Shown here: positions 1-64,000 of the stretch, one piece after another | Layout of the letters: every line of letters begins with the position of its first letter | How positions within the stretch are numbered: position 1 is the stretch's first letter | Source: a virus | Lineage: Duplodnaviria > Caudoviricetes | Reading direction: 5' to 3' (one strand) | Virus record (IMG/VR): IMGVR_UViG_2508501001_000004 | Location: 18,187 to 82,186 of that record | Length of the DNA: 64,000 bases | Made by a program: the position numbers and the translations under genes | Notes under the pieces: model-generated | Seen by the model: the letters and a program-made list of their open reading frames with translations, nothing else | Told to the model about the DNA's origin: nothing | Databases searched by the model: none

Positions 1-58
1 CCAGTTGCTTACATCCTCCCCTCTCTGCCACTTCATTTTTAACCAGCCCAGTCTCCAT

Positions 59-169
59 TTATCCTAGTACCGAATATTCCCGGTGACAGTCGCTCTTCTG
101 TAACCTTTCCAACTCAAGTAAGCCTCTAACTGTAAGATTGACTGTGACTGCCTGTTGCTTACGTGACAT
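59..169 (-). pseudogene. Small early phage gene, probably frameshifted paralog of 60821-61003
   Basis: MSRKQQAVTVNLTV vs MSPKTQEITVNLTV; the next frame gives EVAERGG vs EEAERGG. Confidence 0.45.
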
Positions 170-214
170 TTTCTTCTCCCTGTCTCACTTTCAAATTATC
201 ATTACTTATTCTTA

Positions 215-315
215 GATAATTTAATTATCAAAAACGCCAAAAAAATAAACATCCTACAAAACATTGACGATAAAATAATTATCACATATAATGTTAATTA
301 GATAAAAAAATTATC
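215..315. promoter_or_regulatory. Three GATAA-N5-TTATC palindromic operators and a + strand sigmaA promoter
   Basis: Operators at 215-229, 269-283, 301-315; TTGACG(264-269)-17 nt-TATAAT(287-292). Confidence 0.7.
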
Positions 316-318
316 ATT

Positions 319-537
319 TCAATGCTTTTCGCGGCTCCCGTAAAGATCAGGAAACAATATTTCAATTGGTTCATCAAAATACCTAGACATTTTGAACATT
401 AAATCTCTGCCAGGATTAAATGTTCCATTCTCAATCATCCGCACATAAACCTCAGAGATCCCCAAGTCTTTGGCAACCTCTTTTTGTTTGCCCTTTTTCT
501 TCCTACACGCGGAGAAGAAGTTGCGCCTTTTTTGCAT
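319..537 (-). CDS. Cro-like XRE helix-turn-helix regulator
   Basis: 72 aa, HTH motif QKEVAKDLGISEVYVRMIENG; RBS AAGGAGGTG; divergent from repressor. Confidence 0.85.
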   Translation of the reverse strand: MQKRRNFFSACRKKKGKQKEVAKDLGISEVYVRMIENGTFNPGRDLMFKMSRYFDEPIEILFPDLYGSREKH

Positions 538-564
538 TTCCTAAGTTCACCTCCTTGTGTTTTG

Positions 565-616
565 ATTATATTTGATAATTATATTATCGTCAAGATATTT
601 TGTTAATATAATTATC
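565..616. promoter_or_regulatory. cro promoter (minus strand) with two operators
   Basis: Minus strand TTGACG(593-588)-17 nt-TATAAT(570-565); operators at 574-588 and 602-616 (one mismatch). Confidence 0.7.
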
Positions 617-637
617 AAAAAGAAGGGACGTTGCTCC

Positions 638-1045
638 ATGATTGGTGAAATCCTTGCCGAATTAAGAAATAGAAGAGGGCTTACTCAAGACCAGATGGCT
701 GAGGCCCTAAATGTAAAAAGACCTCGCTACAATTCTTGGGAAAACAATATAGCTAAGCCAGACATAGAAATGCTCCAAAAGATAGCTAAATTTCATAATG
801 TTACACCCGACTATATTCTTAATTTTGAATCTGACAGCCCAGTCCCCTCCTGGGCCACTGCAAAAGATAAGCGCGATTTCAAGAAAATGCTCGAAGAAGA
901 CGATGACTTAATGTTTGATGGCATCCCTATCGAAAGCGATGACCGCCAGAGAATCAAAGACGTTCTCACCGGCCTTTTCTGGGAAGCCAAACAGATGAAC
1001 AAACGCAAAAAGAAACCTGACAGCACAAACGACACCAAGAAATAA
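638..1045 (+). CDS. XRE-family (CI/ImmR-like) repressor
   Basis: LTQDQMAEALNVKRPRYNSWENN HTH; C-terminal DLMFDGIPIESDDRQRI; ATG 638 preferred over track start 572. Confidence 0.85.
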   Translation: MIGEILAELRNRRGLTQDQMAEALNVKRPRYNSWENNIAKPDIEMLQKIAKFHNVTPDYILNFESDSPVPSWATAKDKRDFKKMLEEDDDLMFDGIPIESDDRQRIKDVLTGLFWEAKQMNKRKKKPDSTNDTKK

Positions 1046-1084
1046 ATCCTGGTGCCGTTTTTTATAAAGAGGTGCAACTAAAAA

Positions 1085-1504
1085 ATGGACAAACTTATAC
1101 ATACTTTAACCCGTAAGTATAAAACCAATAACCCCTTCACTATCGCTGAACATCTTGGAATTCATATTCGTTTTGCTGATCTGGGGGAGCACACTCGAGG
1201 TATTTATTATAGTAAGCTCAGACGTAGATTTATCGTAATTAATTCTAGGCTGAATTCTCATTGGCAGCGATTCATATGCGCCCACGAGCTGGCACACGAC
1301 AGACTTCACAGGGGTCTAAACCGCTTTTTCTTAGATAAATACTCCTTTTCAAACGCCAATAAGTACGAAAGACAGGCAAATCGATTCGCCGTTCAACTAA
1401 TTTTAATTAATACAAATATACATTCAGGTGAGACCATTGAAGACTTTTTTCTTAAAAATGGCGTTCCGACCGAGATGATTAAATACTATACAAGAAACTC
1501 TTAA
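1085..1504 (+). CDS. ImmA/IrrE-family metallopeptidase (antirepressor)
   Basis: RFICAHELAH (HEXXH) and YERQANRFA motifs; follows repressor. Confidence 0.9.
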   Translation: MDKLIHTLTRKYKTNNPFTIAEHLGIHIRFADLGEHTRGIYYSKLRRRFIVINSRLNSHWQRFICAHELAHDRLHRGLNRFFLDKYSFSNANKYERQANRFAVQLILINTNIHSGETIEDFFLKNGVPTEMIKYYTRNS

Positions 1505-1516
1505 GCAGATAAATTT

Positions 1517-1795
1517 TCAGAAACCACTTGGCCATATATTTTTTACCATCTTTGAGGAACATACGTTCCATCCATTGGGGAAGGAGGATAGGAAGCGCAC
1601 ATCTGTTTCGTTGCTCACTAACTCATAGCCATTCAATAAGAGTTCTTCTATTAGCCTATTAATAGATTTTAAAGAAAAGTGCTTTTCGTTTACAATGTTC
1701 ATTATCATGCTTTTGCTGGCCCACAATGCCAAAGAAAGGGTGATTAGAATACCAGCGAGCCCACTGAATAAAGCAATAGCTTCTTCACGAGCCAA
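1517..1795 (-). pseudogene. Membrane-anchored hypothetical protein, likely 3'-truncated
   Basis: N-terminal hydrophobic segment; the 3' end runs antisense through a leftover integrase leader (1557-1590). Confidence 0.35.
1557..1568. promoter_or_regulatory. LexA (SOS/Cheo) box of deleted integrase leader
   Basis: GAACATACGTTC, identical to 62370-62381; followed by AAGGAGGATA RBS with no ORF. Confidence 0.6.
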
Positions 1796-1910
1796 GTCAT
1801 TTTTCTATTGCAGTTTTACCCCACGATTCTCCCGTATTACCCAATCCCGACTAACATACAGTGGACATACCGAATAAGCTATCATAACTTAGCATAAAGA
1901 GGTGAATTAT

Positions 1911-2000
1911 ATGCTTTTAGGCTTTTTAGGTTTACTTTTCCTGATACCGCAGATCATCGTATCTTTACTGGTAATACTAATCGCCTCCATTGGCCTATAA
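1911..2000 (+). CDS. 29-aa hydrophobic peptide
   Basis: MLLGFLGLLFLIPQIIVSLLVILIASIGL; RBS AAGAGGTGA; same context as 43558-43671. Confidence 0.55.
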   Translation: MLLGFLGLLFLIPQIIVSLLVILIASIGL

Positions 2001-2031
2001 CTGTTTCAGCCTAGGTATTATACCTGGGCTA

Positions 2032-2160
2032 TTACATTGTACCCGATATTCCTTTGTTCTCCCGCATCATCCGATCAAGCACTTAAAACCCCATTGTGTC
2101 CTCATACTTAACCTTTGGATGAGGTTTAACTGGTTCTTTCTTTAGAGTCTCATTAGCCAT
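2032..2160 (-). pseudogene. Paralog of 43702-43908 with premature stop
   Basis: YEDTMGF*VLDRMMRENKGISGTM vs YEESPRFKALDRLMRTNKGISGTMF; TAA at 2083-2085. Confidence 0.65.
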
Positions 2161-2232
2161 GTTGCCTTCCTTTTTGCTACCATCCTTCCTTCACCCCTTT
2201 ATTCACATTTAACTAACAGCTTATCCACCGTG

Positions 2233-2364
2233 TTATCCACATTGCCCCCAACCACAGGACGGGTTAATGCAGTGAATGCAGCCACCTTCACGAACTATTT
2301 TATTGCCGCATTCTGGGCAAGCTTCGCTCATGCTTTGGAAGATGGTCGGATTTTGCTTAGGCAT
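2233..2364 (-). CDS. 43-aa zinc-ribbon protein
   Basis: CPECG..GGCIHC..PSCGWGQCG; RBS GGAGGGG; paralog of 45019-45123. Confidence 0.65.
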   Translation of the reverse strand: MPKQNPTIFQSMSEACPECGNKIVREGGCIHCINPSCGWGQCG

Positions 2365-2734
2365 CTTTTTCCCCTCCGATTACATCGAGTTCCATTTCTG
2401 CACGCGAATCCTCTTTGATGTAATAATTCCAGCTGCGTTCTTTGCAGATACGCTCTGCTACAACGCCAAATGATTTCGAATCAATTTCGCTTTTGTAGTG
2501 GTTAATATTTCTTATTTTTAGGAATACTTCCTTTTCTACGGAATTTGGAAGATGGCTTATGTGGTACGTTACTTTTTCTTCAGCTATAACCGATTCAAAG
2601 CTAACCTAAGCTTAAATTCCCATCAATGCCGCATCCCTAAGTGTGTCTATCCTTTCTCCTAGAGAGCTGCTACTCCCCTTTGTAACACTTGTCCCCTGTC
2701 GCTCATAGACTACCCTAAGGAAGGTGAAGCGACA

Positions 2735-2908
2735 TTGTTATTACGTTGCCCTAACTGTCAGAAGATGGATCATTTAAGCAAGTGGGTCACCTGTACGTCC
2801 AAAACATTAAAAATGAACATCCTTTCGGCTGCTAAGAATACTGAATATGTCTGTCCAAAATGTAAAAGTGTATCTCCTAGGGTAAGTATTCCACGCATTC
2901 CCCATTAA
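2735..2908 (+). CDS. 57-aa zinc-ribbon protein (TTG start)
   Basis: CPNC ... CPKC; RBS AAGGAAGGTGA. Confidence 0.55.
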   Translation: MLLRCPNCQKMDHLSKWVTCTSKTLKMNILSAAKNTEYVCPKCKSVSPRVSIPRIPH

Positions 2909-2934
2909 GGTGAGTTCAGTTGGATCCGTGGCCT

Positions 2935-3385
2935 TCACAGATAAAATCCGTCGTACTTTCCTGGTTTTGGCGGCTCAGGAGGCTCGTCTCCTGAGCCCTT
3001 ATTTTTTTGTTTGAGCTCTTTGTTGGCGTTCCACTCTTCATCACGAGCTGCAATATGCTCCAAGGTTGTAACCCCATGATTAAGCCAGCCTGTCATAATT
3101 CCCTCAAGGTAACTAAACTTGAAACCTTGCTTGATACCCGCTGAAAACCAGCAATTATACGACATTCGGATCCACGCTACCTCGTTCGATAAGCCGGTTT
3201 GTCCAATCTGTAAGTTGCTCACACTCAAACTGCTTCAGACAGCGTCTGAAGTTTTCTTCAGCGAATGAAATAGCATTAAGCTTAATGGCGTTCACACTTG
3301 CCGTTGGATCGTTCACGCTTTCACCTGAATTGGACACAGAATCTACTGAAGAGGATGCGGAAGGTAGATTTTTATAAAAGGGCAA
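2935..3385 (-). pseudogene. DnaD-domain phage replication initiator, 5'-truncated and frameshifted
   Basis: FAEENFRRCLKQFECEQLTDW / FSYLEGIMTGWLNHGVTTLEHIAARD split over frames; C-terminus PPEPPKPGKYDGFYL. Confidence 0.7.
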
Positions 3386-3524
3386 TTTTGATTCGTTTCA
3401 CCCTTGTGTTGTCCTTAGATAGTATCCTCTAATGGTCTTAGAGCATTGTCGTTCAATTTAATCGACCTTAATTTTTTTGTGTGATATTCTTGGGTGGCCC
3501 ACGCGATTAGCGGAGAGCGGGGAA

Positions 3525-3550
3525 GCCGGAGTCGGAAGCTCCGGCTTTTT
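3525..3550. terminator. Intrinsic terminator hairpin
   Basis: AAGCCGGAG-tcggaag-CTCCGGCTTTTTT. Confidence 0.65.
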
Positions 3551-4549
3551 TCATTCAGTAAGAGTAACTTGAATAGGTTCACTTTTAAGCTTAATACTTT
3601 GAGTTCTATTTTCATAAACTATAACTGCTTTATACTCGCCACTAGGAACACCGTCAAACCAAAAAGATGGCAGTTGTTCGGGAATCTCTGGATGATCAGT
3701 ATTGACCTTTAAAGTCGTACTATAAGAGCTGGTAGCTGATGTCAAGATCAAAGTTCGATCAATGTTCCCTTCTATGTCTGGTTGGACATATTGTAGTACA
3801 AAATTAGTTTTGGATACTATCGTGTTGTCTTGTGGAATCAATATTTCAGGAGACTTTACTGGGCTTTCGTCAATAGTCACATTGACCTTTGGCATATATT
3901 TTGGAACATTATAACCCGTTGATGGATCAAGTATATATACTGTAATTTCATAACGATGACCTATTATTAAATGACCCTTGGGTAATATGAAACTGTTTTT
4001 ATCGGCAGGCACATTAGCTGTATAATTGCGAAGATATGGCAGCGCTGTATCCCTGTCTGTAACATCTACAGTGTAACTCGTAGCACCCAGAACCGGAGTC
4101 CAGATTATTTCAATATCGCCATAAGGCAGTATAGCTCCATCTTTAGGATAAATGATACGTATAGATGGATCCGTTAAATAAATAGGATAGAGCTGAATTG
4201 CTTGACCAATCCTCAACCTTTGGGGATCAAGGCCTGGATTAGCAGCGATGAGCCCTGAAAGAGACGTGTTATTTGCGCGAGCTATTTTGTAAAATGTATC
4301 ACCCGGTTTGATAATGTAAATTTTATAGGCAGTACTCTGACGCTGTAGATACCCCCAGGTTATTGGCCCTACTATTCCATCGTGAACAAGTCCGTAGTCT
4401 TTTTGAAATTGGATTACTGCAGACGCTGTTTTTACTCCAAAAATCCCATCAGTTATCCCTGGATTATAGTTCAAGATACTTAAAGTGGACTGTAATTGAA
4501 TAACATCTTCTCCAGTCGATCCTATACGTAATATTCGCAACTCCATCAC
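3551..4549 (-). CDS. Peptidoglycan-binding (PG_binding_1) + LysM protein with fibronectin/Ig-like C-terminus
   Basis: LRIGSTGEDVIQLQ...DGIVGPITW; YIIKPGDTFYKIARANNTSLSGLIAANPGLDPQRLRIGQAI. Confidence 0.85.
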   Translation of the reverse strand: MMELRILRIGSTGEDVIQLQSTLSILNYNPGITDGIFGVKTASAVIQFQKDYGLVHDGIVGPITWGYLQRQSTAYKIYIIKPGDTFYKIARANNTSLSGLIAANPGLDPQRLRIGQAIQLYPIYLTDPSIRIIYPKDGAILPYGDIEIIWTPVLGATSYTVDVTDRDTALPYLRNYTANVPADKNSFILPKGHLIIGHRYEITVYILDPSTGYNVPKYMPKVNVTIDESPVKSPEILIPQDNTIVSKTNFVLQYVQPDIEGNIDRTLILTSATSSYSTTLKVNTDHPEIPEQLPSFWFDGVPSGEYKAVIVYENRTQSIKLKSEPIQVTLTE

Positions 4550-4793
4550 CCCTGCTGCATTATACCCTTATACAATATGTTATTTATAAAGGTATAGTGT
4601 TTCTCAGGGATATCGTAGGCTGCGATCTCCTTAGTCCCCCCAAAAATAGGCTCAGCATTCTCTACTGCTGAGCGTAGCTTTATCCTGTCCCAAACATCCC
4701 TCATATAGGTTTCTCTGGGGCGAATATGTCCTGATACTTTGAGTTTTCCAGAGTAGGGTGCATCCTTATCAAAGAAGAAGATGCAAGAAACAT

Positions 4794-4861
4794 AAAAAGC
4801 ACCGTCCTAAACGGTGCTCAACTTACCCAAGAAAGCCGAAAAGCCCAGCATTGCTGGGCTT
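4794..4861 (-). terminator. Two tandem minus-strand terminators, probably the original ssrA terminators displaced by integration
   Basis: AGCACCGT/ACGGTGCT and AAGCCCAGCA/TGCTGGGCTT hairpins with A-tracts, just left of the att site. Confidence 0.6.
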
Positions 4862-4899
4862 CGTATGTTCATTCATTGTATCAAAGATTGAGTACTTAT

Positions 4900-4911
4900 T
4901 GGTGGAGGCGA
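4900..4911. repeat. Left attachment-site core (displaced tmRNA 3' end)
   Basis: TGGTGGAGGCGA, exact direct repeat of 63907-63918. Confidence 0.85.
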
Positions 4912-5010
4912 CCTTACACTATATAAAACCCTGCAATATAAGGCGATATTCAAGTAGGAAAATAAAGGATTTTAGACCTTCCCCTAGAATAAAGTTTCTA
5001 GGTGATGCGT

Positions 5011-5268
5011 ATGGATAGTAGTTTAAGAAAAAAGCCAAGAATTCAAAATAACCTTCGATATTACCGGGAAAAACTCGGAGTCACTCAAAAAGAGATGGAG
5101 TATCGAACTGGTGTCGGAAATCGTCACTGGCCCTCCTACGAAAATGGGACTCACGAGCCTAAGGTTTCATTGGCTCAGTGCATGGCGGCTGCATTTAATG
5201 ATATAGCCGCCGAAAAAGAAATTGAATTAAAAAGGTTAACAGTCGATGATCTGTACCCCCCTCAATAG
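5011..5268 (+). CDS. XRE helix-turn-helix protein
   Basis: NNLRYYREKLGVTQKEM...YENGTHEPKVSLA; RBS AGGTGA; terminator hairpin at about 5264-5296. Confidence 0.8.
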   Translation: MDSSLRKKPRIQNNLRYYREKLGVTQKEMEYRTGVGNRHWPSYENGTHEPKVSLAQCMAAAFNDIAAEKEIELKRLTVDDLYPPQ

Positions 5269-5335
5269 ACTTCCACAAAAAGGAAGTCTATTTTTTATGC
5301 CCTTATGGAATACATCGCGGTTTTTTGAGTATCAA

Positions 5336-5370
5336 TTACTAACTATTTAGTATTACTAAACATTTAGTAA
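5336..5370. promoter_or_regulatory. Tandem palindromic operators upstream of RHH gene
   Basis: TTACTAAC-TA-TTTAGTAT and TTACTAAA-CA-TTTAGTAA. Confidence 0.5.
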
Positions 5371-5383
5371 AGGAGCTGATCCC

Positions 5384-5596
5384 ATGGAGCAACTTAAAGT
5401 CACCAGTGTCTCCTTGACCCCCGACCAAATCACCTATACCAAGGGCAAAGGCAACACCAGCCGCTACATCCGCAGCCTCATTGACCGCGAGATGGGCAAC
5501 GAGCAAGCCGCAGAGCGGTGTCAGGCGCTGGTAAGGGCGTACCAGAGCATTATTGACCGACAAAAACAAAAAGAGTCCGGGGACCCGGACCGATGA
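5384..5596 (+). CDS. Ribbon-helix-helix (CopG/Arc-like) protein
   Basis: VTSVSLT beta-strand and NTSRYIRSLIDRE helix; RBS AAAGGAG. Confidence 0.6.
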   Translation: MEQLKVTSVSLTPDQITYTKGKGNTSRYIRSLIDREMGNEQAAERCQALVRAYQSIIDRQKQKESGDPDR

Positions 5597-5693
5597 GCGC
5601 AGACTTTGCCTATGTAAGTTTATCGTCTATAAACTTTATGCGACAGCTACCCCGAAATATGTCTACGAGCAAGCATAAAGGGAGGAAAATCAA

Positions 5694-6014
5694 ATGTTAA
5701 GATTAACCAGCCATTTTCGAAGGCATAAAACGCTCTGTATTCAGGTGGGAATTACGGCGGTCGTTATGTTCCTCTCCCCTACCGTTGCCCTCGCTTCAAG
5801 TGTTGATGACGGGGGAATGAAAATATACTGGAAGATCGTTAATGTAGGTAAATATGTGATTTTGGTTAAAGGTGCGGTTAACTCTATTCAGTCCGTTTTG
5901 GATGGGGATTACGAAAAAGCAAAGCACCAGTTTATAGGGTATCTTATATGTTTCGGAGCAATGCTTGCTCTCCCTGGAGCTTTAAATCAGATAGAGGAGT
6001 TGTTTAAGTCATGA
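5694..6014 (+). CDS. TrbC/VirB2 pilin-like membrane protein
   Basis: Signal-like segment ending VALA-S, then two hydrophobic segments; 106 aa; RBS GGGAGG. Confidence 0.55.
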   Translation: MLRLTSHFRRHKTLCIQVGITAVVMFLSPTVALASSVDDGGMKIYWKIVNVGKYVILVKGAVNSIQSVLDGDYEKAKHQFIGYLICFGAMLALPGALNQIEELFKS

Positions 6015-6640
6015 TTATTGCGGCTTTAAAGACCGGAGTTATTTTAGCAATTGTAACAATGGTTATGACGAAGCCGGTTTTATTCATGAGCTACATGCAT
6101 GTTATTGTTCTACTTGGCTGTACGTCGTTAATCGTTCTATACGTAGGAGGATTCAGGCCGGGTATCAGATGGGTCGGTATAACTTTAGTGGGATACATTC
6201 TGCTTCACATTTTCATTGATGTAAACGGCAACGGAGAGACTTTCGTCAAAGGGGAATATATTGCTCCTGTAATTGGTCCTGTATCCAGCCCTTACGGACC
6301 GCGTGCCTCTTCCCCTGACGGTTTTCATTACGGTATCGACTTCGCCGTTCCCGAAGGAACCAGAGTGCTTGCGAGTAAGCCTGGTACAATATGCTTTGCC
6401 GGGTATAAGGGAAATATCGTTGGGAACGTTGTAGAAATCAACCATCAAGACGGGGCGCAGACTATGTACGCGCATAACAGCCAGGTTTTAGTTTACGTAG
6501 GCCAATCCGTGCAACAAGGTGACGTAATAGCTTTAAGCGGTAACACAGGCCGTAGCACTGGACCACATGTGCATTTTGAAATAAGGCTGGATAACGGGAA
6601 AACCTCAGTAGATCCTGCACCTCACTTAAATTTACAGTAA
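6011..6640 (+). CDS. Membrane-anchored M23 peptidase
   Basis: N-terminal hydrophobic helices; HYGID, YAH and GNTGRSTGPHVHFE motifs; ATGA overlap with upstream gene. Confidence 0.9.
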   Translation: MIIAALKTGVILAIVTMVMTKPVLFMSYMHVIVLLGCTSLIVLYVGGFRPGIRWVGITLVGYILLHIFIDVNGNGETFVKGEYIAPVIGPVSSPYGPRASSPDGFHYGIDFAVPEGTRVLASKPGTICFAGYKGNIVGNVVEINHQDGAQTMYAHNSQVLVYVGQSVQQGDVIALSGNTGRSTGPHVHFEIRLDNGKTSVDPAPHLNLQ

Positions 6641-6652
6641 GGAGGCGACACA

Positions 6653-9010
6653 ATGAAGTCAATTAAACTTTGCGACTATATAGCAATCGTAAAGCCTTCC
6701 TACGTTTATTTAAAGCTTACACCTAATAACTCGATACGAAATAACACTTCCAATAATTTGGCAAAAACTATAGGCTCTCTTTACAAAACCTTTCATCAAA
6801 GCATAAAAATTGAACACAAAAAATTAATTAAATTATTCGGGAAGAAATTCGTCTTGGGTTCCAAGTATTCTTTAATACTAAACCCCAAAGTTAGCTATTA
6901 CATTTATATAGAAAAGAAACGGATCGAGTTTTACTTTATTGTTCCAGAGCAGTCTCAAAGCATTATTAAAGAAAAAATGACAGATTCCTGGAATAACGTA
7001 ACAGTCCAAGCTGTGAATGAACTTCCAGGCTTCAACGAAGACGTCACTACCTACCAATTAGACTACTCAAAAGAAGATGGTCTCAGTCTTGCCGTTGACA
7101 AACGCAGTAACAGTCTCTTAGAAAGTAACCTTAATATAGTAGACATCATGCATGAAGGCGATAAAGTGGGGATCTTTTATAACTTTATTCCTACATCCCA
7201 ACGAAGCTGGTTAAGTGAATATAAGGCTACCATCACTAAAGTACGCAAAGAGCAACCTGTAGATAAAAATAAGACTGGTATTATTTACTTATTTAAGCTG
7301 GCATTCTCCCTTTTATCGGGGCTTGTAGACGATGTCGGCGGGTTCCTTGGTGATGACAGCCGTCAAAAATACTTAGTTAGGTATGAAAAGAACAATGCCT
7401 CTATTCTAGAGCAAACATTACGTAGCGCAATTAATCATAAAGTAGTGTCTAATGCAACCGTAACTAAAGGCAAGCACATGGTACTAAATATTCAAGCTAT
7501 CGTACTGAGTGAAAGTAAGGACGACCTACACCAGCGAAATAACGCAATAGCTCTAGCCCAAAGCTACGACTGCATAGGTGAAGATAATAGCTTACGACAC
7601 CGAAAGTACAAAGGTAAATTCCATCACTTAGATACTAAGATTAAAGGGGCTGCTACGATGAAAGTAAGCGTTTACGAATGCGGCAACTTCTTGGCGCTCC
7701 CTGGACGTGAATTACTTGAAAAACACAAGTTTATTGAAAAGGTAGAGACATTAGAGACTGAGGTGCCGGACGAACTCCTAAAGGGAGTAATGTGCTTAGG
7801 CGAAAACACGTACAAAGGCTATACACAAAAGGTCTACATGAGTACAGATTTTGATTATCAAATGCTTTCGCTGGTACTCATCGGGCCTAACCGGGCAGGC
7901 AAATCGAAGTTCCTTGCAAACATAGCCCGGGATGCTATTGAGGCAGGAGAGTGCGTAATCATCCCCGACTACATCGGGAGCTGCCAGCTAAGTGAAGAAA
8001 TCGCAACAACCTTCCCAAGAGATAAAGTTCTGGAGATTAGGTGTGATCACTGGGATACGTTGCAAGGGCTTGGCTATAATGAGGTTCCACGAAGCACAAC
8101 CCATTTTATCCAGTACAAAAATGCTAAGGAGCAATCGGCTCTACTGATGACGCTCGTTGATAGCATTAATGCTGACGATGCAAACTTCACGGCTAAAATG
8201 GGGAGATATTTTGAAAGCGCGGCATTAGCGGTATTCCTGTCTAATGGTAATATAAAAGACGTATTCGCCACTCTAATTAATTACAAAGTCAGGAAGTCAT
8301 TTATAGACCGAATACCTGCAGAGCAAATGGAAAACATGGAAGAGTATATCGATTACCTACATGAGCTGGATAACGTTGAAAAAGGCAAGGTAGTTGGCAC
8401 CAAGATGCACTTAATTACCGGTGCTGTAGATAGGCTACAAAAGCTTAAGGTTAATGCTTATATCGAGACCATGCTTAAAAAAGGAACTGAGAATAATATT
8501 GATCTGGTTAAGGAAATGCAGAAAAACCAGCTTATAGTTATTAAGATGCCTCAGCGTATGTTTCTGACCGACAATGAGAAAGACGTTTATGTAACTTATT
8601 GGCTCACTAAGATATGGCTTGCCCTGCAGATCCGGGAAGAGCAGATTCAAGATAGACGCAAAATGACTAAGGTAAACTTAATTATCGATGAGCTCTACCA
8701 AGTGAACAATGCGGAGAAATTCCTCAAGCTGAAACTTAGCCAGCTCCCGAAGTTTAATCTTAAACCTATCATCAGCTGCCATTACCTCAACCAAGTTAAG
8801 ACTATCCGCGAAGAATTCAGGAGCGCCAATGCGTCATATATGCTCATCAGCGGATGTGATAAAAAGAATTATGATGAGTTGAAAAGCGAACTATACCCCT
8901 ATACGGAAGAAGACTTGTTAAGCCTTAAGCGCTTTCACAGCTTGAACCTGATGAAGTGCAATGAAGGATACGCGAAGTTCATAACTAGCTTACCGGCACC
9001 TATTTCTTAA
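6653..9010 (+). CDS. Large P-loop ATPase, HerA/FtsK/VirB4/VirD4 superfamily
   Basis: Walker A GPNRAGKS, Walker B LIIDE, downstream ISCHYLNQ motif; one central hydrophobic stretch. Confidence 0.75.
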   Translation: MKSIKLCDYIAIVKPSYVYLKLTPNNSIRNNTSNNLAKTIGSLYKTFHQSIKIEHKKLIKLFGKKFVLGSKYSLILNPKVSYYIYIEKKRIEFYFIVPEQSQSIIKEKMTDSWNNVTVQAVNELPGFNEDVTTYQLDYSKEDGLSLAVDKRSNSLLESNLNIVDIMHEGDKVGIFYNFIPTSQRSWLSEYKATITKVRKEQPVDKNKTGIIYLFKLAFSLLSGLVDDVGGFLGDDSRQKYLVRYEKNNASILEQTLRSAINHKVVSNATVTKGKHMVLNIQAIVLSESKDDLHQRNNAIALAQSYDCIGEDNSLRHRKYKGKFHHLDTKIKGAATMKVSVYECGNFLALPGRELLEKHKFIEKVETLETEVPDELLKGVMCLGENTYKGYTQKVYMSTDFDYQMLSLVLIGPNRAGKSKFLANIARDAIEAGECVIIPDYIGSCQLSEEIATTFPRDKVLEIRCDHWDTLQGLGYNEVPRSTTHFIQYKNAKEQSALLMTLVDSINADDANFTAKMGRYFESAALAVFLSNGNIKDVFATLINYKVRKSFIDRIPAEQMENMEEYIDYLHELDNVEKGKVVGTKMHLITGAVDRLQKLKVNAYIETMLKKGTENNIDLVKEMQKNQLIVIKMPQRMFLTDNEKDVYVTYWLTKIWLALQIREEQIQDRRKMTKVNLIIDELYQVNNAEKFLKLKLSQLPKFNLKPIISCHYLNQVKTIREEFRSANASYMLISGCDKKNYDELKSELYPYTEEDLLSLKRFHSLNLMKCNEGYAKFITSLPAPIS

Positions 9011-9012
9011 AT

Positions 9013-9109
9013 AAAAAAGCAGAACCCCAGTGCTGCCCTAAACACCAGGTTTCTGCTCCAGCGATATATTCTTAACACTACACTATATGTCCATGCCCCA
9101 GGATGTGTG
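9013..9109 (-). ncRNA. Putative ~65-nt sRNA with sigmaK-like promoter and its own terminator
   Basis: CACA(9109-9106)-16 nt-CATATAGT(9089-9082); 14-bp hairpin 9019-9056 then U6; no ORF. Confidence 0.35.
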
Positions 9110-9111
9110 AC

Positions 9112-9142
9112 AAAGCGCCGGCTAATTGCCGGCGTCTTTTTT
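9112..9142. terminator. Bidirectional terminator
   Basis: AAAGCGCCGGC-taatt-GCCGGCGTCTTTTTT between convergent genes. Confidence 0.7.
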
Positions 9143-9149
9143 GCCGAGA

Positions 9150-9737
9150 TTAAAATTTCGGGAATTTCCCCTCATCAATAAGCCTTTGTCTTTGCTTAGC
9201 CATTTTGGCTGCTTCTCGCTTTTGCTTTTCCAAAAGCCCTTCTCTTTCCGCCTCGGCTTCCCTCCATGATATTAACTTAGGAATTGCCGCATAAATAAGG
9301 TTCTCTATAGATCCAAACTTTTTACCCGTAAATGGGCAAATATATTGCGTCTTTATGCCTATCTCGGCCAACTCTGCGCCCTTGGGGAAAAGATTACGTA
9401 TAAGATCATCCTTTACGTCAGCGATAACTCCCTGGGAAGGATCTAGACTGTGCACATAGATATAGTGGTCCCAGTCTCTCATTAGGTCTTGCATCGTGTA
9501 AACAATCCCGCTCCTCTCAACGGCTTTAGGAGATGGGTCTTTCTTCTTTTGAGCCTTAACCGGGGCCGGGTTCATTTTTTCCTGTATGGCCGCATTAACG
9601 AAGGCGTTAACGCTCAAGCCTTTCTTCTCGGCAAAAGCTTGGATTACTTCCTTTTCCCCTTTTTTCACAGTAAGGGGTATCCGATCATATGCCTTTTCGT
9701 TATACTTTCGATTTGCTTTAGTTCGCGCCGTGGGCAT
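9150..9737 (-). CDS. N-terminal ribbon-helix-helix regulator with unknown C-terminal domain
   Basis: YDRIPLTVKKGEKEVIQAFAEKKGLSVNAFVNAAIQEKM. Confidence 0.7.
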   Translation of the reverse strand: MPTARTKANRKYNEKAYDRIPLTVKKGEKEVIQAFAEKKGLSVNAFVNAAIQEKMNPAPVKAQKKKDPSPKAVERSGIVYTMQDLMRDWDHYIYVHSLDPSQGVIADVKDDLIRNLFPKGAELAEIGIKTQYICPFTGKKFGSIENLIYAAIPKLISWREAEAEREGLLEKQKREAAKMAKQRQRLIDEGKFPKF

Positions 9738-9769
9738 AGCATCACCTCAACCTAAGCATAACACAAAAA

Positions 9770-9846
9770 ATGTACTAACGCTAGTATAATTATAATTGAC
9801 TATGTACTAGCGCTATGGTATATTATATGTAATAACACTAGTACAT
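9770..9846 (+). promoter_or_regulatory. sigmaA promoter with three ATGTACTA(G/A) operator repeats
   Basis: TTGACT(9796)-17 nt-TGnTATATT; repeats at 9770-9783, 9802-9815 and inverted at 9838-9846. Confidence 0.6.
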
Positions 9847-9864
9847 ACAAAGGAGGCCGCCACA

Positions 9865-10062
9865 ATGACGAACTTTACCACCATCACCGAACTTGAAATA
9901 CTCCGCTTAGCATCCTTTGAATTGCTAGCAATGGCAAGCAAAGAAGCTGATAGGCTGAGGGCCAACCCCGAAAGCCAAATCGCACAGCACCGCCACAACA
10001 AGTTTTACAAGCAATACGATGAGATAAAAAAGAGAATAATCACATTGGAAAACGCAATATAA
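9865..10062 (+). CDS. Small hypothetical protein
   Basis: 65 aa, RBS AAGGAGG. Confidence 0.7.
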   Translation: MTNFTTITELEILRLASFELLAMASKEADRLRANPESQIAQHRHNKFYKQYDEIKKRIITLENAI

Positions 10063-10119
10063 AAACCAAAGCCGAAAGCCGGGCGGCTAAGCCCGGCGTG
10101 ATGAGAAAGGATGATATGT

Positions 10120-10269
10120 GTGAATTCTAAGGTATATGAAGACAATTATGGAATATGTCGTTGTGAAAAGTGCAGCACTGAATTACTATGCGATGAAAAT
10201 GGGGATATGCCTGATGTTTGCCCATCGTGTAAAACTACTCTTGACTGGTCCATTTACGAACCCGCCTGA
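10120..10269 (+). CDS. 49-aa zinc-ribbon protein (GTG start)
   Basis: CEKC ... CPSC; RBS AGAAAGGA; stop codon lies inside the ribozyme core. Confidence 0.6.
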   Translation: MNSKVYEDNYGICRCEKCSTELLCDENGDMPDVCPSCKTTLDWSIYEPA

Positions 10270-10328
10270 CGATGGCCTGAGGGACCAGGCCGAAACCTAA
10301 CCCGGACAAGCCCCGGGGAGGTCGCGGG
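10261..10328 (+). ncRNA. Type I hammerhead ribozyme
   Basis: Stem I CCCGC/GCGGG; core CTGACGA; stem II GGCCTG/CAGGCC; GAAA; stem III CCT/AGG with internal hairpin; GTC cleavage triplet at 10321-10323. Confidence 0.8.
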
Positions 10329-10470
10329 ATCCCGCTTCGAGCTGGCTTTGCAAAGTCAGCCTTGATATAGATTTTGATCTTTGTGGCCTAAATATTTATA
10401 CTTTCGGCAGGAATCTCCATAATTTAAGAGAAACTATACTAAAAATACAATATTTTGGGGGTTGTTCATA

Positions 10471-11388
10471 ATGGGGGAACAATTGCGGAAAGCGGCATAT
10501 AAGGGCGACGTTGTCATTGGTAATATTAGAATACCTTGCGCTGTGTTAGACAATGGGAAAAGAGTATTAAGCGAAACTGGTATAACCCATGCTATACTAG
10601 GAACGGCAAGCGGTGCATCAAGGCGACTAAAAAAAGAACACCAAGAAGCCGGGGCCCCTTTGCCCGTTTTTATAGCCCCTAAAAACCTGAAACCCTTTGT
10701 TGATAAGGCTTTAGATGTCGGGTCCCTTGATCCAATTTTATATTTAGACGGGAAAAGAACCGTCAGTGGTTACGATGCATCAATTCTTCCTACTGTATGT
10801 GATATTTGGCTTAATGCAAGAGAGGCAAATATATTACAGAAACAACAATTAGATAAGGCATTGAAAGCAGAAATTCTTATGAGGGGCCTTGCTCATACAG
10901 GTATAATAGCTTTGATTGACGAGGCTACTGGATATCAAGAAGTAAGAGAAAAAGATGCCCTTCAAAAATTGCTAGCCATTTACTTGACAGATGAAAGACT
11001 AAAATGGGCAAAAATGTTCCCAGATGAATATTATCGACAACTATTTAGATTGAGAAAATGGAATTATGATCCCCTTGATACACACAGACCGAGATTGGTT
11101 GGAAAATTGACTAATCAATTGGTATATGAAAAGCTGCCCCCCGGTGTTCTTGATGAGCTAAAGAAATTGAACCCCGTCAAAAATAAACAGTCAGGTAGAA
11201 GAGAAGCTACCCACCACCAACATCTTTCAACAGACATTGGACAAAAGGACTTACGTGACCATCTTATGCAGTTGATAGCTATCATGAGGATATCATCTTC
11301 GTGGGAAATATTTAAAAAGAATTTTCAAAAGGCTTTTCCTCCTTCAAGCGGAATACAGGAAGAATTATTTGAAGAAGAAGATCTATAA
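10471..11388 (+). CDS. P63C-domain protein
   Basis: IPCAVLDNGKRVLS, GLAHTGIIALIDEATGYQ, WAKMFPDEYYRQLFRL, HHQHLS motifs. Confidence 0.8.
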   Translation: MGEQLRKAAYKGDVVIGNIRIPCAVLDNGKRVLSETGITHAILGTASGASRRLKKEHQEAGAPLPVFIAPKNLKPFVDKALDVGSLDPILYLDGKRTVSGYDASILPTVCDIWLNAREANILQKQQLDKALKAEILMRGLAHTGIIALIDEATGYQEVREKDALQKLLAIYLTDERLKWAKMFPDEYYRQLFRLRKWNYDPLDTHRPRLVGKLTNQLVYEKLPPGVLDELKKLNPVKNKQSGRREATHHQHLSTDIGQKDLRDHLMQLIAIMRISSSWEIFKKNFQKAFPPSSGIQEELFEEEDL

Positions 11389-11396
11389 CACAAAAA

Positions 11397-11424
11397 AAGC
11401 CCCCATCGTTTTCAATGGGAGCCT
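11397..11424. terminator. Bidirectional terminator
   Basis: AAAAAAAGCCCCCATCG-tttt-CAATGGGAGCCT hairpin between convergent units. Confidence 0.5.
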
Positions 11425-11531
11425 AAGCTTGTAACCTTATGGGACAATCTGGCATAGTATGTATTGCGGTGTAGACATGGCATCGCTTCCTTTCTGATAA
11501 AGGGGGAGAGTTTAGGCGAGGCTCTCCCCTG

Positions 11532-11780
11532 TTACATTTTCCAGAGCATCCACTTGCAGGCCTGCACCTCATAGTTAAGTTCAAATACCTTTAGTATTCC
11601 ATCAATTTCACTCTGGCAGCGGAAAATGATCATGCGCTTGCCAGCGATTTTTTCTTCCACCGTATGTACCACGCGCTGGACTTGGACCACAGATCCCTCG
11701 TGTCTGAATCGTACCGGATGAGGTTTACCGGCTTGATCGAACCATGCTACCATTTCCACCGGCTTAGCGATTATTTTCAT
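11532..11780 (-). CDS. Conserved small Firmicute protein, SOS-regulated
   Basis: 82 aa, WFDQAGKPHPVRFR...FELNYEVQACKWMLWKM; RBS AAGGAG; LexA box upstream. Confidence 0.7.
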   Translation of the reverse strand: MKIIAKPVEMVAWFDQAGKPHPVRFRHEGSVVQVQRVVHTVEEKIAGKRMIIFRCQSEIDGILKVFELNYEVQACKWMLWKM

Positions 11781-11800
11781 ACATATATTCGCTCCTTAAA

Positions 11801-11812
11801 GAACGTTTGTTC
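11801..11812. promoter_or_regulatory. LexA (SOS) box
   Basis: GAAC-GTTT-GTTC between the -10 TATAAT and the RBS of 11532-11780. Confidence 0.7.
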
Positions 11813-11990
11813 TATTATAAGGCGAATGAAGCGAAATTGGTAGAGGAAAGTTTTGGGTGTCGTGATCATCCAATAACAAAAAGACTCCTCATCATTCGAT
11901 GAGAGTTAATTTGCGCTATTAAAACTCAAGCCTTACTTAGGAAGTCCAAATTTAAATACTAAGAATGTACAAAACCATCCCCTTTTATAG

Positions 11991-12995
11991 CTATTTATTG
12001 ATTATCTTACCTATATTCTTCATCTCTATAGATAAAGTTCCATCAGGATTATTAATGAACTCAATATAGTCCTTATTATGGAAGTAATCCGCTGGAAATG
12101 TTATTTCGATTCCCGTGTCAGTTTTAATCCTATGATTTTTTCCCTTTTTGATTGCAAAGGATCTATCTACCTTTACTGTCTCGGGAATGCCAGTATTTTT
12201 TACTTCTTTAATATATTCTTCTTGCATTATAGGAGAAGAGTTAAATACTTCTTTGCCTAATTCTGTCGTATCTAAGTATTCTGATACTTCCGCGTTTTCT
12301 ACTAAATAATTTTTAACCTTAGAGATAGCCGCAACACTGCTTTGTCCATGATTCTCTGATACCATGCGTGTAATGGAATGAAGCAAATCAATTGCGTTTT
12401 TAGGAGAAATAGTAGAGTTACATCCTAAAACTATATCGGATAGGATATAAGTATCCTTACCATCAATAAATCTTTTCTTGTCACAGAATCTAATATCTAG
12501 AGAGCTTACCTCAATAATGGCATATTCATCGATTTTTTGTGAAATATTTGGTAATATAGCATAATGATTGATGATTCCATTTTGTATTTTTCCCTCATTT
12601 TTAATTACTTGATGAGTAAACCCCACTTTATTATTACATTTTAATATTGCAATAAACCTTTTATCATCAATGTTCACGTCACAAACGATTAAATCTGCAG
12701 GTTCTAAAATATCTGATAGAGATATAGCGGAGTATACTAATTCTGCGGTATGAACAGAAAAACTAGTAAAGTCTATATTATCGGTAACGTATTCCGTAAG
12801 TTTTTTCTTGTAACTACTATCTGCATTAAAATTACCAGATTTTGAACCAGAATCGTTCATTATCTTTTCAATATGTTTCGTTAAGAAAGTAAGAACACTT
12901 TTACTCCCTATATCTAATTCCTGATCTGAAAATACCATTATACCGGACTTGAAATCCAGAATATGCAGAATAGCCTTATTTATTATCGTTATCAA
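11991..12995 (-). CDS. Nucleoid-associated protein (YejK/NdpA, 37-kD family-like)
   Basis: ITIINKAILHILD N-terminus; KNHRIKTDTGIEITFP...NPDGTLSIEMKNI C-terminus; TTG start overlapping upstream gene. Confidence 0.7.
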   Translation of the reverse strand: MITIINKAILHILDFKSGIMVFSDQELDIGSKSVLTFLTKHIEKIMNDSGSKSGNFNADSSYKKKLTEYVTDNIDFTSFSVHTAELVYSAISLSDILEPADLIVCDVNIDDKRFIAILKCNNKVGFTHQVIKNEGKIQNGIINHYAILPNISQKIDEYAIIEVSSLDIRFCDKKRFIDGKDTYILSDIVLGCNSTISPKNAIDLLHSITRMVSENHGQSSVAAISKVKNYLVENAEVSEYLDTTELGKEVFNSSPIMQEEYIKEVKNTGIPETVKVDRSFAIKKGKNHRIKTDTGIEITFPADYFHNKDYIEFINNPDGTLSIEMKNIGKIINK

Positions 12996-13623
12996 TATGT
13001 TCGCCTTCTCTTTCTTTTTTAAAGATAATCAAAAGCTTATAGGCAATACTCTCTCTAAACAATACTATTGTATTATATATAGCACTCTTTAGTTCGTAAA
13101 TAATTCGAAATATATACGTGAAGTAGATAATAAGTACCAGTACCGCCAAGCTATTATTAATTATATAATTACTAGTCAATACCCATTCATTGACTATACA
13201 ATTTAAGAACAGCAATATCACACCAGTTATACATAATCCTATAAAATACAGAAACAATACAGATTCATAATATTTAGTACTGATCATCAAAGATGATACA
13301 CCATCAGTTTTGAGTTTTGCTAGTTCCTTTATATATTTATCGCTCAAAAATGCCAATAAAATAGCATAGATAGTAAATAGGTATCCAAATATATAAAGCA
13401 ACACATTAAGAAGAACCCCTACTATAGCTAATAATATTTTTACCGTATTTTCATTAATCCCTATTATGGCAGCAAAAAAGACACCTAGAACAAAGCTAAT
13501 AACGAAAGCAATCCAATTATTTTTATCTGGAGTAATTTCTTTGAAGGCGTCTATTATCATCTTTTTTGCAGGTGTTTTTTCTGTAAATTCATTAATTGTC
13601 GCAAAATATTTTTCTTCGTTCAT
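12976..13623 (-). CDS. Four-transmembrane protein of unknown function
   Basis: Four long hydrophobic segments; ATG 13623 (track start 13656); AT-rich. Confidence 0.75.
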   Translation of the reverse strand: MNEEKYFATINEFTEKTPAKKMIIDAFKEITPDKNNWIAFVISFVLGVFFAAIIGINENTVKILLAIVGVLLNVLLYIFGYLFTIYAILLAFLSDKYIKELAKLKTDGVSSLMISTKYYESVLFLYFIGLCITGVILLFLNCIVNEWVLTSNYIINNSLAVLVLIIYFTYIFRIIYELKSAIYNTIVLFRESIAYKLLIIFKKEREGEHIDNDNK

Positions 13624-13660
13624 TAATTTACACCTGCTTTCTGTCGAAGAAATCACAATA

Positions 13661-14605
13661 TCACAATAATGAACGTAAGGCAGCTACATATCTTTTATAC
13701 CAAGCCTCGTTTTCCTTACTAACATTTTTTATTATTGATTCTTTTTGTGCAATTAAAACGAAATATTCATCATCATCGCTAGTTACATCTTTAGCGAAAG
13801 CAATTTTCTTGTTAGACGAAAAAGAATCTTCTCTAATTTTTTCATCCTCGCCGTCTTTATTCTTAACAAATAGTGTTGTTCTAGCTTGCCCAGAAGTCTC
13901 TTCTAATAATTTTTGAATTCCCTCTTTAGAGTCCGGGGAGTTAAATGTTAAATTAGTGGTATTTGAACCGAGACTTTTCATTTCTGCTCTAATTGAGTTT
14001 GCAATTGGTCGCTTACCAAAATCATTATTAAGTGGAAAAAAATTAAGTTTTACCCACTTAATTTTTTGAACACTTTTGAGTACAGCGTTAATGTCTTCTT
14101 TAAGTGGCATATCTACAATATTGACTAAGGCGTTCGGCAAAGTTGTAGTAGGCTTACGTTTATTTTCTCGTTGTTCCTTATTAGCTTCACGGGTATATTT
14201 ATTCAGAATATATCTTACTGTAGCTTGGAAGCTTCTAATATCGGGACTTACAGATTCATTTCGCACCAGAATCATGCGATGATTTTTTAAAAAAATAATA
14301 AATCTTGAGTAAGGAGCCGTTGGGTGCTTTGCCGGGGAAGCGGTTAACGCTCCATTCGTAACAGTTGTATGAATCGTATATTCAGTTTCTTTTATATAAT
14401 TTCCAACGAGTATATATTCCCCGCCTTTGATTTGCTTGATCTCAACATCAGTAAATAGAAAATGAGGGATTTCATCAACCTTTCCCCTCATGATACCAGA
14501 TGTAAAAGCAGGAAAAATGATGTCCTTGAAATGTGATAGCATTGGCTCTGCTTTTTCCCCAAAGGTAATATTGAAATTAGCCAAGTGCATTATCTTTTCG
14601 TTCAC
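13661..14605 (-). CDS. Hypothetical soluble protein, first gene of three-gene operon
   Basis: 314 aa, RBS AGGAGGAG, AT-rich; no motif recognised. Confidence 0.75.
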   Translation of the reverse strand: MNEKIMHLANFNITFGEKAEPMLSHFKDIIFPAFTSGIMRGKVDEIPHFLFTDVEIKQIKGGEYILVGNYIKETEYTIHTTVTNGALTASPAKHPTAPYSRFIIFLKNHRMILVRNESVSPDIRSFQATVRYILNKYTREANKEQRENKRKPTTTLPNALVNIVDMPLKEDINAVLKSVQKIKWVKLNFFPLNNDFGKRPIANSIRAEMKSLGSNTTNLTFNSPDSKEGIQKLLEETSGQARTTLFVKNKDGEDEKIREDSFSSNKKIAFAKDVTSDDDEYFVLIAQKESIIKNVSKENEAWYKRYVAALRSLL

Positions 14606-14776
14606 TCTGATCTCCTCCTGATAATTAATCTAGTTATTACGCAATATTTTAACTAGATTCGTCATCACTTGGCTAAATTCCTTTTCTTTACATCAAAAGT
14701 CAACAAAACTGTTTAGCGAAAGCCCCCTTCAGCTAAGGAGAGGGCTTTCATCATGCCTATATTAACCTCGCGCCAC

Positions 14777-15175
14777 CTACATTACCGGATCGCTCTCTAC
14801 CTCCGCGCTGGGCTGCGGCGTAATAATCGGCGGGCTGACGTCCGGGACCTGGGCCTTATAAACAACTGGCTCAAGGGCACTAACCACCGACTGCTGCGTA
14901 CTCGGCTGGCTAATGTTATGGGCACCGGCCGCCGTGATCGCCACCAAAAACGAGTTAAGCACGGATAACCCAATAGCCTCAACCGTAAAATTACCGCTGA
15001 CAAACAGGGTAAAAAGCTGGATCACCAGCGCAAAGCCCACGGCCATAAGCCGTATCCACCAGTCGCTTAATCGTGCCTTGACAGGCTCCTTAAAGAATTG
15101 GACGAGCAAATACGTCACAGCAACCAGACCGGCATAACTCCCCAGGTAGGACGTGGTAAATAAATCGGTGGGCAT
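14777..15175 (-). CDS. Holin
   Basis: Three hydrophobic segments; directly after endolysin; terminator at about 14720-14750. Confidence 0.7.
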   Translation of the reverse strand: MPTDLFTTSYLGSYAGLVAVTYLLVQFFKEPVKARLSDWWIRLMAVGFALVIQLFTLFVSGNFTVEAIGLSVLNSFLVAITAAGAHNISQPSTQQSVVSALEPVVYKAQVPDVSPPIITPQPSAEVESDPVM

Positions 15176-15215
15176 GTTGATTCCTCCTTTGTAATTTGCA
15201 AATTATGCAATTTGC

Positions 15216-15956
15216 TTACCCCAAATACTTCGCCACAGCAGCCGCTGTCTGATATTTATCGTTCCCACTCAACAGGACTTCGTTTGGATGATTGGTCGTT
15301 GCCCCGCCCACCACGATCAGCTTTTCAGCCGCCCTAGCCTCCGCCGGCACAGAGAGATCCGGAGGCCGCACAAAGATGGCACAATTACCATGCTTTACGG
15401 CAACATCATACCCCGCCCAGAAGTCTTCCTTCGTATATAGTAGGACAGCTGTTTTTAGCACATCTCTCCCTCCCTTCAAATCCTTGAATAACCTATCCCA
15501 CGGGAATCCAACCCCCGGGCAATTAGGCCTATTAACACTGTCGATACGGTAATGCCCTATGATGTGATCAGCATCAATCGGTATACCGTATTTTTGCGTT
15601 AGATCCTTGTGCAGCCAAAGCGTGGCTTGGTATTGGGCCTCCGGCATCACATCTCCTGGCTGGCCCTCATGCTCGATCCCGAGTGTGTAAGTGTTTGGGT
15701 TCGTGCCATCATACAAAGCCCAGCTTGGCTTGTTGCGAATGCCCGCGTGCCAAGCCGTGTCTCCTTCTTTGACCAGCTGCAGGATGCGGCCTGTCTTTGT
15801 TACGAGATAGTGAGCACTCGATTGCGAAGCCGGATTGCAAAGCCAATTGAGACAGCCAGGGTAACTGCCGGCGGTGACGTGGTCCACTATGGCAATGATT
15901 TTGCGTCCTCCCCTGCTACTGTAATTCGGGGATGGATGCCATTCGATTACTGGCAT
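15216..15956 (-). CDS. Endolysin, N-acetylmuramoyl-L-alanine amidase (Amidase_2)
   Basis: IVDHVTAG, SSAHYLV, AWHAG, GIEHE, HIIGHY...NCPG. Confidence 0.9.
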   Translation of the reverse strand: MPVIEWHPSPNYSSRGGRKIIAIVDHVTAGSYPGCLNWLCNPASQSSAHYLVTKTGRILQLVKEGDTAWHAGIRNKPSWALYDGTNPNTYTLGIEHEGQPGDVMPEAQYQATLWLHKDLTQKYGIPIDADHIIGHYRIDSVNRPNCPGVGFPWDRLFKDLKGGRDVLKTAVLLYTKEDFWAGYDVAVKHGNCAIFVRPPDLSVPAEARAAEKLIVVGGATTNHPNEVLLSGNDKYQTAAAVAKYLG

Positions 15957-15972
15957 AATTTACTCTCTCCCT

Positions 15973-16233
15973 TCATTTTAATAACGCTAACGTCCCCACT
16001 CCCGCACTAATGATGGCCCCAGCGACAGTGCGCCAGAGCCATGTATTGTTTGCTTCAAGTTTGTCAATGCGATGAGTATTCGATTTTGACCGTTGCTCGG
16101 TTTCGGTTGCCTTTTCTTCGACAGAGCACACCCTCTCCCTGAGGTCGTTTTGAGCGTCCAATTTTGTTTCGACTCTCACTACGCGCTCCCGGATCTCCAT
16201 AAGTACTTCTTGCTGATCTCCCACCCACATCAA
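15973..16233 (-). CDS. xhlA: XhlA-like lysis protein
   Basis: Coiled coil plus RIDKLEANNTWLWRTVAGAII C-terminal membrane helix. Confidence 0.8.
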   Translation of the reverse strand: MMWVGDQQEVLMEIRERVVRVETKLDAQNDLRERVCSVEEKATETEQRSKSNTHRIDKLEANNTWLWRTVAGAIISAGVGTLALLK

Positions 16234-16304
16234 CTCCTTCGTTTTAGAAATAAAAATAACCGCCAGAATGACGGTTTAGGTACTTGTGACTACACATAAT
16301 GGAT

Positions 16305-17039
16305 CTACTGCTTAACATCTCTCTTATGCTTAATATAGATCCAACTTATAGGTTCTGTATCAGCATGAGCAATTAGCTTAAAGTTACAAAATCTTGACTT
16401 ATAAAAATATTTCTCTTTACATGTAGTATTCCCCTCGTTTTCAGATACCTCATAAGTATACTTCATTTTTTCCCCGGCAATTGTAGTGTAGGTTATTGTT
16501 GATTTTCTTAAGAGTTGCGGTTCAAATTGAAACGCCATATCTTGAGCAAAAATAAAAACCTTTTGCTTAATAGAAATAATTGGAATCCTCTTTTGCAGAG
16601 TTACCCTTTTCTTCGAAATCTGCCCTTCGATATCTATAGAAATATTTACATTGGTTACTAAAGAAGGGCCCAGATTTTCAATTTTCAAGAAGTTTGTTCC
16701 TGAACAAAGCGCCCCTGTTTTAACACGATCATGTAATTTCACAAGGGATTCGGTTTCTACTAATCTAATGTCTTCTGTTGGTTCATAATTATAACCTTCT
16801 AGCCTAGTTCCAAGATTATCAATTTCTTCAGCAACAATAAACGATCTATGTTGGAATCTTTTGTCTCCGATATCACGAAAGTAATTATAGACGACAGTGA
16901 GCAAGAATACTGTTAGAGCTCCAACTACCCCCGATAACAACGGAGAATTCCACATCGTACGTGAATTAAGAGCCGCTTTTAAATGTTCTAATTCAAGTGA
17001 TAATTGTTGAACCTGAAGGATTAAATCATTAAATTCCAT
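16305..17039 (-). CDS. Single-pass membrane moron protein, unknown function
   Basis: 244 aa, AT-rich, one TM helix near residue 35-52; own upstream intergenic region. Confidence 0.65.
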   Translation of the reverse strand: MEFNDLILQVQQLSLELEHLKAALNSRTMWNSPLLSGVVGALTVFLLTVVYNYFRDIGDKRFQHRSFIVAEEIDNLGTRLEGYNYEPTEDIRLVETESLVKLHDRVKTGALCSGTNFLKIENLGPSLVTNVNISIDIEGQISKKRVTLQKRIPIISIKQKVFIFAQDMAFQFEPQLLRKSTITYTTIAGEKMKYTYEVSENEGNTTCKEKYFYKSRFCNFKLIAHADTEPISWIYIKHKRDVKQ

Positions 17040-17202
17040 ACACTAAATTAGTCCTTTCTAAAATAAAAATAAAGTTACTAATTTAGTGTTCTACATGATA
17101 GATCATTATCCTTGTTTCTACACAAATCAATTATTAACATGTGCAGGGCAAAGAAAAAAGACCTCTCGGTCCCTGCTTTGCCCCAATTCTTTACTGCGGA
17201 CA

Positions 17203-17349
17203 TTACCGCTTAATTAAATCTTGCCTACCTTCGCCGATCAGGATCGCGTCAACATCATCCTGATAGCGCTGATAGAGTGTAATACTAAATACATACTCGT
17301 AGTCTTGCTTGCCATCTAGGATCTTGCCTGCGATATACATAGCCATCAT
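17203..17349 (-). CDS. Small tail-associated protein (XkdX/CD1375-like position)
   Basis: MMAMYIAGKILDGKQDYEYVF...DVDAILIGEGRQDLIKR; TAATG coupling. Confidence 0.6.
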   Translation of the reverse strand: MMAMYIAGKILDGKQDYEYVFSITLYQRYQDDVDAILIGEGRQDLIKR

Positions 17350-17675
17350 TAAATTCCTCCTCCTGTTAATTGTGGAATAATGCTAAACATTAATTCCTCG
17401 ATTACCGTGTCTTGCATGGCGACTTTCTTTTGCAGTATTTCAAGTTCGGTTGGTTCTGGAGGTGGTTGTGGCGGTCGTTCCGTTGGAATAATGTCAATTA
17501 GTTCTCTATTTTCGTTTAGCACAAACTCAAAATAAGGAGCGTGTTTTTTGATTTTCTCAGCTAACAATTGTCCAAGTTCTGTCGTTTCGTCCACCACGTA
17601 ATTCTCGTCGTTATACCAATCGGTGTCAGGGTAAAAACTATTGGTTTCAAAACCTTTATCCTGCTTTACAATCAT
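17349..17675 (-). CDS. Tail fibre assembly/chaperone-like protein
   Basis: 108 aa; PPPEPTELEIL motif typical after fibre genes. Confidence 0.6.
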   Translation of the reverse strand: MIVKQDKGFETNSFYPDTDWYNDENYVVDETTELGQLLAEKIKKHAPYFEFVLNENRELIDIIPTERPPQPPPEPTELEILQKKVAMQDTVIEELMFSIIPQLTGGGI

Positions 17676-19090
17676 TGGCTTTTAACCTCCCACGACATAC
17701 TTGCTACATTGATTGTAGTGGTAGTACTCAGGTGAGTATTCACAAATTTGATGATTATAGAATTATTACTATTAATGTAACATTCGAGAATTTTTACTGT
17801 CGATGATCCATTAAACCCATACCCGTAATAGGAAACATATCCGCTGTCCATTTTTGATGATGCGCAACTGTTTGCGCCAGCCCCAGTAATGGAATAGCCA
17901 TCAAGGCTAGATCTATTAAAGGCAATCTCCATCCCTATATAGTTAGATCCTGATAGATAAACCCGCCCCGATTGCGCTTCCGGCATAACAGGGATTGTTA
18001 CAGTATACTCTTCTAAGGGTGCCATGGATTTGCTAAAACCCGAAAGACTACCCCTTTGAAATTTCGCAGCATTGCCTAACCTATTAGCGGGGACATTGCC
18101 GCTACTATCAAGGTCCGCAATACCATTTGCAACACCTTTTTGCGAGGATGGGATTGCAGCATTAGCCTTGTCCATGGCGACTTTTACTGCACTTGGAGTA
18201 GCTGCAAGAGTCGTGCTTGTGCTTGTTGTGCTACTCGATAATTGCACATGCCCTTTAGTGGTTAATGTCGCATCTTCCGCCAAATGCGCAACAAGGTCTG
18301 TCTGCGCGGCCCGGCTCGTATCGACTGGATGAACATGATCTGCCCTGGCATATCTCTTCGATGTCCCTGCAGTTGCCGTCCCGTCCATAACGGGGCTTGT
18401 CGAGGCTGCTTGATTTACAACAAAAGCCGTTGTGGCAACTTGAGTAGTTGATGTGTCAACTGCCGCCGTAGGAGCTGTGGGGGTGCCCGTTAATGCTGGG
18501 GAGGCCAATGGTGCCCTGGTTGTATCTGCAGGATGCCTGTGATCCTCTCTGGCATACTTTTTTGATGTCCCAACGGCAGCAGACCCATCCATGTTAGGCG
18601 TAACAGTCCCCGCTTGCCCGGTAACAAACGCTGTTGTAGCAATCTGGGTCGTGCTCGTATCCGCTGCCGCAGTGGGTGCAGTCGGAGTCCCAGTGAGCGC
18701 TGGCGATGCCAACGGGGCTCGGGTGGTATCGGTCGGGTGCACATGGTCTCTCCTGGCTGCAGTGGCCGCTGATCCTGCCGACGCCGTGCCGTTGGCCACT
18801 GGATTTGTGCTATCAAAGGCTAAATGGGCATGGTCGGCACGGGCAAGGCTTGTGCTGGATCCGGCGGCATTAGCCGTCCCCAATCCCCCCGAGGGTGCCG
18901 CCGTGGGAATAGGATCACTACCTCCGGGCCGGTGAGTATCAGCATGGGAACCTATTTCTCCCGCCGCATCCATCGCCTGTTTCAGCTTTTGATCAATCAC
19001 ATCGACATTGTCGTTAAAATCTTGAATGTTAACAATATCTGTACCGTCCGGTTTCTTAAGTCCATAATTTGCTGTTGTCTGCATGACCAT
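17672..19090 (-). CDS. Tail fibre protein
   Basis: TTANYGLKKP N-terminus; duplicated ~68-aa ASPALTGTPTAPTAA repeat; tail fibre repeat KGHVQLSSSTTSTS. Confidence 0.85.
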   Translation of the reverse strand: MVMQTTANYGLKKPDGTDIVNIQDFNDNVDVIDQKLKQAMDAAGEIGSHADTHRPGGSDPIPTAAPSGGLGTANAAGSSTSLARADHAHLAFDSTNPVANGTASAGSAATAARRDHVHPTDTTRAPLASPALTGTPTAPTAAADTSTTQIATTAFVTGQAGTVTPNMDGSAAVGTSKKYAREDHRHPADTTRAPLASPALTGTPTAPTAAVDTSTTQVATTAFVVNQAASTSPVMDGTATAGTSKRYARADHVHPVDTSRAAQTDLVAHLAEDATLTTKGHVQLSSSTTSTSTTLAATPSAVKVAMDKANAAIPSSQKGVANGIADLDSSGNVPANRLGNAAKFQRGSLSGFSKSMAPLEEYTVTIPVMPEAQSGRVYLSGSNYIGMEIAFNRSSLDGYSITGAGANSCASSKMDSGYVSYYGYGFNGSSTVKILECYINSNNSIIIKFVNTHLSTTTTINVASMSWEVKSQ

Positions 19091-19095
19091 CCTCC

Positions 19096-19707
19096 TTACT
19101 CATAAACTTTCAACTCATTCCAGTTCATAACATTCACGCCATTCCAAGCGAGATGCTTCAGGGAGTCCCACCACGTATAGGAATATTTAAAGCTGTAAGC
19201 CAAGTGAGCCGGTTTAATCTGCTCGATCATCGCCATAAACCCGGGCATATTCGTCGGGATACCCTTGGTCCCAATAAAGCGGACCTCAAAGCGGTACTCT
19301 GACGGGTACTCAATCACATCCACCTCGCCCCCGGAAAAAGCAATGGCCGTATCCTTAATCATTTGCTTCGTGGTTGTCCCCGACCCGCGCAGTTTGGCCT
19401 TGATCTGTTCCCGCCTTCGCTCTATAGATTTCGTCGGTTCTGTCTCTAGACCCAGCTCACTTTCCCAGTAAGCTAAGCCCCATGTGGCGGTATCTACAAA
19501 GCATTGGTCCAGCAGGTCATTCATGGAAAATAAAAAAAGACCCAGCTCATTGGACGCAGTCTCCTGTAACTTTTTCATTTCCCGTACGCTCTGATAATAC
19601 TCGGGTAGATATCTCATGAGGTCGGGCTTTGCATACTCAGGCTGGTCCCCGTCGTTGCCGTCAGTCCCAAAAAGGGTGGTGCCATAGATTTGGTTTCCGT
19701 ATCCCAT
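19096..19707 (-). CDS. Baseplate protein YmfQ/XkdU-like
   Basis: ATWGLAYWESELGL, RREQIKAKLRG, EQIKPAHL. Confidence 0.85.
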   Translation of the reverse strand: MGYGNQIYGTTLFGTDGNDGDQPEYAKPDLMRYLPEYYQSVREMKKLQETASNELGLFLFSMNDLLDQCFVDTATWGLAYWESELGLETEPTKSIERRREQIKAKLRGSGTTTKQMIKDTAIAFSGGEVDVIEYPSEYRFEVRFIGTKGIPTNMPGFMAMIEQIKPAHLAYSFKYSYTWWDSLKHLAWNGVNVMNWNELKVYE

Positions 19708-19711
19708 CGGC

Positions 19712-20206
19712 TCACACCCCCTTTAGCTGGTTCCAGGTTACCCCGGGACTCAGTTTCCCCGCGGCCAGGTCATAAGCTGTTTTTACGGCATTGGCCGTGG
19801 CTGCCTGAGTGGTTGAGGTGCTTGTCATTGTATTATTTAGTTGAGATATTCCCGCAGCACTTGTAGATGCCGCTGGCAGTCTCGCTATGGCCACCGTTCC
19901 GGCATTGATATCGCTGGCATTATGTGTGTGTCCCACCGGAGTAAAGGTGCTTGGCTTTCCCGAGACCCCAGTCCAGGGGACACTCTCCGCCACCTCCGCT
20001 ACATCCACTTTGCCGTCATTATCCGTGTCATAAATGCTTTTCAGCATATCCCCGACGGTTTGGGCAGCCACCAATAGTTCATTGCCGCTTTCTGTTCCTA
20101 TATAAAGCTTCTTGGTATCCGTGCAGAAGCCTAACTCCCCTACTGCCAAGGTTCCAATGCTACCCTCAAGGCCACGCCTAATCTGGATCAATACTTTTCT
20201 TGCCAT
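19712..20206 (-). CDS. Short tail fibre-repeat protein
   Basis: IQIRRG..GELGFCTDTKKLYIG N-terminus; AGISQLNNTMTSTSTTQAATANAVK repeat. Confidence 0.75.
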   Translation of the reverse strand: MARKVLIQIRRGLEGSIGTLAVGELGFCTDTKKLYIGTESGNELLVAAQTVGDMLKSIYDTDNDGKVDVAEVAESVPWTGVSGKPSTFTPVGHTHNASDINAGTVAIARLPAASTSAAGISQLNNTMTSTSTTQAATANAVKTAYDLAAGKLSPGVTWNQLKGV

Positions 20207-20218
20207 CAGCCTCCCTCC

Positions 20219-21244
20219 TTAGAATGTTCCTCCATCCACAATGGATACCATCAACCTATTTCCATTGGCCGAGTCATAGACAAGACTGCTGGCATCAATA
20301 TTGGCCTCAATGCCCGTGCTGTTGACGAGGATTCCTTTCCCAGCTTTAGCGCTAACCGAAGTCGAAGCAACGGAGATCCCGTTCCCCGCCCCTACCGTCA
20401 ATGTCACTGTGTCGGCCTGCCCGCCCCCCGTTAAACCATTGCCGGCAGTAATCGTCTGCAGGGCTCCACCGGTTCTTACCCAAGCTGTCCCGTTCCAGCT
20501 GTAGATTTTTTGTTCCTCATCAACGTAGCAGGTCCACCCAATCTGAGGCGGGTAATAGGACCAGGCTCCTGATGCATATTCGGCAATTTGATCCTGTTTC
20601 CCGGACCACACACCCGTTGCGCCGCTGGGGATGATATAGCGATCTCCGGTCACTGGACTGCCCGGTGGGGCTGTAGTGGTACGATTCTTCACACTGGCTT
20701 GAGGTTCGATGTTGTGCTTAGCTAATTCAATTTCATTACCAATTTTTTGAGCACTCCATAAGTCGGTTATGGCTGTCCCCGAGTCATTGATAAGGCGGTG
20801 TTTAGCCGCATCGTCAATATGAGATTTTATTTCAGCCGCAGTTTTCGTGTTAGTACCATCTGATACTTTGTTAACCTGGCCGTTGGTTATGTCTGATTTT
20901 TTAACCTTTGCATAGGTTGTTCCATCAGACACATCATCCAAGGTTCCGGTTAAATCTGTTATCTTTTGGGCGTTAACACGCTGCCAGGCCGAAACCGTAT
21001 CAAAATACAGATAGCCTGCATTGGTGCCACTGGTGACATAGTAAAGCCGCCCTAATGTCCCAGCATTGGGCCGGGCCGCTTCTGTCCCAGATAGTGCTCT
21101 GCCGACAAAAACATTGGCAGTGCCGTCCCCGATGTAAACTTCCTTAGTATCTGTGCAAAACCCCATCTCTCCTGATGACAAAGCACCTAGGGCCACTAGC
21201 TCGGGCTTGGTACCTCGGCGAATTTTAATTGTTTGTGCCGCCAA
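20219..21244 (-). CDS. Tail/receptor-binding structural protein (DUF2793-like C-terminus)
   Basis: IKIRRG..GEMGFCTDTKEVYIG; PPGSPVTGDRYIIPSGATGVWSGK. Confidence 0.75.
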   Translation of the reverse strand: MAAQTIKIRRGTKPELVALGALSSGEMGFCTDTKEVYIGDGTANVFVGRALSGTEAARPNAGTLGRLYYVTSGTNAGYLYFDTVSAWQRVNAQKITDLTGTLDDVSDGTTYAKVKKSDITNGQVNKVSDGTNTKTAAEIKSHIDDAAKHRLINDSGTAITDLWSAQKIGNEIELAKHNIEPQASVKNRTTTAPPGSPVTGDRYIIPSGATGVWSGKQDQIAEYASGAWSYYPPQIGWTCYVDEEQKIYSWNGTAWVRTGGALQTITAGNGLTGGGQADTVTLTVGAGNGISVASTSVSAKAGKGILVNSTGIEANIDASSLVYDSANGNRLMVSIVDGGTF

Positions 21245-21247
21245 TGG

Positions 21248-21664
21248 TTATACCTCCTCTCTAATAAATCCACCGCCGTCGATGATTCCTGTTGCTTTAT
21301 ATCTCTCTATCTCTGCTTGGGTTCGAATCAGACTGTCTTGTAAATTGTTAACATCCTCCGCCTCTACCATATCCCCGGGGGTCTCATAGGTAACATAGAC
21401 CGTCTCTGTTTGGGCGAAGATTTTAATCGAACGTTTCCAAGGCGTCTCAGAAGGAATGGATACAATGAAGTTTGTCACTGGGATACCTGTAAACTGTGGT
21501 CCTGTGTAAACTCTGATTGTGCTGTTCGTAATGTTGTCGTGACCTAAGAAACCCTGGTACACCCCGCCATTAATAGGCAGCTCTTCTTCAACCGTGTAAA
21601 CGCTGCCGTCCGACTTCTTGTTAAGTTTTTCGGTAAATTGGTCAATCTGATCCGGATAAGGCAT
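21248..21664 (-). CDS. Tail/baseplate-associated hypothetical protein
   Basis: ATG 21664 (MPYPDQIDQFTEKLNKK); within structural operon. Confidence 0.7.
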   Translation of the reverse strand: MPYPDQIDQFTEKLNKKSDGSVYTVEEELPINGGVYQGFLGHDNITNSTIRVYTGPQFTGIPVTNFIVSIPSETPWKRSIKIFAQTETVYVTYETPGDMVEAEDVNNLQDSLIRTQAEIERYKATGIIDGGGFIREEV

Positions 21665-21668
21665 AGTT

Positions 21669-22706
21669 TTACACCCCCAGTTCCACGGTCCCAAATACCG
21701 GGATTTCTTCGTCCGCCAGAGCGATATTGGCACTGCCGCCGTTGACTAGCAACGTAGTATAGTCGATGACACCTGGTGTGCTAAGGAGCAGGTTCCCAAT
21801 CTTGGCATAACTGACATAGGTGTTGATAAAAGCTGTATCCTGCAGATAGCTTTCCACCTCTACCTTAAAAGCGTCCGTTACACCTTGGATAGCATAGCCG
21901 GATGCTAAAACGGCAGTCGCCGTAACACTGATCTCTTTAGCTGCTGCCGAAACGACGGTCACAGCGGCTCCAATAGGGCGTACGGTCTCAACATAGTCTG
22001 ATACAGCGTCCACCAAAGTGGAGGTAGCTGGCTGCTTTTCAGCATCAACAATGACAACCTTTACCGTCCCTGACCCCTCCCAAAGTGGAAAGACCTTAGC
22101 GCCTCCCACTCCAGCCACTTCAGACGCCCACTGCCGATATTGAGCAGCATTCCCAGACGTTGCCGGCTGACGAACCCGCTGTAGATAGCGCTGCCTGAGG
22201 CTGTCGTCGGTTTCTGCATTCGTTCCCGGAATGAGAATGTCGGACAGCTCGGCCTGCACCAACCCGGGGATATAGTCAATCGGCATCAGCGTACCAAAGT
22301 ATTGATTGCCGACAGTACCGGCAGTTTCGCACTCCAGAATATACTGACCCGACGCGATTTTTTCTTTGGCAGCATACCTTACCTGCTCAATGGAAAAGCG
22401 GCTGCCGATGGCCACATCCAGCGGGGTATCATTTTGCCCGTAAAACATTGCCTTCCGCTGGGCCTTCGTGGCGACTCTACGAGTAACCCCATAATCCATC
22501 GTCCTTAATTCCAGGTAATCTCCGCTTGATGTTTGAGCCGAGAATAGCCTTAGGTTGACTTCCAATTCTGCATAAGCCTGGGCCAGTTCTGCTGCAGCCG
22601 GGGATAAGGCGTCATAAATAATGCTGCCCTCACGTTTGTCCAGATCCCCAGGCACCCGGTCTAACATTCTGTCCAAGATGGACTCATACGTTTGGCCCTC
22701 ATACAC
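21669..22706 (-). CDS. xkdT: Baseplate J-like protein
   Basis: DKREGSIIYDALSP, ETDDSLRQR, SGNAAQYRQWA, PLWEGSGTVKV. Confidence 0.9.
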   Translation of the reverse strand: MYEGQTYESILDRMLDRVPGDLDKREGSIIYDALSPAAAELAQAYAELEVNLRLFSAQTSSGDYLELRTMDYGVTRRVATKAQRKAMFYGQNDTPLDVAIGSRFSIEQVRYAAKEKIASGQYILECETAGTVGNQYFGTLMPIDYIPGLVQAELSDILIPGTNAETDDSLRQRYLQRVRQPATSGNAAQYRQWASEVAGVGGAKVFPLWEGSGTVKVVIVDAEKQPATSTLVDAVSDYVETVRPIGAAVTVVSAAAKEISVTATAVLASGYAIQGVTDAFKVEVESYLQDTAFINTYVSYAKIGNLLLSTPGVIDYTTLLVNGGSANIALADEEIPVFGTVELGV

Positions 22707-23108
22707 TTACACCCTCACCTCCTGAGTTATCTCAAAACTCCCGTATTTGCTGATAACTGTGCACTCAATGAGCAGACCATCTCCCGTGACTGTAGTCCGT
22801 ATATTCTCAACGCCGGTGATTCGGTCATCCTGGGTTAACGCTTCTCTGACCATGCGGGCAGCCTCTGATTTTACAAAGACCGGATTCATTCCGACTAACT
22901 TCTCTATCTCAGAGCCGTAGTTTGTTGTGTAGATTAAGTGATGATAACGAGGCGTCCCCAGGATCTTAAAGACAGCCTGTTTGACCGCCTCAAGGCCGTC
23001 CAGTCTGCCGGCAATTCGTTCTTTAGCTGCATCCAGCTTCCATGTGAGGGATGGCTGCTCCGTTTCTTCAATCACACCGTTGTTGATGCTTCCGCCGGTC
23101 GGTATCAT
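22707..23108 (-). CDS. Baseplate wedge protein XkdS-like
   Basis: DGLEAVKQAVFKIL.TPRY.HLIY..NYGSE; EALTQDDRI. Confidence 0.85.
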   Translation of the reverse strand: MIPTGGSINNGVIEETEQPSLTWKLDAAKERIAGRLDGLEAVKQAVFKILGTPRYHHLIYTTNYGSEIEKLVGMNPVFVKSEAARMVREALTQDDRITGVENIRTTVTGDGLLIECTVISKYGSFEITQEVRV

Positions 23109-23461
23109 GTTGTCACCACCTTGTCTAAGATTACAAATTTCTGCCCGCCTTGGACCCTGAGCAGCAGGACTTTGTCCCCCACCTTAAGCCCAGGGCGGAT
23201 GATCAGTTTAGTTGTCAGGGCCGTAGCTGTGGTTCTTGATGATCCATCATCAGTGTACTGATGAGAGTGTGTCAGGTCGACTTCATACCGGGTTAAACTT
23301 TCCGGCACAATTAAAAAATCCGCCGGCAGTGTAAAGCGTTGGTCGACTTTCACACTCAGCGGACTTATGGTTAGTATCTCTCCAAACATAACATTCACAG
23401 GGTTTGATGCCCCTACAGCATCTATCCCCGCAGCTTTTATTACATCCAATAAGCTTGCCAT
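23105..23461 (-). CDS. Baseplate spike XkdR-like
   Basis: FGEILTISPLSVKVDQRF; LKVGDKVLLLRVQGGQKFVILDK. Confidence 0.8.
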   Translation of the reverse strand: MASLLDVIKAAGIDAVGASNPVNVMFGEILTISPLSVKVDQRFTLPADFLIVPESLTRYEVDLTHSHQYTDDGSSRTTATALTTKLIIRPGLKVGDKVLLLRVQGGQKFVILDKVVTT

Positions 23462-24447
23462 TATACCACCTTCATAATTGCTTTAAGTTCCAGGCTCATC
23501 GTATGGTCTGCACCTTCGAAATAATGCTTACATTCATCCACTAAAAAGGGCTGATTGATTTCGTACTCTTGAATCTGTATCCTTAGATAACTCCCGGCCC
23601 TTACTCGGAGATCACCGATAGCTTCGATTTTCAGCGTCCTTGATTCCCGGTTTTTCAATGTGACCAGACTATCGAGCAGCTCATTAATCTGAGCATCGTT
23701 CATGTTTTCATCCACACTTTGATAGAGCTGCAACACGCCCCACTTAGCCATATTGGCGCTGTCTTGGGCCTGATAGATTTCGCGCTTGCCGCTTTCCTTG
23801 TTGTCTTTGTAAAGCTTAATTTTATTGTAGGTGTCATCATCAATGGATATCTTGTGACTATAATCGGTCATGAGGCTGGCATCGCCAATGATGAAATCCA
23901 GCAGTAAGTCCTCAATATTCCGCACCGACAAAGCTCCAAAGTCATCGAAGAACACATAATTTTTGCCAGCATTCATCAGAGTTAAATCTAAGGCTTTGCA
24001 GATCGTATCGAAAAGCTTTTGGTCATTTTGGGACATCGTCGGAATTATATACCCCGTATCATCGATCCGCCCAAGTTTGAGCTTGAAGTCGGCGGCAATG
24101 GTTTTAATGACCTCAGAGGCTGTGACGTTTGCAAAGACATAGGTTTCATTCGCCATGAGGTACCGTAGTTGATCATAGCAAGTAATCTTAACTGCCTCGT
24201 CCCTTCCCCCTTCAATGGAAAAGACATAGCCGTAGAAGACATTGACACCATCCTCAACTTCCTGGACCCGGACAATATCTCCATTGCTGTACTTGAAGGC
24301 TGCATCTTGCCCTAAAGCGTTTTTGATTAGCGTAAACTCCAGGCTGCCGGCTTTGCCGATCCTGCTCGTTTTCCAGGTGACGTCCGAGACAATCTGAGAG
24401 ATATCCCACACGTTTCCATCTTTGTTATCGATCAGTATTTTTAGCAC
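23461..24447 (-). CDS. Baseplate hub XkdQ/YqbQ-like
   Basis: YDQLRYL, DDFGALS, YNKIKL, KWGVLQ, GDLRVRAG. Confidence 0.85.
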   Translation of the reverse strand: MLKILIDNKDGNVWDISQIVSDVTWKTSRIGKAGSLEFTLIKNALGQDAAFKYSNGDIVRVQEVEDGVNVFYGYVFSIEGGRDEAVKITCYDQLRYLMANETYVFANVTASEVIKTIAADFKLKLGRIDDTGYIIPTMSQNDQKLFDTICKALDLTLMNAGKNYVFFDDFGALSVRNIEDLLLDFIIGDASLMTDYSHKISIDDDTYNKIKLYKDNKESGKREIYQAQDSANMAKWGVLQLYQSVDENMNDAQINELLDSLVTLKNRESRTLKIEAIGDLRVRAGSYLRIQIQEYEINQPFLVDECKHYFEGADHTMSLELKAIMKVV

Positions 24448-24457
24448 AGTGCACCTC

Positions 24458-25123
24458 CTATGCCAACTTTATTACTCGGCCAACCTGCAGCCGTTTGATC
24501 TCAGCATCAGATATGCCGTTCAATGATTGTAACTCTGGCCAGCGACCTCCATTGCCTAATTGCTTCTGTGCTACAGCCCATAGAGTATCCCCGGCTGCGA
24601 GAGTATAGGTTTTAGGTGGCGGCTGCTCATTAGGCCTCGCTGGGGGCTGGGATTGGATGGCTTGAGTGGACACTGAAGCGATTGTCATTGTTTGGGCAAC
24701 GACAGCCCGGCGTGCGGAGTAAGGCGTGTATCGTTTCAATTTTAAGGTATAGTCAATATCCCCGGAGCCGGCAGATTCCTTCCAGTCAAAACCTTCAATG
24801 CTGGCCAGTGTGTTAATGTCAAACGTTTCGGAGATAAAAACAAAACGGATGGGCTCTTTAGATTCCATCCACTTTAGAATGCGTTTTACATATTCGTAAG
24901 GTAGCAACAAGGGGGAAACCGTGACAAATGGGTAGCGTTGTGCCGGGAAGAAACTGCTAAACGCATACTCTGAGAGTTTGGGGTTTTTTATGACGTTGAT
25001 TTCCCCTAGGGCTACAACATCATAGGTCTTGTTATTCCCGCCCTCTCCAATTTCCAGGGCGCTGGGCATGACGGGAAGCTCAATGGTTTCTGAGTATAAG
25101 CTCAGTTTGATGCCGTAGGGCAT
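24458..25123 (-). CDS. Tail tube initiator with LysM, XkdP-like
   Basis: LPVMPSALEI; C-terminal YTLAAGDTLWAVAQKQLGNG LysM. Confidence 0.85.
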   Translation of the reverse strand: MPYGIKLSLYSETIELPVMPSALEIGEGGNNKTYDVVALGEINVIKNPKLSEYAFSSFFPAQRYPFVTVSPLLLPYEYVKRILKWMESKEPIRFVFISETFDINTLASIEGFDWKESAGSGDIDYTLKLKRYTPYSARRAVVAQTMTIASVSTQAIQSQPPARPNEQPPPKTYTLAAGDTLWAVAQKQLGNGGRWPELQSLNGISDAEIKRLQVGRVIKLA

Positions 25124-25129
25124 AGGTGA

Positions 25130-25294
25130 TCACCTGCCTTTATTAATATGGCTATTCAGTATGCCTATCGCCTTACAAAAAGTGCTGCGTGACCAACCCT
25201 CTGCTGAGGCCTTTTCCAAGATGGAGGTTGCTATTTCAAGACTGTCCTGAATCTCTTGAATCGGTTTGCTTAAATCTACCGTTACGCTTACCAA
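25130..25294 (-). CDS. Small hypothetical protein (TTG start)
   Basis: 54 aa between tape measure and XkdP; RBS AAGGGGGAG. Confidence 0.5.
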   Translation of the reverse strand: MVSVTVDLSKPIQEIQDSLEIATSILEKASAEGWSRSTFCKAIGILNSHINKGR

Positions 25295-25311
25295 GCATAT
25301 TCTCCCCCTTC

Positions 25312-27447
25312 TTACGCCCATGCTCCTGCCGCAGATGAAGCAATATCAGTCTCCAGCATGGTTTTAATCTTTCCTACTATAGTGTCCACGCTCTGTCCGT
25401 TGTGAATATCCCCGGTTGTGACTGCTACTGTCGGCGTCAGCGTTACAAAGTTCTGGATGTTCTTCATTTCGGCTAATTCGCGCATGATCTTTAGGTCTTC
25501 GTTGGAGATATCGACTTTATCCTTGATTTTGCCGACTTCATCCACTTTGCCTATATTGGGGATGTTGCCCAAGTCGAAATCCGTCAGCGTATTTGTTCCA
25601 AGGTTTGACAGGCTGAATTTGTCCGAAACCTTGTTGCCCCAGTCATACCCGGTGTTGAAAGCGTTAGTGTAATCGAATCGACCAGGAAGGTAATTGTGGG
25701 GATCTAATCGCGGAATCTTTATTTCTACTTCACCCACTAAGTCATCAGCCATCCCCTGAAGATCGCCCCTCCATCCATTGATTGCATCCGACAGATGCTT
25801 TCCAGTCAACGTGTCAATTGCCGAAGCTATAGTCTCTAATATTCCTAAAACTGTATCCCCCAAGCCAACGAACAATCGGACAATGGAACCTACCGGGTCA
25901 TTAAACACATTTCTAATAGATTCGGCGACCGTTGCGATTACATTCCAGATTGTCGCGACGACATTAATAACAATTTTAAGGATCGCTAAGACGATGTTCA
26001 TAATAACCGCTCCGGCGAACATGAATGCCCCTGCAATAAGCCCTGTGGCAGAATAGCTCGTGCCGGCAAATTTATTGATGGCGGCTATTACAACATAGAA
26101 GATAGCTATTAATGCGATGATGCCAACAATTATCCATGTTATAGGACATGCAAGCAAAGCCGCATTAAGTCCGTCTTGGGCTATTATTAATGCAATTATT
26201 GCCGCAGTTTCCGCCCAAGAAGCAATGGCATGCGCTCCTTTTACTGCCAAATCTTTTAAGGTCGTAAGCCACGCAATCCCCATTACCGCATTATAGGCTA
26301 TTAAAGCACCCACAACTCCCCAAATAATAGGTTCAATAATGCCCCAATTGTTTTGCACCGCATTTCCAACTAAAATCAAGCCCGAAATTAAACCGTTTAT
26401 TGCACGAGCTAATATATTGATTCCAATTGTTAGATTATCTATGAACGCGGCCCCACCAGGCGAGTTGATCAAGCTATTTATCTTCTCAATGACAGGACCA
26501 AAGGCTTTGAGTGCGTTATTTCTTAACTTATTGAACATATCTGCAAACGTCATAGGCATTGTCGCAAACTTTGAATTTATATCATCCGCCGCATTGAACA
26601 AGGCACCTTTAATAATGTCTGAAGTAATCGTCCCCTCTGCAGACATCTTTTTAAGCTCACCTTTGGATTTTCCCGTGAAATCAGCGATAGCGCTTGCCAG
26701 CATGGGGGCGTTTTCCATGATGCTGCGAAACTCATCACCTTGAAGCTTTCCCGCAGCCATCGCTTGAGTGAGTTGGTACATACCGGACTGCTGTTCCATG
26801 GTGGATGAGCCACCAACCTTGAAGGATTTCTGCATAAGTTCTGTGAATCTAATAATTTCATTATTGTTGGAAAAAGCATCTCCAGCCAGGAGGCCAAGTT
26901 TTCCCACACTACTTGCCATGACGCCATAAATTCCATACGCCCTATCTGCTGTAGCAAATATCTTGTCTTGAAGCTGCACGTCCGTTTGAGAACTATCGTT
27001 AATCAGTTTAAGTCGGGCCTGCGCTGATATATAGCTATCACTAGTATTCATAGCTGCCCTTAGACCCATTAAACTAATATAAGTTGCTACAATCCCCTTA
27101 ATATTAGAAAGCATCATGCTTGTATGGTGTGCACCATTTTGAGCCGACGCGTTGAATCTATCCTGTGCACTTGACGCTTGGTTGATAAGGCTTGCACTGC
27201 TCTGACTTGATTGGTTAAATCGTTGTTGTGCCCGAGTGGACTGGTCAATAGCCTGCCTTATGCCCGCTTCGGCTGCGGCTATTCTCTCTTGGGCTGCTAC
27301 AAGCGTCCTGCCAACATTGGTATTTCGTTCGGTAGCACTTTGCATTTGCCGCATACTTGACACCATGAGATTCATTCCCTGCGTTATGTTTTGTAGCGGC
27401 CTAGACATTGCGTCGAACATCCTCAGTGTAGCACTGATGGTTGGCAC
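25312..27447 (-). CDS. Tail tape measure protein
   Basis: LQGDEFRSIMENAP tape-measure motif; GTG 27447 (track start 27483). Confidence 0.9.
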   Translation of the reverse strand: MPTISATLRMFDAMSRPLQNITQGMNLMVSSMRQMQSATERNTNVGRTLVAAQERIAAAEAGIRQAIDQSTRAQQRFNQSSQSSASLINQASSAQDRFNASAQNGAHHTSMMLSNIKGIVATYISLMGLRAAMNTSDSYISAQARLKLINDSSQTDVQLQDKIFATADRAYGIYGVMASSVGKLGLLAGDAFSNNNEIIRFTELMQKSFKVGGSSTMEQQSGMYQLTQAMAAGKLQGDEFRSIMENAPMLASAIADFTGKSKGELKKMSAEGTITSDIIKGALFNAADDINSKFATMPMTFADMFNKLRNNALKAFGPVIEKINSLINSPGGAAFIDNLTIGINILARAINGLISGLILVGNAVQNNWGIIEPIIWGVVGALIAYNAVMGIAWLTTLKDLAVKGAHAIASWAETAAIIALIIAQDGLNAALLACPITWIIVGIIALIAIFYVVIAAINKFAGTSYSATGLIAGAFMFAGAVIMNIVLAILKIVINVVATIWNVIATVAESIRNVFNDPVGSIVRLFVGLGDTVLGILETIASAIDTLTGKHLSDAINGWRGDLQGMADDLVGEVEIKIPRLDPHNYLPGRFDYTNAFNTGYDWGNKVSDKFSLSNLGTNTLTDFDLGNIPNIGKVDEVGKIKDKVDISNEDLKIMRELAEMKNIQNFVTLTPTVAVTTGDIHNGQSVDTIVGKIKTMLETDIASSAAGAWA

Positions 27448-27489
27448 AATTAATCCCCCCTTGCGTAGCATAAGAAAAAGCACCCCCCA

Positions 27490-28047
27490 TTAGGAATGCT
27501 CAGTATCGTTTTCTACAAGAAATAGTTGATAAGAATTCCCCTTTTTTATTTTTGTTAACAAGCCTTTTATTTCCAGATAATTAACAAGTCTTTGTAAACG
27601 TTCACGTTCAAAATCAGGAAATTCCCTATACAAATCTTTTTGAATATATGTACCAGTAACCCTAATGATATTCAAGATTTTTTCTTTTAGTATTTCATCT
27701 TCTCGTATTTTTTCGATTCGATTAATTATGACTTCTTCTTGACTAAAACATAGACTCTGGCTATTGTGCATTTGTTCCCACATATCAATGAAATAGACTT
27801 TCCCTCCTTTGCTTGTTTTATAACAGAACTCTTTCAAGCGATTCAATTGCGCCAAGGCAAGATATAACTTTTCTATTTCTTCTGTTGGCGTTAGGTCGAA
27901 GGCGTAATTGTATGCATCGTAAAAATCAGATTCAAGTTTTTCAATTTTAGCGTGATGCTTTAGCCAAAAACCGTCAGACAACTCTTCGTCACGCTCACTA
28001 AAGTATAACCTCTTTTTTTCAGGTTTTTTTGTATCTTCATTATTCAT
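27490..28047 (-). CDS. Moron protein with C-terminal winged-helix-like segment
   Basis: AT-rich, 185 aa; IQKDLY...LEIKGLLTKIKKGNSYQL. Confidence 0.65.
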   Translation of the reverse strand: MNNEDTKKPEKKRLYFSERDEELSDGFWLKHHAKIEKLESDFYDAYNYAFDLTPTEEIEKLYLALAQLNRLKEFCYKTSKGGKVYFIDMWEQMHNSQSLCFSQEEVIINRIEKIREDEILKEKILNIIRVTGTYIQKDLYREFPDFERERLQRLVNYLEIKGLLTKIKKGNSYQLFLVENDTEHS

Positions 28048-28182
28048 TTCTCTTCCTGAACATTATTTCTCCTCCAATCAATGAATATTGTATCATCGAA
28101 AGGAACTTTATGCAGGATAATCGGCCCCATCACGGAGAACTATTTAGTAAGATTATTACTCATCTATTTAGGAGGGATTTTA

Positions 28183-28587
28183 GTGAAAATCTGCCTTAAT
28201 TGTGGAGATAAATTATTGGATGCAGCCAAAAAATGTCCTACGTGCAAAACAAAAGATAAAGGATTTCCAATTGTTGACTCAAACGATAAGGATACTATTA
28301 ACCGCATTATTGCCGGTGTTCCTAATCCCAAAGACCTAACAATGATCAAGCGAGATTTAGAACAAAGAAGGCAAATTGCGGCAATGGACAAAGAAGGAGT
28401 TGCCTATTGCCCCAAATGCCACTCCACATCTTTGAGCGCCAACAAAAAAGGATTTGGTATAGGAAAAGCCATCATTGGAGCTTTGGCGGCCGGTCCGATA
28501 GGTCTCGCCGCAGGGAATATCGGTGCGAAAAGAATTGAAATAACCTGCCTTAAGTGTGGCCATCAATTTATGGCTGGAGGTAAATGA
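28183..28587 (+). CDS. Double zinc-ribbon moron with glycine-rich hydrophobic segment
   Basis: CLNC/CPTC, CPKC/CLKC, GFGIGKAIIGALAAGPIGLAAG; RBS GGAGGG, GTG 28183; opposite strand to operon. Confidence 0.7.
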   Translation: MKICLNCGDKLLDAAKKCPTCKTKDKGFPIVDSNDKDTINRIIAGVPNPKDLTMIKRDLEQRRQIAAMDKEGVAYCPKCHSTSLSANKKGFGIGKAIIGALAAGPIGLAAGNIGAKRIEITCLKCGHQFMAGGK

Positions 28588-28603
28588 GCCTAATTTTCTC
28601 TTC

Positions 28604-28780
28604 CTATTTCTTCTTCAACTTCGCGGCTTCTCTCTTCTCCTTTTTAACCCGGATATCGATCATGGCATAAATCATTGCTTTCTCATTTCTCGGTAGCTCC
28701 GCAAACACCCCAGGCAAAATATGAAACTCGTGGAGGGCGTAGTAAGCATAATTAGCCTCACCATCGCCCCCCTCAATCAG
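28604..28780 (-). CDS. Tail assembly chaperone C-terminal extension (-1 frameshift product)
   Basis: Slippery A AAA AAC at 28786-28780; -1 frame reads LIEGGDGEANYAYYALHEFHILP...KLKKK. Confidence 0.7.
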   Translation of the reverse strand: MIEGGDGEANYAYYALHEFHILPGVFAELPRNEKAMIYAMIDIRVKKEKREAAKLKKK

Positions 28781-29190
28781 TTTTTTGCTTCTTCAACCAA
28801 GTCTTCCATAGTCTTGTCGTAGCCGTTGATTTCAGAAACAATACTTGAAAGCGTGGCATATTCGCCGTCTCTCATTTTGGTTTTCATTGCATTAAGCAAG
28901 TCTTCGGCACCCAGGACTCCCCAGCTTTTCTGCAATGCTTCGCTTTTAAAATTAGGGTGCACTGTAGTCTCAATAATAATCTTTGTCATAAATGCATCAT
29001 GATTTGCCTCAACAACTTTTTGCCCTTTGTGAAATGTAATCTTGCGGCAACTTTTCCTGATTTCATCACCGGTTGTGGCCGAGATTGGCCTAAACTTCAT
29101 TTTCTTTTCCTTTCCGCCAAGACTTACCGGCTTTTCAATAATCTCGGCATCCTCAAAATCTTCCATTAAAAAATCTTGTAAATCATTCAT
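28777..29190 (-). CDS. xkdN: Tail assembly chaperone
   Basis: PNFKSEALQKSWGVLGAEDLL, GEYATL, ends EEAKN. Confidence 0.85.
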   Translation of the reverse strand: MNDLQDFLMEDFEDAEIIEKPVSLGGKEKKMKFRPISATTGDEIRKSCRKITFHKGQKVVEANHDAFMTKIIIETTVHPNFKSEALQKSWGVLGAEDLLNAMKTKMRDGEYATLSSIVSEINGYDKTMEDLVEEAKN

Positions 29191-29269
29191 GCTTTATTCC
29201 TCCAATTTTTAACTAATCATTTTCAACGAAGGCAGGAACGCCAGGTCTTTAATGATCTGACACTTTGCC

Positions 29270-29989
29270 TTACTGCCGATACTTTTCATTTACCAACCTC
29301 TCGTTTTCGTTTATATAAGTTATCCCTAGGATTTTCTCAACAAGGTCAGCATACTCTCCCGAGACATACTTCCTTATTTCACCAACAGGATAACTATAAA
29401 ATATGTCCTTATAGATATTTTGGACCCCCGTAATGTTATCAAGGGTCATTCCTGACTTTTTAATCGAATTTATTACCGCGTCTACCTCTTCCCCTAGTTT
29501 GTACTCGTCGCAGTCATCAACGTAACAATTCTTCGCTTCCTCAAGATCGCACACTATGAAATCGACATCACTTTTAATAGGTTTCCATTTTGCTAAGTTG
29601 AGCTCCGCTGTCCAGTCTTCCCCGCAGAAATTATTTAAATCATTTAATACAATACATGCACACATCTGCTTTACGGCACTTGAAGCCTTTTCGTCAGACA
29701 CAGAAACCTCTTTAGGCGAATCAAATTTCATTATACTCAGATCCGAAACCACCTCATTAAAATTAACGTCAAACCATTCCCCTATCACTCTCTTGTTCTT
29801 ATATTTTGCATGCAAATCGACTTCTGCCTTTTCATAATTACCTATCAAGGGAGAGATAAATGACTTTGTTATTTTTAGTCCGGATTGAGTCTCAAGCGTT
29901 CTGAGCCTTTGAGTGGGGTTTTTTGCTCTACCAATTTTAACTCTTCCCGTTTCATTTGTAATAACATACACGTGCCCATTCTCATTCAT
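29270..29989 (-). CDS. GIY-YIG-like (T5orf172/MUG113) endonuclease-domain protein
   Basis: HVYVITNETGRVKIGRAKNPTQRLRTL...AEVDLHAKYKNKRVIGEWF. Confidence 0.8.
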   Translation of the reverse strand: MNENGHVYVITNETGRVKIGRAKNPTQRLRTLETQSGLKITKSFISPLIGNYEKAEVDLHAKYKNKRVIGEWFDVNFNEVVSDLSIMKFDSPKEVSVSDEKASSAVKQMCACIVLNDLNNFCGEDWTAELNLAKWKPIKSDVDFIVCDLEEAKNCYVDDCDEYKLGEEVDAVINSIKKSGMTLDNITGVQNIYKDIFYSYPVGEIRKYVSGEYADLVEKILGITYINENERLVNEKYRQ

Positions 29990-30000
29990 GGAATCTCATC

Positions 30001-30060
30001 CCTCTCTTTTAGCATTATTAAAGAGACCAGAATTATAATCTGATCTCTTTAAAAGAGAGG
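30001..30060 (-). promoter_or_regulatory. Long hairpin sequestering the RBS of the GIY-YIG gene, TTATAAT in loop
   Basis: CCTCTCTTTT/AAAAGAGAGG outer stem, AAAGAGA.CAGA/TCTG.TCTCTTT inner stem. Confidence 0.55.
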
Positions 30061-30119
30061 TTAGCGGTGTGTCTCACGACATGACATAGCCTCAAAAATG
30101 ACATAATCTCGTTACCGGC

Positions 30120-30572
30120 TTATTTAAACTTATCCAAGATATCGGCATCTTCAAAGGTAAATGGCAGCTCCTCTTCGATAGCATCATCGCTGCTTGCATC
30201 AAAGGATGCAATGATGACACTGTCTAGGTTGCAGTTCTTTAAGACAGTCGTCTGTTTCCCTATGCTTGAGGTCGTATCCTCATTGGTAATCTGCAGGTCG
30301 AAATAAAAATCCTTGCCGGTCTTGATATACTTCAGCATTAAGGACCTGAACAAGCTTGTAACGTAATAAACCGTCAACGTCCCACTGCCTGACCAACCCG
30401 TAGATTTCTTGGCAACATTCATTCTCCCCAGAATGGGGACATCGGTTTTGGTCTTTTCAATCGTAGCTTCAATGGACTTAGCGTAGAACAACTCTTCTAC
30501 TTGACCATTGATCGTCGCAAAGGCCCGGGCTTGCTTCCCTGTGATGACATCTTCCGATTTCATAAAGGCCAT
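30120..30572 (-). CDS. xkdM: Tail tube protein
   Basis: GKQARAFATINGQVEELFYAK, GSGTLTVYYVTS, EEELPFTFED. Confidence 0.9.
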   Translation of the reverse strand: MAFMKSEDVITGKQARAFATINGQVEELFYAKSIEATIEKTKTDVPILGRMNVAKKSTGWSGSGTLTVYYVTSLFRSLMLKYIKTGKDFYFDLQITNEDTTSSIGKQTTVLKNCNLDSVIIASFDASSDDAIEEELPFTFEDADILDKFK

Positions 30573-30573
30573 G

Positions 30574-31257
30574 TTAACTTACCCCCTGTTCATAATAAAG
30601 AGGCGGATTACGCAACCCACCTCTTTCAAGTATCTCATTAATGTTAAGCCCCCTATGATATTGAGCTCGTACTTTTTGAGGAGAAAGTCCAAATTCATCG
30701 GTAAGCTCAATCAATAAACGTTCCTCGTTCCTAAATTCAACCTTAATATTATTCCTTTTGTTCCTTGATTGTTGAAATCGAGTAGCAAAAAGGCAATTGT
30801 CAGGAAAGTATCCTTTGTTATTGTCTGCCCTTTCAATAGTAAGCCCATCATGATACCCATTTTGAAGAGCCCACATCTTGAAAGATTGATAACTGTCTCT
30901 CCACTCTTTACAAATAGTAATTCCTCGCCCCCCGTAATATGGGTAATCAGGGCGATTTTTATTATAGCACCTAGATCTCATATTCCCCCACGTATTGTAC
31001 AGCTTTGACCCTACATCTCCATGCTTTGTGCTCCTGTCAAGCAATATGTCCATCTTATAGCATCCACAGGACTTGGTGTGCCCACTCAATAAATGCCAAT
31101 GTTCAACTTCAACTATTGCTCCGCATTCACACTGACATTTCCAAAAATGAGAATACCTTTCTCCTTTGTTTTGTTTTTGCCTCTTTCCATAACCAATAAC
31201 ATAGAGTCTTTCGAAGAGCATATCGGTCAAATCTCGTTTCGGTTTTAAGCTTGGCAC
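30574..31257 (-). CDS. Free-standing HNH-type homing endonuclease
   Basis: WKCQCECG, SGHTKSCGC, YGGRGITICKEW, TIERADNNKGYFPDNC. Confidence 0.85.
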   Translation of the reverse strand: MPSLKPKRDLTDMLFERLYVIGYGKRQKQNKGERYSHFWKCQCECGAIVEVEHWHLLSGHTKSCGCYKMDILLDRSTKHGDVGSKLYNTWGNMRSRCYNKNRPDYPYYGGRGITICKEWRDSYQSFKMWALQNGYHDGLTIERADNNKGYFPDNCLFATRFQQSRNKRNNIKVEFRNEERLLIELTDEFGLSPQKVRAQYHRGLNINEILERGGLRNPPLYYEQGVS

Positions 31258-31263
31258 GAGTCA

Positions 31264-32580
31264 TCACCTCACTTTTACCAAGAGGTATATACGCTCTACG
31301 CTATCCACTGGTTGCGTGTAGGCCTCAATAAGAACAGCGTCCGCTTCGTTACCCGCAATGACAGTCAGGTCAGTCTGTGAGTCAAAGTTCTGGATGGCAT
31401 TAATCCCCTGCAGAGTTTCCATATAGTTCACACATTCATTCTTGAGCAGGTTCCTGCCGTCATCATTGTTATTGACTTTCCCGACGTAAAACTCAGAAAA
31501 GATACTTACCAGATCATTGTTGATACCGTCTAAAACCCTGATCACGCGGTTCTTGTGGAAAGCTTTACCCTTGTCCACTGTGAAGCTGGTCAGGGTATTA
31601 ATATCCTGTTCGACTAGCGCCCGGTTGTCGCTGGCCGTGAACAAAAACTCCCCGGCTTTTAACGCTGCAATGATCTGGGTATTCGTGTACCTGGGAGCCA
31701 CATCTACGGCATCGTCATAGGCTTGGTAGGTTAACGACTCGTTGACCTCAGCTCCCGCTGTGGCACCGGCTACCCAGGCCGTTGCCTGTGCTGCCGTAAG
31801 GGTTGTCCCGTTGGAGAGGACCACGCCATTTTTGACGCTGATCACACCCTCATAGTCGGCTATTGGATAATTCTCCAGGACCACCTGAATTTTCTTGCCC
31901 TCATCATCTCGGAGCCGTTTGCAGAAAGCTGTGAAGGTTGCTTTCAGTGTGTTATCTGTCGAAGGCAAGGCCAGAGTATTAAAGTCAAAAATCTCGACTG
32001 CTGCCAGATAATCGATATAAGCCTGATTGGTAACCGTACCGTCTGCTCCGCCGGTAAGAGGTGCGCCAGCTGTTTCAGCTAAAGCACCGGTGCCGCTGAA
32101 TATTACCCAGTCATTTGCAATAAGCCCAGCAATATTAGCTACAGTTTGCATATCCTGCTCAACCCCATCTACTAGGGTGGATACATCAAACTTGGTTTCA
32201 TCGTCGATATTTTCCTGAATGATTACAGAGATGCTGTTCCCGCGAACCCCGCCCCATTTAGCGGTGACCGAGAGATTGCCAGCTGTAGCCGTTGCCTTCG
32301 TCCCGGCGTTAAGCCTATACAGGAGGAGTTTTTGAGCTCGTTTCAGGGCTTCGTTAACCAAGAGCAATCTAGGATCTGTAATGCTGTAACCCAGCTTAGT
32401 CAACGTGTCTTCGCCGGCTTCAATCGTAATAATCTTACTGGGTTCGCCCCAGCTCAGCGCTAATGGGATCGAGGCTATGCCACGCTCCCCCAGGCTTCCT
32501 AGTGCCTGGGGCTCTGACTTGAAATTGATGTAAACTCCCGGCCTCACTTTATTCTGCGTTGTGAACGTGCCTGCTGCCAT
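31264..32580 (-). CDS. xkdK: Tail sheath protein
   Basis: GTFTTQNKVRPGVYINF, DINTLTSF, KNRVIRVLD. Confidence 0.92.
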   Translation of the reverse strand: MAAGTFTTQNKVRPGVYINFKSEPQALGSLGERGIASIPLALSWGEPSKIITIEAGEDTLTKLGYSITDPRLLLVNEALKRAQKLLLYRLNAGTKATATAGNLSVTAKWGGVRGNSISVIIQENIDDETKFDVSTLVDGVEQDMQTVANIAGLIANDWVIFSGTGALAETAGAPLTGGADGTVTNQAYIDYLAAVEIFDFNTLALPSTDNTLKATFTAFCKRLRDDEGKKIQVVLENYPIADYEGVISVKNGVVLSNGTTLTAAQATAWVAGATAGAEVNESLTYQAYDDAVDVAPRYTNTQIIAALKAGEFLFTASDNRALVEQDINTLTSFTVDKGKAFHKNRVIRVLDGINNDLVSIFSEFYVGKVNNNDDGRNLLKNECVNYMETLQGINAIQNFDSQTDLTVIAGNEADAVLIEAYTQPVDSVERIYLLVKVR

Positions 32581-32582
32581 TT

Positions 32583-32762
32583 TTATCTAGCCTCCTTCTT
32601 CAGAAAATTGTCTAATAACTCAAGGACTTCTTCCTGGGTGTATCGTTGCCCATCCTCCAAGAGTGCATTTAAAACATCCTTTTGAGGATACTTTTTAGAC
32701 TTCAGTATCTGCTGTTTCGTGTAGGCCTTAGCAACCTGCACTTCTTTTTTGGTGTTAACCAT
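32583..32762 (-). CDS. Small pre-sheath protein
   Basis: YTKQQILKSKKYPQKDVLNALLEDGQRYT; ATG 32762. Confidence 0.7.
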   Translation of the reverse strand: MVNTKKEVQVAKAYTKQQILKSKKYPQKDVLNALLEDGQRYTQEEVLELLDNFLKKEAR

Positions 32763-33207
32763 GTACATATCCCTCCTGTTCCATGGTTTGCATGAGCGGG
32801 TCGGGCACCGCCTCTTTCGAAACATGGAAATTATAATTAACAAAAAAATGCAGCACCCCGTCAACAACCTCATGGCGCATTCCTGTGCCCCGGATAAGGC
32901 CGTCATCTAAACTGATCAGCTCCATCTTGTCATAGAGCTGCTCTGCCATGTCATGCAGCTCCTCATTGCTCCCAGCAAAGTAATGAATATCAAACGAGTG
33001 ACTGCGCTGATACCGCCGGCCAAGGAGCTGATCCTGTGATACCGGAAAAAGCTTCACAAAAAAACAAGGCTTTTTAAAACCCTGCTTAATCTCTTCGCCG
33101 TATGTTTTTGTGCCCGGAAAGTGCTGGTCCAACACTGAAATAATGCTGTTTCGAATCAGGTTCACTGTAATTATGCCCACGTCATCATCTCCTTGGCGGA
33201 CGCCCAT
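32755..33207 (-). CDS. Tail terminator/completion protein
   Basis: YGEEIKQGFKKPCFFV, FDIHYF, VDGVLHFFVNY. Confidence 0.8.
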   Translation of the reverse strand: MGVRQGDDDVGIITVNLIRNSIISVLDQHFPGTKTYGEEIKQGFKKPCFFVKLFPVSQDQLLGRRYQRSHSFDIHYFAGSNEELHDMAEQLYDKMELISLDDGLIRGTGMRHEVVDGVLHFFVNYNFHVSKEAVPDPLMQTMEQEGYVHG

Positions 33208-33733
33208 TCATTATTTGCTCTAGGAGCTGGATTTGCTTGCGTTCGAGGTATTTGGGCAGATCCCTTTCGATTTCTTGCATAGAGATCGTCATCATAAATT
33301 TACCGCTGACCCAGCCAATTTTCCTATTCCCTACATACATACCCAAAGAGCCATACCTCTCCTTATAAGCTACCTTTGCCTCTTTGGTCAAGTGTATCAC
33401 TGATCGGTCATAGATGAATTTATTGCCTTCCCAATGCCCCGGTACCCAATGGGAGCGGAAGCCGTATTCAACGAATGAAGCATACTCTAGATTATTAAAA
33501 ATCTCTATGACATAAGCGTCACCTGTTCGAGTAACATTCCCAACCTGCCATTTTCGGCGGAGGTCACCGTGGTCTGCCAGCATCCGCATCTTAATCTTTC
33601 GTAGAGAGCGCATAGCCATTTCCGATAGGAACTCCCTGATAAACCGTTCCATTACGCGCTCGTCTAGGGCTTTTTGGAATGACTGAGCCAACCTTTCGAA
33701 TTCCTCGAAGCGAAAACTTCCCCAGCGGGCCAT
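33185..33733 (-). CDS. HK97 gp10-like neck protein
   Basis: GDLRRKW, NNLEYASFVEYG, GKFMMTIS. Confidence 0.8.
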   Translation of the reverse strand: MARWGSFRFEEFERLAQSFQKALDERVMERFIREFLSEMAMRSLRKIKMRMLADHGDLRRKWQVGNVTRTGDAYVIEIFNNLEYASFVEYGFRSHWVPGHWEGNKFIYDRSVIHLTKEAKVAYKERYGSLGMYVGNRKIGWVSGKFMMTISMQEIERDLPKYLERKQIQLLEQIMNGRPPRR

Positions 33734-34101
33734 TAGGCTTTATCCTCCCTTTGCAGGCTGATTTCCTGATGGGAGCCATAAACAAAGGGTTCTCCCGTCG
33801 TAAATTTCAGCGTCCTGCCACAATGAGTGACTACCAGCGTGTCCCCCTGTTTAATCTCTAACTCAGGTGCAATAAAAAGCTTCGTCTCGTAGAGGATATT
33901 GTTTGTAGATTCTGTTTGCTGATTACTGGCCAGCGACTTCTGAGATAGCTTACATTTTTGATCGATATGAACTGACTGCAGCTCCTGCCGGGTCTCCCCG
34001 GATGGCTTCTTTACGTCGATCATGCGGCTAACTGTGCAGGTGTCTTCATACAGCTTTTCTATGGCTCTACGGTGGCGTTTGTAGTTAATCATGCCTACCA
34101 C
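33733..34101 (-). CDS. Head closure protein
   Basis: IEKLYEDTCTV, KLFIAPELEIKQGD, YGSHQEI. Confidence 0.8.
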   Translation of the reverse strand: MVGMINYKRHRRAIEKLYEDTCTVSRMIDVKKPSGETRQELQSVHIDQKCKLSQKSLASNQQTESTNNILYETKLFIAPELEIKQGDTLVVTHCGRTLKFTTGEPFVYGSHQEISLQREDKA

Positions 34102-34484
34102 CTAAGCTTTCGGTATCGGTTCAAATCGATTTTGTAATTCAAAACGACTTGATCAATTGAGGACTTCGAAGTATTAGACACCCCGTCTCCTCTTCCGGGG
34201 CTTACCTGTGTATCTCCAATTTTCACGGCTTCAGAGCCGCCGACCGTATCGGAGATTTCATCCACATGGGGAAGGTCAATCCGGACAGCGTCAATAGTCA
34301 TCGATACCCAGGTGAATTTTAAAGAGTTCGGGATATCTAAAAGGTTGCAATAATGCAAAATTCGCCATCCGAGTTCTTCAATGTAATCTTTTATTAAGCT
34401 ATCCATATCCTCAGTTTTCAACTCCAGGCGATTTTTTACCTTTGTTAGGATAGTTTCTTGGTTGCTTGGATCGCTTGGGTGCAT
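34095..34484 (-). CDS. Head-tail connector (SPP1 gp15/HK97 gp6-like)
   Basis: ILHYCNLLDIPNSL, KIGDTQVS, LNRYRKLRW. Confidence 0.8.
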   Translation of the reverse strand: MHPSDPSNQETILTKVKNRLELKTEDMDSLIKDYIEELGWRILHYCNLLDIPNSLKFTWVSMTIDAVRIDLPHVDEISDTVGGSEAVKIGDTQVSPGRGDGVSNTSKSSIDQVVLNYKIDLNRYRKLRW

Positions 34485-34665
34485 TATCTTTCCTCATCTC
34501 CCCTTCTTGCCCGCTTGCTTTTTTATTTCCTGGGGAGCCCGGCTCGTTCTGATCTTTATGCCCTTCCAGATCGGCTTCTTTTTTCTTTTCTTCCGCCAAC
34601 CTGCGGGCACGGATAAATGCAGTGGCACTCATTTTACTCCTCCAGCGTGGCGATCCTGGCTGCAA
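34411..34665 (-). CDS. Small post-capsid protein
   Basis: MSATAFIRARRLAEEKKK (likely start about 34632); 3' end overlaps connector. Confidence 0.45.
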   Translation of the reverse strand: MQPGSPRWRSKMSATAFIRARRLAEEKKKEADLEGHKDQNEPGSPGNKKASGQEGEMRKDNAPKRSKQPRNYPNKGKKSPGVEN

Positions 34666-34843
34666 ATTCAGCCAGGATCGATTGAACGTCTGTTCCTGTA
34701 ACTCCGGGAATTTCAGATACAGTAACAGCAGAGGCGGAAATAGATCCGCCCTCGCCGCTTTCCAACTTTTCCAGGCATTTAATCACTCCATGGATTTTTC
34801 CCACTGGCGTTGTTCTGGATTTAACACTGCTTAAATCTGGCAT
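34634..34843 (-). CDS. Small head-associated hypothetical protein
   Basis: 69 aa, RBS AAGGGGGG directly after capsid gene. Confidence 0.6.
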   Translation of the reverse strand: MPDLSSVKSRTTPVGKIHGVIKCLEKLESGEGGSISASAVTVSEIPGVTGTDVQSILAEFAARIATLEE

Positions 34844-34856
34844 TTTGCAGCCCCCC

Positions 34857-35813
34857 TTACGCTATCTTATGGACAAACTGAACTATACGGATATTCTTAT
34901 TCTCATATACTCTCTCCCAATTATCCGGGGTTTCCAACTCTGCGTTAGTGGGGGATACCCCTGTCACTGAATCCTCCGTCCATTTTACGCCCCGTGGGTG
35001 CAGGATAAAATGCTGCCGGTTGACAAGAATATCGTCGCCCTGCAGGCTGTCGCGATCCGTTTCCGTGGGTACTGGTGCAGCCCCATTGCCAAAACCGATC
35101 GCCCCTGGTCCAAACAGGTAAGTAGTGTAGACACCGGCTGCATTGGGGTGTCCATCGTCCACGAGAACCCGCTTGCCCAGGTAAGCGGCAAAAGCAGCGC
35201 CGGTCACAGGGTCTTTCTGCCATTCAATCAACTGGTCCTTCAGCAGTTTGCTGTAAACGGCGCTGTGCATAGAGAAGGCTGTAAGCTTGTCGGCGGCGTC
35301 TCCAAGCTTCTGTTGGGCGTCAACGGTCGTGGTTGCGCTAATGACGGCAGCAGAGCCGGCAGCTCCGGAAATGTCATGCTTGTTGCCGGCCATACTAGGC
35401 GTTGCAAATACACCTTTCAATGTACTGAACAGCATTTTCTGGCGATCCCTGTTCCACCATGCCGCCACAAGATCAGCAATAGCCCGAAGGGGATCGTCCC
35501 CAGACAGAGCTTTGGCAAGGTCGTTGGCCCCCCACGCTTTGCCCCTGGTATGCAATCGAGACATATCTTTGGCAGCGACAATGTGATTTACCGATAAAGG
35601 GGTTGTATCGCTAAGGATTTCAGAGTCACCTGTTAGGTCGTTCCAGAACGGCATATTAAGGATGGTTCCTCCGGTTGCCGCAAGTTCGTCCAATTGCGAA
35701 TCCGGAACAACAATCCCAGATTGCACCAAGGCCGAAAGTTCTGCTGTGCGTTGAATTAAATAAGGGTTAAATACTTCGGGGACGATCACGTCCGCTATAC
35801 GTGTTGCTGGCAT
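34857..35813 (-). CDS. Major capsid protein
   Basis: TRIADVIVPEVF, MPFWNDLTG, RGKAWGANDLA, RQHFILHPRG, NWERVYENKNI. Confidence 0.92.
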   Translation of the reverse strand: MPATRIADVIVPEVFNPYLIQRTAELSALVQSGIVVPDSQLDELAATGGTILNMPFWNDLTGDSEILSDTTPLSVNHIVAAKDMSRLHTRGKAWGANDLAKALSGDDPLRAIADLVAAWWNRDRQKMLFSTLKGVFATPSMAGNKHDISGAAGSAAVISATTTVDAQQKLGDAADKLTAFSMHSAVYSKLLKDQLIEWQKDPVTGAAFAAYLGKRVLVDDGHPNAAGVYTTYLFGPGAIGFGNGAAPVPTETDRDSLQGDDILVNRQHFILHPRGVKWTEDSVTGVSPTNAELETPDNWERVYENKNIRIVQFVHKIA

Positions 35814-35838
35814 GTTAACATCACCTCATAAGTTATTT

Positions 35839-36480
35839 TTATTGTTTAGCTATAGCCTGGAGTTGCTTTGCTAGATCGGGATTATCCCGCAGGAGTCGGC
35901 CTTGCTCCGTCAAATTAAAGGTTTCCTTCTTCCATGGATTGACCTGACCATCTCCGCTTTTATGCCTCTTACTTTCATGAGGTTGAGCCCCTTTGAATTG
36001 GGGGTCTGCCGGATCCTTCTTCTCGACAAACAAAAAAGCCTTGCTTTCCCGCAGGGCTTTGAGTTGATCGTCTAATCCTGATTTAATAGTCCCATCCTCA
36101 TTAACATCAATTTTGGTTTTATCAAGAAGTGTGGAAATCAAATCCGGGTCGTGAGCATCACCGGCCACAGAAAGCTTAATTGCCGTCGAGATGGACATAT
36201 CCCGCAGCTTCGCCTGGTACTCTTCCTCCTTTTTCTTATTGTCTTTTTGAAGCTGCTCAATTTGACCTTTAAGGGTTTCGTTGTCTCCGGCAGACTTCTT
36301 TAGATCGGCCAGCTGCCCATCCCGTTCCTTCAACGCTTCTTCGGATTTCTTTTTTGCCTCGTTGACCTCGTCAAAACGAACCTTGGGAATATATCCTTTG
36401 AGCTCTTCCTGAGATGCCTGAGCGGCTTTCTCTGCTTGCTCTTCGCTCAACCCTAAAGCGACAAATTGTTCTTTAGTCAT
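35839..36480 (-). CDS. Capsid scaffolding protein (Phage_GP20-like)
   Basis: YIPKVRFDEVNEAKK, LRESKAFLF, NPWKKETFNLTEQG. Confidence 0.85.
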   Translation of the reverse strand: MTKEQFVALGLSEEQAEKAAQASQEELKGYIPKVRFDEVNEAKKKSEEALKERDGQLADLKKSAGDNETLKGQIEQLQKDNKKKEEEYQAKLRDMSISTAIKLSVAGDAHDPDLISTLLDKTKIDVNEDGTIKSGLDDQLKALRESKAFLFVEKKDPADPQFKGAQPHESKRHKSGDGQVNPWKKETFNLTEQGRLLRDNPDLAKQLQAIAKQ

Positions 36481-36484
36481 TTTA

Positions 36485-36575
36485 TATCCGTCCTCTCATC
36501 TTCACTTTTAACCCGGTCGTGTCCGGTGATGACTTTGTAGTTAACGCCCAAAATTCCAAAATGGCGGCATAATAA
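36485..36575 (-). promoter_or_regulatory. Structured leader upstream of scaffold gene (GP20-type RNA motif candidate)
   Basis: TCATC/GATGA stem enclosing CCGG/CCGG hairpin and TAAAA loop, next to the RBS. Confidence 0.35.
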
Positions 36576-36661
36576 AAGACACCTCGTCACAGGTGCCAAA
36601 TCTGGTATAATTTTCTTATCAGCACTTACTCGCTGAATATCTAGGAAAGGAGAACTTTCAT

Positions 36662-36894
36662 ATGGGCAAAAATCAATGGGTGTCGCCCAGAGGTAATGGA
36701 AAATGGGGCGTTCATGGCGAAGGTAACGAGCGCGATACTAAACAATTTGAAAACAAAAAGATGCCATTGACTATGGCAAAGCCATTGCCAAGAATCAGGG
36801 CTCAGAATTAATTATTCAAGGCGGAAACGGTAGAATTCAGTCAAAAGACAGCTACGGCAAGGACCCCAATCCTCCCAAAGATACCGAGCACTAA
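36662..36894 (+). pseudogene. DUF2188-family gene with 1-nt frameshift
   Basis: MGKNQWVSPRGNGKWGVHGEGN... continues in a shifted frame as DAIDYGKAIAKNQGSELIIQ...SYGKDPNPPKD; A5 run at 36755-36759; 233 nt. Confidence 0.7.
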
Positions 36895-37040
36895 TCGTAT
36901 GTTGGCGTCATTCTTACCCTAAAGCCATCGCTTACATCTACATCCTCATTTGTGATTGCGGCAATGGTTTTAGGGTTTTCTTCATCGGTTTCAATTACAA
37001 TTTTTGTGAACTGATTTGATAGAACTCTAAAATCCTCCAT
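36891..37040 (-). CDS. 49-aa hypothetical protein
   Basis: MEDFRVLSNQFTKIVIETDEENPKTIAAITNEDV; RBS GGAGAGGAGGG. Confidence 0.55.
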   Translation of the reverse strand: MEDFRVLSNQFTKIVIETDEENPKTIAAITNEDVDVSDGFRVRMTPTYD

Positions 37041-37097
37041 ATTTGCTCCCTCCTCTCCTGAAATAAAAATACCACCTATCGAAACCGATAGATGGCT

Positions 37098-37325
37098 TTA
37101 ACCGTTTTCAATTAATCGCATGGCCTTAGCTCCAGAAATTTCATCCGCTCTAAATACCATGTCCGAGCTTCCAATGCCGTCTCCGTCATATCCCATGACC
37201 CTATCCATCAACAGATTATCATTGTCCACGATCCAGCCTTTTTCTTTGTCATGTAGATACGGCACAAAGTCCTCTATCTTGCCAACCTGATTCAGGTCAG
37301 TCAAATAATAATAAGTTGTGTCCAT
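37098..37325 (-). CDS. Probable immunity protein for MuF toxin (IapK-like position)
   Basis: 75 aa acidic ORF starting 4 nt after toxin stop. Confidence 0.6.
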   Translation of the reverse strand: MDTTYYYLTDLNQVGKIEDFVPYLHDKEKGWIVDNDNLLMDRVMGYDGDGIGSSDMVFRADEISGAKAMRLIENG

Positions 37326-37329
37326 TATC

Positions 37330-39126
37330 TCACCTCAGCGTTTCTATTCCATCCGGGACTTTAAGATTCTTGGATAGCTCATTCATCTGCCTTGAGAGCT
37401 TCACGGCTTCGGGATCAGCCTTGTTCTTCATGAGCCTCCATTTTTCATACAGGCTGTGCATCTCTCCATTTTTGAGCTTAAAGCTTTCCGGTGTATGATA
37501 CTGAACCTCAAACTTTTGCCCATTTGGAGATTGGTAAGTGCAGTTAATGCCCTTGTAGGGATTCGCCTTAACCGGCCAGGTGTTCTTGAGTTTTACGAGA
37601 GAATAACCTTTCTTAGCCAGCGCCTGATTCACCACGGCATATTGACCTACCAACTTACTATGGGGAGCCTGATAAGTATAGCGGATCACATCGTTAGTCC
37701 CTGAGATAGTATTGTCAATAACCTGAGGGCTCAAGCTCTCCTTACTATCCATGTTGACCTTGCGCAAGTAGGATTCTTTGCTTTTGATCCGATAATCAAG
37801 CCCAACCATTTCAGTTTTAGTAGCTTCAGAGACTTCTTTCAAGTCCTTGGTTATGCCCGGTTCCTTGGCAATAATCTTATCGTAAGCATTCAGCTTTCGG
37901 TAATCCGCCTTAAGGGTGCCCCACTTCTCAGCTTCAGTATACTTCAAATCCCTGAAGTCATCAAAGGTTTTCGGCGCATCTTTGCCGAGAATCTTTTTAT
38001 AACGAGCGTACTGCTCTTGATCCGAGTAGACATTAGCAGCCTTTTTCTGCATAATCTCAGTTTGGCCTTGACCATACTTATCTACAACATGCTTCTTGTA
38101 CCATTCAGGATAAGTCATATTTTCAGAAACGGTATAGGTTTCTCGTGTCTTCGGGTCCCGGGCTATTCTCTCGCCGATACCTTCATCATCGTCGAAATAG
38201 GGGACTGTTGTACAACGACAATGGCAATGAATTGGCGGATTATTTATACCAATTTCCTGCTCAGATATCTTAAAGACTTTCCCGTCAAGTCCTTGACAGA
38301 TTTCACATGTGCCTCCCTTTTTGGTTCCAAGTTCTAGCGTTGCTAGAAATTCATACCGATCAACAACACCGCTTTCACTATAGCTGTTCATTGTGGCCTG
38401 CTCAACAAAAAATGCTGTCTCTGTCTGCACCAGTCGGTAAGCCTTTGAGTAGGACACATTCATTCTCTTGGCCAGATCCTGAGTCGTTCGGTCAATGCTA
38501 TCACCACGAATAAATGATTGAGATAGCTTGGTGTACAACTCTTGCTTCAGCTTGTCTCGATCGTTCCATATCCGTTGTGACCAGTTCGCTCCATCAAGCT
38601 TGGCTTTAAGGACCGTTTCCAGACCTTTATGGTCTACACGAGCAAAAGAGACTCCTATGCCTGTGCCTGACTGAATCTCAAAAAGGGTTCGGTAATACGT
38701 GTCAGTATAGGCGCTACCCAAGAGATCCCCGGTACCCTGCTGCTTACTCCCGGCCAGCATCTCGACTTGTTGATTGATCTGCATTTGTAGGGCTTCAAAA
38801 CGGCTGACCCGGGTACGGTAGTATGCATTGTCTAGCTGTTGCGTCCAGCGACCGTCCGCATTATCTTTGGCCTTTTCCATGAATTCTTCAAGTGTCCATC
38901 GAAACTCCTTTAGCTCCTTAGCGTTGAGTTGCCGCTTTGCTTCGGCCAGATCGACAATGCCATTGTTATCGGCATAGCGCTGGTAGAAAACTTCTATGTC
39001 ACGCTGGATAGATCGAATAGCCCGATCGTATTCTTTGCGAAGGGCTTTTGTATACTCATCCGCCTTGTCAAATTGACTTTGGGCCAGCTGCTCAAAACGC
39101 TTCTGCCAATACTCTGCCGGCTTCAT
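37330..39126 (-). CDS. MuF (SPP1 gp7-like) minor head protein fused to RelA/SpoT-like nucleotidyltransferase toxin (Apk2-like)
   Basis: MuF PPIHCHCRCT; C-terminal RIKSKESYLRK, DVIRYT, YKGIN, FEVQYHT, HSLYE. Confidence 0.85.
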   Translation of the reverse strand: MKPAEYWQKRFEQLAQSQFDKADEYTKALRKEYDRAIRSIQRDIEVFYQRYADNNGIVDLAEAKRQLNAKELKEFRWTLEEFMEKAKDNADGRWTQQLDNAYYRTRVSRFEALQMQINQQVEMLAGSKQQGTGDLLGSAYTDTYYRTLFEIQSGTGIGVSFARVDHKGLETVLKAKLDGANWSQRIWNDRDKLKQELYTKLSQSFIRGDSIDRTTQDLAKRMNVSYSKAYRLVQTETAFFVEQATMNSYSESGVVDRYEFLATLELGTKKGGTCEICQGLDGKVFKISEQEIGINNPPIHCHCRCTTVPYFDDDEGIGERIARDPKTRETYTVSENMTYPEWYKKHVVDKYGQGQTEIMQKKAANVYSDQEQYARYKKILGKDAPKTFDDFRDLKYTEAEKWGTLKADYRKLNAYDKIIAKEPGITKDLKEVSEATKTEMVGLDYRIKSKESYLRKVNMDSKESLSPQVIDNTISGTNDVIRYTYQAPHSKLVGQYAVVNQALAKKGYSLVKLKNTWPVKANPYKGINCTYQSPNGQKFEVQYHTPESFKLKNGEMHSLYEKWRLMKNKADPEAVKLSRQMNELSKNLKVPDGIETLR

Positions 39127-39335
39127 TCGGTCTCACTCGTTTCCGGACAAACACAGAAGCCCATTACATTGGTATCATTTTCAGGGCAGCTCCCATTATT
39201 AACGGCTTCGATCAAACCGGAAACTGCGTCAAATGATTCCTTGTCAATGAGCCCTTGTTCAACTTGGTTTATCAGGCCATCACAAGCCTTTTGGATCAGG
39301 CTATTAATCTTCGCTTCCGTCATCTTTTCCAACAT
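39123..39335 (-). CDS. Small hypothetical protein
   Basis: 70 aa between portal and MuF, coupled by overlaps. Confidence 0.55.
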   Translation of the reverse strand: MLEKMTEAKINSLIQKACDGLINQVEQGLIDKESFDAVSGLIEAVNNGSCPENDTNVMGFCVCPETSETE

Positions 39336-40788
39336 TATTCTCACCCCCTAATCCCGGATAATCGCTAAGGCTTTCTTCTCTCTCTTCTTTAACCCGTTTT
39401 AATTCATCCTTGGCATCCGTTACCCAGGGGTGATTTGATATGACCGTCTCATCGGAGATAATTCCCACGCTATTCTTAGCATTCGTGATTGTATCCGTTT
39501 CGTTCATCAAGATGTCGCGATTTAGGATAAAATCAACGGTTTCCTCCGAGAAATCCTGCCTTGCTGTATTAGCGATATGCTGATCAATAAACCATCTCAA
39601 TTGCTCTAATCCGGCCTGGAATTCCGCCTCAAAATCGTTAGCATCCATGTCCAAGTCCGAATAAAGGAACTTTAAAGCAATGCCGGAAGGGCTATTCCCA
39701 AATTTGTCAGACTGGGTGTCCACACCGCGTCCGAATTCGTAAATATCCTTCCGGTCCATCTCCATGTGATTTTTGTAGGCTTCTGTATTGATTTCCAGGC
39801 TCTTGGTCTCTAACCCGCCATCTTCCGTGACCTTAACAGCTCGATATACGGACAAGTTATGCCGGAATTCGCCCAGATCCGTGCCATCATAATCTTTGAT
39901 CACATAAATACTATTGGGTAAATCGTCAAGATCGTTGGAATTGCTTGATTTTCGCTTGTCATAATCATCAACGAGAGATTTAACATCTTTAATCAAAGGA
40001 ACCTCATCATCGTTGTACTTAAAACAAATAAAGGGAATGCGCTCCCAGTTGTAAAGCTTTTCCCCGGGCTTCCCGCCCTCTGCCTTATTCACAAGGAGTC
40101 TAAAATGGCTATCCCATTCCCCCTGTTCAAAATCGGGTGTAAGCTGATCATCGGACAGAATATATCTCTTCACGCCACTGGTATCCCAAAACTCTACTTT
40201 AGTTACAATCGTTTTGGTAATCCCGAGGTACGTTTCTACTTCATAGATCCGTATCAGGGCATCAAGCATCGTATGTTCAGTATCACGCCAAAGGGGGATG
40301 ATCTCCTCTGCAGGGATTCGCTTAAGCGAAAGAAGTCCCTGGTCATTGTAATAGATGTGGAGCCACGCTTTTCCCTTGATAATGGCCTCTTTACCCAAGT
40401 TCTTGAGTGCTTGTAGAAAGGCCTTGTTAAAATACTTCTGCAAAAGCTCTTGGTATGCCGTGTTATCTGTCTGAATAGATAGAGGCTTGGATAAAAGGTA
40501 CCCGACTTTCTGCTTTACCAGCTTCTTTAGGAAGTTATGAACAAGCTTATTGTTTGCTAAATTCTTATCCTCAACCAATTGACCGCCTTCGCCGATCACC
40601 AAGCGCTTTCGTCGTAGGATATCCGGATTATTGGCATAATACCTCTGCCCGACGTACATCCAACCTAGTTCTTCTGATGCCTTCCATTCGCTGATCTCTA
40701 GTTTGATGATTTCCTCAAGGTTCATAGCCGTCCGGGATCCGGCTTTTATAATTGTGGCTATTCGCTCATTCTCTGTGATGATAGGCAA
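39304..40788 (-). CDS. Portal protein, SPP1 gp6-like
   Basis: KVGYLLSKP, IPFICFKYN, SGIALKFLYSDLD, NHPWVTD. Confidence 0.92.
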   Translation of the reverse strand: MPIITENERIATIIKAGSRTAMNLEEIIKLEISEWKASEELGWMYVGQRYYANNPDILRRKRLVIGEGGQLVEDKNLANNKLVHNFLKKLVKQKVGYLLSKPLSIQTDNTAYQELLQKYFNKAFLQALKNLGKEAIIKGKAWLHIYYNDQGLLSLKRIPAEEIIPLWRDTEHTMLDALIRIYEVETYLGITKTIVTKVEFWDTSGVKRYILSDDQLTPDFEQGEWDSHFRLLVNKAEGGKPGEKLYNWERIPFICFKYNDDEVPLIKDVKSLVDDYDKRKSSNSNDLDDLPNSIYVIKDYDGTDLGEFRHNLSVYRAVKVTEDGGLETKSLEINTEAYKNHMEMDRKDIYEFGRGVDTQSDKFGNSPSGIALKFLYSDLDMDANDFEAEFQAGLEQLRWFIDQHIANTARQDFSEETVDFILNRDILMNETDTITNAKNSVGIISDETVISNHPWVTDAKDELKRVKEEREESLSDYPGLGGENNVGKDDGSED

Positions 40789-40807
40789 TTCTTTTCACCT
40801 CTTTTCC

Positions 40808-42076
40808 TCAATCGAAATAGACCCCGGGTTTATGGAACAATATGGTATTGACAAAATACCGATCTGCATCCATGCAGTGGTCATTCAGCTTAGCCGGCTT
40901 ATCTTCTCCACGCTCTGCCGCCTTTTCGTCCCAGACGTAAGAGAAGAATTCCCGAAACGTATTAAGGCAGGAGTCATTATAAAGAATCAGCTCGTCGCTT
41001 AGCGCCGTAGCTACATTCCGGATACCCTCCAGTACATCGTTCTTGGCATTCTTGACCTTGAACTTACCGTGCTTCTTAATCGTGGCAATAAAAGAAGCAG
41101 CGCTCGGATCCACGATCACTGCCTTAACCTTTATATCCCCTATGAATTTCTCAAGATCCTGATAGAACTCTTCATCTGTCTTCTGCTTTCCTTTGTCCCT
41201 TCCGGAATAATAGTACTCTTTAACCTTATACCATTTCCCTGAGTATTTTCCCCAAAGGCTGAAGGTTGTCGGGTTCTGGGTACCATAGTCACCGCTAACA
41301 TAGAACATCGTGTACTTTCGATCAACTGCTGGGACCTTATGCCGCACCTCATCGAACATGTCATATATGACGCCTTCAGCCATAACCCAAAGGCCAAGAA
41401 TGTAACGCTTGAAAAATACCCCAGAGAACATCCGGCGGAACCGATCTTTGACCTTCTGAGATAACGAATAGTTATCATCCATGGTGAAGTGCAGATAATA
41501 AATAAGTTTTTCAAAACGCTTATCAATAAATTCCGTCTTGATATAATGATACGGCCCTTTAGGGTTACAGTTAAGGAATATTTTTGCCCCATCCACAGAG
41601 CAGCGGCCAATCATCTGGTCTACAAACGATTTCGGGAACAGGGCGACTTCATCAGCCAGCGCTCCCGCTGCGGTTAAGCCCTGAAGGACATCCTGAGACG
41701 CTTCATTATTGGCGCCAAAGCAGTAATAAGTGTTAGTGCCAATGACAATAAAGTGCTCTGATCGGTTGTACTCGTATTTGATTCCCCAAGCCTCAAGTAT
41801 CTGAAACATGGGCTTGAGAACGTTCCGTTTAAGTGCCCCAATACTTTTCCCGGCAAGAACAAAGCCTTCTCCTTCAAAGGTCTTCATGGACCAGCGGAGG
41901 AAGCTGCAGATCATGGCTATGGTTTTTCCAGAACGTATGGCACCATCAGCAATAACAATGTCTTTATCTTTGTGAGGGGATCCATCCTCCCACCAATAAA
42001 GCAACTTTTTCTGTTTGGGTGAGAAGGGTTTGAAGTCGAAAGCTTTAGTCTTCTTTTTGAATATCTTCCATGCCAT
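40808..42076 (-). CDS. terL: Terminase large subunit, PBSX family
   Basis: DGAIRSGKT Walker A, ADEVAL, DYGTQNPT, VDPSAASF, DHCMDADRY. Confidence 0.93.
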   Translation of the reverse strand: MAWKIFKKKTKAFDFKPFSPKQKKLLYWWEDGSPHKDKDIVIADGAIRSGKTIAMICSFLRWSMKTFEGEGFVLAGKSIGALKRNVLKPMFQILEAWGIKYEYNRSEHFIVIGTNTYYCFGANNEASQDVLQGLTAAGALADEVALFPKSFVDQMIGRCSVDGAKIFLNCNPKGPYHYIKTEFIDKRFEKLIYYLHFTMDDNYSLSQKVKDRFRRMFSGVFFKRYILGLWVMAEGVIYDMFDEVRHKVPAVDRKYTMFYVSGDYGTQNPTTFSLWGKYSGKWYKVKEYYYSGRDKGKQKTDEEFYQDLEKFIGDIKVKAVIVDPSAASFIATIKKHGKFKVKNAKNDVLEGIRNVATALSDELILYNDSCLNTFREFFSYVWDEKAAERGEDKPAKLNDHCMDADRYFVNTILFHKPGVYFD

Positions 42077-42881
42077 CGCTATCGCCCTCTTCATTTTCAA
42101 ACAATGCAGCTATCTCTGCTTCGCTCATCTTGGTTGCTTTAATAAAGCTATTGATTCCCTCCTGATCATTGCCCTGGCCGCCACCCTTCATGATGTCAAT
42201 CTCGGTTTTAAGCTTCGAAATGCGTAGTTCCTGCTCTTCCGTCGCCAGGCCAGATTTAAGTAGCTCATCATATTGCTTGATCATGCTGCGAAGCTCTCCC
42301 ATAGCCCGTGATTGAGCTTTAAGGAACGTGGCTTGACGATCCCAGGCAAACTGGAATTCATATTCGTACTCAGTTTCTTGGGAGGTGGAATTCGTCTTTG
42401 CAGTACTTCTGTCGGTTGTTTTTTCATAAGAACGCTTAAGCTCTTTAATCATTTCATCCTTGCCGGTTACATCCATGATCAACTGTGACCGGATAATGGC
42501 GGCATATTGAATCGTGATCTGATCCCATAGGATATCTAAAGAACTTCTGGATTTGAGGCTTTCCATCAGCTCCAACGTTTCCGCCGGCAGGTATTTAGTA
42601 AATAAGCCATGGGTCTCAGCGTTCTTGTTCCTCGCTGGAGCCCCATGGCCTTTGGCGTTTTTATTATTAGGCTGACCGCCTTGTTTGCGTTTGGAACGTT
42701 CCGTATTCTTTTGGAGCGTTCCGTTTAATTGCTCTTCCCATTTGTCTTTATTCTTCCAGCCCCGAATGGTTCCAGCAGGAAGATTTAATTGACCGGCGAT
42801 ATCGACCAGGTCTATTTTCCCCTGGTGTTCTCGGTATAGTTCGAATGCCTTCGCCCGGTCTGGGCTGCGCTCCTTTGGCAC
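42045..42881 (-). CDS. terS: Terminase small subunit
   Basis: N-terminal HTH TIRGWKNKDKW, GGQPNNKNAKGHG, KHGLF-like THGLF. Confidence 0.88.
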   Translation of the reverse strand: MPKERSPDRAKAFELYREHQGKIDLVDIAGQLNLPAGTIRGWKNKDKWEEQLNGTLQKNTERSKRKQGGQPNNKNAKGHGAPARNKNAETHGLFTKYLPAETLELMESLKSRSSLDILWDQITIQYAAIIRSQLIMDVTGKDEMIKELKRSYEKTTDRSTAKTNSTSQETEYEYEFQFAWDRQATFLKAQSRAMGELRSMIKQYDELLKSGLATEEQELRISKLKTEIDIMKGGGQGNDQEGINSFIKATKMSEAEIAALFENEEGDSDGMEDIQKED

Positions 42882-42945
42882 ATCACCTCACCTGCCGTCT
42901 GTCTCTTTGTTTGTTTTGGGTATAAGAAAAAGAGCCCGAAGGCTC

Positions 42946-43467
42946 TTAGTTAAATAATTCTGGTTTCATCTTTTTAATTACATCCAGGGCCAAAGCACAG
43001 TACGCTATTTCCTTTGCTCTTTTGGTAGTTCTAAGATGACTTATAAACAAAAATATTGTGGCTGCTATTGCTAAATAGCTCAATAAAAAAATAGATTGAA
43101 GCGGCAAAACATCAAAAAATATTGTTGTAGCAGTAGCGAATACAGCCAAACAAGCAATACAGCTATTTGTAAAGTTTCCCGAATCGTCATTTTCCAATGC
43201 TTCTTTTCGTAAAGATAAACGATCCTTTTCTTCTTGCAAACCCTCAGGTGACAGGTTTGTATAATTACGGTTAAGAATACTTCTAATATCCGAAAACTTT
43301 AATCCCTTTTCCTTCTTTAGCTGTTTGCACATGTAATTGATTAATGTTTTGTCATTAATCGGAAACAAATTAAACAAGTAAACATCCTCCCTTTTAAGAA
43401 AACATTCGGCAAAAAGGAGAAATATTCCTGCTAATTTTAACGTTACCCCTTCATTCTCTCGCATCAC
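42946..43467 (-). CDS. Two-TM moron protein
   Basis: AT-rich; two hydrophobic segments near the C-terminus; true start uncertain. Confidence 0.6.
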   Translation of the reverse strand: MMRENEGVTLKLAGIFLLFAECFLKREDVYLFNLFPINDKTLINYMCKQLKKEKGLKFSDIRSILNRNYTNLSPEGLQEEKDRLSLRKEALENDDSGNFTNSCIACLAVFATATTIFFDVLPLQSIFLLSYLAIAATIFLFISHLRTTKRAKEIAYCALALDVIKKMKPELFN

Positions 43468-43557
43468 CCAATCCCGAACATCTCATGGACATGCTGAATA
43501 GTATAAATCAAGAAACCTCTCAATCTTATAGGAATCTAAGATAAAGAGGTGAAGTAT

Positions 43558-43671
43558 ATGATCTTAGCATTGTCTATAATTATTTTTTTACTGCTAGTAA
43601 TTATTGGGGTACTATTCTGGCTTTGGATACCGACCGCGCCTCCGCCATGTCGCAGAAGATTGTTATTTTAA
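43558..43671 (+). CDS. 37-aa hydrophobic peptide with basic tail
   Basis: MILALSIIIFLLLVIIGVLFWLWIPTAPPPCRRRLLF; RBS AAGAGGTGA. Confidence 0.55.
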   Translation: MILALSIIIFLLLVIIGVLFWLWIPTAPPPCRRRLLF

Positions 43672-43701
43672 CAAGTTTTAGCCTAGGTGTTATTGCCTAG
43701 G

Positions 43702-43908
43702 CTAAAACATTGTGCCCGATATACCCTTATTCGTCCGCATCAGCCGGTCAAGTGCTTTAAACCTCGGACTCTCCTCATACAGCTCATTAAGCTCATCCTT
43801 GACCCGGCAAGTCACGCCATCGTAGTTGCCACAGGTGCCGCAATTGGCTGCGGACCGTTTATCTTTCGGAGTAAATCCAACACATTCAAATGCTGGCAAT
43901 TGCATCAC
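43702..43908 (-). CDS. Small Cys-rich hypothetical protein
   Basis: CGTCGNY...C motif; paralog remnant at 2032-2160. Confidence 0.6.
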   Translation of the reverse strand: MMQLPAFECVGFTPKDKRSAANCGTCGNYDGVTCRVKDELNELYEESPRFKALDRLMRTNKGISGTMF

Positions 43909-43984
43909 CGCCTAACACAAATAAATAAAGCGAGCCGGATGCGCTCTCATTGTCGAGAACGTCCTGCTCGCTTTTTTCACTGAT

Positions 43985-44040
43985 ACTATTTTATCACAGG
44001 TGAATCCAAAAAAGTGTGCAAAGTTTTTGCAAAGATTTAA
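43985..44040 (-). promoter_or_regulatory. Putative activator-dependent late promoter
   Basis: Repeated TTTGCA and extended -10 TGTGATAAAAT upstream of the packaging genes. Confidence 0.4.
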
Positions 44041-44372
44041 TTCATATTGTTTCTGTCCTCCATAAACTTATCGAGTATCTTTCTGCTAAGCTTTCGAGAG
44101 CTTTGATAATCTTGGCTGTCTGGGTCATAGTTTGGGCCAAGCCATTCTTTTGGCGACTTGATAAGAGCATTCTTGAGCATATTAAAGGAATTATCAGCTC
44201 TCATCTTTTTGAGAAATTGAGGAGTTTCCTTTCCGCTAGTTAATTCTTGAAGTAAATTGTTGTGATCCATAATAAACATAGCCCGATAAGCAAGAAGGGC
44301 ATATCTCAATTCCTCATAGTCCGGCCTGCCTCCATCTTCTACCTCTTCGATTATCTCAAGTAGAGTTCTCAT
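44037..44372 (-). CDS. Hypothetical phage protein
   Basis: 111 aa, GGRPDYEELRYALLA...PKEWLGPNYDP. Confidence 0.7.
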   Translation of the reverse strand: MRTLLEIIEEVEDGGRPDYEELRYALLAYRAMFIMDHNNLLQELTSGKETPQFLKKMRADNSFNMLKNALIKSPKEWLGPNYDPDSQDYQSSRKLSRKILDKFMEDRNNMN

Positions 44373-44387
44373 ATTACCTCTTCCTTT

Positions 44388-44846
44388 CTATATCGCCTTC
44401 ACCGCATCCAACCCGAAATGTCTGACCGCGAACTTCTTGATTGCCTTGTCTTTGATGTAATACACATTCCGTCTTCCATAACCGATCTTAGGTCCAATCT
44501 CATCCTTGGGAGTACGCTCGATATACCACTCTCTCAGAACTTCCCCATACAACTCGCACCCCGACTCCTGGCTAATATCCTCCAGTATCCGGTCCACCTT
44601 ACTAAGCTCTGCCATCGTAGCATTCAGATTATCTGTCAACGTCTTCAGCCGGAACATGAGATTATACGTATTATCGTCAGCATCCCCACTGCCACGAACC
44701 CCTGTAGGCTCCAGGCTGATAGCATTAAGCTCGCTCGGACTCTGCCGGCTGACAATCTTAGCGATCTCACGGTTCATATTCTCTACACTGCGGTAGAGGT
44801 CATTGTAGTACCAAAGGATGTTTTCGGCCTCCTTGATGTAGTTCAC
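44388..44846 (-). CDS. Late transcriptional activator (ArpU/RinA-like)
   Basis: C-terminal HTH IGYGRRNVYYIKDKAIKKFA; last early gene. Confidence 0.75.
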   Translation of the reverse strand: MNYIKEAENILWYYNDLYRSVENMNREIAKIVSRQSPSELNAISLEPTGVRGSGDADDNTYNLMFRLKTLTDNLNATMAELSKVDRILEDISQESGCELYGEVLREWYIERTPKDEIGPKIGYGRRNVYYIKDKAIKKFAVRHFGLDAVKAI

Positions 44847-44848
44847 GA

Positions 44849-45022
44849 TTAAACAACTCCTTTCCTCCCTCGTATTAGCATCTCCCCCAGCGCACTCAAA
44901 ACCCTGGAATCCTTAACCACCTTACCTGTCCTGCACTTCCAGGCATCACAGGTATATTTTCCGTTGACTCTCCTCGGTGCACAGGCGTTATAGAGTTCGC
45001 CGTTAAATTTTAGCTGTTTCAT
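44849..45022 (-). CDS. Small hypothetical protein
   Basis: 57 aa, ATGA coupling. Confidence 0.5.
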   Translation of the reverse strand: MKQLKFNGELYNACAPRRVNGKYTCDAWKCRTGKVVKDSRVLSALGEMLIRGRKGVV

Positions 45023-45123
45023 CCGCATTGACTCCGAACACAGGCCGGGTCCGGGCATTGTACGCATCCCCCGGTATGGATGACCGTTGCCCCGCACCAG
45101 GGGCAGGCGTTTGGATCGATCAT
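45019..45123 (-). CDS. 34-aa zinc-ribbon protein
   Basis: CPWCG..GGCVQC..AC..SQCG. Confidence 0.55.
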   Translation of the reverse strand: MIDPNACPWCGATVIHTGGCVQCPDPACVRSQCG

Positions 45124-45539
45124 GATTGTATCGCCTCCCCGCCAGACATCTTCCTCCCACAGCTCGGACAATACGGGAATGCTGCTTGTCCAAAATAGCC
45201 GCACTCACAACTAAACCCCTCTAACTCTTCCCAGGCGTTCTCCATGCGCTCCCACGTACCAGATTTTTCGTTGATCACCTCGTCATATTCCATTGCGTTT
45301 TTGAGGGCAAGTTTTTCGTATTTATGGTGCAGTGCCTTTTCGCTTTCAAGCTCGGCTTTGAGTTTCGCGAACTCTGCAGGTCCCCCGATATCCTCATACT
45401 GGGCAAGGCGATTGAGTGCATTCGTCACCTTGTTAAACTCGTCGTACTCAAGATTAAGCTGCAAATCTTCACTGTCCACGCCAATTATATCCGCATTGCC
45501 AAATTCATCACGATCCGTTAACCGTTTGTACTCGCTCAT
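45120..45539 (-). CDS. Hypothetical phage protein with C-terminal zinc ribbon
   Basis: NRLAQYED; CECG...YCPSCGRKM. Confidence 0.7.
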   Translation of the reverse strand: MSEYKRLTDRDEFGNADIIGVDSEDLQLNLEYDEFNKVTNALNRLAQYEDIGGPAEFAKLKAELESEKALHHKYEKLALKNAMEYDEVINEKSGTWERMENAWEELEGFSCECGYFGQAAFPYCPSCGRKMSGGEAIQS

Positions 45540-45748
45540 GACTCACTCTCCTGTGCCTTTAATATCTCAAGTCTTTGCAGGGCAATATCTCGATCCATAA
45601 ACCACCTGAGGATACTTTGGACGATAAACCTTAGTCTTCGCTCATCAACGACCACTGCCTCCGAGCGATTCGGCCTGAAAATGAGCTTGTTTTCCTGAGT
45701 ATTCTCGCCCGCATAATACAGTCCATTAAGTACCACTAGTGCTTTCAT
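45536..45748 (-). CDS. Small hypothetical protein
   Basis: 70 aa from ATG 45748. Confidence 0.55.
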   Translation of the reverse strand: MKALVVLNGLYYAGENTQENKLIFRPNRSEAVVVDERRLRFIVQSILRWFMDRDIALQRLEILKAQESES

Positions 45749-46112
45749 CGGTTTTCCTCCTTGCCAGATACTTCTGGATAACCTCACTTGCCTCGATCCA
45801 TCCAAAACAAACGGTCGAATAGTACCCCTGTTTAGTCGTTTCCTCTAACCACCATGTTTGATTGTCCGATAGCTTACCGCCTTTTACTTTGAACTCAATG
45901 TAAAGGCCGTGGAAACCGCCCCGGGCAACCGGCAGGAATATATCACTAACTCCTGCCTTTGCCCCCTCTTTTTTTAACCGCGCTGCTTCCCTGGCGTTTC
46001 GCTTACCGCCGTTAGGGATTGAATGGAGAAGAGAAAGTTCAGGATATTGCACTTCCATCAGTTTTGCCCATTGGAATAAGGCTTGCTGTTCGTCACTTTC
46101 CCTATGGTTCAC
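45726..46112 (-). CDS. VRR-NUC nuclease (Holliday junction resolvase-like)
   Basis: HSIPNGGKR, GVSDIFL, LYIEFK..GGKLSDNQ. Confidence 0.88.
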   Translation of the reverse strand: MNHRESDEQQALFQWAKLMEVQYPELSLLHSIPNGGKRNAREAARLKKEGAKAGVSDIFLPVARGGFHGLYIEFKVKGGKLSDNQTWWLEETTKQGYYSTVCFGWIEASEVIQKYLARRKTDESTSGT

Positions 46113-46660
46113 TGTGCTTTCCTCATTTCGCCTTCGCGTTCGGCATCATAAATCGTCATTTGATAATCCGCATCCCTGACGGCCTCAGCAAACTTCTCGA
46201 TACCAAGATCCCAAAGTCCATGGCGATGGATAATGTCCGAAAACTCTTCTACGTCATGCTCTCGGATGTGCCAGTTATCAGGATCGTCTTTATTAGCCCA
46301 TTCTTTTCTGACGATTTTACCAGTTGCCGGTTCAATGACTTCCATGCCGGTATCACGCTGGATGTGACAAAGTTCATGATCGACAAGGGCTCTAAGCTTC
46401 TCCATCGGTCATCTCTCAAACGTAGGCTTTACAATAAAAATGTGAAACATCTTGCCGGTCAAAAATCGCTCAAAACTTGAGCACTTCTTGCATTTACCTG
46501 TCCAATCTATTCCGCTATTATCCCTGACGTAATACTCTATAAGCTCTTTGGCGTCTTTAAGGTGCGGGTGATGATCGTCAATGAGTGATTCGGCTATATC
46601 TCTAATCCGTGGCGATTTTTCGTAACCCATCATAGTCCCCTCCAATGCTTTTATTGTCAA
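46109..46660 (-). pseudogene. Putative phage metallopeptidase interrupted by in-frame TGA
   Basis: Two track ORFs in the same frame: ...TFER*PMEKLRALVDHELCH...EHDVEEF; TGA at 46409-46411. Confidence 0.7.
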
Positions 46661-47067
46661 AATGGAATATCATCATCTAAATTCACTTCATGCCCAAACG
46701 AGCTTGTCTTGTCCAGAGACCTTGAATCCGTACTCCCGCCCTCACTGCCTTTTGGACTCAGGAACCTCACGTTTTCGGCAATTACTTCAGTGACCCAGCG
46801 TTTCTGATCGTCGTTGCCCGTATAGGAGCGAACTTGTATCCTTCCGTCTACTGCTGCCATTTTACCTTTAGCTAAATATTCGGCAGATAATTCAGCAAGT
46901 TTGCGATAAACTACGCAATTAATAAAATCGGTTTCCCTCTCACCCTGAGCGTTTTTATAATTGCGGTCCACCGCTAATGTGAAGTTAGCGACCGCCACAC
47001 CTGTGGGTGTATAACGCAATTCGGGGTCTTTCGTAAGTCTGCCGATTAATACAACTCTGTTTAGCAT
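46657..47067 (-). CDS. ssb: Single-stranded DNA-binding protein
   Basis: [20 protein letters not shown]...DDDIPF. Confidence 0.95.
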
Positions 47068-47078
47068 GTCGTATCACC

Positions 47079-47897
47079 TCACAAATAAAAGTTATCGTAC
47101 TTCCCCGGCTTTGGCGGCTCCGGAGGCTTGTCCCCCGGGTCTTTAGGCTGCTCGTCCTCCCATCCTTTGGCATTTAACCAGGTGGATGGATAAGGAATAA
47201 ACCGACCGTTCTCCTTTTGCCAATCAGCTGATTTCTTGGCCCGTTTTATGGCTGCCAAGATAACACCCATGAACTGCTCGTCAACCTTAAGTTTGGTAAA
47301 GGCCTTTTCGGCTTGACCTTTAGATTTTTTCTTAGGGTAAGCATCCCAGAAACGCGCAAAGGAGTTGTTTGCTTTATTTTCCTTTACTTTACTTTCCTTT
47401 ACTTTAGGGATTTCTGTATCCTTTATCTCACTGTCAGCGGGATTAATGTCAGCATTTAATGGGTTTTTGTTTACATTAATTAAATGAATCTTGAAATCAT
47501 CCTTATCTAATGGTGGATCGATGACCAAATATTCACGAATAAGGGTTACTTCCTTGCGCCTTTTTACGGCTTCAATATATCTCCTCTGGATTCCACCACT
47601 GGTAAGTATCTGGTATTTTTCATATAGCAAAGAGTTAAACAAATCCCACTTAAGGCAGTCATTTACTACATCGGTGACAATATCAATGTCCACATTGACT
47701 CTGCTAGAAAAAAGTAATTGTTCGCGTTCAGACCATTTATAGAAATATCCTTCCTTGTAAACTTTCATGAGTAGCTTAAGTAATATGGCAAAGCCAGTGA
47801 TTTTGTGCTTCGCTTCAATAAGGAGAACCTTGTCGTCCTGGTCCATATCTACATCAAGAGAAAAGTAGTCTAATCCTTCCTTTTGTGGCCTTGCCAT
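47079..47897 (-). CDS. Phage replication initiator (DUF4373/Lin1244-like N-terminus)
   Basis: MARPQKEGLDYFSLDV; FARFWDAYPKKKSK; FIPYPSTWLN. Confidence 0.85.
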   Translation of the reverse strand: MARPQKEGLDYFSLDVDMDQDDKVLLIEAKHKITGFAILLKLLMKVYKEGYFYKWSEREQLLFSSRVNVDIDIVTDVVNDCLKWDLFNSLLYEKYQILTSGGIQRRYIEAVKRRKEVTLIREYLVIDPPLDKDDFKIHLINVNKNPLNADINPADSEIKDTEIPKVKESKVKENKANNSFARFWDAYPKKKSKGQAEKAFTKLKVDEQFMGVILAAIKRAKKSADWQKENGRFIPYPSTWLNAKGWEDEQPKDPGDKPPEPPKPGKYDNFYL

Positions 47898-48055
47898 CTA
47901 CTCACCCTCTCTGGTATTGATAATCTTCCGGATAATTCTGACCTCGTTTAAAACCTTTGTTCCAAACTTCATCATGTTGTCCGCCTCAAGGAATACCCTT
48001 AAGTTTTTGGGGGAAAATTAACATATTCGTTCATCATCGCAAAGGGGTTGTTTAT

Positions 48056-48244
48056 GTGTCCGGTAAGCTTAAAATAGAAATCATTGATGATGTAAATGTG
48101 CTCGAAATCTTTGAACCAGAGCCCGGCAAACTAGCCTTTGTGATGTATCCCGTTGACCCCAAGGACGAAACAATTCTTGAGGTCAACGTCGATACCGCTG
48201 AGTTTTCGTCGCTGCTTAAACGGCTTCTTGATATTACCGTGTGA
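48056..48244 (+). CDS. Inverted small moron, 62 aa
   Basis: GTG 48056 with RBS AAAGGGG; sigmaF-like GAATA-N15-GGGAAAATTA at 47991-48020. Confidence 0.5.
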   Translation: MSGKLKIEIIDDVNVLEIFEPEPGKLAFVMYPVDPKDETILEVNVDTAEFSSLLKRLLDITV

Positions 48245-48249
48245 GCAGC

Positions 48250-49056
48250 TTAAAACAATGACGCTCTGTCCGAATTGTAGTTCATCCAAATGACCTCTTC
48301 CCGCTTCTGCCCAGCTTCGCAGCGGGCAATCCGTTTCTCTGTTCTCCATCCGCGCAACATCCTCAGGTAAAGCTCATTTTCATATCCCGAGATTATTACT
48401 GGCCCCGGGTGCAGCATGAGTGTTTCGAGAAGTTCCACGTGATCGGCGTCACTCATCTCATGCTTATAAATCCGGCCATGGCGAGTGCTTAGGACATAGG
48501 GTGGGTCGGCATAAATCAGCACATTTTCTTTTCTGTGGCGCTCAATCAGCCTTATCGCTGGCTGATTCTCAATCTGAACCAGGCATCCACTGGTATGCTT
48601 CAGCCTCTCTGCCGCTGCAGTTATATATTTGGGTAATCTCAGACTAAACTGAGTAAGGTTCCCGTTGTTGGCTTGAATATTATTCCGCCATCCCGTGCTA
48701 TCCGACGACTTCGCACCGATAGCCTGCCACATTCTAACCAAGAAACGTCTGGCATCCTCGATGGAATTACCGGTCATTTCATAGCTCAGACGGTATTCCT
48801 GACGACTCCATGGAGTAAACTCGATTAATCGGGCCAGTTCCTCAGGATGTTCTCGAATCACTCGGAAAAGGTTCACAACATTTCCGTCCAAATCATTAAT
48901 GGTCTCAATAACTGATCTTTCCTTCTGGAAAAATACCCCCCCTGATCCGAAATGTGACTCAAGGTAGGTCATTTTTTTGTAATTCCGAGGAAAATTGGAG
49001 ATGATCCATTCCGCAGTGGACCATTTACTACCTGGGTATTTTAGAACTGTTTTCAT
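48250..49056 (-). CDS. DNA adenine methyltransferase (Dam/D12 class)
   Basis: LKYPGSK, ETINDLDG, IYADPPY; start 49056. Confidence 0.9.
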   Translation of the reverse strand: MKTVLKYPGSKWSTAEWIISNFPRNYKKMTYLESHFGSGGVFFQKERSVIETINDLDGNVVNLFRVIREHPEELARLIEFTPWSRQEYRLSYEMTGNSIEDARRFLVRMWQAIGAKSSDSTGWRNNIQANNGNLTQFSLRLPKYITAAAERLKHTSGCLVQIENQPAIRLIERHRKENVLIYADPPYVLSTRHGRIYKHEMSDADHVELLETLMLHPGPVIISGYENELYLRMLRGWRTEKRIARCEAGQKREEVIWMNYNSDRASLF

Positions 49057-50794
49057 ATTCAAGCTCCCTCTCACCGTCTCTTTCCTCAACCGGCGTAACC
49101 CAAATGGTTTCATTCGTGAGTTCAAATTCGATTTTGGCATCAGCTTTGGCAAGCGCTAAAAGAGTTACTTCACAAATTGCTTCTGCCGAGTCTGACGGAT
49201 AGGCATTCCCGATATATTCCCGGGCTTTCGCATCGCTGCATCCTTCGAGTTGGAACGGCCTTCCGTCCGGTAGGTACCGGGAGAAGGATTGAAGCATCGC
49301 CAGTTCAAAGGTTGTTAAGGGTCTATGCCAAGTACCGTCCACGGCAATAATCATCCATACTCCACTTTCGGTCTCTTCCGGGATTCGAGGATCAGCGACA
49401 GCCGCACTCCCGGAATGGACGTCGGCGCTGGTGATGGTACTTGCTGTTTTTTCCCACTTTTGGACCTTATATGATCCGCTTCGCGGTGAGCAATTAAGGC
49501 GAGGATCGGCAATACTTTGAGCCCCTGATTGTATATCTGCTATCCCTGTAACAGTTGTCCCTGGTTTATCCCATTCAAGAACTTTTCGCTTATTCGAATA
49601 TCCGCTGCCCACTCTCGGATCAGAAATAAGGACTGCTCCGCTTCCTATTCTGCCGCCGGTGACTGTTGGAGCAGGCTCCTCATACCTGGTTATCCGATAC
49701 TTATTACCATATCCCTGAACGTTCTCGATTCTTGGATCTGCTACGCCGGATATACCATTACTGCCGCCGGTTCTAGTGCTCCCTGTTATCGTTGGTCCTG
49801 GTTTGTCCCAATTCTGAACTCTAAAAGCTCCTGATCTTGGATTGTAATTAACCCTCGGGTCAGCCACGGAAATTGCTCCATTATTAGGTCTGTGGGAGCC
49901 GGTAACGGTTGGTGCAGGATAATCAAAAGGTACCACCTGATAAATATTTGCATAACAATCTCTTTGAAGATCCCGCCAGTCACCCCCTGCCGGTATAAGG
50001 GCCAGTCTTATCCAGGTCTTCCATTGCAGTCTTGGTACTCTGTGCATCCATCCGCACGACTCTGTATCTCCTGGCAGCGGTAACGGTCCGATGACATCAC
50101 CAATCGACTTAAGACTTTTCTTTTGCGGCAAGTAAATAAGGTTCGGTATTTTACCTTGCTGCCTGGCCATGATGAGAAATCTCACCCGGTTTTGCCCCAG
50201 GCCTCCGATTTTACCAAGGCTATGCTTAGGATTCATATTTACTGCATAACAATATTTTTTAAGTAAATCACCAATTTGTCTCAGAAGATGTTTTCCCCGA
50301 CTCGTTATCCGAGGCACATTCTCAAAATGGATAATATCTGGTACCTCTCCATCGCCGTACAAATAGCAGGCCATTAAGACTAATTCCATTCCTCGGACTG
50401 TCAACTCATTCAAAGCTTGATATTTCTCAGATTGTGCCGACTCTTCCGGAAGGAGGCCAGACAGGCCTTTGCAAGGCGGACTTAAAAATACGACATTTGG
50501 CACTTGATATCCAAAGGCTACCCAGATATCCCAAGGGGTTACTTCCCGCCATTCTGCCGGTGGCTCCTTACCGTGAAAAGCTATATACTGTTCCCGGCTA
50601 AATAGGTCCATAACCATGGCTGTATTATCGCCGGTAATTATGTCGTGGTTTAGGCAAGCGACCGGATCACAGTCGATGGCTACCAGCAATCTGTATTTAT
50701 AAACTTGGCCGCCATATTCAACTTTGGCCTTTTTCGCTCCGTGAGAGAATCCGCCGACACCACTAAATAGAACTGCCAATGTTTTTTCGATCAT
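49028..50794 (-). CDS. DNA cytosine-5 methyltransferase with five tandem TRD-like repeats
   Basis: LFSGVGG, SPPCKG, FENV, QNRVR, YIGNA; repeats of W/Y-x-x-P-x-P-T-I/V-T...ADPR. Confidence 0.88.
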   Translation of the reverse strand: MIEKTLAVLFSGVGGFSHGAKKAKVEYGGQVYKYRLLVAIDCDPVACLNHDIITGDNTAMVMDLFSREQYIAFHGKEPPAEWREVTPWDIWVAFGYQVPNVVFLSPPCKGLSGLLPEESAQSEKYQALNELTVRGMELVLMACYLYGDGEVPDIIHFENVPRITSRGKHLLRQIGDLLKKYCYAVNMNPKHSLGKIGGLGQNRVRFLIMARQQGKIPNLIYLPQKKSLKSIGDVIGPLPLPGDTESCGWMHRVPRLQWKTWIRLALIPAGGDWRDLQRDCYANIYQVVPFDYPAPTVTGSHRPNNGAISVADPRVNYNPRSGAFRVQNWDKPGPTITGSTRTGGSNGISGVADPRIENVQGYGNKYRITRYEEPAPTVTGGRIGSGAVLISDPRVGSGYSNKRKVLEWDKPGTTVTGIADIQSGAQSIADPRLNCSPRSGSYKVQKWEKTASTITSADVHSGSAAVADPRIPEETESGVWMIIAVDGTWHRPLTTFELAMLQSFSRYLPDGRPFQLEGCSDAKAREYIGNAYPSDSAEAICEVTLLALAKADAKIEFELTNETIWVTPVEERDGERELEYENSSKIPR

Positions 50795-50825
50795 TTATGA
50801 TCTCCTCTCAAAATGGCGAGTGATT

Positions 50826-52703
50826 CTACTCCATCCATCCGAAGCCCACCGTCCTTCCTTGAGACTGACCGATACATTCCGCTTGCTCCAATTCAATTTC
50901 TTGAATAAATTGACTCTCCACCTGTAAGGCCATGGGACCGCCGGGATAGGCCTCTCTTTGTTCCGGCCGAGTAAGATACAGTCGATCCTTCGCCCTGGTG
51001 ATCGCAACGTAGAATAGCCGGCGTTCTTCTTCTATATCTTCAGCTCGCTTACTGGGGAAAACGTTTTGATTCATCCCGATGACGAAAACCACCGGGAACT
51101 CTAATCCTTTTGATGCGTGAACTGTCATTAACTTGACCGAATCCACTTTTTCTTGAACGAGCTTTTCTTGGATGTCTTTCGTCCGGAGCCATTTTAAGAA
51201 GGAGTAAATACCATTAGGCTCCCCAAGGGACTCCTGAACGTTTTGCCATCGTTCAACCTCGAGTAACATAGCCGAGACATCTTCTTGACGATTTTTTAAA
51301 CCCTCATTGTCATAATAAATTCGAAGGCTCAGCTGATGAATCGCTTCTTCAATTACATCACGAGCTGTCTCAATGTTCTCAACACGATCCTTGATGGATT
51401 CCAGTAAGGCATAAAATGCCTTTTCCTTTTCTGTGCCTATTTTCATAATGTCAGAAAGGCTCCAACCTTGGTCGAGTGCCTTGAATTCTAAGTTATTTAT
51501 GTCTAAGTCTGTAAACCTCATATTTGGAAAGTTGATCACCTTATGAATATTGGCATCATCCTGTGGGTTGATAGCCACCTCAATGAAGGCGATAATCTTA
51601 CGGATATCCTGCTTCTTAAAGACATCATTCTGACTAGAGACAATCAACGATGGGATATTCCGCCGATCAAGAACATCTTTGATCGTTTGCAATTGTCGAT
51701 TCGTTCTCGCCAAAACTGCGACATTAGACCACGCTTCTGACTTCGACTCAGAAGCTATCAAGTCAGCAACCTTTCTGGATTCAGCATCTTCATCAGGCAT
51801 TATCAGGTACCTAATATCCAAACCTTCGCGGTCGGCAATCAGTGCCTTTTCTGTTTGGCTAAGATTGTGCTTAATAAGTGAATTAGCTGCAGAGACTATC
51901 TGCTTGGTTGACCGATAATTACGCTCGAGCTTGATTACTTCACATTTCTGGTATTTATCAGGAAACTCAATGATATTCCGGACGTTTGCCCCTCGAAACT
52001 GATAGATTGACTGAAAGTCATCTCCGACAACGAACAGATTTTCTGGGTTAAGTAGATGAATAATCTCAAACTGAATATCATTCGTGTCCTGAAACTCATC
52101 GACGAAAATATAACGGTACCGGTTCTGCAGCTCACGCTGCGCCTGGCTAGATTCTAAAACGTTACGTGTTGAAACCAGTAAGCCATCTAAATCCATGGCG
52201 TTATTCCTCTTCAACCGGTATCCATACTCTTCAATGACTCTCGCTAAGGATTGATCCAAACCCGATAGATCCTTATAGAGATTGTCAATTACATCCCGAA
52301 CTTTGATTTTTTTGTATCCAAGTTCATCAACACAGGAGTGGATAATGTCGGTTCGATCTTCTTCGTCGTAAATAGTAAAGTTAGGTTCCAGGTCAACCAA
52401 ATAACCAAACTCTCGGAGCACCTGGACGCAGAAACTGTGAAAAGTACCAACGGTCAGCTTATAACCCTCTGCCGTTCCAATTAGAGCCATAACCCGTTCT
52501 TTCATTTCTTTAGCGGCGAGCCTCGTAAAAGTTAGCGCCAACATATTGCTGGTACCCACTCGTTTCTCTTGGTGGAGATATGCCATCCTGTGGGTGAGAA
52601 CCCGTGTTTTCCCGGATCCTGCTCCAGCCAAGTTAAGGATGATTGGGCTGTCGGACGTAACAGCCTGAAGTTGTTGGTCATTGAGTCCGTATAGGAGGTT
52701 CAT
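50826..52703 (-). CDS. UvrD/PcrA-family helicase
   Basis: AGAGSGKT, VDEFQDTN, VGDDFQSIYQFRGA, NYRST, TVHASKGLEF, EERRLFYVAITRAK. Confidence 0.93.
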   Translation of the reverse strand: MNLLYGLNDQQLQAVTSDSPIILNLAGAGSGKTRVLTHRMAYLHQEKRVGTSNMLALTFTRLAAKEMKERVMALIGTAEGYKLTVGTFHSFCVQVLREFGYLVDLEPNFTIYDEEDRTDIIHSCVDELGYKKIKVRDVIDNLYKDLSGLDQSLARVIEEYGYRLKRNNAMDLDGLLVSTRNVLESSQAQRELQNRYRYIFVDEFQDTNDIQFEIIHLLNPENLFVVGDDFQSIYQFRGANVRNIIEFPDKYQKCEVIKLERNYRSTKQIVSAANSLIKHNLSQTEKALIADREGLDIRYLIMPDEDAESRKVADLIASESKSEAWSNVAVLARTNRQLQTIKDVLDRRNIPSLIVSSQNDVFKKQDIRKIIAFIEVAINPQDDANIHKVINFPNMRFTDLDINNLEFKALDQGWSLSDIMKIGTEKEKAFYALLESIKDRVENIETARDVIEEAIHQLSLRIYYDNEGLKNRQEDVSAMLLEVERWQNVQESLGEPNGIYSFLKWLRTKDIQEKLVQEKVDSVKLMTVHASKGLEFPVVFVIGMNQNVFPSKRAEDIEEERRLFYVAITRAKDRLYLTRPEQREAYPGGPMALQVESQFIQEIELEQAECIGQSQGRTVGFGWME

Positions 52704-52897
52704 TATCGTTCAACCTCCTTGGGCGGCGTTACTTGTACTACTATGGACACTGATGATCCTAATGGCATTGAGGTGATAGTTGTTTGCATGATATTTAAAA
52801 TCTTCGCAATTTTTAATTCTCCTACCGCAATGTCTTCGGCACTTAAGCATGGTCGGCGTGATAAAGTGGTTCGACCCTCAAATAACAACTCAGGCAC
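52703..52897 (-). CDS. Small hypothetical protein
   Basis: GTG 52897, RBS AAGGAGG; coupled between ATPase and helicase. Confidence 0.55.
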   Translation of the reverse strand: MPELLFEGRTTLSRRPCLSAEDIAVGELKIAKILNIMQTTITSMPLGSSVSIVVQVTPPKEVER

Positions 52898-55094
52898 TTT
52901 GCTCCACCTCCTTGGATTCAAGCGTTCCTAGGTCTGTTATGCCCCAGCCTTCCAATTCAGGAAGCAGTGTTTTTACTTCCTCACCGCTGACCCACTTCGT
53001 TTCATACAAGTCGACCACTCCGGCAAGTATGATGTTGTCAATTTTGTCTGAGAGCTTGTCCATGCCGGCCAGAGCCTTACGAAAATTCGTCCGGTCAAGG
53101 TTCTCTATGTTGTCTATGGCTAACACCTTCAAAGGTGGATTTGATCGTTCCAAGAAGGTCACCAGCATGGCAATTAAGAGTAGCAGCTGCTGCCCAGTGC
53201 TCAGGGCATCAAAGTTGCGCTCATCACCAAAATCGTTTTTCCAGCCGAATTGGAACACTTCTTTACCGGTATCTGATTCGGTTGAAAAGTAAAACTCATT
53301 GTCTATGCCCATAAGCCCTAGGTTTGCCTGGATATCTGCACGTATGGGTTCTAGAATGCCTTTTACAAGTTCACCCTGTAGTCCCTTTGGCCCCAGAGCT
53401 TCGGACAGATCCTTAATGCATTGAGCATTGTAGGTCGCCGTCTTGGAGTCAATCATGGTTGACTTAAGGTTGCTTAACATGATCTTAGCCTTCTCCTGCT
53501 CCTCGAGCTTGGCCTTTAGGTCTTTGATCTGTGCCTTAAGCCCTTCGCTCTGTTTCTCCAGTATTTCCAAAGGGGCGATGACCTCAGGCGGAAGGTTTTT
53601 AAGTCTTGCCAATTCTCCCTGATACATCTTTAGCTGATCACTGATCCGTGCCGCAGCATTGATTTCTTCTGCCTTTTTCTTCTCAAGAACAGCAATCGCT
53701 TTTCGGGTTTCATCGTTTACTTGATTCAACGTGGTTTGTTGTTTATGGGTTGCTGTACGCTTAAGATCGATATTGCTTTTACTTACCTCAAGGCCCTCAA
53801 TTTCTTTACGGATTTCCTTCAGCACGGCCTGCTGCTCAGCTTCCTTTTGCCCCAATATGGCTAATTGTTGGCCAAAGACCGTTGCCGCTTTGCTAAAATC
53901 CTTATCACATCCAATCTTAGGATGTATAACGCAAACCCTGGCCGCTCCGTCATTATGCGATTGCTCATCAATCTGCTTTAAGGTTGACTCTAAAACACCT
54001 TTTTCGGCCTGAATTTGGGCTAGACTCACATAAGCTAGCCGGTCACGGTCCATCGCCTCTCTTAACTGGTTATTGACGGTTTCTAACTCCTGATCAAGAA
54101 TTGCAAATGCCGCCTTAAAATCGAATTCCTTAATCTGCCCTTGGAGATCCACAATCTTCAAATCGTAATTTATCTCGGGTTTTGGACCAGGCTTGAGCAG
54201 TGTTTCAATCATTGTACTGAGATCAGCGGTCCTAACAAGTCTCTGATCGATCGCTCGTTTGCGTTCTCTATCCCGGGCCAACTGACTTTCACTGCCGGTG
54301 AGTTGTTGCTGCAGCTGCTCCAGTTCAGCTTTGTGTTGTACGATATTTCGATCTGTCTCGGCTAGCTGGTTTTTCATGTCGGCGAGCTTCTTTACTGCTC
54401 CTACAGCATTCTTCTTTTCATCGTTCCAGTGGGTCTGTTTTGCCTTTGCCCATTCAATCATTGACTGTAAGCCTGCCTGGATATCGTCAGCAGCGGGATA
54501 CTCTTTCATCGCGTCCGTAATTAGTCCGTTCATAATTTTGTATTGATCGGGGTTGTTTACCTCAAGATCCATCGTGAGGAGTTTCGTCCGTAAGTGCTTC
54601 TCAACGCTGGCTCGATCCCAAAGATCGGATTCGATAGAGGATAAGCTATAAATAAAATCTCTGCGTTTGGCATCTGATAATGAAAGGAATTCATTAAAGT
54701 CCATCATCACCGGGAAGTTGCCGACCTCGAAAGCGATCCTTGCCTCTTTATCCGCCGCCTTCTTTTCGCCACGACTTGGGGATAAATCGATTCCCTGGGA
54801 AACTGAAACGTTATTAGCCCCGTCTTTCCCGCTCTTCTCGGTCCTTGTAAAGGTTCGAGTAAATGTTAATGTATCGGTGACTAACCCAACGGACATAGTA
54901 TCGGCGCTCGACAGCTTGAACGTCTCAGCCGGTAACTTTCCCTTGCCTGGCACGTATCCTAGAAGCGCAATGCCTATGGCTTGTAATCGCGTTGTTTTGC
55001 CTTTACCATTGGGTCCTACTAGGATGTCCTTGCCGGTGAGTTTTTGGTTACTCATCTGGCCTTTGAGGTTACGCATGGTTATCTCTGTGATCAA
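52890..55094 (-). CDS. SMC/SbcC-like ABC ATPase with long coiled coil
   Basis: Walker A GPNGKGKT, signature LSTGQ, Walker B LAIDN; central CxxHxxxxC hook-like motif. Confidence 0.85.
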   Translation of the reverse strand: MITEITMRNLKGQMSNQKLTGKDILVGPNGKGKTTRLQAIGIALLGYVPGKGKLPAETFKLSSADTMSVGLVTDTLTFTRTFTRTEKSGKDGANNVSVSQGIDLSPSRGEKKAADKEARIAFEVGNFPVMMDFNEFLSLSDAKRRDFIYSLSSIESDLWDRASVEKHLRTKLLTMDLEVNNPDQYKIMNGLITDAMKEYPAADDIQAGLQSMIEWAKAKQTHWNDEKKNAVGAVKKLADMKNQLAETDRNIVQHKAELEQLQQQLTGSESQLARDRERKRAIDQRLVRTADLSTMIETLLKPGPKPEINYDLKIVDLQGQIKEFDFKAAFAILDQELETVNNQLREAMDRDRLAYVSLAQIQAEKGVLESTLKQIDEQSHNDGAARVCVIHPKIGCDKDFSKAATVFGQQLAILGQKEAEQQAVLKEIRKEIEGLEVSKSNIDLKRTATHKQQTTLNQVNDETRKAIAVLEKKKAEEINAAARISDQLKMYQGELARLKNLPPEVIAPLEILEKQSEGLKAQIKDLKAKLEEQEKAKIMLSNLKSTMIDSKTATYNAQCIKDLSEALGPKGLQGELVKGILEPIRADIQANLGLMGIDNEFYFSTESDTGKEVFQFGWKNDFGDERNFDALSTGQQLLLLIAMLVTFLERSNPPLKVLAIDNIENLDRTNFRKALAGMDKLSDKIDNIILAGVVDLYETKWVSGEEVKTLLPELEGWGITDLGTLESKEVEQSA

Positions 55095-56008
55095 AGCAGA
55101 TCACCCCCGTTTGAACCTTCTTGATTTTCTTCCTCATCGATACTAGTTGCCAAATCTTCTTCGGTAAGCTCGCTTGATGGTATATCGATAACCTCAACCT
55201 TTTTGTTGTTTACGGTAATCGGTTCGCCATCAACAGCTTTTTGAGCTATATCCAAAAGTTCTTGCTGGGAGAAATCGTGGGAGAATCCGACCACGTTAAC
55301 AACAGCGGTGCGAGCCTTTTCTGGTCCAGTTGGAACGACTAAGGTTGTCGCAAGTGCAGGGTGCTTCTTCATTGCGTTACGTTCGGCAATGGTTTGGGCT
55401 TTGCGCTCTGCAAAGAGCTTGTTTTGGACAAAAGTTTCGATGCAGGTCAAAATCTCTTTGTGACTGAAATCAGCCCAAACTCCCAAGTCTCCTTCGATTC
55501 GATAAAAGATCCCCTTTTGCTTGTCTTGATCCGTTAACATGGATTCCATACACAATCGCCCGGCTGCAGCATTAAATTTGATCTTTTTCACAAGGTCTTG
55601 GACAAAATACATTTGAATGTCATAGAGCAGTGTAGAGGTAGTGATAACTAAATTTCCGATTGGGCTTAAACCTATTGCCATTTTCTTAACCCATACCTTA
55701 CTGATGCTTCCGGAAACGGGATCTATGATCGGGTAAGGGTTCACAACCATTGATCCATCCGGCAAAGTTATTTTTTCAGGCGTAATAACAGAAACGCCAG
55801 CAACCTTGTTCATTTCGTTGTATCCAGCGCCTGTGATCATAACTTTCCCTTGTATTTCAGCGAGATGACCCTTTTTCTCGTCGAGTTTAATTTGTGCTTT
55901 GACTGCTTTAACAAGACCGGATTCAGTTCTCTTAACAAATACGGCTCCGTCACCCAAAAGGGCTACTTCCTGAGATTGTTCTTGGGTCTTCGTATCTTTT
56001 ACTGACAT
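55091..56008 (-). CDS. Hypothetical protein, possible ssDNA annealase
   Basis: 305 aa, acidic tail, coupled to SMC-like gene; no motif recognised. Confidence 0.65.
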   Translation of the reverse strand: MSVKDTKTQEQSQEVALLGDGAVFVKRTESGLVKAVKAQIKLDEKKGHLAEIQGKVMITGAGYNEMNKVAGVSVITPEKITLPDGSMVVNPYPIIDPVSGSISKVWVKKMAIGLSPIGNLVITTSTLLYDIQMYFVQDLVKKIKFNAAAGRLCMESMLTDQDKQKGIFYRIEGDLGVWADFSHKEILTCIETFVQNKLFAERKAQTIAERNAMKKHPALATTLVVPTGPEKARTAVVNVVGFSHDFSQQELLDIAQKAVDGEPITVNNKKVEVIDIPSSELTEEDLATSIDEEENQEGSNGGDLL

Positions 56009-56054
56009 TTTTCGTTCCTCACTCTCTTTATTTAGGTCTACACTTTTGAGTTAT

Positions 56055-56393
56055 CTATGGTACAATCAGGTTAGGATATTTCTTTTCAGCTTCCGCGCCA
56101 ACGGGAGCTTTTTTCATGAGCAGGTTTATAAGGGTTTCACCGTTCCAGTCAATAAAGTAGAACTCGTATAGCTCTCCATTACTAACTTCAACACCGACTG
56201 TCCCTCGGTACTCCATACCGGGAAATATTTGCTGCAGCACTTTGTCTATGTCTTCGCGGTCAGCGTCGAGTTTGGAAATAATAGTGACCTTCATGAGTCC
56301 GTTACCCTGGAAGTCAACACCTGTTTGGTCTACCGCCGGGTTTTCAACAAGGCTTTGAATGTCCGAGAGCTGTGTCGGAGTTAGCCTTATCAT
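56055..56393 (-). CDS. Hypothetical phage protein
   Basis: 112 aa, ATGA coupling. Confidence 0.6.
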   Translation of the reverse strand: MIRLTPTQLSDIQSLVENPAVDQTGVDFQGNGLMKVTIISKLDADREDIDKVLQQIFPGMEYRGTVGVEVSNGELYEFYFIDWNGETLINLLMKKAPVGAEAEKKYPNLIVP

Positions 56394-56737
56394 GCGACAC
56401 CAGCCATTCTAATCCTGATTACCTCAATAAAAGTTGCTAAGAATTCTCCGTTCGTCAACTCCCTGGAAGTACCAAATACCTTCTTAAGTACAGAGGGATC
56501 AGCACACGCAAACGTCCGTGCGTGACGAATACCTCTTTCAACTCTTGTGGCCTTTGTGTTATTCCTTTTGGCAACAGTAGGATATAAATCTGTAGTTAGG
56601 CTATAAATTGCATCTGGCTTTTCTTGGAGATATTTGATGGCAGCTTTAATGTACTCATATCCTCTTATATGAGCCGGAACTCCTAACTCTCGAAGAGTGT
56701 TGATGACTTCCAGGTCGAATTGATCCAGTTTTTCCAA
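56390..56737 (-). CDS. Stand-alone Spo0A C-terminal DNA-binding domain
   Basis: LRELGVPAHIRGYEYI, LYPTVAK..TKATRVERGIRHA, TNGEFLA; no receiver domain. Confidence 0.88.
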   Translation of the reverse strand: MEKLDQFDLEVINTLRELGVPAHIRGYEYIKAAIKYLQEKPDAIYSLTTDLYPTVAKRNNTKATRVERGIRHARTFACADPSVLKKVFGTSRELTNGEFLATFIEVIRIRMAGVA

Positions 56738-56751
56738 TTGAGCCCCCTCCT

Positions 56752-57165
56752 TTACTTTTCAATCCAAACTTCCACTTCCCAGACCCCGAATTCCAGAGCC
56801 TCCCGTCGGTTCTCAATATAAATATCTAACCTATTCCCTCGGATTGCTCCCCCTCGATCTGTGACTGTGTACCTATTCTGCAGCTCCGGAATATAGATTT
56901 CGGTCCCGAAAGCTATCTCTGGGTCGGCAGCTATGGTCCTGCCCTCTTCAACCCGTTCCCCGCTAGCTGTTATGCCTTTTCCGTCCATCCCCGCGTCATG
57001 AGCGCTGTAGGCCGTAACAATCATGATTCGGCGTTCATGCTTTGGCGCTGCACTACGGCTAATCGGCATTGCAGGGACCGACACCGGCGGGGATTGCTTG
57101 ATTGATGGCGGCAGCTCCGGGCAAATAGCATCCAGTGGAGTAAGACATAGGATCACTGCTACCAA
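56752..57165 (-). CDS. 3D-domain (MltA-like) cell-wall protein
   Basis: VTAY, ITASG, IAADP, DRGGAIRGNRLDIY. Confidence 0.88.
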   Translation of the reverse strand: MVAVILCLTPLDAICPELPPSIKQSPPVSVPAMPISRSAAPKHERRIMIVTAYSAHDAGMDGKGITASGERVEEGRTIAADPEIAFGTEIYIPELQNRYTVTDRGGAIRGNRLDIYIENRREALEFGVWEVEVWIEK

Positions 57166-57321
57166 CGGGATAACAAAAATCTTTCGAACTTCTAATCACT
57201 CCTATCATGGATAGCTTTTCAACATGGGCACATACGATGGCAAACCGGCATTGTTGGTAGTCTCTCAGCCCTGTGCATCCGCCACAGGTTTGCAGGTGAC
57301 TGATAAATCGTACATATAAGC

Positions 57322-57501
57322 TCACCGGCGCGCCCTCCCTCGCCTTGCTAAATAAGGGGTAAACAACACCGTATTAAGCCCGAGTGCCCAGCAGCCAGTC
57401 TTATCGCGTTCCCACCGGACTCCGCAGACGCGACAGCGGGCAACGGTTTTGCGCCTGCGAAAACTTATAGCCTGTCCACACAAACAAGTCGGGACCAGCA
57501 T
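57322..57501 (-). CDS. 59-aa Cys-rich protein
   Basis: PTCLCG...CRVCG; RBS GAGGAG. Confidence 0.55.
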   Translation of the reverse strand: MLVPTCLCGQAISFRRRKTVARCRVCGVRWERDKTGCWALGLNTVLFTPYLARRGRARR

Positions 57502-57507
57502 AGGGCC

Positions 57508-58611
<1,104 letters not shown>

Positions 58612-58624
58612 ATCAATTTCCTCC

Positions 58625-58825
58625 TCACGCGATAATCCCAGTAGCAATAAATATCCTTCGAGCTTTTAGATAGCTCCGAAATGACCTGACCGAGCCGGCA
58701 AAACTATCCAGCCCAAGCTTGTCTGGTGCATCCCCACCGGATTGTGCTATACTATGTTCAAGTGTAATTTTTAGCTGGTCTGTCGGGCATTGCCGTGCCT
58801 GGCAGATTTTTTTGTTGGCTTGCAT
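58625..58825 (-). CDS. Possible small hypothetical protein
   Basis: 66 aa, TAAATG coupling; weak. Confidence 0.35.
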
Positions 58826-59125
58826 TTAGGTCACCTCCTCCTTAGATTTGTTTTCCTTAAGAAAATCAGCCTTAATGCGCTTCTTAGGCAATCTAAGTAA
58901 AACCATTGCCCCAAAATCATCCAAACAACTTTCGCCCTCGATAGCTTCCGGAGGTACCAATATTTCGCATGTGATTCGAAAACACTTTTTGCCCTTACTC
59001 GGTGAATAAGTTGATTTGGGGTTAATTGGCGCTAAACACATGATGCTGTCAGGATATTTTTTTAGAATAACCTCTGTTACGTTTTCAGCATCCTTGGGAC
59101 TAATGTCGATATGGCAAGTACTCAT
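58826..59125 (-). CDS. Hypothetical phage protein
   Basis: 99 aa, coupled. Confidence 0.6.
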   Translation of the reverse strand: MSTCHIDISPKDAENVTEVILKKYPDSIMCLAPINPKSTYSPSKGKKCFRITCEILVPPEAIEGESCLDDFGAMVLLRLPKKRIKADFLKENKSKEEVT

Positions 59126-59496
59126 GGTTTCATCTCACTTTCTCCCATAGCTTCTAGGGCCCTGCGCCAGCACTCGCTACAATTAGGCGTTTCGCTACAG
59201 CCAAGGAAGTCCTGGAAGTCATCCTCCAAGCCAACCGTACTTGGGCAATGGGGTATGTTATTCATCGATTCCAGGACCTTTTCAAGCTGCAGCTTTAGGC
59301 GTTTATTTTCAGAGTTAAGTATTGAAATCTCCTTAGGGCTAAACCCTGTTTCCTCGTAGCCTGCAAGTGCTTCGAAGGACGCCTGCACACATTTAAGTGT
59401 GTTGTATGCTCCATCAATGGCCTGCTCGTGGTCCCTGACTCCGACCAAATACGGCATACCATTCTTAGGGCTCCTGGCAGTTAACCGTTCGTCCAT
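59122..59496 (-). CDS. Hypothetical phage protein
   Basis: MDERLT...LAGYEETGFSPKEI; Cys-rich C-terminus. Confidence 0.65.
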   Translation of the reverse strand: MDERLTARSPKNGMPYLVGVRDHEQAIDGAYNTLKCVQASFEALAGYEETGFSPKEISILNSENKRLKLQLEKVLESMNNIPHCPSTVGLEDDFQDFLGCSETPNCSECWRRALEAMGESEMKP

Positions 59497-59512
59497 GGTT
59501 TTCACCTCCGGT

Positions 59513-59665
59513 TCAAAAATCACAATACGCCTCTTCGGCCTCCCACTCAGTATGAAAATCCATTTCCGCTACCATCAGCGTTTCAAGCTGACTGATGGTC
59601 TTTTGATCAAGTCCAGCCTCCTTGGCCGCCAGGATCATGTAACCGATTGCGGCTGCGTTGGTCAT
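59513..59665 (-). CDS. 50-aa hypothetical phage protein
   Basis: MTNAAAIGYMILAAKEAGLD...TEWEAEEAYCDF. Confidence 0.65.
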   Translation of the reverse strand: MTNAAAIGYMILAAKEAGLDQKTISQLETLMVAEMDFHTEWEAEEAYCDF

Positions 59666-59985
59666 GGGGGGTTCGCCTCGCTTTCACCGATACGTTCTTT
59701 GCTCTTAGCCATTGCTTCGCTTACCTTTTTGCGAACATCAATTGCGAATTCTTTATTTTCGGCTTCAACGCTATCCGCATAAGCTAAAGCTGCAACCCTA
59801 GCATTGGGGTCCTTGTCCAATCGAAGAACAAGGTAAATGCCTTCTGGGTCTACATCTTCAAAAACAGGTTCAGGAAAACAATGACATTCATCTACTGACC
59901 TTGCCGCACAATGGCATGTATATCTTTCTCCTACACATTTCTGGATTTTGTATTTGTTTTTCCAACCTCCGTTTTTGTATCCCAT
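59662..59985 (-). CDS. Hypothetical phage protein
   Basis: YLVLRLDKDPNARVAALAYA; RBS GGGAGGG. Confidence 0.65.
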   Translation of the reverse strand: MGYKNGGWKNKYKIQKCVGERYTCHCAARSVDECHCFPEPVFEDVDPEGIYLVLRLDKDPNARVAALAYADSVEAENKEFAIDVRKKVSEAMAKSKERIGESEANPP

Positions 59986-60007
59986 TGGTTTCACCCTCCC
60001 CCCTGCA

Positions 60008-60322
60008 CTACGCAGGGATTTGCGCGTCATCAAACGTTTGCGTGGAGTAAATCGTTAAACTCAGATCGTCGCTATCATATCTAAGCCATTGCACTGTCTC
60101 GCCGTTTTTGCCCTCACGGATTGGCGTCGGGCAAATCTCTCCGCCAACAATGCGTTCGACGGCGGTGACTACTGGCATCATGTCGGCATCGGTTGTCCCG
60201 TGAACATGGATACCACAGTAATCTTGTCGTTGACTGATATTAATGCTCCCTACCTCCGGCATAGCTTTGAGTTGGAATAGGTCCAGGATCTGTTGATCTG
60301 TGAGTTGGGGCATTGGGTGCAC
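60008..60322 (-). CDS. Hypothetical phage protein
   Basis: 104 aa, RBS AGAAAGGAG. Confidence 0.6.
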   Translation of the reverse strand: MHPMPQLTDQQILDLFQLKAMPEVGSINISQRQDYCGIHVHGTTDADMMPVVTAVERIVGGEICPTPIREGKNGETVQWLRYDSDDLSLTIYSTQTFDDAQIPA

Positions 60323-60414
60323 TCTCCTTTCTGTTACAGGGTTTTCCCCCTATCTGTCGAATAGTGGTAATTGTCCGGATTTCCAAAATTCGATCATGAG
60401 AGGAGGGTTGTAAT

Positions 60415-60588
60415 ATGGTAGAGACAAGCCAAAAGATTCATGATCTCACATTGCTCTTTTTGAGCCAGAACCTAAATGCCAGCGGGTTATCCGCAGCGGA
60501 ACTCACCAAATTGTACTTGGAAACCGAAAAAGAAATCTCCGCTGTTTTCAAAGAATCAAAAGGACCCGGAGTATCATTTAAACCTTAG
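60415..60588 (+). CDS. Inverted 57-aa moron
   Basis: MVETSQKIHDLTLLFL...; RBS AGGAGGG. Confidence 0.55.
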   Translation: MVETSQKIHDLTLLFLSQNLNASGLSAAELTKLYLETEKEISAVFKESKGPGVSFKP

Positions 60589-60782
60589 AGGGACTTGTTA
60601 TACTCAATCCCTAACGAGATGTACCTTTGAAGCCGATCATGCAATTCGTTAAGATGCGCTGGGTCGGCATTTTCTTTTATCGCTTGTACAGCTGCTTCAA
60701 CCTGGTCCTGGATGACTGCTGGCAATACTTTCTTTTCTAGGTTTGCTATGCGCTCTTGAAGTTGTTTGACTTGATCTTCCAT
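60585..60782 (-). CDS. Small coiled-coil protein
   Basis: 65 aa, RBS AGGAGGTG. Confidence 0.6.
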   Translation of the reverse strand: MEDQVKQLQERIANLEKKVLPAVIQDQVEAAVQAIKENADPAHLNELHDRLQRYISLGIEYNKSL

Positions 60783-60801
60783 CCTTTCTCACCTCCTTTC
60801 C

Positions 60802-60861
60802 TTATGTGATGCCGTTTCGCTCATAGAGCTGGGACTCCGGATTGAGTAAGAGCTTGCTCAT
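60802..60861 (-). pseudogene. 19-aa stub resembling the N-terminus of Rha-family regulators
   Basis: MSKLLLNPESQLYERNGIT*; strong RBS AGAGGAGGGG. Confidence 0.35.
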
Positions 60862-61003
60862 GCGCCCCTCCTCTCTCTGCCTCCTCCTTGAGTAATTGCT
60901 TAAGCACTAAACCTGCTAACAAATCGATCCCTCTTTCAGGGTTAGGGTGTGGGACGAAATTGACGGTAAGATTAACCGTGATCTCTTGTGTCTTAGGTGA
61001 CAT
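60821..61003 (-). CDS. Small early protein
   Basis: MSPKTQEITVNLTV...GIDLLAGLVLK; RBS AAGGGAGG. Confidence 0.6.
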   Translation of the reverse strand: MSPKTQEITVNLTVNFVPHPNPERGIDLLAGLVLKQLLKEEAERGGAHEQALTQSGVPAL

Positions 61004-61018
61004 TCTCTTACTCCTCCC

Positions 61019-61270
61019 TTACTTATTAGCTCTTGCCCCGAGAGGCTCGCTTCTTTCTTTATCACTATTAGTTATATTATAGGGTAAAAAAATATTCTCC
61101 AATGTACAATTAAATAGTTTGGCCATTTTGATAGCAAGAGTGGGGCTTGGCTTTTTCACCCCTTCCTCCATTTGATACATCATCCCTGCACTTATTTTCA
61201 ACTTTTCAGAAGCTTCTTTCGCTGTTTTAATCCCAGCCTTTGTTCTTAACTGAGTAATGTGATTTGCCAT
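61019..61270 (-). CDS. Cro-like XRE regulator
   Basis: AKEASEKLKISAGMMYQMEEG..PSPTLAIKMAKLF. Confidence 0.88.
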   Translation of the reverse strand: MANHITQLRTKAGIKTAKEASEKLKISAGMMYQMEEGVKKPSPTLAIKMAKLFNCTLENIFLPYNITNSDKERSEPLGARANK

Positions 61271-61460
61271 TCTCTCACCACCTTTATGGTTATTTTATAA
61301 CTAAAAGAGATAATAATCAAGCGTAATTATAACCAATAGTGATTAATCGGGAGCTATTTCCTCGAGAATGCTCTATATAGCTTTATTTATCTCGATATAT
61401 CACTAAAAGTTATATTGATATATTTATAACTATCGGTTATAGTTATAACCAGAGGTGATA
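61060..61460. promoter_or_regulatory. Six 17-bp operators, consensus TAT(A/C)AC-N5-GT(T/G)AT(A/T)
   Basis: 61060-76, 61296-312, 61328-44, 61398-414, 61425-41, 61444-60. Confidence 0.75.
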
Positions 61461-61463
61461 ATA

Positions 61464-61886
61464 ATGATCGGAAGCAGGCTAAAGGAACTCCGAGCCAAAA
61501 AGCAGATTACGCAAGAAGAGTTAGGTAAAATTGCCGGGGTGACTACTTCAATGATCGGCATGTATGAGATTGATGCAAGAAAACCAAGCTTTGAAGTAAT
61601 AGAAAAAATAGCTGATTATTTTAATGTTACCGTTGATTATATCTTGGGGAGGGAAAGTAGTGCTGAGAATGAAAAGTTAAAACCTCTTACCCCAAAAGAA
61701 GAAAAGGATATCGCTAAGGATCTAGAAAAAATGTTATCCAACCTAGAAAGTGAGGATTCTCTCGCTTTTATGGGTGAGCCTATGGATGATGAAACTAAAG
61801 AACTTATGAAAATATCTCTTGAAAACTCCATGCGCCTTGCAAAACAACTTGCAAAGAAAAAATTCACCCCGAAAAAGTATAAATGA
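61464..61886 (+). CDS. CI/ImmR-like repressor
   Basis: ITQEELGKIAGVTTSMIGMYE..RKPS; EKDIAKDLEKML. Confidence 0.9.
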   Translation: MIGSRLKELRAKKQITQEELGKIAGVTTSMIGMYEIDARKPSFEVIEKIADYFNVTVDYILGRESSAENEKLKPLTPKEEKDIAKDLEKMLSNLESEDSLAFMGEPMDDETKELMKISLENSMRLAKQLAKKKFTPKKYK

Positions 61887-61906
61887 CGCTTTGACGGAGG
61901 CTTTAC

Positions 61907-62371
61907 ATGGATATTAAAGAAAAAGTGGACAAGCTTACACGCAGATACCATACAAATGAGCCGTTTGAAATTGCTGAACGCAAAAATATCCCCATCATCA
62001 TCGAACCATTAGGCGATATCTGGGGGTATTGCCATAGTTACAAGCGAATGCAAATCATTCACCTTAACAGCGAATTGGATTATATTGATCAGCGTTTCAG
62101 CTGCGCTCATGAATTAGCACATATTATCCTTCACCCAAGGATTAATACTGGTTTCCTCCGGATGCATACCTTCTTTTCCGTCGAGCGAATCGAACGAGAG
62201 GCCAATTGCTTTGCGGTAGAATTACTTATACCAGACTCGATGATCAGATCCTATGAGCACATATCCCGATCCATCTATGAGATGGCCTCAATTTGCGGGG
62301 TGCCAGAGGAACTGGCAGATTTGAAAAAGATTGAGAATCAGCGCACTAAATTTTTTTACCCTTTTCCCTGA
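61907..62371 (+). CDS. ImmA/IrrE-family metallopeptidase
   Basis: RFSCAHELAHIILH; EREANCFAVELL. Confidence 0.9.
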   Translation: MDIKEKVDKLTRRYHTNEPFEIAERKNIPIIIEPLGDIWGYCHSYKRMQIIHLNSELDYIDQRFSCAHELAHIILHPRINTGFLRMHTFFSVERIEREANCFAVELLIPDSMIRSYEHISRSIYEMASICGVPEELADLKKIENQRTKFFYPFP

Positions 62372-62381
62372 ACATACGTTC
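62370..62381. promoter_or_regulatory. LexA (SOS) box upstream of integrase
   Basis: GAAC-ATAC-GTTC, 26 nt before integrase ATG. Confidence 0.7.
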
Positions 62382-62407
62382 TATTTATTGAGAAAGGAGG
62401 ATACATA

Positions 62408-64000
62408 ATGAAGAAAATTCGCATCCGCGCGGCACTCTACGCACGTTATAGCTCAGATAATCAACGTGAAGAATCTACCATAGCTCAACTTCGAGCAGGA
62501 CGGGAGCATGCTAAGAAAAAAGGCTATTTAATAGTTGCCGAATATAAGGATGAAGAAATAACCGGCAGATATGATCGACGGGATGATTTTCAAAAGATGA
62601 TTCGTGATGCAAAGCATGGTCTCTTTGATGTAATTATCATACACAAATTTAACCGTTTCGCTCGCAATAGGTATGACTCAGCCATATATAAGCGCATGTT
62701 AAAAAAGGCCGGAGTTCGCGTAGAAAGCGTACTACAGCCTTTAGATGATTCTCCTGAATCAATCTTATTAGAAGCTCTATTGGAAGGAATGGACGAGTAT
62801 TATAGCTTAGATCTTGCCCGAGAGGTCATGAAAGGCATGTTCGAAAATGCGGAGCAGGGAATACACACTGGAGGGAGACCTCCTTATGGACTAAAAGTCA
62901 ATCCAGATACTCATAAGTATGAAATTGATGAAACCAGATACAAAGCTGTCCAGATCTACTTTGAAGGACGAAAAGACGGGATATCGCGTAAAAACATTGC
63001 TGAAAAGCTTAATACTTTAGGGTATAGGACACAAACCGGGAAAAAGTTTACTAGGGACAGTTTTTATGGCTGGGATACTAATAGAAAATATAATGGTGAC
63101 TACGTATTTAATGTGGCTAGTTCTAAAGATGTCGATGGCCGACGTAATACCAGCAAAAAGAAACCCATTGAAGAACAGGTTATTAAAGAGGGAATCATCC
63201 CTAAAGTCCTCGACTCTAAACTTTTCGGGGAAGTGAATGAATTGATAAAGAAGAATAAATATAAGCCTGGCCGAATGAAGGCCAAAGTAAACTATTTACT
63301 TACAGGGAAAGTCTTCTGCGGAAAATGCGGAGCATCGTACAATGGGAACTCTTATCGAAATTCTAAAAGTAAAGAAAATACCCTCTTATGTTATTATAAG
63401 TGTTCTGGAAAATGCAAAAACCCAAGTATGCGGAAGGATGATCTTGAACACATAATAATTAACCAGCTCTCCGTTCATTGTTTCTCTAAAGAAGCTATGG
63501 ACAATATTGTCATAAGGGTCAAAGAACTTTATCAGGAGCGTAGAAAGGAAACTCAGGACGATATTGGTCCGATCAAGAAGGAGATAAAAGAACTTGAGTC
63601 TACTATTGAAAATTGGATGCAAGCATTAGGAAAAGGTATAAGGGGCCTTGAAGAAAGAATTGTAGAAGCTCAAAATAAAATTGATCTTTTCCATGAAGAA
63701 CTGGATCATATAAATATGCTTCAAAAAGAAACAGAAATAAACGATAAAATGATTTACGACTTATTAAAAGAAAAAAAGGATGCTCTCTATTCCGATGATG
63801 AAAACGAAAAGAAGAGCATCCTTCAAGAATATGTAGATAAGGTTATAGTTAACCCTTCAGATAATATCAACACCTTTGACCTAGAAATAACCTACAGGGT
63901 TTTTAATGGTGGAGGCGAGGGGACTTGCACCCCTGTATCGAAGAACGACCACAAAAGCGTCTACGCGTGTATCCTTTATTTTAAGTTTCGCCAGTCGTGA
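62408..64000 (+). CDS. Large serine recombinase (integrase); ORF crosses the att site
   Basis: YARYSSDNQ catalytic Ser, RFARN, GGRPPYG, YLLTGKVFCGKCG zinc ribbon, coiled coil. Confidence 0.95.
   Translation: MKKIRIRAALYARYSSDNQREESTIAQLRAGREHAKKKGYLIVAEYKDEEITGRYDRRDDFQKMIRDAKHGLFDVIIIHKFNRFARNRYDSAIYKRMLKKAGVRVESVLQPLDDSPESILLEALLEGMDEYYSLDLAREVMKGMFENAEQGIHTGGRPPYGLKVNPDTHKYEIDETRYKAVQIYFEGRKDGISRKNIAEKLNTLGYRTQTGKKFTRDSFYGWDTNRKYNGDYVFNVASSKDVDGRRNTSKKKPIEEQVIKEGIIPKVLDSKLFGEVNELIKKNKYKPGRMKAKVNYLLTGKVFCGKCGASYNGNSYRNSKSKENTLLCYYKCSGKCKNPSMRKDDLEHIIINQLSVHCFSKEAMDNIVIRVKELYQERRKETQDDIGPIKKEIKELESTIENWMQALGKGIRGLEERIVEAQNKIDLFHEELDHINMLQKETEINDKMIYDLLKEKKDALYSDDENEKKSILQEYVDKVIVNPSDNINTFDLEITYRVFNGGGEGTCTPVSKNDHKSVYACILYFKFRQS
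63907..63918. repeat. Right attachment-site core
   Basis: TGGTGGAGGCGA; equals the antisense of the tmRNA 3' end and integrase codons (N)GGG. Confidence 0.85.
63907..64000 (-). ncRNA. ssrA: tmRNA, 3' portion (5' part outside window)
   Basis: Minus strand ...GGATACACGCGTAGACGCTTTTGTGG...CAGGGGTGCAAGTCCCCTCGCCTCCACCA: T-arm, acceptor stem and CCA, with no anticodon arm upstream. Confidence 0.8.

Follow-up and report, generated by a model that had tools for sequence, protein, structure and literature searches.

Conjugation and type IV secretion have VirB4 as their signature ATPase, which in the canonical type IV secretion system (T4SS) powers assembly and not DNA pumping. PrgI, PrgJ and PrgK are Gram-positive counterparts of the T4SS inner-membrane core and hydrolase, and the archaeal Ced DNA import system comprises CedA, CedA1, CedA2 and CedB, with CedA as a polytopic channel protein and no wall hydrolase. 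In Bacillus phage SPP1, gp31.2 and gp32 are encoded by non-essential early genes, for which a putative translocon was proposed (Godinho et al. 2018, PMC6316719), and relatives in SPO1 and 0305phi8-36 have been termed a 'DNA translocation operon' (Pathria et al. 2012, PMC3357382), deletion of which in 0305phi8-36 causes no growth defect (PMC3357382). The present analysis concerns a related module at positions 5384–9010 of a 64,000-nt stretch of viral DNA (the window). An earlier note on this DNA had recognized no named system of such composition, a statement that we correct here, as the SPP1 set gp31.1/gp31.2/gp32, homologous over its full length, has already been considered a possible translocon (PMC6316719). 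We read the locus as the temperate-phage version of SPP1 gp31-gp31.1-gp31.2-gp32, that is, a minimal machine drawn from the T4SS inner-membrane core and serving as an envelope conduit, and we give this reading an even chance of being right.

Results and Discussion

The window holds genes for a terminase, an SPP1-type portal, sheath, tape measure, amidase and serine recombinase, in agreement with the prophage setting described before. An ORF check of the window returned the four operon genes with the same boundaries as originally called, and with M23 motifs and Walker A and B intact, so that the genes are real. Positions 5384–9010 form one operon with terminators on both sides, bracketed by plus-strand terminator-like hairpins at 5264–5292 and 9115–9135. 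The second of these is an intrinsic terminator (plus strand; 8-bp stem with 7 GC pairs, then a T-run) that closes the operon, and the first belongs to the gene for an 88-aa XRE-type HTH regulator (5002–5268, plus strand; Pfam HTH_19/HTH_3, phrog_8), a separate transcription unit immediately 5′ of the operon. The tight gene coupling that had been claimed holds where the M23 gene starts on the stop of the pilin-like gene in an ATGA overlap, and fails between the RHH-like and pilin-like genes, which are set apart by a 97-nt spacer holding a conserved hairpin; the ATPase gene is preceded by the ribosome binding site AAGGAGG. The module occurs once in the genome, and a megablast search of phage records with this region gave no match. 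It occupies an accessory zone with lysis genes on one side and the integrase on the other, on the strand opposite to the late genes and with its own regulators, a position that would suit prophage defense or superinfection exclusion. In such a device, which we regard as unlikely, a tethered HerA/VirB4-class ATPase and a wall hydrolase would sense or block phage DNA or kill the infected cell.

The 785-aa ATPase (6653–9010, plus strand), a VirB4-like member of the SPP1 gp32 family by profile and fold, matches phrog_5156 (E 1.5e-82) and aligns with SPP1 gp32 over 740 columns in hhalign (probability 100, E 5e-51) at an identity of about 22%. Its Walker A (GPNRAGKS, residues 411–418) and Walker B (LIIDE, 676–680) motifs contain G416, K417, D679 and E680, all invariant in 50 homologs. 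Curated VirB4 families (CagE_TrbE_VirB, AAA_10 etc.) gave no Pfam or NCBIfam match with this protein, its sequence found nothing meaningful in the PDB, and the sole T4SS-type Pfam signal among the module proteins is PF10412 TrwB_AAD_bind on the ATPase, at an E of 0.0084 that lies below the cut-off. The AF2 model (pLDDT 88; 91 for the N-domain model) was then compared with known structures. The C-domain matches VirB4 (4ag5, Z 27.1, rmsd 3.6, 335 residues) and TrwB (1e9s, Z 27.1), and the N-domain matches TrwK/VirB4 (residues 34–424) with Z 14.3–15.4 and rmsd 3.3–3.6 over ~236 residues (7o42: Z 15.4, rmsd 3.3, 236 residues), the next unrelated family scoring Z 9.5; the top 13 Foldseek matches of the N-domain are all TrwK/VirB4. 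As modeled, the ATPase has the VirB4-type two-domain build, the VirB4-type N-domain being a new point of the present analysis, and the T4SS-like composition seen earlier is upheld by the predicted VirB4 fold of both domains. Of the former description as VirB4/VirD4-like or FtsK-type, the fold matches keep VirB4 and discard the rest. Assignment as a VirD4/TraG coupling protein was rejected on the grounds that no TM anchor is predicted, that the N-domain is VirB4-like and that TrwB likeness is common to VirB4. An FtsK/SpoIIIE translocase was rejected as well, the FtsK match (Z 17.4 over 212 residues) lying well under those of VirB4, TrwB and HerA, and no TM segment being predicted.

The same fold comparison bears on defense. 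Likeness of the C-domain extends to DndH-C (Z 26.1) and to HerA from the SIR2-HerA and DUF4297-HerA defense complexes (Z about 20–24), and the ATPase has a weak PADLOC mad8 match (E 1.6e-5), which favor such a role; against it, the N-domain is VirB4-type and not HerA-type, there is no PADLOC system-level match, the other module proteins match no PADLOC model, no nuclease, SIR2 or similar effector is linked to the module, and the pilin-like subunit would have no obvious part to play.

This pilin-like protein (106 aa; 5694–6014, plus strand) is the counterpart of SPP1 gp31.1 by sequence, hydropathy and family alignment. Its predicted leader ends ...VALAS|S and looks cleavable, leaving a mature part of ~70 aa with two hydrophobic helices at about 44–66 and 78–98, the C-terminal helix thus being hydrophobic. 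These are the features of VirB2/TrbC, a leader followed by a ~70-aa two-helix mature part, as judged by sequence, and the pattern is conserved in the family alignment. A word-based homologue search with the 106-aa protein gave 3 relatives only, and the family was assembled from related loci instead. No Pfam family, PF04956 TrbC and T4SS_pilin included, matches the protein at E ≤ 0.01. Its ESM Atlas neighbors at a score of 0.90 include Bacillota clusters with 17–31% PF04956 TrbC members, which we take as a lead only. Putative kinship with VirB2 is suggested by layout, position and this one weak Atlas lead.

The next protein (209 aa; 6011–6640, plus strand) fuses a membrane hairpin to an M23 metallopeptidase. 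Residues 1–75 are the hairpin, counterpart of SPP1 gp31.2 and in the VirB3 position, and residues 95–209 are the peptidase (Pfam Peptidase_M23, PF01551, E 9e-34), the N-terminus showing three hydrophobic helices. The catalytic motifs H106xxxD110, H154 and H186xH188 are intact, and activity as a LytM-type peptidoglycan endopeptidase is predicted. In the hairpin-family alignment the loop joining both helices carries the motif G-x-x-x-G-x-(R/K)-(W/Y). Comparison of the 2-TM hairpin with VirB3, PrgI and TcpE yielded agreement in position and topology only, with no Pfam or Atlas family link and no named family from the Atlas. Among the relatives, M23-TM fusions occur in 24 clusters, TM-M23 fusions in 5, a separate M23 gene in 4 and the hairpin only in 24; M23 is thus present in 33 of 65 clusters and absent from about a third of relatives, and the peptidase of the M23-TM fusions has no signal peptide. 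M23 is a common addition to the 2-TM protein but not an obligatory one; it may be fused to either terminus or have a gene of its own, and the linkage arose by three routes independent of one another (fusion at the N-terminus, fusion at the C-terminus, separate gene).

Related loci, located with a 10-sequence alignment, number about 95 and represent 65 clusters after dereplication. About 90 of the 95 loci and 59 of the clusters keep the order pilin-like, 2-TM hairpin, ATPase, 59/65 being also the number with the pilin-like gene, and this order recurs in SPP1, phiCp-D and TPDSL_ph2. The conserved core, as read from sequence, is pilin-like protein, 2-TM hairpin and ATPase. The minimal triad of pilin, M23 and ATPase proposed before thus stands insofar as the genes are conserved together, and needs amending in that M23 is optional and the hairpin takes its place in the core. 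Neighbors include endolysins, integrases and XRE regulators, an XRE HTH gene accompanying the module in 58 related loci. Neither VirB6, VirB8, VirD4/coupling protein nor relaxase is among the recurrent neighbor families of the 95 loci. In the window, none of the larger ORFs gave a Pfam match to a relaxase, VirB6, VirB8 or VirD4, as had been noted for the first three. These missing T4SS parts, next to proteins that resemble T4SS parts, might suggest a functionless, decayed ICE or plasmid tra fragment stuck in a prophage. That reading is hardly credible and already contradicted: the ORFs are unbroken and show translational coupling, the catalytic residues are invariant, the gene set and order persist in 65 dereplicated phage and prophage clusters, the 449 family clusters are of similar length throughout, and the genome has one copy. 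Neither ground for refutation named in the earlier note, routine occurrence within full ICE tra clusters or a lack of joint conservation, was borne out by the neighborhood survey, with phage neighbors and no recurring tra family in the ~95 loci.

Carriers span unrelated phage lineages (sipho-, myo- and jumbo-phages), temperate as well as virulent. Some relatives adjoin genes for a DndB-like protein, a reverse transcriptase or Gad1, neighbors of a kind that favors defense; against that role, the module is kept as an early gene set in the strictly virulent SPP1, SPO1 and CP-51 groups (PMC6316719). Phage records with the module (146 and 107) have spore-forming hosts throughout, bar one oddly attributed record, and a capsid control counted 344 Staphylococcus, 69 Enterococcus and 55 Listeria records. 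At the genome level the phylum of the window was surveyed over 401 genomes, 5 of which have the ATPase; as this is too small a number to test an association, genomes from the class surrounding a Bacillus carrier were sampled instead. Here the ATPase is found in 24 of 272 SpoIVA-positive versus 0 of 129 SpoIVA-negative genomes. The module is confined to phages and genomes of endospore formers, again a new point, with the association not phylogenetically independent. Of the roles suggested earlier, namely cell-to-cell or forespore transfer, export and exclusion, it is transfer into the forespore that gains some circumstantial weight from this confinement. A phage device specific to endospore-forming hosts that gives the phage a 'virospore' refuge is conceivable, if distinctly unlikely. 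Since the module is dispensable and found only in phages of endospore-forming Bacillota, a role in a host state outside standard laboratory lysis is suggested.

The first gene of the operon (5384–5596, plus strand) codes for an RHH-like protein of 70 aa that belongs to the SPP1 gp31 family, as identified with a family HMM. The family lies directly 5′ of the pilin-like gene in 37 of 65 dereplicated clusters, and its alignment keeps a strand-helix-helix pattern with the consensus KSVSFN..DP...NFS.Y.KRLIQRDM; no profile in Pfam or the PDB matched the RHH fold with the 70-aa protein or the family profile. Ahead of the gene are the tandem 16-bp palindromes TACTAAnnnnTTAGTA (5337–5352 and 5354–5369, no strand assigned), a putative operator. 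Their presence was correctly noted before: the tandem pair gives the only two matches to TACTAAnnnnTTAGTA in 64 kb, against 0.24 expected, and overlaps a promoter-like site, TTGAGT-N17-TAGTAT. In the related locus L017 other palindromes occupy the equivalent site and the N-terminal strand of the RHH-like protein is altered too. The spacer 3′ of the gene contains a second palindromic element, GCCTATGT (5604–5650, no strand assigned), defined by upstream-region comparison and covariation as a hairpin with conserved flanks (8-bp stem, 5-nt loop, TATGCG) 44 nt 5′ of the pilin-like start codon. It recurs in 34 of 78 distinct upstream regions, versus 2.3 expected from shuffles, with 24 distinct stems. 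Paired cells amount to 86.7% versus 60.9% after shuffling, double changes occur at 6 of 7 pairs, and the covariation score is 0.479 versus 0.125, with 0 of 500 shuffles as high. This covarying hairpin 5′ of the pilin gene is likewise new, and it has no Rfam family. Its flanks were also considered as −35/−10 boxes for sigmaA or a sporulation sigma factor, a reading that was dropped because flank spacing ranges from ~17 to 27 nt among relatives.

Tandem palindromes and a conserved hairpin adjoining an RHH-like gene would also fit genome positioning or segregation, with the RHH-like protein on a centromere-like site and a membrane ATPase complex, often with a filament, anchoring or partitioning phage DNA. 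In 20 of 65 clusters the gene immediately 5′ is that of an actin-like ALP (PF17989), with the RHH-like gene coming next; TubZ takes the ALP position in 6 loci, SPO1 has gp27.9 upstream, and phiCp-D has ParM and a replication gene near the module. ALP plus a small adaptor (ParM/ParR, AlfA/AlfB) is the type II partition layout, which these loci match. Most loci, the window included, lack a filament gene, intracellular partition needs neither a secreted or processed pilin-like protein nor an extracytoplasmic wall hydrolase, and a partition system is superfluous for an integrated prophage. We judge segregation very unlikely.

Set against described systems, the module corresponds in layout to SPP1 31/31.1/31.2/32, with the same order of gp31-like protein, leader-bearing membrane protein, 2-TM protein and ~800-aa ATPase without TM segment; the gp31 family and the site downstream of the lysis genes are common to both. 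In contrast, SPP1 has no M23 domain, its genes 31 and 31.1 have no clear hairpin between them, and the module genes belong to the early operon of a virulent phage, whereas the window module is self-contained, separately regulated and carried by a prophage. With T4SS VirB2/VirB3/VirB4 plus VirB1 (R388 TrwL/TrwM/TrwK) it shares the order pilin-like protein, small TM protein, large ATPase, the predicted VirB4 N- and C-domain folds and an attached, membrane-anchored peptidoglycan hydrolase; the Gram-positive ConD/ConE/CwlT set was compared as T4SS inner-membrane core plus wall hydrolase. Unlike the T4SS core, it has no sequence-level family membership, it lacks VirB6, VirB8, VirB10, VirD4 and relaxase, its hydrolase is M23 and not a lytic transglycosylase or NlpC/P60, and it is phage-borne and not conjugative-element-borne. 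Distant relatives of the window ATPase are SPO1 gp27.4, which in tblastn aligns with it across 87% of its length (E 6e-11), and 0305phi8-36 orf201. The SPO1 gp27.3–27.9 and 0305phi8-36 orf200–207 sets likewise have small TM genes upstream and are dispensable in the laboratory, and gp27.9 is homologous to the ALP genes adjoining many close relatives of the window module. They differ by an additional MobC-like relaxase/Rep gene (gp27.3 and orf200, respectively), and 0305phi8-36 has a VirB6-like gene besides, neither of which was detected in the window; tblastn with SPO1 gp27.3 (relaxase-like) and gp27.9 (actin-like) gave no match there. Ced, compared by description, similarly combines a few small membrane or pilin-like proteins with one VirB4/HerA-class ATPase and moves DNA without relaxase or coupling protein, but it belongs to another domain of life and has the CedA channel, and only the window module has a wall hydrolase.

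For the envelope conduit we propose the following mechanism. Acting at the tandem palindromes, the RHH-like protein would autoregulate the operon, and it may mark the DNA as well. The ATPase, as a hexamer, would dock onto the hairpin protein at its cytoplasmic loop, which is conserved and positively charged; the outer end of the hairpin protein, the M23 domain, would open the wall locally, much as VirB1, CwlT and PrgK do in conjugation. ATP hydrolysis would then extract the pilin-like subunit or assemble it into a short conduit that could let a macromolecule, with phage DNA as the likeliest cargo, cross the envelope. The module would be an accessory function, dispensable for plaque growth and with a role in an unusual host state. 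Against a conduit stand the assembly role of canonical VirB4 and the result that neither the window nor the recurrent neighbors yielded a VirB6-like channel, VirB8, coupling protein or relaxase, and we know of no report of a transfer phenotype for the module.

Conclusion

The module has been known from two genome papers and its function never explained. Its job would add a step to the phage life cycle, candidates in Bacillus- and Clostridium-type hosts being particle-free spread, spore entry and exclusion. If true, the improbable 'virospore' reading would make this the first viral conjugation-type machinery for transfer between compartments inside one cell. The module would define the smallest working T4SS-like apparatus.

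Results and Discussion

The genes at 5384-9010 form a phage-borne module that is intact and widely conserved. It comprises an ATPase of VirB4 fold, two small membrane proteins occupying the positions of VirB2 and VirB3, a frequently attached, predicted M23 wall hydrolase with intact motifs, and a small protein of putative DNA-binding type, accompanied by an operator-like site. The operon is flanked by terminator-like hairpins (5264-5292 and 9115-9135) and encodes proteins of 70 aa (5384-5596), 106 aa (5694-6014), 209 aa (6011-6640, in ATGA overlap with the preceding gene) and 785 aa (6653-9010, 12 nt past the preceding gene and with an AAGGAGG ribosome-binding site). Two perfect 16-bp palindromes (TACTAAnnnnTTAGTA) at 5337-5369, with no other such site in the 64 kb, overlap a promoter-like TTGAGT-N17-TAGTAT. 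All elements listed in the earlier note, that is, the four genes, their coordinates and the tandem palindromes, were thus found in the window; an RHH fold of the 70-aa protein received no support at the profile level.

The sole curated family match of the ATPase is phrog_5156 (unknown function, E 1.5e-82), with TrwB_AAD_bind and PADLOC mad8 giving sub-threshold matches only, and no TM segment was detected in the protein. Confident AlphaFold models were obtained from 50 homologs, with pLDDT values of 88 for the full-length ATPase and 91 for residues 1-365. The C-domain (364-785) scores nearly alike against the C-domain of VirB4 (4ag5, Z 27.1), TrwB (Z 27.1), DndH-C (26.1) and HerA (24). For the N-domain, 13 of 13 top Foldseek matches are TrwK/VirB4 of R388, and VIA-align places it on VirB4 residues 34-424 with Z 14.3-15.4 and an rmsd of ~3.4 Å over ~236 residues, the next family following at Z 9.5. 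This N-domain match decides the assignment, and the models thus indicate an ATPase that is VirB4-like in both halves, the VirB4-type N-domain being a new observation here. Of the earlier designation "VirB4/VirD4-like", the VirB4 part therefore stands; the ATPase is neither of the VirD4 nor of the FtsK type. The structural kinship of the ATPase with HerA and DndH, and the accessory-locus position of the module, would suit a defence or exclusion system; the module is however also present in virulent phages and a pilin-like subunit fits such a system poorly, and we consider this explanation unlikely.

The 106-aa protein has a leader ending in ALAS|S, followed by a mature part of ~70 residues with two helices. 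The 209-aa protein combines an N-terminal trio of hydrophobic helices with a Peptidase_M23 domain (Pfam, E 9e-34) carrying the complete set of catalytic motifs. Across relatives the second module gene encodes a conserved 2-TM hairpin, the positively charged loop of which bears the motif G-x-x-x-G-x-(R/K)-(W/Y). Homology of the two small membrane proteins to VirB2 and VirB3 was not supported at the profile level.

The ATPase family counts 449 clusters (50% identity, E <= 0.001), with its nearest relatives in Desulfitobacteriaceae and the next in Bacillus, Cytobacillus, Neobacillus and Paenibacillus. A set of 95 loci was gathered from species genomes, assemblies, IMG/VR and phage records, and module genes were detected in them with HMMs made from the genes of the window; dereplication at 90% ATPase identity left 65 clusters. 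The order pilin-like, 2-TM hairpin, ATPase holds in nearly all loci having enough upstream sequence. A pilin-like gene is present in 59/65 clusters and a gp31-like (RHH-like) gene in 37/65. M23 is fused to the N-terminus of the hairpin protein in 24 clusters (these domains are without signal peptide), to its C-terminus, as in the window, in 5, and encoded separately in 4; another 24 have a hairpin protein without M23, and in 8 no hairpin protein was detected. M23 lies outside the invariant core, and we argue that the hydrolase works together with the machine because its linkage occurs in three independent modes. Recurrent neighbours are XRE regulators (58 loci), endolysin amidases (42), serine or tyrosine integrases (32), ALP actins (25) and TubZ (6); no VirB6, VirB8, VirD4 or relaxase family recurs among the neighbours in the 95 loci. 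Of the two objections considered in the earlier note, an origin as a fragment of ICE tra clusters and a triad not conserved together, neither holds, since gene order is conserved and no tra-type family recurs; descent as an ICE remnant is effectively excluded.

In 20/65 clusters an actin-like ALP gene (PF17989) lies directly upstream, followed by the RHH-like gene and then the module, in a ParM/ParR-like layout; in 6 loci, in SPbeta-like elements, a TubZ-like tubulin gene occupies the ALP position (ALP and TubZ examples among the collected loci: L003:4778-5659, L005:800-1612, L007:6194-7009, L080:4356-5255; L013:7858-8940). A DNA-anchoring or partition device would agree with this linkage, which is confined to a minority of loci, and we deem such a device very improbable.

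The module has already been noted in the literature, without characterisation, so the earlier view that no named system has this composition does not hold. SPP1 gp32 aligns with the family profile over its full length (probability 100, E 5e-51), and SPP1 genes 31, 31.1 and 31.2 have layouts equal to those of the three small proteins of the window. The C-terminus of gp32 has been reported to resemble TrwB, VirB4 and FtsK, both gp31.1 and gp31.2 to be located in the membrane, and genes 31.2 and 32 to be dispensable; a trans-membrane translocon of unknown role has been suggested (Godinho et al., PMC6316719). The "DNA translocation operon" of 0305phi8-36 and SPO1 comprises genes for a relaxase-like protein (gp27.3), an ATPase (gp27.4) and an actin-like protein (gp27.9), and its deletion leaves plaque growth unaffected (Pathria et al., PMC3357382). 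The ATPase of the window is distantly homologous to SPO1 gp27.4, and the ALP genes adjoining the module in many close relatives are homologs of gp27.9.

A conserved nucleic-acid hairpin, also a new observation here, lies 30-55 nt 5' of the pilin-like gene (5604-5650 in the window), between conserved flanks GSCTAWGT and (A)TATGCG. The sequence of its 7-11 bp stem varies among lineages with complementarity kept. Of 78 distinct upstream regions, 34 contain the hairpin where 2.3 would be expected, and 24 different stems occur among them; double changes are seen at 6/7 aligned pairs, and the covariation score is 0.479 versus 0.125 in shuffles. No match was found among Rfam families. The element could function as a hairpin in RNA, as an oriT/nic-type site recognised in single-stranded DNA, or as a palindromic operator under co-evolution. 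It is flanked on the minus strand (5565-5700) by a sequence resembling a promoter, TTAACA-17-TATGCT (5700-5672), and by a hairpin with T-run that resembles a terminator (5591-5574), a pair that, judged from sequence, could yield an antisense RNA of ~100 nt opposite the RHH/pilin spacer. Three related loci (L017, L018 and L020) have a minus-strand terminator-like hairpin at the equivalent relative position.

The window is a myovirus-type prophage. Its minus strand carries, from ~42.9 kb down to 15.2 kb, small and large terminase, SPP1-type portal, sheath, tape measure, tail fibre and amidase endolysin genes; replication and recombination genes occupy 44-57 kb, the right end has a large serine recombinase together with an ImmR/ImmA-like pair, and the module lies past the lysis cassette on the opposite strand. 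Adjoining the module on its left, a minus-strand gene (3551-4549) encodes a 332-aa protein in which PG_binding_1 and LysM domains were recognised and the C-terminal half is unassigned; it may be an additional wall-binding or lytic protein. Between the lysis cassette and the module lies a low-GC island (30% vs ~44%) of three minus-strand genes (11991-14605), one for a nucleoid-associated protein of NA37/YejK type (334 aa, Pfam E 5.6e-36) and two for proteins of 226 and 314 aa with no family; the island may represent an accessory or defence cassette in its own right. Between this island and the module are genes for a 195-aa protein (9150-9737, minus strand), matching phrog_13890 in its N-terminal 66 aa only, and an anti-repressor-like, 308-aa P63C-domain protein (10462-11388, plus strand; phrog_2384). 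ImmR/ImmA-like pairs (XRE HTH and M78 peptidase) occur twice on the plus strand. In the segment 61455-64000 the pair is followed by the serine recombinase, which extends past the window end; the pair at 572-1504 has no integrase behind it and could represent either another element, now decayed, or the opposite boundary of the prophage. The early region encodes a 379-aa pentapeptide-repeat protein (57508-58647, minus strand; Pfam E 1.6e-81).

Searching phage records with tblastn gave 146 matches for SPO1 gp27.4 and 107 for SPP1 gp32, the named hosts being Bacillus, Geobacillus, Lysinibacillus, Alicyclobacillus, Brevibacillus, Clostridium and Terrisporobacter, plus one odd "Microcystis" record. 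The latter (match H109, MT362618.1, titled Microcystis phage MaeS) has a homolog at identity equal to that in Basilisk-like Bacillus phages, and its host attribution seems doubtful. The control search with the SPO1 capsid returned 787 records, including 344 Staphylococcus, 69 Enterococcus, 55 Listeria and 27 Lactobacillus phages. For the class around a Bacillus carrier, 401 genomes were surveyed, of which 24 encode the ATPase; every one of these belongs to the 272 with SpoIVA (24/272) and none to the 129 without (0/129; Fisher p = 6e-5, uncorrected for relatedness, with phylogeny confounding the host association). In the genome from which the window derives, SpoIVA is present and the module occurs once. 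Restriction to spore-forming hosts is likewise a new observation here.

Conclusion

By analogy with the T4SS inner-membrane complex, we propose that the hairpin protein would serve as the docking site of the ATPase, that the cell wall would be opened locally, and that extraction or assembly of the pilin-like subunit would yield a conduit through which a macromolecule, probably DNA, would be transferred; for this mechanism as a whole we regard the chances as evenly balanced. Delivery of phage DNA into the forespore by the module is quite unlikely, and would be compatible with the restriction to spore formers and with the recent interest in virospores (PMC12991052).

Follow-up and report, generated by a model that had tools for sequence, protein, structure and literature searches.

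The window, by which we mean the whole 64,000-nt stretch of DNA analyzed here, carries an integrase gene (int) at its right end, on the plus strand at 62408–64000. Its open reading frame encodes a 530-residue protein in which a Resolvase domain (PF00239, residues 8–151) is followed by a Recombinase domain (PF07508, 179–283) and a Zn_ribbon_recom domain (PF13408, 297–354). The closest structural matches of the integrase model are the SPbeta, Bxb1, PhiC31, and LI integrases, and AlphaFold2 places helices 361–408, 415–440, and 446–460 between the zinc-ribbon strands, forming a coiled coil within the zinc-ribbon domain. By this domain content the protein is a large serine recombinase (LSR), for which attP × attB recombination without host factors is predicted. 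Upstream on the same strand lie an XRE repressor-like gene and then an ImmA/IrrE M78 protease gene, and the 3′ end of int overlaps ssrA, the tmRNA gene, on the opposite strand. PHROGs matches to the left of int include the terminase large subunit, portal, MuF-like minor head, major head, tail sheath, tape measure, and tail fibre. Judged by these genes, the element between the two copies of a 12-bp direct repeat is a complete myovirus-like prophage of about 59 kb. The features of the locus are:

4836–4899, minus strand: native sequence downstream of ssrA, terminator hairpin included, displaced and now 59 kb from the gene (by comparison with the relative G003)
4900–4911, plus strand: attL copy of the 12-bp identity block, the putative inner part of the B arm plus the central GA (4910–4911)
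4910–4957, plus strand: separated 3′ end of int, reading in frame from the core through 15 codons to a TAG stop
4912–63906, no strand assigned: prophage body, about 59 kb (PHROGs matches)
61455–61886, plus strand: XRE-family repressor-like gene, ImmR-like (HTH_3, E 2.4e-15)
61907–62371, plus strand: ImmA/IrrE-type M78 metalloprotease gene (Peptidase_M78, E 6.7e-24)
62370–62381, no strand assigned: palindrome resembling a LexA (Cheo-type) box and the host boxes, 27 nt upstream of the int start codon
62408–64000, plus strand: prophage-form large serine integrase gene, 530 residues, the last 27 codons from the antisense of ssrA
63907–64000, minus strand: 3′ 94 nt of ssrA, which runs on to 64258, beyond the window (Rfam)

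The complete tmRNA gene was found by a whole-genome Rfam search on the minus strand (147 bits, full model 1–374) at C1:5458285–5458636, equivalent to window positions 63907 to 64258. This puts the CCA end at 63907, and int overlaps the tmRNA gene in antisense over its own final 94 bases. Rfam gave no RNA match on the window alone because merely 94 nt of ssrA lie inside it, and ARAGORN, which misses the tmRNA of this genus, called none in the window or in the locus L001, which extends beyond it. An identical 12-mer occurs in direct orientation at 4900–4911 and 63907–63918, flanking the prophage; the 5.66-Mb genome holds three copies (about 0.7 expected), two of which are these. The reverse complement of this core is the tmRNA 3′ acceptor strand, discriminator, and CCA, which bears out the proposal, made in the original prediction, that the GGT-GGA-GGC codons of int double as the antisense of the tmRNA 3′ end.

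The int frame crosses the core as GGT GGA GGC GA, with GA forming the first two bases of codon 504. Carried on at the left copy, the same frame runs for 15 more codons to a stop at 4955–4957, giving a protein of 503 + 15 = 518 residues. Near-identical tails occur at attL sites of other species (L282 and L016) and in a contiguous phage-form contig (L104). From this geometry and the contiguous phage-form relatives, we infer that integration swaps a conserved 15-residue tail for 27 tmRNA-antisense residues. The sequence to the left of the crossover also serves twice: it encodes the last conserved integrase residues, and the 10 bases nearest the crossover make up the acceptor 3′ strand, discriminator, and CCA of the tmRNA. 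The phage thereby supplies the tmRNA 3′ end and restores ssrA on integration.

An unoccupied counterpart of the site is available for comparison. In the relative G003, the homologue of window positions 4789–4899 directly adjoins the 3′ end of ssrA, a join that is an empty attB. This marks the left flank of the prophage as the natural downstream region of ssrA, including its terminator, which can be read at 4836–4862 as a minus-strand hairpin followed by a T-run. More empty sites are present in other species of the genus and in one metagenome contig. Among public-run contigs at the junction, one from a wastewater metagenome has an empty attB-like junction of a relative and the others break at the core; no attP or attB junction from the strain of the window was seen among these contigs, which were the only public-run data used.

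The original prediction had placed att inside int, with the gene reading through the core to 530 residues in the prophage and to 518 residues in the excised circle, so that excision swaps the C-terminus. All of its coordinates hold, and the empty attB of a relative, the palindromic attP described below, and contiguous phage-form homologues all agree with it. We regard the geometry of this arrangement as close to certain.

Several observations concern the surroundings of ssrA. Four of the five relatives searched (G003, G007, G010, and G012) have two full tmRNA genes, and the genome of the window has one. G003 and G012 each have one tmRNA copy with an empty site, and in G003 an element of roughly 9 kb lies between the second tmRNA copy and its flank. 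The stretch of roughly 110–160 nt downstream of ssrA (window 4746–4900) contains two hairpins and recurs as a dispersed repeat across the genus, with up to 7–8 copies per genome that are often clustered within tens of kb; many copies lack the att core, and a partial copy lies elsewhere in the genome of the window. Past the right end of the window, just beyond ssrA, one public run shows a doubling of contig depth over L001 2042–3352 and a second contig branching at 2042, so this region is probably a two-copy repeat in the genome.

Joining the right end of the prophage to the left end yields a 50-bp near-palindromic attP centered on GA (63917–63918 and 4910–4911). The parts of the att sites are:

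4912–4935, plus strand: P′ arm of attP, 24 bp, which would also provide codons 504–512 of the excised-form integrase (17 of 24 positions match the reverse complement of the P arm)
63893–63916, plus strand: P arm of attP, encoding the residues before the swap point, with its inner 10 bases forming the tmRNA 3′ end in the lysogen
63917–63918, no strand assigned: inferred crossover dinucleotide GA and attP symmetry center (symmetry analysis), non-palindromic and inside the 12-bp identity
63919–63938, plus strand: putative B′ arm of attB inside the tmRNA T-arm, with an outer motif 5 bp nearer the center than in the P′ arm (sequence reading)

The two attP arms form an inverted repeat around GA with 17 of 24 positions matching. 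Across 19 family members this symmetry averages 16/24, and other centers in the same sequences average 6 with a maximum of 15. On this symmetry GA is the probable crossover point; the attP center falls 10–11 nt from the CCA end of the tmRNA. The outer motif occupies positions 18–22 from the center in the P′ arm and 13–17 in the B′ arm, and the B arm of attB, also examined for it, does not show it. A 5-bp inward shift of the motif bound by the zinc-ribbon domain is known for attB of LI integrase (Rutherford et al. 2013, PMC3783163). In a subfamily represented by L033–L035, both attP arms carry a different outer motif, changed together, as expected if the arms are two half-sites of one enzyme.

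Some family members depart from this pattern. The junctions of L195 (Desulfosporosinus sp. BG) and L194 combine P and P′ arms from different subfamilies, with 10–11 of 24 positions matching, and int of L195 is split into two open reading frames; these look like tandem elements or decayed arrays. For a related prophage in G005, the attL candidates lack the matching P′ arm. Five elements (L104, L034, L035, L278, and L287) carry TGGCGG in place of TGGTGG in the P arm or att core. Since the restored RNA would then have a different discriminator base, they may target a different tDNA or a variant tmRNA.

To see how far the arrangement extends, we turn to the homologues of the integrase. A protein search returned 4467 of them (E below 1e-30), and tail classes were read in the best 120 of these, which are 41–100% identical to the query. 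Nearly all of the best 120 of 4467 share the motif that precedes the swap point. Beyond it, about 60 of these 120 end in an antisense translation of a tmRNA or of a tRNA T-arm, and about 40 of the 120 end in a conserved native tail, usually of 14 residues. The antisense, prophage-type tails are 2 to 50 residues long and vary even among proteins 83–85% identical to the integrase of the window; given this spread among close relatives, they look incidental. The two tail classes occur in homologues at 35–85% identity from Desulfosporosinus, Paenibacillus, and other Bacillota, and again in viral, metagenomic, and genomic contigs, although most of what the metagenome search yielded was distantly related and told little about the close subfamily. 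Among 80 species genomes, ARAGORN placed an int reading frame over an antisense tmRNA (15) or tRNA (9) in at least 24 cases, a lower bound because the program misses the tmRNA of the genus of the window. A sister subfamily in the same genus (P0076, P0088, P0094, and P0098; L039 and L040) crosses the same ssrA 3′ end in a different frame, so that the spanning of att depends neither on a particular frame nor on the glycine motif. These counts indicate that the att-spanning int design is real and widespread.

This recurrence also bears on whether the element is merely a fixed, non-excising remnant whose frame stays open across the junction by chance read-through. A stretch of 27 open codons after the junction is not unusual by chance, and no excised form was seen among the public-run contigs. 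Nevertheless, the set of structural genes is complete, both att copies, int, and the attP arms are intact, and the reading-frame-spanning design recurs in dozens of independent elements, which makes a remnant very improbable.

Contiguous phage-form contigs, in which the ImmR–ImmA–Int module is followed by lysis-type genes, display what the circular form of the window phage would be expected to look like. In the window, a small XRE-type HTH gene (5002–5268) directly follows the detached int tail. It would stand immediately downstream of int on the same strand in the circular form and is a possible candidate for a regulator or directionality factor.

The native tail was next considered as a possible target of selection, by aligning the codons of 18 phage-form sequences. 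At four tail positions all 18 DNAs encode the same residue with varying wobble bases, and one Leu position uses all four CTN codons. At tail codon 11, which lies beyond the 24-bp half-site, Tyr is found in 15 of 18 sequences with both of its codons in use, and 11 of 18 share the position of their stop codon, with TAA, TAG, and TGA all represented. Two fourfold-degenerate sites inside the P′ arm are nevertheless fixed, indicating constraint at the DNA level too. Because tail codons 1–8 are also the binding site of the integrase, the two levels of constraint are confounded there.

The doubling of binding site and coding sequence admits a simpler account, in which att at the 3′ end of int makes a compact, inseparable module, the tail is dictated by the half-site, and the two isoforms behave alike. 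The P′ tail codons are the reverse complement of P-arm codons, so that the tail peptide mirrors the palindrome, and in one subfamily tail and P-arm codons change together. The prophage tails of any length and the use of another frame by the sister subfamily at the same ssrA site fit this neutral account as well. So does the tail of the window phage itself, which differs from that of L016 by about 6 non-synonymous and 2 synonymous changes. Its distal part is off the family consensus, with Ala where most members have Tyr, and matches L282, L016, and L104, which belong to the same genus or clade; among the closest relatives of the phage, tails are 14, 15, and 25 or more residues long. Against a purely site-dictated tail stand the residues kept while wobble bases vary and the conservation of Tyr and of the stop position beyond the half-site. 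We give the neutral account an appreciable but minority share of our belief.

Structure prediction adds a further point against it. In the AlphaFold2 model of P0010, a phage-form homologue 64% identical over 95% of the query, the protein ends in three consecutive strands, the last of which (507–515) lies in the tail. Mean confidence by 10-residue block is 63 for residues 501–510 and 86 for 511–516, and the glycine turn is of low confidence. The prophage form of the window has no predicted secondary structure over residues 500–530, where pLDDT is about 30, a value that may come partly from a heterogeneous alignment. The solved LSR structures (LI, SPbeta, Bxb1, and PhiC31) align up to about model residue 496–508, placing the tail strand outside the canonical fold as a clade-specific addition; its absence from these structures is in turn what one would expect if the tail were a by-product. 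With the models and the codon alignment taken together, we think that the native tail belongs to the protein proper and is under selection, being predicted to add a short β-strand to the last zinc-ribbon hairpin at the base of the coiled coil.

The position of int opposite ssrA also has consequences for transcription. Downstream of int on the plus strand, no terminator occurs until past ssrA. The minus-strand ssrA is cut off from its own terminator, now on the far side of the prophage, and has ahead of it only the weak terminator-like sites inside int. With terminators missing on both strands, convergent and mutually antisense transcription of int and ssrA is expected in the lysogen. Host lexA and recA are preceded by Cheo-type boxes whose right half is GTTT. 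Apart from the 4 central bases and the final one, the palindrome upstream of int is the same as these, and a box at −28 to −33 precedes int in 3 of 18 homologous loci. Perfect GAAC-N4-GTTC palindromes are absent upstream of host lexA and recA and are not enriched genome-wide (49 found versus about 82 expected). Since the host boxes have a GTTT right half, the LexA reading depends on resemblance rather than on strict counts of the motif, and LexA control of int is a possibility. The original prediction had int transcribed antisense to tmRNA under a LexA box, of which the antisense overlap with ssrA stands and the box holds by resemblance only. Four of the 49 genomic palindromes lie within the 64-kb window, three of them at 1557–1568, 11801–11812, and 34684–34695 in addition to the one upstream of int. 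One of these three has exactly the sequence of the box before int, although it is situated in host DNA to the left of the prophage.

These features could mean that the main effect of the arrangement is at the RNA level, with the highly transcribed, terminator-less ssrA reading antisense into int, int reading antisense through ssrA, int thereby silenced until SOS induction, and the tail swap secondary. The displacement of the natural ssrA terminator to 4836–4862, the weak minus-strand sites in int with a plus-strand terminator only beyond ssrA, and the LexA-like box all point this way. Such effects are, however, compatible with a state-dependent enzyme and do not exclude it, and we consider it rather unlikely that they are the main consequence.

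The reading that we favor, with modest confidence, as the best explanation of the whole is a state-dependent enzyme that arises from att lying inside int, with a native tail under selection. Under this reading, the circular genome, after infection or excision, would encode the native 518-residue enzyme, so that the full form would be made when integration is needed. Recombination at GA would then restore the tmRNA from the P arm and detach the last 15 codons from int. The lysogen would make only the 530-residue variant, with its unstructured, incidental read-through tail from the tmRNA antisense. In this state int would face convergent transcription from terminator-less ssrA, with LexA control as a possibility. 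The variant must presumably still be competent for excision assisted by a recombination directionality factor (RDF), and if the prophage form must be active for excision, the tail would not be essential for catalysis. That the tail swap has a measurable functional effect on the enzyme, be it on activity, stability, or directionality, we judge to be an evenly balanced proposition.

A bolder version of the state-dependent enzyme, which we regard as speculative and on balance doubtful, takes the detachable C-terminal strand as a built-in directionality switch. The strand would pack at the base of the coiled coil, where RDFs act. Full-length enzyme made from circular DNA would favor attP × attB synapsis, and the prophage enzyme, lacking the tail, would lean towards attL × attR excision or be licensed for it more readily. 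If this were true, a whole clade of tRNA- and tmRNA-targeting serine integrases would sense its own integration state through the structure of its gene. Serine integrases are major tools of genome engineering, and the control of their directionality is an active structural topic. A large natural clade whose enzymes have their own binding site in their last codons offers a simple, testable case of isoforms that depend on integration state. For annotation, the arrangement means that integrase genes called from lysogens of this clade carry a false C-terminus.

The arrangement can be compared with several known systems. In its domain order, 50-bp pseudo-palindromic attP, 2-bp center, and 5-bp inward shift in attB, the window resembles the LSR systems of LI/A118, Bxb1, PhiC31, and SPbeta SprA. 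It differs from these canonical LSRs in that their att sites lie outside int, their targets are usually protein-coding genes, and their integrases lack the extra C-terminal strand. The integration-dependent immunity of mycobacteriophages, which Broussard et al. are said to have described in 2013, reportedly has attP splitting the repressor gene and an ssrA-like degradation tag being removed. The original prediction had drawn this parallel, and its general part stands, as in both cases a gene that contains attP yields a product that varies with integration. The specific part does not carry over: neither integrase tail ends in an ssrA-like degradation tag, and the comparison is loose because the repressor-like gene of the window (61455–61886) is intact and lies well away from att. 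DsiB and Mx8 IntP are nearer parallels.

DsiB of Dehalococcoides is the large serine recombinase of ssrA-specific islands (McMurdie et al. 2011, PMC3146451). Its gene always overlaps att at the 3′ end, with a stop codon found only outside the island or inside ssrA; McMurdie et al. described the C-termini as divergent and speculated that DsiB is perhaps fully functional only on the circular element (PMC3146451). Compared by description, the window shares with DsiB an ssrA-targeting serine integrase, a reading frame across att, and a stop outside the element. The differences are in scale, site, and tail. DsiB elements are small mobilisable islands with a small serine recombinase, DsiA, as partner and a syntenic six-gene module, whereas the window holds a 59-kb prophage with ImmR/ImmA/Int. 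The former insert in the T-loop with a 20-bp direct repeat, the latter at the acceptor/CCA end with a 12-bp identity. Finally, the native tail in the window is conserved, in contrast to the divergent C-termini of DsiB.

According to the Islander paper (PMC4383910), Mx8 IntP/IntX (Tojo et al. 1996) and SSV-type integrases extend across attP at a tRNA-type target. They have in common with the window an attP inside the integrase coding region and an integrase that is altered or split by integration. The Mx8 and SSV enzymes are tyrosine recombinases with a long, complex attP, whereas the integrase of the window has serine recombinase domains only. The prophage form of the Mx8 integrase is reportedly less active.

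The Islander paper also states that serine integrases are not known to target tDNAs (PMC4383910), a statement that the overlaps reported here contradict for many Bacillota. Within the limited coverage of our literature search, where absence is not proof, no description of the design for Bacillota phages was found. Together, these comparisons place it among designs that are known but barely described, and it was already glimpsed in Dehalococcoides in 2011. To that precedent the present analysis adds a tail encoded by the palindrome, covariation of the att arms, the contrast between ordered and disordered predicted tails, and an ImmR/ImmA/LexA context in a full-size phage.
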